A stretch of DNA of 64,000 nucleotides from Glycera tridactyla (lineage: Eukaryota). Position 1 is the stretch's first letter. Each line of letters starts with the position of its first letter. Made by a program: the position numbers and the translations under genes. The stretch covers positions 46,872,001 to 46,936,000 of the forward strand of contig OZ286476.1 in assembly GCA_965644265.1 (NCBI GenBank). The letters are read 5' to 3'. Shown one piece after another: positions 1 through 64,000 of the stretch. A model generated the notes under the pieces. It was not told where the DNA came from, searched no databases, and saw nothing but the letters and a program-made list of their open reading frames with translations.

Positions 1-13751: not shown

Positions 13752-14453
13752 CGCATGTGTGGGTGCATGCATGCATGAGGGCGGGTTGGATGAATTTGCA
13801 TGTACATGCATGTGTGCGGTGCATGTGTGTCTCAGTGTGTGTGGGGGGATGTGTACACTGAACATCATACAAATAACTAATAATTTTTATTTGCATCCAT
13901 CTTTATTGTATGAGTTGTTCACCTAGTTTATTGCTGATTAGTTCATGTGAGTGCAGAATACATCTATTTTGATGCCCATCACGTTTGATTATATTGGTGT
14001 ATCTCATGTTCCATGGTGTAATCAATCCTTCCTTGTTGAAGTACGTAGTAGGTGTGGCATTGTCCCTTTAGACACACCCACACATTCAGTGCTAGCTGAT
14101 TGTTTCGGAGTATATCTCATCCTTGTTATCAGTGACTTAGTAGCTCTGGAAATCCTGCTACAAGATATGACTCTCAACCACAACAAAGATGGATGGCCAA
14201 GTGATGGCCCAGTCAAGTGTTTCCATGCTCACAGTGGCCGAAAATATGTGCAAACCTTTACATCATACCAACTTCAGGGATACATTCTCTGTTCAGAGGC
14301 AATTTGGAGTAATTTGACTCATCCTTGACATCCAGAGAGGATAATGAATCCAGGGATTTTAGATGTAGTAGATGTTATTAGATGTTCTAGGATCAATCCA
14401 TATGATTAAACCATGTGTATGTACATGCACAGACAATGCTAAAACACATGCAT

Positions 14454-14454
<1 letters not shown>

Positions 14455-14523
<69 letters not shown>
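14455..14523. repeat. (CA)n microsatellite
   Basis: Direct inspection. Confidence 0.99.
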
Positions 14524-14526
<3 letters not shown>

Positions 14527-15121
14527 TCAGTTGGAAACTATACAATCTGCAAAAGCAATTATCCGGACCTAGTTCTGTCAACCACCTTTGGCCCATTTCA
14601 CTGAGAGTGTAGATGCACCCAGAATGGTGTAAGTGTTTCCAGTCACCAATTTGATAGCACTCATCAGTTAGTGAAATGGGCCCCTGATCAGCTGATAGCA
14701 TAGTTCATGGAGAGCACATAAATCACTGCAAGTGAGATTACCAATTTAATTGTAAATTGATTTTCACTTGTGAATGCCGCTGTGATCAGCCCTGCCAGCC
14801 CACTGCCAGTCAGGGATGAACCAGAAAAAAATTTGGTCCCATGACTTTTTGCTTAAGACAGGTTTTACTGTACACCGACACCAGTTTGCATTTGGCCTGC
14901 ATTCGCCGAATATTTGTCAGACTTTCATTGCTCCTCCTGTTCTAAAGATGATTTCAGCGATATATCACCGATCTCAAAGATCAGCTCCGATTAATCAGAT
15001 AAGCACCTGAAATCGCCGATTAAATTGATCTTCCCATCGATCGACTGAACACTAGTATTCACTGGGGCTGAGAATTGGCCCCGACTTTGGAGATCATTTA
15101 GGCAGGATTCATTGCAATTGA

Positions 15122-15399
15122 CAGGGATGTGATTCTTCCGCGGATCCGCGGATTTCCGTGTTTCTGGTGACAATCAACAGGCCATGTACATGACAGCAAA
15201 GAGCCTTCTCTGTTGAGTATTTTGGCTTTTAGATCATGAAAATCAGACCAGTATTAGTGGATAGAGAGCACAATGTTTGTATGGAGTTCTGGTAGCCTTC
15301 AGTCACCAGTTGTTTGGGTTTGTTGATCCACAAAATCTTAGTGTAAGTGCTCCCTGTCCGGTTTTCAGTGTTTTTGTTTGTGAGCCAATCACATCCCTG
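15122..15399. mobile_element. hAT-like MITE (family G) with 6-bp TSD
   Basis: TIR CAGGGATGTGATT/AATCACATCCCTG; TSD AATTGA; homologous to 56258-56489 and 59157-59414. Confidence 0.85.
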
Positions 15400-15599
15400 A
15401 ATTGAATAATTGATTTTAATCAATGTTTGGTCAACTTGAAGACAACAGATTTGGATGACATGGGGAGGGGAGGGGGCATGGCTTTAGGATTAGGAAGTGA
15501 TGAGTTGATCTGAAAAAAAAGATAGTTGCATGATGCTGGAGAGTGTGGGATAGATAAAAACATATTCAAGAAAATGATGACAAGGATATGTTTCATGTA

Positions 15600-15760
15600 C
15601 AGTCGATCCTCTCTATAAAGACCGCCTTCTGTCACATCAAAATGTGGTCTTTATAGGGAGGTGGTGTTTGTAAGGAGGTCATTTACTGTTGAAAATACTA
15701 CCATGATGGCAGCTCAGGGTGGTCTTTATAGAGAGGTGGTCTTTTGAGGAGGTTCGACTG
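15600..15760. mobile_element. MITE family B
   Basis: TA-flanked TIRs. Confidence 0.85.
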
Positions 15761-18700
15761 TATATGTATGTTTGTTCTGGAAAAATGCATCTACAATAAT
15801 ACATTCTATGCTNNNNNNNNNNNNNNNNNNNNNNNNNNNNNNNNNNNNNNNNNNNNNNNNNNNNNNNNNNNNNNNNNNNNNNNNNNNNNNNNNNNNNNNN
15901 NNNNNNNNNNNNNNNNNNNNNNNNNNNNNNNNNNNNNNNNNNNNNNNNNNNNNNNNNNNNNNNNNNNNNNNNNNNNNNNNNTGTGTGTGATCTGGAAATA
16001 TGTCTCTGACATGATTTCTATCACTAAAAAAATGTGTGTGTATGTGTGTGTGTGTGTGTGTGTACTGTGTGTGTGTGTTGGTGAATTTCTGTTGATGGAT
16101 GAAGACATAAGGGCATGAAGGTGATGCGCCAAGAGGGTTGGTGGGCTATATTACATATGTATTCCAATACTACAGCTGAATTAGTTTCAGGTAATTTAAC
16201 TTGAAGATGGATGGACTTCGCTAACTCCACTTGATAGTTAATGGCTCTGGTAGGACATGAAAAAATGTTTGTTGCAGAAACTAATCGTTTCAGAAATATA
16301 GCGTTTATTGATTTCACAAGTTGTGAAGAAGATCATTCGTAAGATTCAGTAATTCCTCATTTTCGAAATATTATTGTGACAGGCTTTGGCAAAAGAGTTT
16401 TTTTACAGAAATTATAAATCACCCATTTGGTTTCGGAATTTAGTGGAACCTGCATTGAGAGACCACTCAAATGTCACCAGAAAATGGTCTTGAAACAGGT
16501 GGTCCTTCATTGGAGGGGCATTTTACAATGTGAAATAGGAGAGCTGGTCCACATGAATGGTGTCCAGGCAGCAGAAAGATCTCTCATCATGGATCTCTCA
16601 TCACAGGTTATGAAGCGGGATAAGCCACATGAAATAGGAGAGCTTATTCTTATTATTACTCGGACTTGGTTGCAAAAGTGGTGATCGATTAATCGCCCTC
16701 AGTAGCAAGTGATGATGGATCATTCTCACCACACTGATATTGCAATGACGAAAGTTTGCCGTAAAATTCTAACTCTGTACTCATATTCACTGGTGATAGA
16801 CACTGATGAACACATTGAAAATTACCAATTCTACTCCAAATGATCTTTTTTCTGTCGATTAGAGCGCAATATTCAGTTTTCTTGTACTTTGTGTGCTAGC
16901 TGAAATATTCAGCTGCAAAGTTGCAGATCAGTGAGAAACCTGCGTATTGCAAATAGGGACGAAATTATATTCCACACAAATCCTTGATTATTCAATTGAT
17001 TGTAAACTTTCATGATTAATCTATCAGATCGAATCTCTTAACGATGCACTAATCGGGTAATTGTCGAAGCACTTATCCTTATCGCCTCCGAGAAATGTCA
17101 CAGACTTCACAGTAATTTCCAGGTTATCCTCTGATCTTCTGTTAGTGTCACAGATTTGGCTCAATTGGATGAGATTCTGCTCATAAATCGCAAGATTCTT
17201 CCAGGTCCTGCTGGGTACATCCTCGTGACGGAGACAGATTGATAGAAGTTTGAAAACACTTCCATCACTTGCAGTAAGGTAATTTTTCAGAAAACACCTC
17301 ATTGTTTGCGAAAACAAGTCTGACTGTCTGACATGTGAGACGGAAATTCTCAGTTGTCAGACATGAACTATAATTCTGTCTGACTATTTTGTCTGTGTCG
17401 AATTTAGTTAACTGGCAAACTGGTAAATCACCACTTGAAGGGACAGAGAACAAAATGGTGTATAAGGACAGGTGATTTGTGAAAAACCAGGTATTTCGGC
17501 TAATCCAAATGTATGATGAAATCTGACAAATGTCTGATGGTCGGTTGAGTTGTCTGATAAATTTTCTGACATGGCTGAAACTTCTCACATATGCTGCCAT
17601 GGAAGTCTTTTTGTCAGCCCATGGCGATTGCTTTCGTCAGAATGAGTATGTTGGGGTGTGGGTTGCAGTGAGGCTGCAGCATTCCGAGGACGTTTGAGAT
17701 GGAAAAAGTGACAGATATGTAAGCTTGGAAATGTTAGCATCAANNNNNNNNNNNNNNNNNNNNNNNNNNNNNNNNNNNNNNNNNNNNNNNNNNNNNNNNN
17801 NNNNNNNNNNNNNNNNNNNNNNNNNNNNNNNNNNNNNNNNNNNNNNNNNNNNNNNNNNNNNNNNNNNNNNNNNNNNNNNNNNNNNNNNATCCTTCCCATC
17901 CAGTGATTTATTGGTGTTGTAAAGTTTAGTTATAGTCGCCAGTTTAAAGCATCAATCGTAGTCAGCAGAAAACGACATGAAATATCCATCAGCACATCCT
18001 GCCGCTCATACTGCCACTCTTTCACCAGCCCCAACACACTCACAGGATAATCCCCAGCTAGGCCCGGCTAGGCCGACCTCACAGAAAATCCCACAGAAAA
18101 ATTGCGCTCAGTGACCAGATTCACTAAAGTCAAAATGTACCAAGAAAATCCGTGAATACAGTGAAACCTGTGACAAGAGACCCAACCCCTGATGAGAAAC
18201 CACCCTTGAGATATTATCCAGATTTCCCAAAGAAATTATGACCTTTGTGCTCATCCGATTTTTTGTCCCTTTCTTGTTGTATTTTCCAATACTGTATTTA
18301 GGAGGCCAAGACCTCAGAATTTTATCACGGTTCTGGCGAATAATAGCAATGTCTCCGAGTGAAAATCCATCTACATGCATGTAGACTCGATGTAGGTCTC
18401 TTTTGATGTATTGCCTTTTTTGGGTAAAATTCTGAGTGATTATTTACCATGTGATCGCTTGCTAGCATCGATGGAAATATACATTTGGCTCTCACCACAC
18501 AGTCACCTGAATCAATATTCATGATGAAGCTCTAATGAAAGACCACCTGTCTTGAATAACCAGTTATTCGTGCATTTCAAGGTGGTCGCTAATCATGAAT
18601 TTTACTGTATAACTGGAATATGCNNNNNNNNNNNNNNNNNNNNNNNNNNNNNNNNNNNNNNNNNNNNNNNNNNNNNNNNNNNNNNNNNNNNNNNNNNNNN

Positions 18701-18944
18701 NNNNNNNNNNNNNNNNNNNNNNNNNNNNNNNNNNNNNNNNNNNNNNNNNNNNNNNNNNNNNNNNNNNNNNNNNNNNNNNNNNAATCTTGCTGGCTGATGG
18801 TCAGGTAATGGGTGGAATTGTGTAGCCAGCTCAGTGCCCCACATTACCCACCGGGAGATTAGCATCTTATCAGATTATCATCATCATTCATGGATGCTGA
18901 GAGCTGCAGGAGGCTGGGATAATCCATCCTACCACAGGATACCA

Positions 18945-19160
18945 CAGGGATAATTTTACGCTGTGCCCTGTGGCAAATGGCACATAAGGTTGTGAAAGGG
19001 CACATCAAACCGTTTATCTTGTGCCCAGAAGGCACATGGAATTTTCCATATTTTGATATGATTACATGGTTTGAGGCACACATAAATCAGAAATGGCACA
19101 TGAAATCTGCATCAATGTGCCCTAAAGACCCATACATATTCCCGAGCAAGAAAATCCCTG
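18945..19160. mobile_element. hAT-like MITE (family D) with 6-bp TSD
   Basis: CAGGGAT...ATCCCTG; TSD ATACCA. Confidence 0.85.
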
Positions 19161-20560
19161 ATACCAGATCGAGTAAAACCGGCACCAAAGGCAAGGACAC
19201 TGCTATCAGGCTTCAGTGTCAGCTACCAGCCATTCATATAGCTAGATATACAGTAAAACCTGTCTTAAGGGAAAAGTCACGGGACCAAATTTTTTTTTCA
19301 CTTAAGACAGGATTTCACTACTGTTTGTCTGATATGGATAAGAAATACAGTGAAACCTGTCATGAGCGATCACCTCTCTTGAACGATCGCTTTTGTTTGC
19401 CAAAATACCAAATTCTTCTCAAATGACCTGTAACAACCAATCACCTCTCTAACATGGCCAGCCACTGGCCTAAATGGTAGCGATTACCTGCAATAAGCAA
19501 TGTAGAACTGCTCACAATTAGCCTTATGCGAGTACGAATCACACCAATGGTCGGGTAGGTGAGCACACTAGTCACGCGCCTAGCAACGAGTGAGGGGGTA
19601 ACAAGCGAGGGGTGACGGCCCCACTGACTGCTGTATAAAGTGAGCACATATGTAGTCTTTCACACCCTTTATCCACTAATCACACCTCAGATCGTCATCN
19701 NNNNNNNNNNNNNNNNNNNNNNNNNNNNNNNNNNNNNNNNNNNNNNNNNNNNNNNNNNNNNNNNNNNNNNNNNNNNNNNNNNNNNNNNNNNNNNNNNNNN
19801 NNNNNNNNNNNNNNNNNNNNNNNNNNNNNNNNNNNNNNNNNNNNNNNNNNNNNNNNNNNNNNNNNNNNNNNNNNNNNNNCATGTACATATATAGCGGCTG
19901 TATATGCGTTGAATGTGGGACTAACCAGGAGGATGTGACTAACTCGACATGCGATCACACACAGGGGAGGGATCTTGGCTTGAACAATCCGAATGGAGGT
20001 TACCATGTATATNNNNNNNNNNNNNNNNNNNNNNNNNNNNNNNNNNNNNNNNNNNNNNNNNNNNNNNNNNNNNNNNNNNNNNNNNNNNNNNNNNNNNNNN
20101 NNNNNNNNNNNNNNNNNNNNNNNNNNNNNNNNNNNNNNNNNNNNNNNNNNNNNNNNNNNNNNNNNNNNNNNNNNNNNNNNNNNNNNNNNNNNNNNNNNTG
20201 GTAGAACGTCGAAACATTTGGAAATAGCCAGGTGAATCGTCTTTTCAGCTATTCTATAAACGAAAAACATGAGAATGTCAGTCTGGCTCGATTTTTATAA
20301 ATGATTGATTATTCATTTATCATTTNNNNNNNNNNNNNNNNNNNNNNNNNNNNNNNNNNNNNNNNNNNNNNNNNNNNNNNNNNNNNNNNNNNNNNNNNNN
20401 NNNNNNNNNNNNNNNNNNNNNNNNNNNNNNNNNNNNNNNNNNNNNNNNNNNNNTTTCCAGTCTGCTCTCCTGACGGGAGAGTGGCTGAAAAGGTTTTTCT
20501 TGAAAACAGAACCCATACAGCACTGAATACACATAAACAATACTGCAAACTCACATACAA

Positions 20561-20630
20561 ATCATCATCGTCATCGTCATCGTCATTGTCATCGTCATCG
20601 TCATCGTCATCGTCATCAAAATCGTCATCG

Positions 20631-20686
<56 letters not shown>
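20561..20686. repeat. (TCG/TCA)n trinucleotide microsatellite
   Basis: Direct inspection; produces the poly-Ser ORF. Confidence 0.95.
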
Positions 20687-20732
20687 GCAGTAGCAGCTGT
20701 AGAGTCATGGTATCGACACAATCACAGTATAC

Positions 20733-21020
20733 CTGAGGATTCGAGGGGGGAGTTGAACATCGAGCTGTGACTCCGGCCACCTGTGAAGTCAAAGGAAGTT
20801 GTCGAGCTTTGAGCCGTGGCTACATAGGCTTTGATTGACCTCGCAGGTCAATTGCAATGTCATGGAAGCCACGGCTCAAAGCCCAATGGGGCCTGTTGGA
20901 GATCACAGGTATACACTGATGGTGTGGAAGCTATGGGTGGGCCTGTTTGGTGTCACAGGTGAAGGTGTGAAAGTTGCGACTCACGGTAGAGGTGTCAAAT
21001 TCACGACTCAAATCCCAACA
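20733..21020 (-). other. Candidate first exon of an unidentified minus-strand gene (possible start MFNSPLESS)
   Basis: Minus-strand donor CAG|GTATAC after 20733, an ATG at 20760, and adjacency to the promoter-like motifs. No downstream exons identified. Confidence 0.25.
20806..20882. other. 77-nt stem-loop, pre-miRNA-sized
   Basis: 16-bp perfect basal stem GCTTTGAGCCGTGGCT/AGCCACGGCTCAAAGC plus an 8-bp apical stem ATTGACCT/AGGTCAAT. Confidence 0.6.
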
Positions 21021-21022
21021 AC

Positions 21023-21078
<56 letters not shown>

Positions 21079-21180
21079 TATATCAAGGTATGTATATCAA
21101 TGCAGCGCGTCGAAAGCTTGTTACCCTAGCAACACCGACAGGTGGCGCTGGCGCGCTTCTCGCATATCGCTAATTGAGCT
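21020..21180. promoter_or_regulatory. Candidate promoter: (CG)6-(GA)20, RFX X-box, CTCF-like motif
   Basis: GTTACCCTAGCAAC (21120-21133) fits GTNRCC-N2-RGYAAC; CCGACAGGTGGCGC at 21135-21148; locally CpG-rich. Confidence 0.5.
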
Positions 21181-22230
21181 GATCGCAACTTCACTTCTCA
21201 CTTATGACAGGATGGAAGGCACCACGGGACCAAAAATGGTGTTTCATTGTTCAGGTTAGACAGGTTTTTGCCTAATCCAGGACAATTATAGTGAAAAAAC
21301 AGCTGGGCGGTCCGTGGCGTATGTGCTCATGACAAGATTTCACTTAGCACAGGTTTTCACTTGAGCAGGTTTTACTGTACCATCATTAGATTCATCATGT
21401 TCATGTTGGATAAGATAAGATATGTTTTTTTACATTCACAGATTACATGTTCATGTAGTAGATAGTTAGAGGTGTGACTGAACTGTCAGTTACTCCCACT
21501 GACAACCTTTGTGGTTTCTAATCATCTTGTCAGGGCGCGAAGAAATCTCCTCCCAAACGTCCTAGACGTGCCGAAATCGCGGTCGGGCGGGTAGATCTCA
21601 AAGTTACACGTCTTTTTTAGGCAGGCTCTTTTTCGCATATTTCTGTCGGATTGTGTCTAAAAGTCGCAAAAACAAATTATAATGAACTTAACGCAGTCGC
21701 GAGATGTCAACAACATGCGCGGAGGACGATTTTTCGAGCACCTGCGCAGGTTTCAGAACCATGTGGAAGCCGATCTTACAAAGGAATTTATCACGTTTGA
21801 CGTGTTTACTATGGTGATTTCACGTATATGTTCAAGTGTTTCCACAATTCCGGTGACTTTCGTGTACGGACGGGTTGTTTTTTCCTACGGGGGCAGGTGG
21901 TTTTTAATTTCGATGGATTTTTTTTATGTCTTTGCGTCCTGCTTGTGTTCAGGGTTTGCAAGTGATGCCTGTATGAAACAGAGCAGCTAGCTTCCATAGA
22001 CCATATATGAGATGAGACAATCTTTGTATGTTTGATTAGACATGTCATCAGAGTGTGGTTTGCCAATAATGTTGAACATTTCTGTCAATTCAGACCAAAT
22101 ATCCAACTGGTCCAAGAGTTGTGTAGGCAGGGAAATGGAGTTTTTTTGGTCATCGAATTATTATTCTCACTTTCAAAATGATCATTTGTGTGAAACAAGT
22201 TTTGTAGATCCTATCAAGGAGAAAGAAGTA

Positions 22231-22402
22231 CACTGAAACCTGCAATGAGAGACTGAAAATCACCAAAATGCAATCTCTCAAAAGAGGTGGTCTCTCTTCA
22301 GAGGTATATTTGACTATGTCAACTAGGAAAGGTGCCCTGGAAAAGCAGTCTCCAGTCAGATGTGGTCTCTTGTTAGGGGGTCTATCATTGCATGTTTCAC
22401 TG
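22231..22402. mobile_element. MITE family A
   Basis: TA-flanked, slightly diverged TIRs. Confidence 0.85.
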
Positions 22403-23028
22403 TAACATGATTGCATGGTGGGGGTGATGGCATAGGAACCACATGTCAGTGTAGGTAGTTGTTGAAGTGATAGGCCGAGCATAATCCCAGGTTTCAGGCG
22501 ATTCAGCAGTTGTTAACTTCCATGACTAATTGGAGACTTCTCAGCAGGCAGGAATTCCCAGCGTAGTCATTACGTTGTTCTCTATTTGCTCTGGACTCTC
22601 AGCAGTTGACATCATGTCAGAACAAATCTCGGCTTGCAAGTAAAGTGAAAGTTGCAAATTTGCAATCAAAGACCACCACTGCTGGGAGACCGCTTTTTCA
22701 GGGCATCTTTCCTACTTGACATTGTCAAATACATGCTTTCCATGAGAGACCACCTCTTCTGAGACCACATTTTGGGGGCATTCAGGACGGTGTTCTCTCA
22801 TCAGAGGTCTTGCTGTACAACTTCCTCGTGAAACTGGAGAGCGATATCGGCACAAGAAAAGTATATTCCTGAATCTGTGGTCTGCTCAGATATTTTGCTC
22901 ATTTGGTAGGGGATTCCCTCAAATTTTTTGAGATACATGTATGAAATAGATTCAAGTTATGGTTTGTGATTTGTTCGATTATGTCTATGAAGACATCTCT
23001 CCCTTCACCACTATTGAGATAAGTTGTG

Positions 23029-23189
23029 CAGTCGAACCTGCTCTAATGACCACCTCTCTATAAAGACCACCTGCCTATAAAGACCGCCCTGAGCTGTGAC
23101 CGTGACGGTATTTTCAACAGTAAATGACCTCTCTGTAAAGACCACTTTTCGATGCGACCGAAGGCGGTCTTTATAGACAGGTTCAACTG
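23029..23189. mobile_element. MITE family B
   Basis: TIRs and internal repeats. Confidence 0.85.
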
Positions 23190-24632
23190 TATTTCCAGGG
23201 TCTGAAATTCAAAGTGCCTGATATCCCAACCTGGTGAACAGTCCAACTTTGCCTTGGCATCTTCATTTCGCTGTAATATATGCAGAAGTATGTCAAACAT
23301 ATGTCAAAATATATGCACAAATACATGTAAAAATGTTAGTTGGTCTAAATGACTTCATCCATGTACAGTTGTGTGCAATGCATGAGTGTTTACACAGTTT
23401 TGTGAGTGTACAATACACCGACTGCCAGAATATTCCTGAAATGTCAACAACCCAGTTATGAGAATCGTAAGAAAAATCATTATGCCACACCCATCCACCA
23501 TAATTATTACTCTGTCTGGGGATCCTGCTCTGTTCAGATTTCTCAAAATCCCATTGTGAATACTCATTTTGCTGCTCTTTGAAATTGGTATCCTCATTAT
23601 CTTCAGAATTCTGAACACACTCACATGCACGCACGCATGCATGCATGCACCCGCGTACACACACACCTTTTATATTTAGAGAAGATCAAATACAAATCAA
23701 ACAGTTAATCAATTGAGACCATCAGTATAACATCTTCTAGATTGTGTGTAGAGGACGTAGCGGCAGTAGCTGGTAGCTATCCTCCAAGGAGCGCCCAGCT
23801 GTACCCAGCGGAGATCCTCGGCAGAATCCAGTGGTATTACACCTCATAATCAATGCATAGCCGTGTTCAGCTGGACTAACAAACACACGCCTCACTTGAA
23901 TTTCCAGGAGCGGATCCTTCATGTTAGTTGCATTTGAAGATGTTTGAATTGAAGCATCCTGACGAGATGGAATTAGGGCCAAGCATATCCAATTCATCAT
24001 TTCTGAGGGGCTTGTTTGATGAGAGTGATTGATGTCATTCCATTCTAGAAATCACAGAGTATGAAAAAATACCAGAAATCTGTTGCTCAAATGTAGGAAT
24101 TGATGGGGAGAGCCCCTCTTCTGGCAAATGGACTTAATGGTCCGTGGCTTACAATAGCTGTAGTCAATGTTCATCCCGGTGTATTCATACTTAGGCCAAG
24201 ATGTTTGAAGCATATTTAGCTGGTTGCTTGTGAAAATGATCACAGTGTAAATGTTTTCTCAAGCTGTGAGGCTCATTTTTGGTTTCGTAAAATTGTGTGT
24301 TACTCGGAGTGCCAACATGAGCTGATTAGTTTAAAACATATTTTGCTGACCTTCTCCAAGGTGAGCGAAATATTTTTCTTGGTTTTCGTAAAACTATGAG
24401 CTGTTTTCCAGCCAGACCTTGTGAAACTCTTATCTGCTGTGAATGCTAACTTAGGCCAAGAAGTGTGAATCCTATTTTTCCGGTTCCAGTTTTATGAACT
24501 GTTTCCTCCCTCGAATGATAGCTTAGGCTGAGATGTTTGTGCTCACTTGGTCATGTCAATCTCCCACTCCCATCAGTTCTTGCTTCTATCACACTGTCGA
24601 TTTGGTGACATCAGTGTTCCTAAATGAAGATA

Positions 24633-25273
24633 CCGTATTCTCCCTAATTAGCGCCCCGGGGCGCTTGCAAATTGAGAAAGGGGGGGCGCTTATTTGTTTG
24701 ACATGTCGAAAATCGCCGATGGGCGATAATAGAGTATTTTGACGAACAACGGTCGGTGACAGGTAAAATGTCAAGGAAACATTCGATGAATGTATTCTCC
24801 TGCTTATATTTGTGTCATACAGGAGAAAACCCGATAAAACTATGATGATAAGATGAATATTTGTCGAACGAATAGTGATTAAGAGTGGCGTCTGCATAAG
24901 CAATCTCACTTTGACAAGTCAATCCCGTGTTTCAGACGTAAGTTTGCCGCGATTAAAACCCACGAAATATCGATCTCACAGTGAAAACGATAGTGCGAAT
25001 GAATCGCTGGGTGTCAAATCGTGTGGTATTCATGCGTATATCTCTCAAATCCGTTGAATATTTGCCGAAAACAGCAGAAATATCGGGCAACAGGGAGTGG
25101 GTCTTCATCTACGTGCGCGCCGCCATGTTGGATCTGGCCTTCTTGCTCGCTCAGAAAGTGCGGGAAATTCAAATGTCCGAGAGTATCAAAGGCCAGTCTG
25201 CAACTTCTCTCTCCTGCTGGAGGGGGGGGGGGGGCGCTTATGAGGGTGGGGGCGCTAATTAGGGAGAATACGG
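24633..25273. mobile_element. Non-autonomous Tc1/mariner-type element
   Basis: Perfect 23-bp TIR CCGTATTCTCCCTAATTAGCGCC, flanked by TA on both sides. Confidence 0.9.
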
Positions 25274-25639
25274 TATATGAGATGCAGGATGCATGCACAT
25301 GGGCGTGGGAGATCAGCCCAATCTCCAATACTTGATCTTAGCACGATTTCATCAGTAGCCATGAGATAAGACTGGGAAATACACCGTGAGATTAGCTGAA
25401 TGTGGGGTTTCTCATGACTAGTCTGTTCTCTTGCGAGCTACTGTGAAACTTCTGATTGACCACCCTGGACACCAAGGAAAACTCAGTCAATTAGAACATG
25501 TGGTCACCCATCAGAAATCAAGTCTCAGCCTGTGAGAGACATGAGACAGCGGAACAATGTTCAATATCTTCATTCCTGTCCCAACATAAACACAAAATAC
25601 TCTCCAGTACATAAACATTGACCACTCAATGTACTTGCA

Positions 25640-25918
25640 TATTAGATGAGCAGTTTCGAAGAAATATTGGCGCTGGTATATTTGCTAGAAATCGACAGAA
25701 GAATATATAGGGGGAATATGCTGGCTCATCACAATTGCGTTGGTTGCAGATGATGTCGTGTGATGTCTGACCATTTTTCGCGAGGGCTGTAATAGAGCCA
25801 CGTCTCATTTTCTGACGAGGATAGTGAGTAGTCAGCTGATAGCCGTGTTTGCTCCTCTGGTTCTTTACTGTTCGCTAAATCAGACCGTGTCAATAAGCCC
25901 TGGATGACCTGGATCCGG
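25640..25918 (+). other. Candidate non-coding first exon/promoter of hyccin
   Basis: CpG-containing non-repetitive stretch ending at a strong donor CGG|GTAAGA (25919). The 5' boundary is a guess. Confidence 0.25.
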
Positions 25919-26041
25919 GTAAGACTAGTATACGGAGCTAATCCGGCCAGTATGTTGTGCTACAGTACTAGATTACTGCTACAGTTAATCTATCCATGGT
26001 GATGTCAAGCTAACTTGCTGATATGATGGAACCAGCATTGA

Positions 26042-26232
26042 CATAGATGCCAACTCCTACAATTTTGAGTAGCAAATACTAACTCTTTTTAGAGCAAAAT
26101 TCTTGCATTTTAAGGGTAGTGCTGCTCTGAAAATTCAGGTCTTTTCTCATCATTCCATTGCAAATACTGGCCTTGCTACTGTTTGAAAGTGGCACTGTGC
26201 CTATTTTTGTCCATCAGAGGTTGGCATCTATG
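26042..26232. mobile_element. MITE related to 8278-8737, apparent 9-bp TSD
   Basis: TIR CATAGATGCCAAC/GTTGGCATCTATG; flanks CAGCATTGA/CAGCAATGA. Confidence 0.7.
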
Positions 26233-39110: not shown

Positions 39111-40140
39111 GATTCTCTGTTTGCAGATCCTGCCAGATTCAGAGGTGCACACGTATGCTGCCACGTTACCTAATAAAGATGATTCTCTGTTTGCAGATCC
39201 TGCCAGATTCAGAGGTGCACACGTATGCTGCCACATTACCTAAAGATGATTCTCTGTTTGCAGATCCTGCCAGATTCAGAGGTGCACACGTATGCTGCCA
39301 CGTTACCTAATAAAGATGATTCTCTGTTTGCAGATCCTGCCAGATTCAGAGGTGCACACGTATGCTGCCACATTACCTAAAGATGATTCTCTGTTTGCAG
39401 ATCCTGCCAGATTCAGAGGTGCACACGTATGCTGCCACATTACCTAAAGATGATTCTCTGTTTGCAGATCCTGCCAGATTCGGAGGTGCACACGTATGCT
39501 GCCACATTACCTAAAGATGATTCTCTGTTTGCAGATCCTGCCAGATTCGGAGGTGCACACGTATGCTGCCACATTACCTAAAGATGATTCTCTGTTTGCA
39601 GATCCTGCCAGATTCGGAGGTGCACACGTATGCTGCCACGTTACCTAATAAAGATGATTCTCTGTTTGCAGATCCTGCCAGATTCGGAGGTGCACACGTA
39701 TGCTGCCACGTTACCTAATAAAGATGATTCTCTGTTTGCAGATCCTGCCAGATTCGGAGGTGCACACGTATGCTGCCACATTACCTAAAGATGATTCTCT
39801 GTTTGCAGATCCTGCCAGATTCGGAGGTGCACACGTATGCTGCCATGTTACCTAATAAAGATGATTCTCTGTTTGCAGATCCTGCCAGATTCGGAGGTGC
39901 ACACGTATGCTGCCACATTACCTAAAGATGATTCTCTGTTTGCAGATCCTGCCAGATTCGGAGGTGCACACGTATGCTGCCATGTTACCTAAAGATGATT
40001 CTCTGTTTGCAGATCCTGCCAGATTCAGAGGTGCACACGTATGCCGCCACATTACCTGATAAAGATGATTCTCTGTTTGCAGATCCTGCCAGATTCGGAG
40101 GTGCACACGTATGCTGCCACGTTACGTAATAACGATGAGC
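39111..40140 (+). repeat. Tandem array of 67/70-bp units: 14 full copies plus the true exon start, each holding the hyccin exon-2 acceptor and 5' exon sequence
   Basis: Unit gattctctgtttgcag-ATCCTGCCAGATTC(A/G)GAGGTGCACACGTATGCTGCCAC(G/A)TTACCTAA(TAA)AGAT. Unit starts at 39111, 39181, 39248, 39318, 39385, 39452, 39519, 39586, 39656, 39726, 39793, 39863, 39930, 39997, 40067. Confidence 0.95.
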
Positions 40141-40187
40141 TCATCAACGCCCTCTACAAACTGTTTGAGGAGGATCTCAGCCAAGAG
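40083..40187 (+). CDS. HYCC1/FAM126: Hyccin/FAM126 coding exon 2 (ILPDSEVHTYAATLRNNDELINALYKLFEEDLSQE)
   Basis: Acceptor tctctgtttgcag, donor GAG|GTGGGT, 105 nt, phase 0-0. Aligns with the recalled human [34 protein letters not shown]. Confidence 0.85.
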
Positions 40188-41684
40188 GTGGGTGTTAATG
40201 TTCGACAATAGGCCATGAAAATATGATATGAAACTGAGTGTATAGTGACTGAGAACATTTTATACAGATTGATGCATACACTTTCTGAGTATGGTTTTCA
40301 CCACAGTTAATGAGCATACTCTTGTATTTACAGTCCCTGTACATTGATGTGCTCTAGGCTAAGGGTTGCTCAACCAGCACAAACTCATCAATGTTTTGTT
40401 GGGGCAGGTAGTTTTATCAGTGTGCCTGCCTGATGGGCAGGTACTTGGATATTATACGATCCATGCTTATTTGCTGTAGGATAGGTGAAAATGTCTGGGA
40501 CTTGTCTCACTAATGTTGCTGGAAATGGAATTTCGGAATTCAGATCTAAAAGATATCNNNNNNNNNNNNNNNNNNNNNNNNNNNNNNNNNNNNNNNNNNN
40601 NNNNNNNNNNNNNNNNNNNNNNNNNNNNNNNNNNNNNNNNNNNNNNNNNNNNNNNNNNNNNNNNNNNNNNNNNNNNNNNNNNNNNNNNNNNNNNNNNNNN
40701 NNNNNNNNNNNNNNNNNNNNNNNNNNNNNNNNNNNNNNNNNNNNNNNNNNGTCTGTCTGTCTGCTCATCCATTGATCCATCCATCTGTGCATCTTCCTAT
40801 GTCAAATTGGAACAGGAGAGCTATATAGCTCCAGTGATTGGAGATGAAGGCTCAAAATTTATCATTTCTCCCAGTGGGCTGGCAACCATCTTTGGAACTG
40901 GAAAATGTCCCAATGATTCAAATTCCAGAGCTTCTTTTTCCTAGTTCCTCAGAAGATCTGATACTCTGAAAAATAGCTTGGGACAGTTGTCTCATTCACC
41001 TCCCTACTCAGAAATTTTGCTGCGTTCAGATGACAGTTGATTGGTGTAAGCTGTGAATTGATGGGATGATAAGGTGGATGGCTGGTGCCGTGAGTGCGGG
41101 AATGTTACCTGCCCTGAAGCCTGGCAGACACAGGTGAAAACCCCCGGCAGCGGAAATCAACCATTAGTGAATGGAAAAAAGATTTCTCAATAGCAGTGTG
41201 GCACCAACGCCATAAATGCATTTGTTGTGTTTGCTTGAATGGTGATCAAAGATATTTATCCTTTTTGATCGGGACGCGTCACAAATCACCTTCGAATGAC
41301 ATGGTTTTCTATCAACAGCTTCGGAAGCTTGCTCTTTACCAGAAACGATGGATCTGGATTCCCTCATCTGTTTGACAGTCGGATTACGGATAATGAGAGA
41401 TAATCCTTTTTGTCAGACGGTTTTTATGTCATTCGTAGTGGTACCCATTGTAAGATTTCACTGAAAACTCCCTGGCCGTTGATTATACAGTGAAACCTGT
41501 GATGAGAAACCACCCGAAATGTCACCAGAAAGTACTCTCTCAAAAGAGATGATCTCTTGTCGAAGGTATTGACCATGTTGGAAAGGGAAGCTGTCATATA
41601 GAAGGGGTCTCACTGTGTACGTCAAAATTCATCACTAGTATGATATATTTGTAAATATTTTGTTCTTGGCTCTAAGACCATCCA

Positions 41685-41861
41685 TGATGAACGTAACTTG
41701 ACCTACTTTGGAATGATTTGTTGAGACGTTTTGACCACTCTGCGAGCAGTCTTGATCCAAGCTCACTAATCCATCACGTGATCAAGACTGCTAGCAGAGT
41801 GGTCGAAACATCGTGAATCATCTCAACAAATCATTCAAAGTAGGTTAATCTACGTTCATCA
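41685..41861. mobile_element. Palindromic (foldback) MITE
   Basis: Long imperfect inverted arms tgatgaacgta...tacgttcatca; partial relative near 9630-9720. Confidence 0.7.
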
Positions 41862-41906
41862 AGTATGATGTAGTTCATAATTCCTGGAACCTGATGAGAT
41901 ATTCTC

Positions 41907-43511
41907 TAGGCCTTGGATTTTTCCATTTTAAAAAATGGCCAATTCTGTGTTATTTTTTGGCACATTCTGCGAAACACAGAATTTCTGCATTTTTCCGCAG
42001 CGCCGGCGCCAAAATCAGTAAAATTCTGCAAATTCCATCATAGTAACGTTAAAAATTGTAGAAAATAGCCAAATTCTGTGAATTCCATGCACTGCAGGGC
42101 TACTCACAATCAAATTCTGTGTTATTTTTTTGAGGCCAATTCCGTTTTATCACGGGGAAAATCCGTGCTGTTTTTACGGAATAAGATGAATTCAGTGTTA
42201 TCCGTTTTGCAGAGATTTCTGCTTATTCTGCATTTTTCGCGACCAGCGACCGCGAAACCTCCATTATTCTGTGTTTTTCGTGTTTGATGCCAAGATGATT
42301 AAACCGTTACTGCATATACACCAGTGTCGCGATGAGCATCAATGTACGTGCACCAGCTTGCCATGACAGGGCTTGCCCTATTGCCCGGGGCAAGTAAAAT
42401 TGGTGTTTGGGCAAGTGCTTGTCCCGGCCTCATCTCGATGGCAAAAATGACCCAAGAACTAACCAAAATCTGTGAAAAAACATTCGATAGATGTATTCCT
42501 TACGTTCTTTTTGTGTGGGGGCAAAGGATAAAATATGAAAATACGACGAATATTCGCCAAATGAGAGCCGGATAAGAGTGGAATCACCCAGCCCCGATCT
42601 AGAGTGTCAATCCCGAATTCTCTATGATGACTTTCATGTGGAATTTCTGCCATCTTGCCGAGAAATCTGGTCGAAACTGCATGAATCATATAGTGTTATA
42701 TTCAAAAGAACATCCTTTACACAATTGTGTAGACAGCATGTCGATATATCAGATAGTTTCTTCACAAATTGAAGCGCAAGTTGCCGGCCGGCTTTGACAA
42801 CTAGGATGCCAGACTGCGTCTCAAACAGGTGTTCCACAAATCGCATTTCAAAGCTAATTTAACCAAGAAATATTGAGGTCACAGTAGAAACGATCGTATG
42901 AATGAACTACGGGATATCCGATTGTGTTATATCCATGCAATGAATTACTTAAATCCGTTGAATATTCGCCAGAAACAGTGGAGTTGTCAAAAGCGGCAGC
43001 TTAATCTCTGAGCGCAGCCATGTTGGATCTGGCCTTCTTCCTGGAGCAAGTTTGGTGACAATTTTCGACAATTTTGCGTTTGACTCATCCAATTGTTGAC
43101 AATTTGTCGACAATATGACGAGTCGAATGCAAGATTGTCGACAATTGTCACCCAGCCGAACTAGGCCCTGGCTTTTATTTGGCGGGAAATTTGAACCTCG
43201 TTCAAGACGTGATCTCAGGGCGAGACTTGAGGCGAGATGTCAACATCAAAGATGGCGGCACCGGTTGAAGAAATATACGCATGTAGACGACTTTCGAAAT
43301 TCCGCTTTTACTGTGTTTATTCGCTGTGAATTCGGTGTTAATTCTGATTCATTCTGCATCCTCCTACATGAATCTTTTCCGTTTTATCGATTTTTCGCCG
43401 TGGTATAATGTCAAATTCTGCGAATTCCGCTTTTTCACTCAATTCCGTGTTCTATGGCCCATTCTGCGAATTCCGCCGTGATGCAGATAACACGGAAAAG
43501 TCCAAGGCCTA
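41907..43511. mobile_element. hAT-like element with 6-bp TSD, subterminal AATTC(T/C)G repeats and nested or captured interior
   Basis: TIR TAGGCCTTGGA/TCCAAGGCCTA; TSD ATTCTC; many aattctg/aattccg motifs near both ends. Confidence 0.75.
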
Positions 43512-45318
43512 ATTCTCTCTGAAATCCTGATTTTCAGTCATCTTTTCATTATGTTGTAGCTGGGGTGAGGTATTGTTGTCTTTCAAAATGAAAAATCCTC
43601 AGTTGTGACTAGCTTTCTCTGGAGACAAAGGTATTCTCGAGAAGAACAGACATTTCATTTTTGATAAGTAGACAATTGTCTCCTCCCAACTCAATGTTTT
43701 ATGCTTTGATGCTCTTCATCCTGGTATCCATGATTGTTCCACATGTTATAATAAATAAAAGTCGTTCAATCCAACCCCGTCAAACAATCAACATCATTCA
43801 GGATTCAGTTGGATATGATCACCTGGTTGGACCAGCAGCAGTGCATTCTGGGTCTGTTGAGATTGGTGTACAGATTTCAGTTCCATCACCCACCACCAGT
43901 CTCTGTTGGCATCATTTGTTGGATAATTGTAAATCAAGGTGCGCTTCGATTGTTTTGAGCAGGTGGCCGCTCAGTACCGACTGGTAAGCGAAGAAACATT
44001 TGTCGCACCAGAATGTAGTTTTTGGATGTTTGCATGCAGTCACTCTGCAAGACAATGCCGAACAAGTCTCACAATGCGGGATCGAGGGGGGGGGGGGGGG
44101 GGGTGCAGAGGGGGCAGAGCTTCAGATCTTCTAAGTGGATGGTGGCCCATAAACTAAAAATATCATCCCCCCCCCCCCACATAAAACCATGGGTCATCTC
44201 TTCATCAGTGGCTAATATGAACAAAATAAGCTGGGTCAGTTGACCCATAGTAGGAGATATTGATGGGTCAAAATGGGGAAAACAAGCCATGGGCCTAGGC
44301 CTACCAACAATCTGAACCTCCGAAGAGGACCTCCAGTGGTGTTGGGAATCATTTAATCAGAATCTAATTTGGTTGAGCAATTGTAGTTGCTGGTAAGTCA
44401 AGACTCAAAGAAGTGATTTTGAGACGTGGAGTTATGAGTTACACTGTAAAACGACTCACCAGATATTGGAGAGAGAAAGATGAATCTCTATAAAAACCTT
44501 GCTTCTGTTGCATCAAAAAGTGGCCTTTATGGGGATGTGGTCTTTATAGAGAGGTCCTCAACTGTTGAGATTACTACCACACTTGCAGCTCAGGGTGGCC
44601 TTTATAGGAGGTGTTCCTTAGAGCAGGTTTGACTGTGTTTAAGAGAATCGTGACTGGGTCATGATTAATTTCGAAAAAAATCCATTTAACAATGAGAATT
44701 ATCATGCTAAAAACTGAATGCAATAAAATGGACTCCAACAAAGTTGAATCAAAACCCAATTTGATTGACCAAATTGATTTTTGAGCAAATTAACTTCAAG
44801 GATTGTAACAGTTGGAATATTCTTTTTCCAGTTAGTGATTTCAAGCTACTCTTGCTGTGCCCAATGAGGTATGAATATGCAAAATTCCATCTCCAATGTT
44901 AGGCATACCTGTTCGGTCTGTCATCATTTGCAAAAAACGCTGGTGCAACCAACTTAGTATGTGACACTTCTGTTTCATGATGACACCTTGACACCAAAGT
45001 TCGGAGTCTCCTTGGTTTATGATGAGAAGCTCAGTAATTCCAAGTACTTGCCTAAGTTGGAGGACACCAGAACTTTGGTGAAACATTATCTGCGTGATCT
45101 CGGAGTGTCGGTCGAGGTCGAGCATACGTACCCTCTGGTGGTGTGAATACAGATGCTTGAAGATCAGGCTGAATGCTTTCTTCTCCTGTAGGCAAAGACA
45201 AAACTACCAACACTCGTCCTTTTCATCGAATATCAGTCAAAATCACACTGATTCATCATCATTCATTGTTTGTTAGCTATGGGTACAGTGAAACAAGCAG
45301 CAAGAGAACTCCCAAGTA

Positions 45319-45495
45319 CAGTCAAACCTGTCTATAAAGACCGCCTTCTGTCGCATCTAAAAGCGGTCTTTATGGGCAGGTGGTCTTTATAGCGAAGTCA
45401 TTTACTGTTGAAAATACTACCACAGTTGCAGCTTGGGCGGTCTTTATAGAGAGGTGGACTTTATAGATAGGTGGTCTTTAGAGCAGGTTCGACTG
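45319..45495. mobile_element. MITE family B
   Basis: TIRs and internal repeats. Confidence 0.85.
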
Positions 45496-45833
45496 GCCCT
45501 TGACCGGATTCTCCAATGCATTCACCCCGGCCGGAGAGAACACCCTAGGCCAATTCAGGCCACCCCAAACCATGATGGTGTATTTCAAAGGCCACCTGTC
45601 TGCATAGACCACTCTTTGGTCCAACCAAGGGTGGTCTTTTTGGACAGGTGGTCTTTGTGTAGAGGTTGGTCACTGTAGAAATACTTTGAAATTATCATGG
45701 CCACAGTCCAAAATGCCTTCATAGACAGATGACCTTTGTATAGAGGTGGTCTCTCAAGCAGGTTTGACTTTACCTATGCTGAGAGACTTCCTCTGTTGAG
45801 AAATCATAACTGTTGCTATTGATTGATTGACTA

Positions 45834-45870
<37 letters not shown>

Positions 45871-48077
45871 GCACTCTCGTCATGACATACAGTATCACCT
45901 GATGGCTATTTCTCTATGTATGATTCTCAGATCATGGTCTATACATGCAGTCAAAAATGATGCCGATTTTACAAAAAATATTCAAATATTTCCAAAAATT
46001 GAATGAAAAATCTAAAGTGAGATATTGCTGGATTTGGTTGGAAAGTTCTGAAACAGCTCCTTGTACTTTTGAGAATGTGTTTGAGGTACGATTCTCCAAG
46101 AATGTTGCACCATTTCATTGGCATCATACTAGATATTAGTCTGCATATTGAAGGGTGAAAGTTCATGTCACTCACAGTGCTGTTACAAAACACCTTGAGC
46201 TTTCATGAATCATCTCACTCCTTCTGTTAGTTTTGATGTCTTGCATGATAGGATTGAAAGACACATGTAAGAGTTTCGTAATTGCTTAGAATCTTCACAG
46301 CCAGCTCCGTTTTATCACCAATGATAGCAGGCATCATGCAGAGGGCGTGGGTAAACTTTGTCAAATCCAAATGTGACGCGCATGTTTCACGCGAATATAT
46401 CGTCATTTCTCACTCGATCTGAGTTTCGATGGCACAAATTGTTTATATTATACTTCGCGCGATCATTGAAGCTGGTTTCAGATACCCTGCTTGCTTTTGA
46501 AGAGGATCCACTCACATTTTATTACAATTTCTGCCATTATCGGCTGATCTTCTGTATGTGAATTGATGGAGATACTTCCGCTGCACTCACCATAAAACCA
46601 GCATGAAATCAACATATTTGGTGTGCTATGTTGAAATATACAAGGGAACTTCATCAAGATTATATTTCCAGTCACTGGACATATAAAAATGTCTGTCACT
46701 CACTTTTATTTCAATCTGAAGTGAATTTGCGATGCGAGGGCATGTACCAGCCACAGTTGGGCTTGATAGACTTTAGTGAGTGTGGTTGCTGGCTCCCTCA
46801 GCTCTCCATCACTGGTCACTGGTACACCTTTGTAGATTGCATCCCACTTGTCACCCACACTAGAGGATGAACTTGTAGATTCTCAAATCAATGCTATTGA
46901 ACCTGTCTACATAGACCACCCTTGGTTGAATTGAAAAGTTGTTTTTGTAGAAAGCTTCTTTTCTTTGAAATGTACTATAAAGGTTGCAGATTTTAGACAA
47001 TGAACTAGAGGGGCCACATTGGATTTTCAATTTTACACATTTTCAGCGACTTCGAGCAAAATTAATCAACATAAGTTGGCCAAAAACGTGGGCTAAGTTA
47101 GCAATACTAGTTGGCCAGGTTGTGGCTCTGTCGTGAACTCAGATGCTGGTTGTAAGGGTTGAGGTGGGGGTGGGGGTGGGGTGGGTGGGGGTGGAGTCCG
47201 TGGGAAATCAGAAGCTGGTGAACAAATGTGATGGTGGCTGCAATATCACCCATATTCATTCGATACTTCTGATTTCTGGAGAAGATAGATGCTTGATATC
47301 ATCCATGCACATTCCACCCTCTTCTACCGTACAACTGCCCTCTCTCTCCCCTATTTTATTATGAGGTTGAGCCGAGGTTTATGATTTGTGAGATGGTGAG
47401 ATAATGGTGGGGATGATTGGAAGTGAGGGAGTGATGTTTATGAATGCAGTAATGAGAATGGGATAAATCCAATTGTATGACAGAAGCAGCGGCCGATATG
47501 ATGAATGATGCCATTACGCCATCATCTCGTGGGGNNNNNNNNNNNNNNNNNNNNNNNNNNNNNNNNNNNNNNNNNNNNNNNNNNNNNNNNNNNNNNNNNN
47601 NNNNNNNNNNNNNNNNNNNNNNNNNNNNNNNNNNNNNNNNNNNNNNNNNNNNNNNNNNNNNNNNNNNNNNNNNNNNNNNNNNNNNNNNNNGGATTGCATC
47701 TCTATCAGTCTGATTATGTCAGTGTGCATGTATGGTTATGACCGACTGTGCTATACAGTGAAATTTGCTGTTGGGTTTGCTGTATGTCACCCCAAAATGG
47801 TCCTTCAAAAGATGTGGTCTCTCATCAGAGGTATATTTCACCGTGTCTGATAAAAATGGGAAAATGTAAACATATCTCTTGTAAGTGGTCTCTCATCAGA
47901 TTTGACTGTATGTATCCCATTCTCAATCTGGTTATTTCTTCAGTTAGAATAGCTGTGAACTGATATACAGTCAAACATGCTCTAAGAAGCCACCTGTCAG
48001 GAAGACAAAAAGAGGCTGATAACAGCAGGTGGCTGTTCAGTATGGTGACTGCTCATGACAGGTTAGACTGTGTGGTA

Positions 48078-48252
48078 CAGTGAGACCTGCAATGAGACCA
48101 CCCTACATGACACCAAAAAGTGGTCTCTCAAAAGAGGTGGTCTCTCGTCGGAGTTATATTTGACTATGTCAAATAGAAAAGCTTCCCTGGAAAAGTGATC
48201 TCCTGTCAGAGGTAGCCTCTCATTGGAGGGTCTCTCGTCGCAGGTTTCACTG
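48078..48252. mobile_element. MITE family A
   Basis: TA-CAGTGAGACCTG...CAGGTTTCACTG-TA. Confidence 0.9.
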
Positions 48253-49339
48253 TATTTATATATTGATGTGAATCAGAAGTGGTGGCTGAGTTAGAAATAT
48301 AGGCTAGATTAGAAGTCTGAAGATGATTGGCAGGTTAGTTATATGCTCGATCTTCTCTCATCACCATCCACACACTTGATGGAGCTAACCATGACATGAT
48401 TCATTTCTCCAATTTTTACCGTTTTTCCTTCCTCAGTAGATGTTGCATCCATCAGATTGGCTTGGCCGACAGTGATGTATGAATCGATTGATTAATCCAA
48501 TTGCATTACTTTCCCTGTGAACCATTCATGGATTATATATGTGTGGTGTAGACAAAGCAAAAACGTCCTACATCAATTTTTGCTGGAAAGTCAGGACAGA
48601 ATCCCAGTGAAGAAATATATCTACAGGCTCATGCACAAATATCAATCATGATTTTGACTTATTTGCCTTCATCAAAATGAGAGTGACTGCTCATTAGAAA
48701 TCCCCAGACCATCTGAAAGGAGAAGCTATGATTGCCAGTTATTTGATACAATCCAGGTGTATCAGCAGAATCAGTATAATTAGGGATTGAATTGTACTTC
48801 ATGTCATGATGGCACTAATCTTCGTTGAGGTCGTTTTTCAACAGTTTAGCTGCTATGTGAGCAGCAGTATCGATTTCCGAAACTACTGAAGTCATATAAA
48901 TCGAATTCTTATCACAGGTGTCCAGTTCATGATGCAGCTCCTGGTAGTACATGTATTGAGACGATTCGTTCAGAAATCAATTTAATGATCAAATTGGGTT
49001 TTCTACTGATCAGTGTTACTTTATCAGAATCGATTTTTCTGTTTCCATTTTCAGCAGGACAGAACTGGTTATTAGGTATATTTTTCCTAGAATGATCAAG
49101 TCCTAGTGATTATTTTTCAAGATTTTTTCATTTATCTTCCACTCTCCAGCATCTTTTTACTGATGAACTTGTGCCTTCTCACTCCCCAAGTCATGTCAGT
49201 CACTGTCCTCCATGCGTCAAATATGTCTCCTTCAAGAATTGACTGAATATTGATTATAATAGATCAATCAATTGAAATTAAACCCAATTGATTGATTCTC
49301 AAAATAGGTAGCGATTCCTAACCCTAGCTCCTGGGTTAG

Positions 49340-49540
<201 letters not shown>

Positions 49541-50709
49541 TAAAGCTCATCAACAGATGAGACAGCATACCTGGTGAAAGTAGATTCTCGGCACTCAGAG
49601 TAAGGAAGCTTTCACAATACATTTGAATCCTTTCATCAGCCATTGATGAACATGATCTTCAGAAGGAATCAAGTGACCTCCTGGCGGAGGTGTGTTCATG
49701 TGATGAGATCTCCTGAGGGAGTGTCGGCCCTGGTCCCGATTGAGGGTTGGCTGTCTTCTGGTGATGTGCATGGACTCAAAACTCAGACAGCAGACATCTT
49801 TTGTCTTCACCACCATTTAGATTCATATAAAGTCAAACCTCCTCCAAAGTCCACCTCTCTCTTGAGACCACCTCTACAAAGGCCACCCAGAGCTGTGAGG
49901 GGGTAGTATTTTCAACAGTGAATGACCTCTCTATAAAGACCACCTCCCTATAGAGGCCACATTTTATGTGACCAAAGGCGGTCTTTATAGACTGTAGCAT
50001 ATTTTGGTGACTGGCAACTCCAGTAATTCAAATTGAATTGATACCTTTATTTTATTTTTCTGACCAATACACGGGGACTTGTTTTTCACTTTTGCGAGAC
50101 AGTGCCAATCTGGCCTGACTTTGGAATCCATCCACTCTGTTATCACCTGGGAAGTCTATATTTTCCTCAGTTCTAATTCTTGTGGGAAGTAGTCAATGTA
50201 ATATTAAATGCTGAACTTGCAATGAGTGCATCAAACATCTCAGCAAAAGACATCAACCAACGTTCATTTCTTGCAAGTATTCTATCTCCGTCCTTACGCC
50301 ATGTTGTGCCAAAATTATTGCTTGGACATTTGGACAGAAAACTCATTAGGTCTTCCGGCATGATAAATCGTAACGGACTCAGCATGCCTGTGCTTCTAGT
50401 GGCGCCATCTATTTTGACGTCATTGTGATGAGAAACTGTCAATGCCGGTTATGCATCAGCTGCTCGGACAGGAGAAATGATCGTTGGACGAGCTGGTGGT
50501 AGTTTATCAAGAAACCTTAGGAAATACAACAGTTGGCCCAGTTGGTAGCAAAAGCTGCCCAGGAAATCAAACATAGGCCAGCTAGTAGCAATTTAGGTGG
50601 CCAATGAAGGATTTGTTTTGCTGCGATGGCTGATATCTGATATTTTTATGTTGGAGCTTGCACTTCTTTGCCTCTTTGATGGCAGTCATCCGTGCCTTGC
50701 TTACAGCTG

Positions 50710-50848
50710 CAGGGGTTGAACTACCAGCCCTACCCCACCAGGTTGAACTACCAGCCCTACCCCACCAGGTTGAACTACCAGCCCTACCCCACCAGGTTGA
50801 TCTACCAGCCCTACCCCAACAGGTTCAACTACCAGCCCTACCGCACCA
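50710..50848. repeat. 27-bp minisatellite, about 5 copies
   Basis: caggttgaactaccagccctaccccac repeated; explains the ELPALPHQV and YQPYPTRLN ORFs. Confidence 0.9.
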
Positions 50849-52140
50849 CCTCCTCATCCATGTCTGGACTTGCTTGCGCTAGCTTTATTCAGTGGTGCCA
50901 ATTTTCCGAAAATTTTCGGAAATCCGAAAATTGGGTGAAAAATATTAATTTCAGAAATGGCTAAAATCTGGATGGGAGTTTCAGAGCAAATACTTTTGAT
51001 ATGTGAGGGTAGTTTCAGAAAATGTTTCCATATTTCTGAAAATTTAGCTTCATCTCATTGACATCACTGTTTATTAGATCATACAGATCTCTAGTCAAAG
51101 GTATGATTTACTGTGGTAGATAGAAGGTAGCAGTAGTCTTTGACGATTGGTGGTCTGCTTTAGCACTAACCATTAGCCACTTAGCCAGGGTCTAAAGACA
51201 CTGAGAAAACTATAGGCATTGACTAAAAGGAGTTAGGTTGAGTCAGATGAGAGCTAGGATTATATCCTCTCTTATCACTGTTACAGTCATGATAGATCAG
51301 AGTTTTATGTATGATTTGGCTGCTAAAAACTGATCTGTCACATCTGCCACTCAATAGACCCGATGGAAATGAAGGTAGTGGTGAAATTAAAGTCATCTCA
51401 TGCTTCTGGCTAAAGGATAAATGATTTGGCTAAAAATGAAACAGCTGCTTTAGCCAAATTTGCTATAGGGAATATTTGTCTAGTGCTGACCCAGATGATC
51501 CTTCATCAGAGAGAGGCGTTCAAAAATGATCCTTTCAATATCGGAGACTGTTCTCCTGGGAGACTCTTGTCATAAGACAAACTTGATTTTGATGGGCCCT
51601 GTTGTTAAACTCTCCACTCATAAAGGGTCATGTTATATTAGCCGGACTGCAGCGCCCTCTCTCCTTTAAACTCTTGTTGTCGGTAACGAAAATGATTTCA
51701 GTTAAAGACTCACCTGATAGGTAAGCCTGGTTTAACTTTCCATTTTTTGGAGAGAGCTAGGGCTATATCTTGTTGTAGGTTTCACTGTACTACATGATTT
51801 ATATCCATCGTTACTCAATGATTATTGGGATATGGTGAATGTGCTTCTTTCGACCTCATATTTAGGTCTGAAATGAAAACTATTACATAGATATAAATTG
51901 TCCTTGTTCATTCTAGAATTTACATATACATCAAAACCTGCAATAAGAGATTTGTGTAAATGTCACCAAATATAATCTCTCCGAAGAGTTGTCTCTCCCT
52001 TGAGGTATATTTGACTCTGTCTAAAAGAAAGTGTGTCCCAAAGACATGGTCTCCTGTTGGCTCTGTCACCTTTATTGCCCAACAGTTGGATTGCATTCTA
52101 GCAGCTTTCTACATTTATTCATAGATTGTCAGATTTATCA

Positions 52141-52289
52141 AGAATGCGCCGAGTGCCGTGTCCGTGGAGACCGTAAACGCCGAGTAGCGATCCCCGGGGA
52201 CGCGCGAGTGGCCGCAGGCCACGAGCGCGTCCCCGGGGATCGATACGAGGTGTTAAGGGACACCACAGACACGGCACGAGGAGCATTCT
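52141..52289. other. GC-rich 149-nt hairpin: 73-bp arms, 3-nt GCA loop
   Basis: 59 of 73 positions are Watson-Crick paired with no indels (aligned by hand). Confidence 0.95.
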
Positions 52290-55200
52290 GATCTTATCAT
52301 CCGATTAAACTTCAAAAAGCAAAGAAAACTACATCTGGAAGCCTTCAGAGTTTGGAAATCTTCATGAAATGAATAGGCACGTGATCGACGCGACTAATCA
52401 AACGGCGGATTTGCGTAGCGCGAATCTCCCACGACGTATCGCAGGTCGCCGACGCGGGCCGGACGCAGCAGCGTCTCAACATGCTAGACTCAACATCGGA
52501 TGATAATGAAGCATCTTGCTATACTTAGATGATTGACCATATTCGGGAATTTCTCATTGTATTATCAGTCTGTTAATGAGGACATGATATGTTTGCTGTA
52601 TGATTATCAGGAACATCTTGGTTTGAAAGCAATTGTGGACTATCAGGATCAGCTCATTTTATCTGTGTGGGATTTCCGGCAGGGGAACTTCAGTCACCAG
52701 GGGAGACAAGAAAATGTATTTGCTGTGTCAGGTGAATGGCTGAAATAATGGACCGGCATCATCTTCGGGCACGGACAAACTTCGTGAGATTCAATGACAT
52801 GGATTCTTAAGGAAAGACTTATAACATAAAATCCGGTTATTACCTCTCAGAATATGTGTACAGAGAATTTTTCAAGAAGAAAAATGTAGAGTTTGAAAAT
52901 CTTCGAAGTAGAAAAAGAATGAATTGACATGTAATATGGGATGAATGATAAGATTCAAGTCAATATGGTGCATGAAATAATTACTGTCAAACCCATTTAT
53001 TAATGCCACCCTTGGATGCATAAGAAATGAGTTTTTGTTGACAGGTGACCTCTCTACAGAGGAGAGTTAGAGTGTAAACCAGAGCCTGATGTAACCATGG
53101 TACCTGCAAGTAGCCAGTTACTACTGGAGTTCATGTTTGGCTACCAAAATTCAAAGTTAGGATCCATCTGTCCACAGGAGTTATGAGAACTACCAACCGG
53201 GTACCAGAATGCAAAATTTAGCTCCTAGAGTCATCTTGATGAGGGTTGGTCCGGCTAAATTATATATCAAGCCATGTAGAATATCACCAAAGTCGTGTTT
53301 TTAGGTGCTTGGCACTCAAAGCCGGTTCAGAATGTGATCAGAGCTGATGGGATAATTCATCCAGAGTGCTTCCAGATAAATGGGACATTTGTGAGTTAGA
53401 GAGGGTAGATTCCCATCCTCTTACTTGGGGAATTCCCAAGATGAGTTGACCTTTCTCTGTATGGCCCAGATGCAAAACATGCTGCTTCCATTGGAACCAC
53501 AACTCTCATTCAATATTTGTGTGAAACTAGGGAAAAAAAAATGAAAAATCAATATAATTTGAGTGTTGACGAAAAAAGCTTGAGTGGACCATCTAAAACT
53601 TTATGTAGCAGGAAAATCCTTCTGTTATTGGTGGGACAGAGTTAGTTGTGAGTGAGATGTGTTTGTGATCATTTCTGTATTGAATTCTTGGATGTATTTT
53701 ATGTAGCCGCTAGCACCCTCCGTGATCCACACTCTCAAGCTCATGTTCTGTCTTTATCACCACTGTGACACTATCACTGATTGTTCAGCATTCATTCCCA
53801 TTTACACCCACTACACACAATGTAGTTCAAACACAATATCCATGCTGAATTCAGGATATCATGAGCTTTCAATGAGCTGTGTTCATCTTTGAAATTGTTC
53901 ACTTATCCGCCTCTATTTGCATTCTTATAATCATGGATGATTCTTTTTATGTTATTTTTTGTCTATTTTTCTCTTGGTTGGAGAAAATCTCCAGAGATCA
54001 AACCATGCAAAAGTGATGATTTGGAATAGAAAAGGTGACTCAAGGAATGCATCTTGGATTTGCCGCCCCAATTCATCTTTGAGATGTGCAGGTTTTTAAA
54101 GTTGCATTCTGTTTTGTGAACCTTATTTAGGCTGGATCTGAAGTTAAGCTTAATGTGAGAGAAACTTCAGCAAGAATAGTCCTGTGTGTATAAAAGTAGT
54201 GATATACCATGAAGTAAGAAGGAAGAGTTTTTGGGGAAGTTTTGAATGTTGTAATGTGAGGAATCGTTGCTTGTTACCCGAGACTTGTAGCTGTTCAGTT
54301 TTATTGCGGAGAGTTTGCCTGATTTGCTCCGTTTCGGGGTTACAAACGTGCGATGTGTCATGCGTCGGATCGGGGAGACGTGTACCTGCATACGTTCACC
54401 ATCCCTCATGCATCTCTAATCACCAGTTTAATGCCAATTTGCTTTCAACTATATTTGCCCACAAAATAAAGTGTTGCTTAGCAACAGGTGTATATTTGTT
54501 CTGCATGTAATGTAAGTGGTGTAGGCTTGCACCATTTCTGAGCGGTTTCCCCGAGAGACTATTGCAGCAAAATAATTTCTCGTTGTTTGCTTCGGGTCCT
54601 TTTCTTGTTTAGGACCATGCAAGAATAGACAACCATGGGTTGTTGATGGTTGCATTCCCCAGCTCGAGCCAGTCTGCTGTGATCATCAGTTATATTTTAA
54701 TCCCCAACTGGCTGGTAACACCTGAAAGCAGTATACTTCTGGACCTGTCAGCATGTGGAGAGATCCGGGTGGGAAATCTAAACCCCTAGATTTGATGGAT
54801 TGCTTACTGTTACCATTTCTTTGAGCATGAAAAAGTTTGTGTCAATCACTTTATGGTGCACACTAAGTACAAATATCAATTTACTCTGGAGCTGCAATTT
54901 CTTTTCGAGCTACAGTTCCTTTTGGTTACCTTGGTGATGGTGAGAAGGGTATGAGTTGAGAGAAGTTAATTGAGTGGGATCCGGGCGCTGAATCCTATTT
55001 ATGAAACTTTCAAGATACTTGCATTCTTTTTAGAGATGTGAATCTGTATTCAGTGCCCATGTCCCAAATATTCCATTTCTGAATTCACATCTCAGATTCC
55101 TGAAACCTATTTCCTCCTGAATCATTCATCATAACAATGTTGATTCACCCCATTCTGAGACTATCATAGGCCTCAGGTTGATTGGAGACCTTTCTGAAGT

Positions 55201-56257
55201 CTGCATCCTCATTTGAAAGAAAGTACTTGTCATCAATCTTTTGATTGTTGAGGACTTGCAAGTTGAGGACTTCCCAGTTTAATACAGTCGAACCTGTCTA
55301 TAAAGATCACCTTCAGTTGCACCAGGAAGCTGTCTTTATAGGCAGGTGGTCTTTATAGAGAGGTCATTCACTGTTGAAAATACAATCACAGTCGCAGCTC
55401 AGGGTGGTCTTTATAGAGAGGTGCATGAAAATGATTTTGGGGATTCACCAAAACATGCAATTCATTGATTTTTTATGATTTCATGTAATATATGAACAGT
55501 AGCATAAGTCATTTTTCCTCACTCAAGTATGAGATCAACTTATACTGCCTGAGAGAGGTTGGGCCCATCTCCACAAGACAACCCTGGTGTATATATATGA
55601 TCCCATCTACTGATATTTTCCAACTATTGACGACCTGCGTCATTGCATTTAGACACTCCAGCACAAGTAGTTCATGAGAAAAACATGACACCATGCTCAT
55701 ACAGCACAATGGCAATGCCAGCAGGGCCATGAACAGCCAGGACAAAGTTTGGCAGCTCTCACCTTGCGCCCAGGACTAGAAAGAGCTTATCTCTACAACA
55801 AACCAACTTGAGACTCTGCCCCCTGCCCTTTATCTGAATACCCCTTTATCTTATTACCCTCCTCTCTACCTGTTTTTTTTTGCTGATACTTCTACTTTCT
55901 TTTCTATCTTCTCCCACTTTTTTCATCCTCCCTCCTCCTCTAACCCCCCCCCCCCCTTCTCCTTCCCTTCCTCTTCAATCATTGTCTGCATCAGCTCCAT
56001 ATTCTTTTCTTTCTTCATCTTCTTCTTCTTCTTCTTCCGATAGGCACAGTGTGGAAAGCGTTAGCGATTAAAAATGGCACAACACTGTAGTATATGCAAA
56101 TGTGACATTTGTGTCTCCATTGTTGTGTAATGCTAGGCAAGTCGGACCCGCCTGTGTTCAATCCGTATCCCATATTCCAGGATGTCTAGAGAAGTGGCAG
56201 ATGATGTCTTCATGCAGGAAGTCCATATAGAAATTGAGAGAAGCCTCCTGATATAGG

Positions 56258-56489
56258 CAGGGGTGTGATTGTTCGGTGGATCCGCGGATTTCCGGGTTTT
56301 CCATTAGAGATACCGGGAAGAGCTCTTTACGCTTAATATTTTGGATTTTAGATCATGAAAATTGTACCAGAATCACCGGAGATAGAGCACAAAGTTTATA
56401 TGCAGTTTTAGTAGCTATACTTGTTGGGGTTTCTTGGCTCACAAAATCTTGTTTTCAGGGTTTTTGGTTGTGAGCGAATCACATCCCTA
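56258..56489. mobile_element. hAT-like MITE (family G) with 6-bp TSD split by a later MITE
   Basis: CAGGGGTGTGATT...AATCACATCCCTA; left TSD TATAGG, right TATAGG restored after removing the MITE at 56492-56667. Confidence 0.75.
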
Positions 56490-56491
56490 TA

Positions 56492-56667
56492 CAGTGAAAC
56501 CTGCGACGAGAGACCGCCCTAAATGTCACCAAAAGCGGTCTCTCAAAACAGCTGGTCTCTCATCGGAGGTATATTTGACTATGTCAAGTAGAAAAGCTGC
56601 CCGGGAAAAGCGGTCTCCTGTCGGAGGTGGTCTCTCATCAGGGGGTCTCTCATCGCAGGTTTCACTG
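56492..56667. mobile_element. MITE family A
   Basis: TA-CAGTGAAACCTG...CAGGTTTCACTG-TA. Confidence 0.9.
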
Positions 56668-57296
56668 TATAGGGCTGTTGGTGTTTACATGGATATATCC
56701 ATGTTTATTTTGGATTTTGATGTGACAAAAAAGCCCCCAAAAAAGCGGGATGAATATGGTAAATCTGAGAGAGAAGAGCAGTTGGTGAGAGGCTCCTGTA
56801 TTCAACCACACTCGCTGCATTGTAAATATTTACAAAGATGCTTTTTTCCTTGGACCCATTGGTTGACATCAGCTTGAGACCGAACGAGGGTATCCATGAT
56901 GAAAACTTGACCGAATGCTCAGGTCAGGTCTACGCACTTCATCTCGGAGGTCGGGGGTCAGGCGGCGATAAATTAAGTGGCAATGTGATGCGGGCTTGTC
57001 TGTCCCTGCCTTGGCCACAATCGCTGATGTGCCACCCTGGCTTCCCCCCGAAATGATAGATGAGACACTAGAACAATTTACCACTTCTTCACCTCTATTG
57101 CTAGAGAGTCTGAGCTAGGGGACCCTGATATATATTGTAGACATTGCAATGGGATTATTCCATTCTTTGTGAGATCACACGGTTTGATTTTTCAATCGTG
57201 ATCTTTGTCTTCAAAATGATCGATTTGGTCCTCCATAAGCTGAACATAGTTTCATTTGATTGAATTTGAGAAATTGGCCAGGACCATGCTCCGTTG

Positions 57297-58000
57297 AAAA
57301 GCATTCTCTTCAGGCTTGAATTTTAATTTCCAGGCTGTTATGGCCAGTACTATTCTTTGTTGGGAAGCATTCTCTTTGGGCTTGAATTTCAATTTCCAGG
57401 CTGATATGGCCAGTACTATTCTTGATTGGGAAGCATTCTCTTCAGGCTTTAATTCAAATTTCCAGGCTGTTATGGCCAGTACTATTCTTCATTGGGAAGC
57501 ATTCTCTTCAGGCTTTAATTCAAATTTACAGGCTGATATGGCTAGTACCATTCTTTGTTGGGAAGCATTCTCTTCAGGCTTGAATTTTGATTTCCAGGCT
57601 GTTATGGCCAGTACTATTCTTTGTTGGGAAGCATTCTCTTTGGGCTTGAATTTCAATTTCCAGGCTGATATGGCCAGTACTATTCTTGATTGGGAAGCAT
57701 TCTCTTCAGGCTTTAATTCAAATTTCCAGGCTGATATGGCTAGTACCATTCTTCATTGGGAAGCATTCTCTTCAGGCTTTAATTCAAATTTCCAGGCTGA
57801 TATGGCTAGTACCATTCTTTGTTGGGAAGCATTCTCTTCAGGCTTGAATTCAAATTTCCAGGCTGTTATGGCTAGTACCATTCTTTGTTGGGAAGCATGT
57901 TATTCAGGCTTGAATTTCAATTTCCAGGCTGTTATAGCCAGTACCATTCTTTGTTGGGAAGCATTCAATTCAGGCTTGAATTTCAATTATTTTCCAGGCT
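57297..58000 (+). repeat. 66-bp minisatellite, about 10.6 copies
   Basis: GGAAGCAT recurs every 66 nt from 57363 to 57957; this explains the 22-aa periodic ORF 57316-58029. Confidence 0.95.
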
Positions 58001-58171
58001 ATTACATAGATAGGGAAGGAAGTAAGTAGGCATTTCTTTAACCTCTATGAGTACAAAAATACAAGTGTAACAATATCAATGACTGTTGATACACAGAGTT
58101 ATAGAAGTACCGGGTCATCACAGTGGATGCAGTCATCCCTATCAAGACAGGTATGTGTGTGATCTGTGAAA

Positions 58172-58875
58172 TGCTGCCTTTACACTAAACCGATTTCACA
58201 CACAGTCGGGACACGATTAGCTTTCTGCCTCAGACCGGCAGTAAAGTCGGCTCCCATCTGCGTCAGTATGCGTCATTCTTTGTCAGACCGTGGGTGTCGA
58301 TTTTACCGGCTCCAAGATTTTAGGAGGTCTTAAAATCCTAGACACGGTAAAGGTCACTGTGTCCCGACCGTGATGAATATGTGTCAGACCGTGAGGAATA
58401 TGCGTTAGACCGGCTGCCATCTGTCTCTTTCTGTGATCAATCTGCAGCAGTATTGTCACGGTCTGCACAAGGGTTGCGCCAGTATTAGCCACGTAATGAC
58501 ACATACTGAAACAGTTTGAATACGATCCTGTGGCAGATAGAGACAGATTCGCCATGGTCTGACACAGAATGACGCATATGGCGCAAGGATTGGACACAGA
58601 CTGGCACATATTGCGGAAGGCTGAGAGACAGAATGACCAGGTTTCCATACAGAATGGGAGTGGTGATGGTGGTGGAGGTGGGGGTGGGGGTGGTTGTAGT
58701 AGACAGGTAACAGCCAGTGTTATGTATGGCAGTTTTTCTTCTCCAAACCGTGTCACTAGTTTTGCCCTTACACTGAGCCGATTTTCCATGAATGTCTGTC
58801 GCCAATCTGCGGCAGATCGATGATGAGGTATTCGTCACGAATTCGGCTCCCGACTGCGTTAGTGTAAAGGCACCA
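58172..58875. mobile_element. PIF/Harbinger-like non-autonomous element
   Basis: TIR TG(C/G)TGCCTTTACACTAA/TTAGTGTAAAGGCACCA; right flank TTA, left flank AAA, so the TSD is not confirmed. Confidence 0.5.
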
Positions 58876-59156
58876 TTAGATGGAGGTGGAGTGGTATCTG
58901 ACCAGGAGATACATTAGAATTTGTAAAACTCTATATCAAGCAACCACTGGTTGTAAGCTGTCACTTTTCAATTTTCCGCTGGAGTCTTCCTCAACATAAT
59001 GAACAGTATTAGACACCCACCTTTTGGCTCCCCAAGAGTGCCAATCTGAGCATCCACCCTTGAGGTGGGCAAAAAGTGGCTGCTTACGACAGGTTCTAGA
59101 GTAATTCTACATGACTCCTTCTGGCTCTTCATCATCTTAGAGTAGCTAAGTGTTAT

Positions 59157-59414
59157 CAGGGATGTGATCATTCCTGAACTGCAGATTTCTGGAATTTTTT
59201 TATCAAAAATGCATCATGCACATGAAGGAAAGAGCATTTCATGCTGGTTATTTTGGCCTTGAAATCATAAAAATCAGACTGGAATTAGTGGAGATAGAGC
59301 ACATACTTTGTATTGAGTTAATAGTAGCCATTAGTCAGCAGTTGTTGGGGATTTTTTGTCCACAAAATTTTGCGGTTTTTCAGGGTGTTTGGTTGTCGGC
59401 CAATCACATCGCTG
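59157..59414. mobile_element. hAT-like MITE (family G) with 6-bp TSD
   Basis: CAGGGATGTGAT...ATCACATCGCTG; TSD TGTTAT/TGTCAT (one mismatch). Confidence 0.75.
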
Positions 59415-60543
59415 TGTCATACTTGCCTGGGACGGAGTTAAACATAATGTAGAGGCTTTCACTTCACTCACCAATACGGTCAGCTATTAGCTGTCAACTT
59501 GGAGCCAGCTTACAATACATAAATTATATGCTATACTCCCTGTGCAGTTGCATCACACGAGAGCTAGTCTCGGCCCAAGTAACCTCAGAACTGCTGCGCC
59601 ATCTCCACTCTCACCAACACCGCTCTACACTTGTGCTCAAACTCCGTTTGTCGTTTGTTGTTCACATATTATAGGGTAATAAACTTGATGACAAATCATA
59701 CTCAATTCAAATGATGTCCCTGAACCGGCCATTACAGTTCTACGTTCAGTATTTTGTAGTTTGTGAGTTTGGTGAATCCGATTTGGAGGTTTCCAAGATG
59801 TTGAATTAATGCGGATGATACTGAGAGCATCTACAGTCATTCCATACAAGTACCAAAAATCCTTGTTTTTTGGTTGATTGTCAACTTGCATGATCGGTTA
59901 ATCAATTCAGACCTCTCAACAATGTATTATTTGATATAATCGGGTGATCGTTACAGCACTGCTCTACAATGAGGCATGCCCTACCCGCACGTGCAGGCAG
60001 ATTTATAGTCAGGGCTGGTGATTTTATCAGTCTGCCTGCCCAAAGGGCAGGTACATCAGCATTATTCAGTTGATTATAATATGCAGGAGGGCAGGTAGAG
60101 ATCATAAGGAGGGCAGGATAGAATTCCACCTCTCCTGTTCGAAGAACAGCTGAAGAAAAAAATTGAGGTGAGTTGTGAAATAAAACCAAAACAATTTGAC
60201 GTGAAAGTAAAAACTAGATACTAGGTATTGAGGAAAAAACAATGTGAAGAGCGTCATGAGTGAAATTGGAATCAACTGTATTGTATCAGCCCAGCATCTT
60301 CAAGTGCTTCCAAGGATATTGCAAATTAGAGTCGATTTGGGGGTCAATAGTTTACATTACCTGACTAATTGTTGGGGCTCAGGTGTTGTTGAAGATGGTG
60401 AGACATGCATTAGTGCTGTGGATGATGTGAAAGTGGTTGTTGGCACGATCAACAGTGCATGCTTGGGTATCACATCAAGAATGATGATGTAAGAAACCGC
60501 ATCATAACTACGTTATACGTGTACAAGCGACACAGAAGATGTA

Positions 60544-60721
60544 CAGTAAAACCTGTCTTAAGTGAAAAGTCACGGGACCAAATTTTTCTTTCACTTAAGA
60601 CAGGATTTTGCTTAGCGCAGGACAATTATAGTGAGAAAAGAAACATCCGGACAGACCGTGGGGTATGTGCTTAAGACAGGATTTTGCCTAGCGCAGGTTT
60701 ACACTCAAGCAGGTTTCACTG
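60544..60721. mobile_element. Tc1/mariner-type MITE family C
   Basis: TA-CAGTAAAACCTG...CAGGTTTCACTG-TA with AAAAGTCACGGGACCAAA. Partial copies near 14815-14872, 19251-19323, 21225-21378, 32480-32598. Confidence 0.85.
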
Positions 60722-61963
60722 TATTTGCAAAAAATGCTTCAAAACTTCTGTTCAGTCGGAAAGGACCAAATGAGGATCAGCAAAGTTGATGCGAATGTGG
60801 CCGATTCCATTTGCAGAAACACTGTGTGTCTAGGTCAACTTCATACTAAGTACAGGTCAGTTAAAGTGGAAAATATTTGAGCGGGATGAGCAGAGACCTA
60901 TTGCTTAGGACCAATTCTTGCTCAGGGCAAGTTTGACTGCAGTATTCATGGCGCGGCGCTGATGAGACAATCAACTATTTGTATTTGTTTTTAATATCAG
61001 GTCCCGAAGGTACCATTTATCTTGGAGGTGGTATTTCTGAATCGCTCAGGGTCATTACAATGAAACTGAAAGGGCTAGATACTTGGAAAAATTAGGGGGA
61101 GGGCGGGGCTAGCATGGATAAAGGTTGGTTTCAAACAAAATTCTGCCAAATCAGGGATTGAGGGCACTCAGACAAAGACCCCAAACAAAATTCTGCCAAA
61201 GACCCTGCTGCCATTTACTAAGGTGGGCCGCTTCAAGTGGTCTGTCATCATGGTAGAAAATTCAGGCGACCCCACATTGTGTTATTCTTTTCCTTGGGCC
61301 ATTGACTTCGTCCCCAAATGGGGATTATGTACATGGGGTAGGGAGAATGCAGCATCTGCGGCCCCCTAACTAGGGATTTTTTGGTTCCAATATGATGTGT
61401 ATGTCGTGTTTGTGTGGGCGTTTGAGCGGTATTCCCGTTGAGTCCTGCACTGCTTGGGGAAACAATGAGCTGCCCCATTGGCCGTCCCGATTAGTGGCTT
61501 GAAATATAGCAGCGGTGATATACGACCTTGACCTGCTAACCTCTGACCTTCATCCATCACTTTCTGTAGGAGATATTTAATTAAGGAAATTATGACGAAG
61601 ATGAATGATTATTGCAATTTAACCTCGGGCATATCAGTATTCTGCTCTGTTATTTGAACCAGAGTTGAGCTACAACTTCTGGTGAATGTCCCTAATTCTG
61701 GACTCACGAGTCAGCTCATGGTTTGTTACAAATTAATGAATTTCTCACCTCTAGATAGAGATATTTCTAAAGTAAGTACAAGACCAGCAATATCAGCAGT
61801 TGAGATATTGATGACATCAGCAACTTTTGAAATGCAGCCAATCCTGCTCTGAAGGCCATCTCTGTATGAAAGCGATTCACCAATCTAGTACAGTGATACC
61901 TGTCTTGGGAGACCCCTCTTTTGGGAGACCACCCTCTAATGGGAGACCGCTCTTTATCGGCTA

Positions 61964-62141
61964 CAGTTGAACCTGCTTGAGAGGCCACCTCTCTATAAAG
62001 GCCACCTGCCTATGAAGGCCACTTCTTCAGGCGACCGTGATAGTACTTTCAACAGTAAATGACCTCTCTATAAAGGCCACCTGCCTATAAAGGCCACTTT
62101 TTGATGCGACCAAAGGTGGCCTTTATAGACAGGTTTGACTG
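61964..62141. mobile_element. MITE family B
   Basis: TA-flanked TIRs. Confidence 0.85.
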
Positions 62142-63685
62142 TATTCTCTATTTGACATAGTCAAATATACCTCCAATGAGAGACCACCTGTCTTGAGAGA
62201 CCACTTTTTGTTGGCATTTGGGGCGGTCTCCCAAGACAGGTTTGACTGTATTTCATACTATAAATGAGCCTGTCACTGAGCCCTTGTGTCTGCCAGGTCC
62301 ACTTCTGTTCACAGCCAACCAAGGGTGGCCTTTTAAGAAAGGTTATCAGGTGCTAAATGGCACATGAAATTGTAAAAGGGCACATTGAGCCATATATCTT
62401 GTGTCCAGAAGGCGCATGGTATTTTCCATACTTTGATATGACGACATGGTTTGGAGCACTCACAAATCTGAAATGGCATATGGGACCTGCATCAATGTGT
62501 CCGGAAGACCCATACATTTTCCAAAGTAAGGAAATGCCTGCATAATGATGGCTGATGGGATCCTACCTCCTTCCCCCACCAACTTCCAACTTCCTCCTAA
62601 ATGGTATTGCCTCTTTAGCCATGTCCACGAAGTTGGTCGGCATAGATTCTGTTAGACATCCTGTCATGATAATTCAGATTCATCCATATTTTCTTGCACC
62701 CAAATCATCCATGTCATGGTTGACTGTGCAATTTTGTGCCCCTATTCTCAACAAAAAAAATGCCTCACATATGCCAGGGCATGTATGATTCTGAAGAACA
62801 AACCTCAGGAAAACATAGATTGGTTAAACTTTGTCAGTCACTCAGTGATGCATTTTCAGGCGCATTCTGCTTATTTCATGCACTCTAAAATTAATGAAGA
62901 AGAACTCATCAGCAAAGTCACTGATGAGTCCCTGGGATGCAAGAGGAAAATTACACTTCCATTGATTTCTGTGAGCTGAGATGATGAAACTGAAGTATAT
63001 AATGACAAACATTAATTTTCGAACAGGTGTTTGTGATTTGGAATGGCTCTCTGACATGAAAATCATTTCTGGCACTGTCTTATCCATTTCAGGACTCACA
63101 TGATGCATCACGGGACCCACTCCAAACAGTCAGTTGGGGTCCCTGGGATGCATCATCATTTTGTTGAAAATGCATCACTGATGTGACACAGATAAGTTGG
63201 AGGCCACATCTCGATTAAGCATTGAATACAAATACATGTAACTTGCCCTCGAGATGATCCTGATTCAAGATTGTCTAACTTTTTGAACTTGCACAGATTT
63301 TGAATAGATTGAATACATTTTGGGTGGAGTGATTTGTCCAGTGTGCTCTTTGGCTTGGAAAGTAGCAAAAAAGTTTGTTGTGGAGACTGTAATATACGTT
63401 GCTACCTGTGGGTAGCCAATTGCTACCAAATTTACCCTCTGGCTACCATATTTTGAAAGTTAGGAGCCAGACGCTCCTAAAATTTTGAGTGGTTGTAATT
63501 GACAATGTATTGATTTGCTACCATAATTTTGCACTTGCTACCAAAAATTTCAACTTAGGGGCCAGTCGGCTCCTAGATATTTTGGCCAACATAGAGCCTT
63601 GATTCATCAGCAGGTAACCAAGACTCTATGGAAAGCAGTGAAACAGTCATCTTTGATGTATTGTTGGTGGCTAATATGAGCTCTA

Positions 63686-63862
63686 CTGTGAAACCTGTGA
63701 CGAGAGTGACCCCTGGCGAGAGACCACCTCAGACAGGAGACCACCTTTCGAGGGCTGTGTTCTTATTTGACTATGTCAAATATACCTCTGACAAGAGACC
63801 ACCTCTTTTGAGAGGCTGCTTTTTGGTGACATATAGGGGGTCTCTTGTTGCAGGTTTCACTG
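63686..63862. mobile_element. MITE family A
   Basis: TA-flanked TIRs. Confidence 0.85.
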
Positions 63863-64000
63863 TAAAGCTCTCCACCACTCCTCATCATCTGGGTACTTGA
63901 TTATAGGCAATGATGGTGATTGTAGAGAGCTCAGCCCATGCAGGTTAATTACATGTTTGTGGTTGTATACTCCCCAGGCAGATGAAAAAGACTTGAAAAT

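Follow-up and report, generated by a model that had tools for sequence, protein, structure and literature searches.

The 64,000-nucleotide stretch of Glycera tridactyla DNA analysed here, called the window in the following, contains the beginning of a hyccin gene on its forward strand, and in front of the second coding exon of this gene the 3′ splice site is present in fifteen tandem copies. The coding part of the first coding exon (MCSKVIKEWLSEYK) extends over 30689..30730, with the ATG at 30689, and was located from the sequence and by tblastn of the orthologues P0004 and P0142, which match 30689-30733. It is followed by the donor AAG|GTAAAA at 30731. The genuine exon 2 (ILPDSEVHTYAATLRNNDELINALYKLFEEDLSQE) occupies 40083..40187, has a length of 105 nt and phase 0/0, and is followed by the donor GAG|GTGGGT at 40188. 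Its acceptor is the only one that leaves the frame open, the exon is colinear with the orthologues, and it gives a weak match to the Pfam Hyccin family (profile positions 2-29). Exon 3, at 49379..49513 and ending in ...NAKR, lies between the acceptor ttttacag| and the donor CGG|GTAAGT; it matches Pfam PF09790 with 63.8 bits (cut-off 25, E=1.8e-17) and the FAM126A/Hyccin chains of the PDB with E about 4e-11. All three exons, like the features of the array described below, are on the forward strand.

Within the window, exons 1-3 span positions 2-76 of the 321 positions of the PF09790 profile, and tblastn of the orthologues against the window found no further hyccin exon up to 64000. When exon 1, exon 2 (from 40083) and exon 3 are joined, the resulting 94-aa product can be aligned gap-free over both junctions with some 30 hyccins, to which it is 50-67% identical. 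Among named hyccins, the best matches are lophotrochozoan, namely those of chiton, octopus, abalone and nemertean.

Structure of the Array

An exact-motif search finds GATTCTCTGTTTGCAG fifteen times across 39111-40082, with starts at 39111, 39181 and so on up to 40067. The last copy, at 40067..40082, is the intron end (polypyrimidine tract and CAG) of the genuine exon-proximal acceptor, as assigned by motif search and frame analysis, and only this copy continues into unique exon sequence. The other copies belong to 14 decoy units of 67 or 70 bp, which fill 39111..40066 and were delimited by TRF, exact-motif search and unit comparison. In each of the 14, the intron end of 16 nt, again polypyrimidine tract and CAG, is joined to a copy of the start of exon 2 of 51 or 54 nt. 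The spacing is 70 bp in units 1, 3, 8, 9, 11 and 14 and 67 bp in the other eight, the 67-bp type lacking one TAA of the TAATAA found in the 70-bp type. TRF reports a period of 67 with 14.9 copies (95% matches, score 1757) and, in addition, a 137-bp super-unit in 7.5 copies, which equals 70+67. A 36-nt probe taken from the beginning of the exon has fifteen matches, all of them inside the array, in the 64-kb window, where shuffles give an expectation of 0.

All 15 acceptors are identical from -16 to +14. Outside this core the decoy units fall into seven sequence types, such that the sequence calls for at least seven decoys plus the true copy, the copy number of 14 being read from the assembly. 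None of the N runs touches the array; the nearest one is at 40558-40750. A preliminary description of this DNA had proposed a 15-fold amplified acceptor with 14 decoys, each made of 16 nt of intron end and 51-54 nt of exon start, and the motif search, TRF and the inspection of all 14 decoys bear this out. It had also argued from the unit variants against a pure assembly artefact, an argument that is strengthened by the finding of seven unit types in an ordered block pattern.

Just 5′ of the array, TRF and the sequence reveal GATTC-rich short tandem repeats with periods of 9, 17 and 29 (39003..39091), a tract that marks a slippage-prone region. Next to it is a 15-bp proto-duplication of the acceptor tract, GATTCTGTGTTTCCA / GATTCTCTGTTTGCA, at 39096..39126 (TRF period 15, 2.5 copies), which contributes an extra AG at 39110-39111.

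The comparison of the units with each other and with the true copy allows the history of the array to be ordered. Units 8 and 9 resemble the true copy most, with two differences each. Of the edge units, which in a mirage with concerted evolution would stay out of the homogenisation, unit 14, adjoining the true copy, is the most divergent one, with six differences, and unit 1 is identical to unit 3. The units form blocks, with A-type units at positions 1-5 and G-type units at positions 6-13. Compared with the true copy, 14/14 decoys carry CGT>CCT and AAC>AAA (R>P and N>K). The orthologues carry R and N/H at these positions, and the true copy keeps the conserved TLRNNDEL; since the orthologues match it at both positions, the true copy represents the ancestral state and the decoys the derived one. 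The presence of R>P and N>K in all decoys also means that these are unconstrained copies, and changes shared by all of them imply an order of events in which one duplication was followed by two substitutions in the upstream copy and then by amplification of this copy. Of the seven columns with substitutions, five coincide with CpGs in the true copy, and this CpG-biased pattern looks like ordinary mutational decay, not like sequencing error. The junction between units reads AAAGAT|GATTC, which suggests slippage at a GAT microhomology.

Reading Frames and Splice-Site Choice

Joining exon 1 in silico to each of acceptors 1-14 leads in every case to a stop codon 111-114 nt downstream (TAA in 13/14, TGA in 1/14), and the frame is kept only with acceptor 15, that is, with the exon starting at 40083. 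The earlier expectation that all 14 decoys shift the frame into a stop within about 125 nt is thus confirmed, and so is the claim that only the acceptor before 40083 gives intact hyccin, for which the frames are joined by the colinearity with about 30 orthologues. That both unit lengths are 1 mod 3 is a trivial result, because the two types differ by 3-bp TAA slippage.

According to the usual rule for NMD, a stop is recognised as premature when it lies more than 50-55 nt ahead of a downstream exon junction. The stops reached from the decoy acceptors sit 58-944 nt upstream of the exon-2 donor, hence the transcripts in question would qualify for NMD by the 50-55-nt rule, all decoy products having the stop at the distance from the junction that the rule requires.

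We now consider the branch sites. A branch-point-like TACTGAT, whose role as the ancestral branch site is suggested by the yUnAy consensus, is found at 39092..39098, where the preliminary description had placed it; its A at 39097 is 29 nt upstream of the first AG copy. By the AG-scanning rule, intervening AGs restrict a branch site to the nearest downstream acceptor, and with the many AGs of the array TACTGAT can serve copy 1 only. Since the intronic part of a unit amounts to only 16 nt, the branch sites of acceptors 2-15 must be located in ex-exonic sequence. Every unit has a branch-point-like motif; in the 70-bp units it is CTAAT, and in unit 14 CTGAT. The latter, at 40056..40060, is a candidate for the branch site that the productive acceptor uses; its A, at position 40059, is 24 nt upstream of the exon base 40083. 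It is correct, as had been pointed out, that the ancestral branch site is attached to the first, unproductive copy; the emphasis on this was incomplete, however, because the units hold CTAAT or CTGAT motifs of their own, and the ancestral site on copy 1 is for this reason not decisive.

The CGT>CCT change shared by the decoys converts GTAAT into CTAAT, a full match to yUnAy located 24 nt ahead of the next AG. This G>C change might conceivably be compensatory; it improves position -3 only.

The need for strong discrimination between acceptors, which had also been noted at the outset, is real: as the 15 sites do not differ between -16 and +14, whatever sets them apart must lie further away. Copy 15 alone has a good donor, GAG|GTGGGT, 105 nt downstream and a purine-rich, enhancer-like tract, GAGGAGGA, beside it. 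In the units, no 9-mer matches the donor consensus well. The best one, CAC|GTATGC, lacks a G at -1; it is present in every unit, 26 nt after the acceptor, and its use would create a micro-exon of 26 nt. As the flanking introns measure 8-9 kb, exon definition is the expected mode of recognition, and it would favour the acceptor that is paired with the GAG|GTGGGT donor. It is important to point out that use of acceptor 14 gives an exon of 175 nt and use of acceptor 13 one of 242 nt; both are within the normal size, such that these two acceptors are not excluded by exon definition alone. Copy 1 has the longest pyrimidine tract in addition to the ancestral branch site, and some use of its acceptor would not be surprising.

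Two other forms of splicing were considered here and discarded. NAGNAG or tandem acceptors, in which AGs a few nt apart share one branch site and tract, do not apply to a spacing of 67-70 nt, and recursive splicing is ruled out because no donor is restored at the junction AAG|ATCCTG.

Hyccin Genes of Other Genomes

Boundary arrays are also present in other hyccin genes. In the hyccin locus of a relative (L005, a contig of ENA ERZ26222911), exon 2 is also 105 nt long with the same boundaries, and no acceptor array precedes it. Instead, a 46-bp donor-side unit is repeated about 87 times at 2062-6056, over about 4 kb of intron 2; the unit consists of the last ~8 nt of exon 2, the GTGAGT donor and about 32 nt of intron. 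The Mytilus edulis locus (L004) has two arrays. At 15027-16226, 24 copies of TTTGTAG|AC and 13 TAA variants end at the exon-2 acceptor, and at 36402-37208 a 61-bp unit, made of the end of exon 3 and a GGTAAGT donor, is repeated 13 times with 11 exact donor copies. The deposited Mytilus edulis FAM126 model CAG2203193.1 reads through this donor array and repeats FIPTLQWVYLSSLSVNGK. In L003, which is from another relative (ENA ERZ26052378), 10042-10262 contains one decayed extra exon-3 acceptor with about 60 nt of exon start, the duplicate being 117 bp in 1.9 copies with 78% matches. The L006 hyccin has no boundary arrays.

Two Logan transcript contigs encode the full 506-aa Mytilus hyccin, and when they are compared with L004 only exon-proximal sites are joined. 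At 89-93% identity to L004 these contigs come from a Mytilus congener, and the link to the L004 arrays is made only via that alignment.

The arrays of L004, L005 and L003 are at other boundaries than the array of the window or unrelated to it in sequence, and the conservation expected of regulated unproductive splicing was not found in the comparison with these three loci. On the evidence of these alignments, boundary arrays in hyccin genes are recurrent, lineage-specific and not conserved, a pattern more in keeping with a by-product of mutation than with a regulator specific to hyccin. Their frequency has to be read with the sampling in mind: P0001 and P0002 ranked top because their repeats score twice, and for the same reason an enrichment of arrays at boundaries cannot be deduced from the sample.

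Database Searches

No Glycera tridactyla hyccin protein or transcript was found in the protein collections searched, and the 56-aa ORF over exon 2 had no match in them. The search of representative proteins with exon 3 reached a top identity of 76%. With P0004, the nearest full-length hyccin, the next-best match was at 47-49%, and with a mixed alignment that included the exons of the window and was aimed at fragments of 94-298 aa, the best match was 76% identical to the window. In the JGI metagenomes there were 0 matches to a 22-mer of the exon 1/exon 2 junction and 0 to a 23-mer of the unit.

Nine public runs had small word shares for 30600-40557. Four of them were aligned to 34558-40557; they matched only dispersed repeats in this interval, and the depth over 38958-40357 was 0.

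The minus-strand ORF over the array belongs to no Pfam family and Rfam has nothing in 30000-50000, blanks that rule out an antisense gene or a structured RNA. A dispersed satellite with a resemblance to the exon is likewise ruled out, as the unit is absent elsewhere in the window.

Discussion

Minisatellite-like tandem duplications of an intron/exon boundary are known as mirages (PMC3087553), for which both PMC3087553 and PMC3902484 cite Canestro et al. 2002. They have been described in the amphioxus Adh3, globin, TnC and PGBD5 genes, where RT-PCR gave regular splicing (PMC3087553; PMC3902484). The units of the Adh3 mirage measure 10-72 bp, and that of BflGb6 comprises the 3′ end of the intron together with the 5′ portion of exon 2, with 3 and 6 units in two haplotypes (PMC3087553). 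Minisatellites are length-polymorphic, and the BflGb6 mirage was mis-assembled in the draft genome (PMC3087553).

Judged by its sequence, the hyccin array fits the published definition of a mirage. Its units are arranged head to tail and have minisatellite size (TRF period 67, 14.9 copies), in 14/14 they combine an intron end, a splice signal and exon sequence, and the authentic copy, number 15, stands at the exon-side end of the array and keeps the frame and the conserved residues. The unit size is within the 10-160 bp range of mirages, and as in BflGb6 the array is of the acceptor type at exon 2. The differences from the amphioxus cases concern the host, which by best protein matches is a lophotrochozoan and not a cephalochordate, the 14 spare units compared to the 3-6 units of BflGb6, and the intronic part of just 16 nt, owing to which the branch sites must be ex-exonic. 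Furthermore, the hyccin array is known here from genomic sequence alone, unlike the amphioxus mirages with RT-PCR data.

Two human loci offer further analogies. CBS 844ins68 is a 68-bp duplication of the intron 7/exon 8 boundary, in which the distal 3′ site is selected and G runs are implicated (PMC1802585). Here too a 3′ splice site is duplicated together with the start of an exon, with 68 bp compared to 67/70 bp in hyccin, but CBS has a single extra copy. A distal choice of the CBS type through G runs was rejected, because GGG is absent from every hyccin unit. In F7, the 37-bp VNTR of IVS7 spans the exon 7 donor, and the pseudo-sites are functional yet silent, the exon-proximal site being chosen (PMC1557585). 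The likeness is in a minisatellite element that spans an exon boundary and provides identical spare sites. The F7 array, however, is on the donor side, where a 5′-to-3′ scan reaches the true site first, whereas the true hyccin acceptor is reached last, and scanning logic of the F7 kind can therefore not explain the choice.

Decoy exons are a further parallel. Decoy exons that promote intron retention are reported from human cells (PMC6097662; bioRxiv 10.1101/258897). They resemble the hyccin repeats as unproductive intronic sites that could engage flanking splice sites, and differ from them in being conserved, regulated, single cryptic exons with both sites, the hyccin repeats being acceptor-only and not conserved.

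In our judgement, the hyccin array is probably a mirage minisatellite, i.e. a tolerated by-product of repeat instability and not a regulator. A 70-bp segment over the intron-1/exon-2 boundary would have been duplicated once, probably by slippage at the GAT that the intron end shares, as a microhomology, with exon position 52-54. Two substitutions would then have arisen in the upstream copy, and the mutated copy would have been amplified to 14 units by slippage or unequal exchange, these units still decaying, presumably, mainly at CpG sites. Functionally, we infer that the whole array is now part of intron 1. The spliceosome, following the exon-definition model, would take the copy to which the remainder of exon 2 is attached, and the branch site of the productive acceptor would now be supplied by the ex-exonic CTGAT of unit 14. 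The 14 spare acceptors would mostly be ignored, and transcripts with a premature stop that result from occasional decoy use would be cleared by NMD.

The preliminary description had instead suggested a copy-number-dependent splicing/NMD rheostat. This idea finds no support, since mirages and CBS splice normally and the array is absent before exon 2 of L005. An attenuator, in which the decoys capture transcripts that are then lost to NMD or intron retention and the array length sets hyccin output, could build on the acceptor core and branch-like motif common to 14/14 decoys, on the position of all decoy stops, which precede the next junction by 58 nt or more, and on the existence of the decoy-exon mechanism in human cells, as reported in PMC6097662. 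We nevertheless consider it unlikely. Precedents of the same architecture splice normally (PMC3087553; PMC3902484; PMC1802585), L005 has no such array and the other hyccin arrays are at other boundaries with unrelated units, and the units decay at CpGs without sign of constraint. Only a slim chance is given jointly to two more speculative readings. In one, the array would be active, its 14 acceptor and branch modules binding U2AF/U2 and titrating or delaying the splicing of intron 1 (8.4-9.4 kb), with the array length tuning hyccin output via NMD or intron retention. In the other, exon boundaries in this lineage may be seeded preferentially into minisatellites by splicing- or transcription-linked mutation, not by random duplication and selection.

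The remaining explanations concern the assembly, the allele and the fate of the units. That a real array has been mis-assembled in length, or that two haplotypes have been concatenated, would agree with the zero read depth over 38958-40357 in the four public runs and with the mis-assembly of BflGb6 in its draft genome (PMC3087553). It is improbable, as collapse or stutter would not give seven unit types in ordered blocks and a 70+67 super-unit, and the N runs do not touch the array. We think it quite improbable that the window represents a segregating hypomorphic or null allele, in which the expanded array impairs hyccin splicing and is tolerated only in heterozygotes: the units have diverged by up to six differences, and the array is thus not brand new, which has to be set against the length polymorphism of minisatellites (PMC3087553) and the fact that copy 1 holds the best intron-side signals. 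Intron gain or exonisation under way, with a decoy recruited as a mini-exon via CAC|GTATGC, is a model that has been proposed for mirages (PMC3087553), and the donor-like GTATGC is present in every unit. Here it seems extremely improbable, given that the 26-nt insert shifts the frame, the donor-like site has no G at -1 and no open frame runs through the units.

The hyccin array is one more case of a little-known, already published class of repeats, and together with the arrays in other hyccin genes it shows that mirages are not confined to amphioxus. Gene prediction is led astray by boundary arrays of this kind, as in the FAM126 model deposited for Mytilus edulis. The array also offers a clean natural experiment on how a 3′ splice site is chosen: its 15 acceptors are identical from -16 to +14 and differ in distant context only. 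Should decoy use in fact scale with copy number, an essential subunit of the PI4KA complex would be under a heritable control that mutates fast.

Additional Repeats in the Locus

Short dispersed repeats in intron 1, at 38358-38557, 35158-35357 and 35558-35757, have a summed contig depth of up to about 15,000, counted over runs of three organisms at 85-95% likeness. They are probably fragments of abundant transposons common to related species. The middle of the same intron has a 20/40-bp minisatellite with 14 copies at 33714-34007, away from any exon boundary. In intron 3, a 66-bp minisatellite with 10.8 copies extends over 57275-57988. It has a 237-aa open frame running through it, to which no Pfam family matches at the cut-off, and each of its units contains an acceptor-like TTTCCAG motif; this minisatellite may be a mirage of an unrecognised exon.

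Follow-up and report, generated by a model that had tools for sequence, protein, structure and literature searches.

A strand-biased 149-nt hairpin at the left end of a gene-less Crypton-type transposon in Glycera tridactyla, a likely folded-strand recombination site

Analysis of a 64,000-nt stretch of the Glycera tridactyla genome (contig OZ286476.1, forward strand; hereafter the window) revealed that a 149-nt hairpin forms the left end of a Crypton-type transposon, 372 bp long, gene-less and non-autonomous. The joint explanation that fits best, and that we consider likely, takes this end as a folded-strand recombination site as well. The design of the hairpin and the footprints of the insertions suggest, without proving, that the recombinase inserts one folded DNA strand, as in bacterial integrons. 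We assign the element and its partners to the Cryptons, and not to Helitrons or viruses, with very high confidence. A preliminary description of the window had taken the hairpin for the end of a mobile element with a single-stranded DNA phase. The mobile-element end is confirmed by its boundaries and by dispersed copies, and a single-stranded phase is still the best reading of the strand-specific design and of the footprint. The class suggested at that time, HUH or rolling-circle, was not supported, as the partners are recombinases and none of 20 RepHel regions is bounded by the repeat pair of the element.

Structure of the hairpin and of the element

A sequence pairing check confirmed that the hairpin forms 73 gap-free pairs on the plus strand around a GCA loop (Table 1). 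Fourteen positions are non-Watson-Crick, 12 of them purine-purine, exactly as placed in the preliminary description. The three tandem G.A pairs lie 7/8, 31/32 and 62/63 pairs away from the loop, and the remaining mismatches are two single G.A, three A.A, one G.G, one G.T and one C.A. The folding z-score is -13.9, no equally good fold was obtained in 200 shuffles, and the plus strand reaches -68.2 kcal/mol vs -62 kcal/mol for the minus strand, an advantage of 6 kcal/mol. Tandem sheared GA in Py-GA-Pu context has special stability, and tandem GA is found in RNA as well. The d(C-GNA-G) loop is a known stable DNA motif (PMC3201870; papers given by such numbers are cited for the parts of their text at hand).

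Table 1. Features of the window element, its hairpin and its host target (positions are those of the window)
Feature	Position	Strand	Basis or remark
Entire non-autonomous element, 372 bp, without coding capacity	52135..52506		Copy alignment
Terminal 6 nt, TTATCA in the window, family majority TTAGAA	52135..52140	+	Putative recombination spacer, not a target-site duplication
149-nt hairpin	52141..52289	+	Folding and copy comparison
Tandem GA/AG pairs (three), C-GA-G context	52151-2/52278-9, 52182-3/52247-8, 52206-7/52223-4		
C-GCA-G triloop	52213..52217	+	Across copies and families C-G-N-A-G, N = C, G, T or A
Loop GCA	52214-52216	+	Closing pair C52213-G52217
4-nt linker	52290..52293	+	Predicted to form a 6x4 internal loop with the 6-nt spacer once a head-to-tail junction folds; L017 carries such a junction naturally
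Internal 12-bp inverted repeat	52294..52305	+	Same letters in autonomous L199 and L201
Interior	52306..52494		First ~60 bp like the 3' flank of the autonomous element; remainder family-specific, holds the CpG-rich block
Terminal 12-bp inverted repeat	52495..52506	+	Putative recombinase binding arm, predicted cut at its 3' edge
Host left half-site AGAT	52131..52134	+	Fits family target preference R-K-A-H; profile of 125 insertions
Host 6-bp target spacer TGAAGC and right half-site ATCT	52507..52516	+	Insertion profile

A genome search with the window element, in which 40 of 3067 candidates were scored (3067 is the number of candidates, not of copies), returned the window copy and 39 others at 92-96% identity; copies are many and are dispersed across the genome. 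A comparison of 30 copies gives as majority mismatches two G.A, one A.A, one G.T and the three tandem GA, which 28-30 of the copies retain. The window copy has inherited nine of its 14 mismatches from this family majority, all nine being purine-purine, and the other five are private or subfamily changes. Mismatches that are new in single copies are mostly of the transition type (54/77 and 41/61). Two further hairpin groups, with other stems, both retain the tandem GA at 7/8 and at 31/32; the pair at 62/63 is retained in one of them, and the other has A.A/G.A there in most copies. Hairpins with an inverted centre appear in single copies (L240, L312) and are the majority form in none of the three non-autonomous groups examined. 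Arm-to-arm correction of the GA pairs is likewise seen in single copies (L047, L189).

The two TTATCA motifs beside the hairpin had been proposed as a possible target-site duplication (TSD). The left one is the first six bases of the element, common to L002 and L003 at other loci in a small subfamily, and the right one is the start of the internal 12-bp inverted repeat. The CpG-rich block at 52370-52500 is the opposite end of the element. A TSD of 2-8 bp was found in at most 9 of 125 distinct non-tandem copies, and none is evident in insertions into tandem repeats (L002, L006, L029, L030); copies L002, L029 and L037 are located in microsatellites. The spacer equals the right flank over 4-6 bp in one of the 125 copies, and L008 is a single copy with a 6-bp duplication. 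Spacer variants match the target at 5 of 15 variant bases, the chance level for copying from the target. A MITE of a DDE transposon was rejected, since one repeat lies 159 nt inside the element instead of at its terminus and TSDs are that rare. The 4-6 bp direct repeats at both termini that mark the fungal and oomycete Crypton F and S types occur in only 1/125.

The window contains a Hyccin (FAM126)-like exon at 49376-49519 on the plus strand, 2.6 kb before the element. Later Hyccin exons match about 335 kb further along contig C47, with an equal-scoring match on contig C157, and the element probably lies in an intron of this Hyccin-like gene. Very abundant MITE-like repeats starting with TACAGT are present (for example at 2204-2385, 4495-4593, 45314-45495 and 56511-56672), as are tandem arrays at 33654-34078 (20-bp unit), 38974-40159 (67/70 bp) and 57143-58102 (66 bp). 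Elsewhere in the genome there are many long open RepHel frames, some of them in tandem (L065/L066 with a period of ~7.8 kb, L072/L073 with ~6.2 kb). About 1.5 kb upstream of one RepHel ORF, and on its sense strand, a 73-nt branched hairpin with several short stems and GNA-type loops was found (L108, 4047-4119, minus strand), which is possibly a Helitron-like end or another folded-DNA element.

Recombinase partners and recurrence of the hairpin design

Hairpins of about 150 nt beside recombinase ORFs were first met in a genome search for DUF3504, in which 150 of 990 candidates were scored and 77 loci were examined. Two autonomous relatives of 2.7 kb, L199 and L201, carry the exact 12-bp repeat pair of the window element around an ORF of 577 and 581 aa, respectively, with the hairpin at the same end. 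They are 72% identical to the window element over 214 bp and share 21 of 23 bases at the other end. In L202, a third relative, the terminal repeat is present and the hairpin end is damaged, and L198 has one mismatch in a repeat. The window element is not a direct deletion derivative of the autonomous copies found; these are only about 72% like its family, so they need not include its exact mobiliser. The search for linked ORFs placed a tyrosine recombinase in the longer elements, and none of the 20 RepHel regions examined was bounded by these ends.

The 2.7-kb L199 element has one long ORF whose Pfam matches are recombinase-related only, with E-values of 9.5e-24 for DUF3504 and 1.3e-9 for Phage_integrase; no reverse transcriptase, DDE or C-terminal domain was found in it by Pfam. 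The recombinase gene of the L199 family probably has two exons. DUF3504 matched in three of three ORFs (E 7e-24 to 1e-23). The residues R, K, H-x-x-R, H and Y, which we take to be the tyrosine-recombinase catalytic residues, are present in 16 of 16 aligned ORFs. By sequence, the closest solved relatives are QRICH1 and XerA. The structure model (pLDDT 80.9) matches the folds of QRICH1, Cre, XerA, IntI and the Tn1549 integrase, and is nearer to Cre than to IntI. Judged from these sequences, and from a tree that holds ORFs of this genome only, the element appears to belong with the DUF3504/CryptonA-type transposons. Fragments of the element ends and of the ORF were also found in four sequencing-run contig sets, each a small share of its run.

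Among the 77 loci, 71 had a qualifying ORF, falling into 23 recombinase clusters. The strict core GA-stem-GNA-stem-GA was found 395-1085 nt downstream of 35 of the 71 ORFs on the antisense strand, and downstream of none of the 71 on the sense strand. The hairpin is present in 15 of the 23 clusters and absent downstream in 36/71 ORFs and 8/23 clusters, several of the negative loci being visibly deleted (L157, L197). A tree of 27 representatives places it in two deep recombinase clades, with a third clade lacking it. No hairpin was found at 26 metagenome recombinase loci, which is a weak negative, as 11 of them had fewer than 500 bases past the match and assemblies may break at palindromes. Further arrangements were seen among the recombinase loci. 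The L155, L158 and L186 clusters form a divergent DUF3504 clade with intact catalytic motifs, different repeat-rich ends and no long hairpin. In L133, L140, L156, L169 and their relatives, the far terminus upstream of the ORF is a hairpin too, perfect over 16-17 bp, capped by a GNA loop and located on the strand that carries the long hairpin. In L175 (G000:C18:102203000-102212999), recombinase ORFs are repeated in tandem about every 2.44 kb, and the hairpin is absent.

In 13 family representatives, each the most intact hairpin of its cluster, 85 mismatches are purine-purine vs 7 pyrimidine-pyrimidine, and 22 are G.T vs 5 A.C; p-values for this skew are overstated, as the 13 families are related. 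Whether DNA or RNA parameters are used, the antisense strand is the better folder in each of the 13 families; for the window copy, RNA parameters favour the same strand as well. Eight families share the same register at arm identities of 38-96%. In these, 501 of 576 cells are Watson-Crick, 50 of the 72 positions in the stem carry at least two Watson-Crick pair types, and all eight families retain the tandem GA at 5/6. Template switching in palindromes can mechanically produce paired stem changes, and therefore covariation alone is no proof of selection. The persistence of the GA pairs, despite correction and central inversion in single copies, is the stronger point. The earlier idea that the asymmetry was selected for folding of one strand thus stands in that the asymmetry is conserved, strand-specific and outlasts the turnover of the stem; it does not extend to the five private or subfamily mismatches of the window copy.

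Insertion footprint, proposed mechanism and alternative readings

Over the 125 distinct non-tandem insertions, the host consensus reads G-R-K-A-H on the left of the element and D-T-M-Y on its right, at +7 to +10. The target bias covers -5 to -1 and +7 to +10, is mild at +1 to +3 and is absent at +4 to +6. The target is a dyad with the best correlation at a spacer of 6 (r 0.82), and the empty site at the window locus, AGAT-N6-ATCT, is a perfect one. A 6-bp-spaced dyad is the geometry of a tyrosine-recombinase site. The left half of the target resembles the end of the element's own repeat. Head-to-tail stacking or nesting at element ends was observed even between families (L017, L259, L142, L147, L156, L025/L031), as expected if the terminal repeat is a good target half-site.

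The footprint is one-sided. Of the 125 copies, 124 have the element's spacer on the left, among them 69 of 69 recovered with queries that lack this end, and the reciprocal footprint was found in none of the 125; four right flanks are spacer-like within one mismatch, which is about chance. Two exchanges with unmatched spacers, followed by replication, would give two product classes in about equal number, vs the single class that holds 124 of the 125. The absence of the reciprocal footprint argues against the symmetric two-strand exchange of the published Crypton model, and no free circle of the element was observed. On the plus strand the junction coincides with the 5' edge of the spacer, and a cut by 3'-phosphotyrosine chemistry would be expected at such an edge (PMC4246890). 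Based on both, we infer that the exchanged strand is the one with the stabilising motifs. Folding of the natural head-to-tail junctions pairs the terminal repeat with the internal repeat and closes the rod. The junction loop is 6x4 in L017 and a 2-nt bulge in L142, with a 2-nt excess on the 5' side in the two unrelated families. Pairing between target and linker (microhomology) went in the predicted direction in four of four comparisons with p-values of 0.05-0.40, none of them significant.

By analogy with known single-strand systems, we propose that the recombination site of the element is probably one folded DNA strand. The single strand might first be set free at a replication fork or through one-strand excision. 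Upon joining of the ends as a circle or a tandem, the plus strand would fold, with the terminal repeat pairing with the internal repeat. The fold would consist of a duplex binding arm, an unpaired spacer of 6x4 nt and a long rod, which sheared G.A pairs and the GNA loop would stabilise on the plus strand only. The recombinase would then cut the plus strand at the border of arm and spacer through 3'-phosphotyrosine chemistry, and the single cut strand would be exchanged with a double-stranded pseudo-site in the host. Resolution of the junction by replication might yield an oriented, TSD-less insertion that increases copy number. The one-sided footprint fits an exchange of the plus strand only, which is the stably folding one. 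We also lean, by a narrower judgement, towards extending this to a major clade of animal Cryptons, which might be single-strand recombinase transposons in which one strand is peeled out, folded and pasted by a single exchange, the identity of that strand being written in the sheared G.A pairs and the GNA loop.

A possible but rather unlikely alternative is that the Crypton end works as double-stranded DNA, a double-stranded circle exchanging either one strand pair, in the mode of the VGJ phage, or both. The palindrome would then be an array of accessory binding sites, a cruciform or a replication signal, with GA/GA as direct-repeat CGAG motifs for a protein and the arms kept alike by template switching. 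The CGAG context is indeed conserved in sequence among the families, and none of the microhomology comparisons is significant. According to a 2026 review, Crypton transposition has not been shown experimentally and a double-stranded circle is assumed (PMC13565253). One-pair exchange from double-stranded DNA exists in the VGJ phage and would be expected to give the same one-sided footprint (PMC4246890). However, such use gives no account of the internal repeat that completes the junction fold, the conserved 2-nt offset, the C-GNA-G loop with its free N, or the same-strand skew of G.T over A.C, and no reason why the exchanged strand should be the stably folding one.

Action of the hairpin as RNA, whether an antisense transcript, a small-RNA precursor or a regulatory rod, is very unlikely. 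The strand preference with RNA parameters in all 13 families and the window copy, the skew of G.T wobbles to that strand and the occurrence of tandem GA in RNA would suit it, but folding energies do not decide between DNA and RNA, because the same strand is favoured with both parameter sets. The Rfam search of the hairpin found no family at threshold (best match MIR531, 33.7 vs 70 bits). The rod-like RNA of the preliminary description is not supported. The stems are gap-free with few wobbles, the structure is complete only across the joined ends of the element, the partner ORF has no reverse transcriptase, and the GNA triloop is a DNA motif (PMC3201870).

A neutral origin, in which a founder palindrome decayed once and was then amplified or mismatches overlooked by repair accumulated, is extremely improbable. 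It would cover the five window mismatches that are decay and the arm-to-arm correction of GA in single copies, but not the persistence of the same tandem positions in families whose arms are only ~40% identical and across two deep clades of the recombinase.

We give next to no credence to a RepHel-mobilised Helentron of the non-autonomous kind (HLE2/HINE), whose terminal stem-loop would be oversized. This was the first guess from the anatomy, as asymmetric 12-bp inverted repeats, a terminal stem-loop, head-to-tail tandems and the lack of a TSD are HLE2-like (PMC11417382, PMC4067079) and the genome has many RepHel ORFs. It was dropped as largely refuted when RepHel regions (20 of 20 kb each, family representatives from 104 matches) proved in no case to be bounded by the repeat pair, one of them containing an internally deleted non-autonomous copy, and recombinase ORFs were found flanked by the same repeats. 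The target is a 6-bp-spaced dyad and not T|T, and palindromes of HINE are 5-10 bp in the cited text. A parvovirus-like endogenous element, also raised by the preliminary description, was rejected, as no long ORF lies beside the window copy and the partner is a tyrosine recombinase.

Significance and comparison with known systems

If the folded-strand reading is true, integron and CTX-phage recombination would have a counterpart in eukaryotes, the assumption of a double-stranded circle would be replaced, and a compact enzyme that integrates folded single-stranded DNA without homology would be available. A eukaryotic single-strand tyrosine recombinase would be new, and possibly useful for the integration of single-stranded DNA. 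With the intact enzyme ORF, the exact ends, the target consensus and the predicted strand and position of the cut that the locus and its relatives provide, the Crypton mechanism is now directly assayable with oligonucleotides. For annotation, asymmetric repeats with a stem-loop need not mean a Helentron, and such hairpins can mimic miRNA precursors.

In the literature searched, no description of hairpin ends or single-strand substrates of Cryptons was found; Repbase Reports and supplements, which were outside its scope, may show such ends. Kojima and Jurka (2011) found neither terminal repeats nor 4-6 bp direct repeats in animal Cryptons (PMC3212892), and the main text of that paper contains no occurrence of hairpin, stem or palindrom-; hairpin and stem-loop do not occur in the part of the Glomhopper paper at hand. 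Similar to CryptonA (PMC3212892), the elements here have a lone DUF3504-type tyrosine recombinase with the catalytic tetrad, an animal host, abundant gene-less derivatives and no regular TSD. They differ in the asymmetric 12-bp inverted repeat pair, the 149-nt strand-biased hairpin and the dyad target. CryptonV (Kapitonov and Jurka 2012, cited in PMC8869645) are likewise animal recombinase transposons, some copies here lie in microsatellites, and that report may already describe such ends. With Helentron/HLE2 elements (DINE-1, HINE; PMC4067079, PMC11417382) the element shares short asymmetric inverted repeats, a terminal stem-loop and the lack of a TSD, whereas theirs is a HUH/helicase enzyme, a T|T target and a short palindrome.

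In the text at hand of the attC paper, IntI and XerC/XerD are the only tyrosine recombinases named as users of single-stranded substrates (PMC5027507). Integron attC/IntI and the proposed site have in common an imperfect single-strand hairpin as the recombinase substrate, one exchange resolved by replication, a purine and G.T skew on the used strand, a 3-nt loop of the GAA type and an unpaired spacer of 5-6 nt (PMC5027507). attC belongs to a bacterial cassette system with extrahelical bases and conserved AAC microhomology (PMC5027507), whereas the system here is a eukaryotic transposon whose G.A pairs come in tandem and whose targets are degenerate, without clear microhomology, its mechanism being inferred only. 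Another parallel is the attP(+) site of the CTX phage used by XerCD, in which a fold-back of ~150 nt with two inverted sites is a one-strand recombination site, one strand pair is exchanged and replication completes the reaction (PMC4246890). CTX depends on host recombinases and on a fixed dif target that needs homology (PMC4246890), whereas the element described here has an enzyme of its own and inserts genome-wide.
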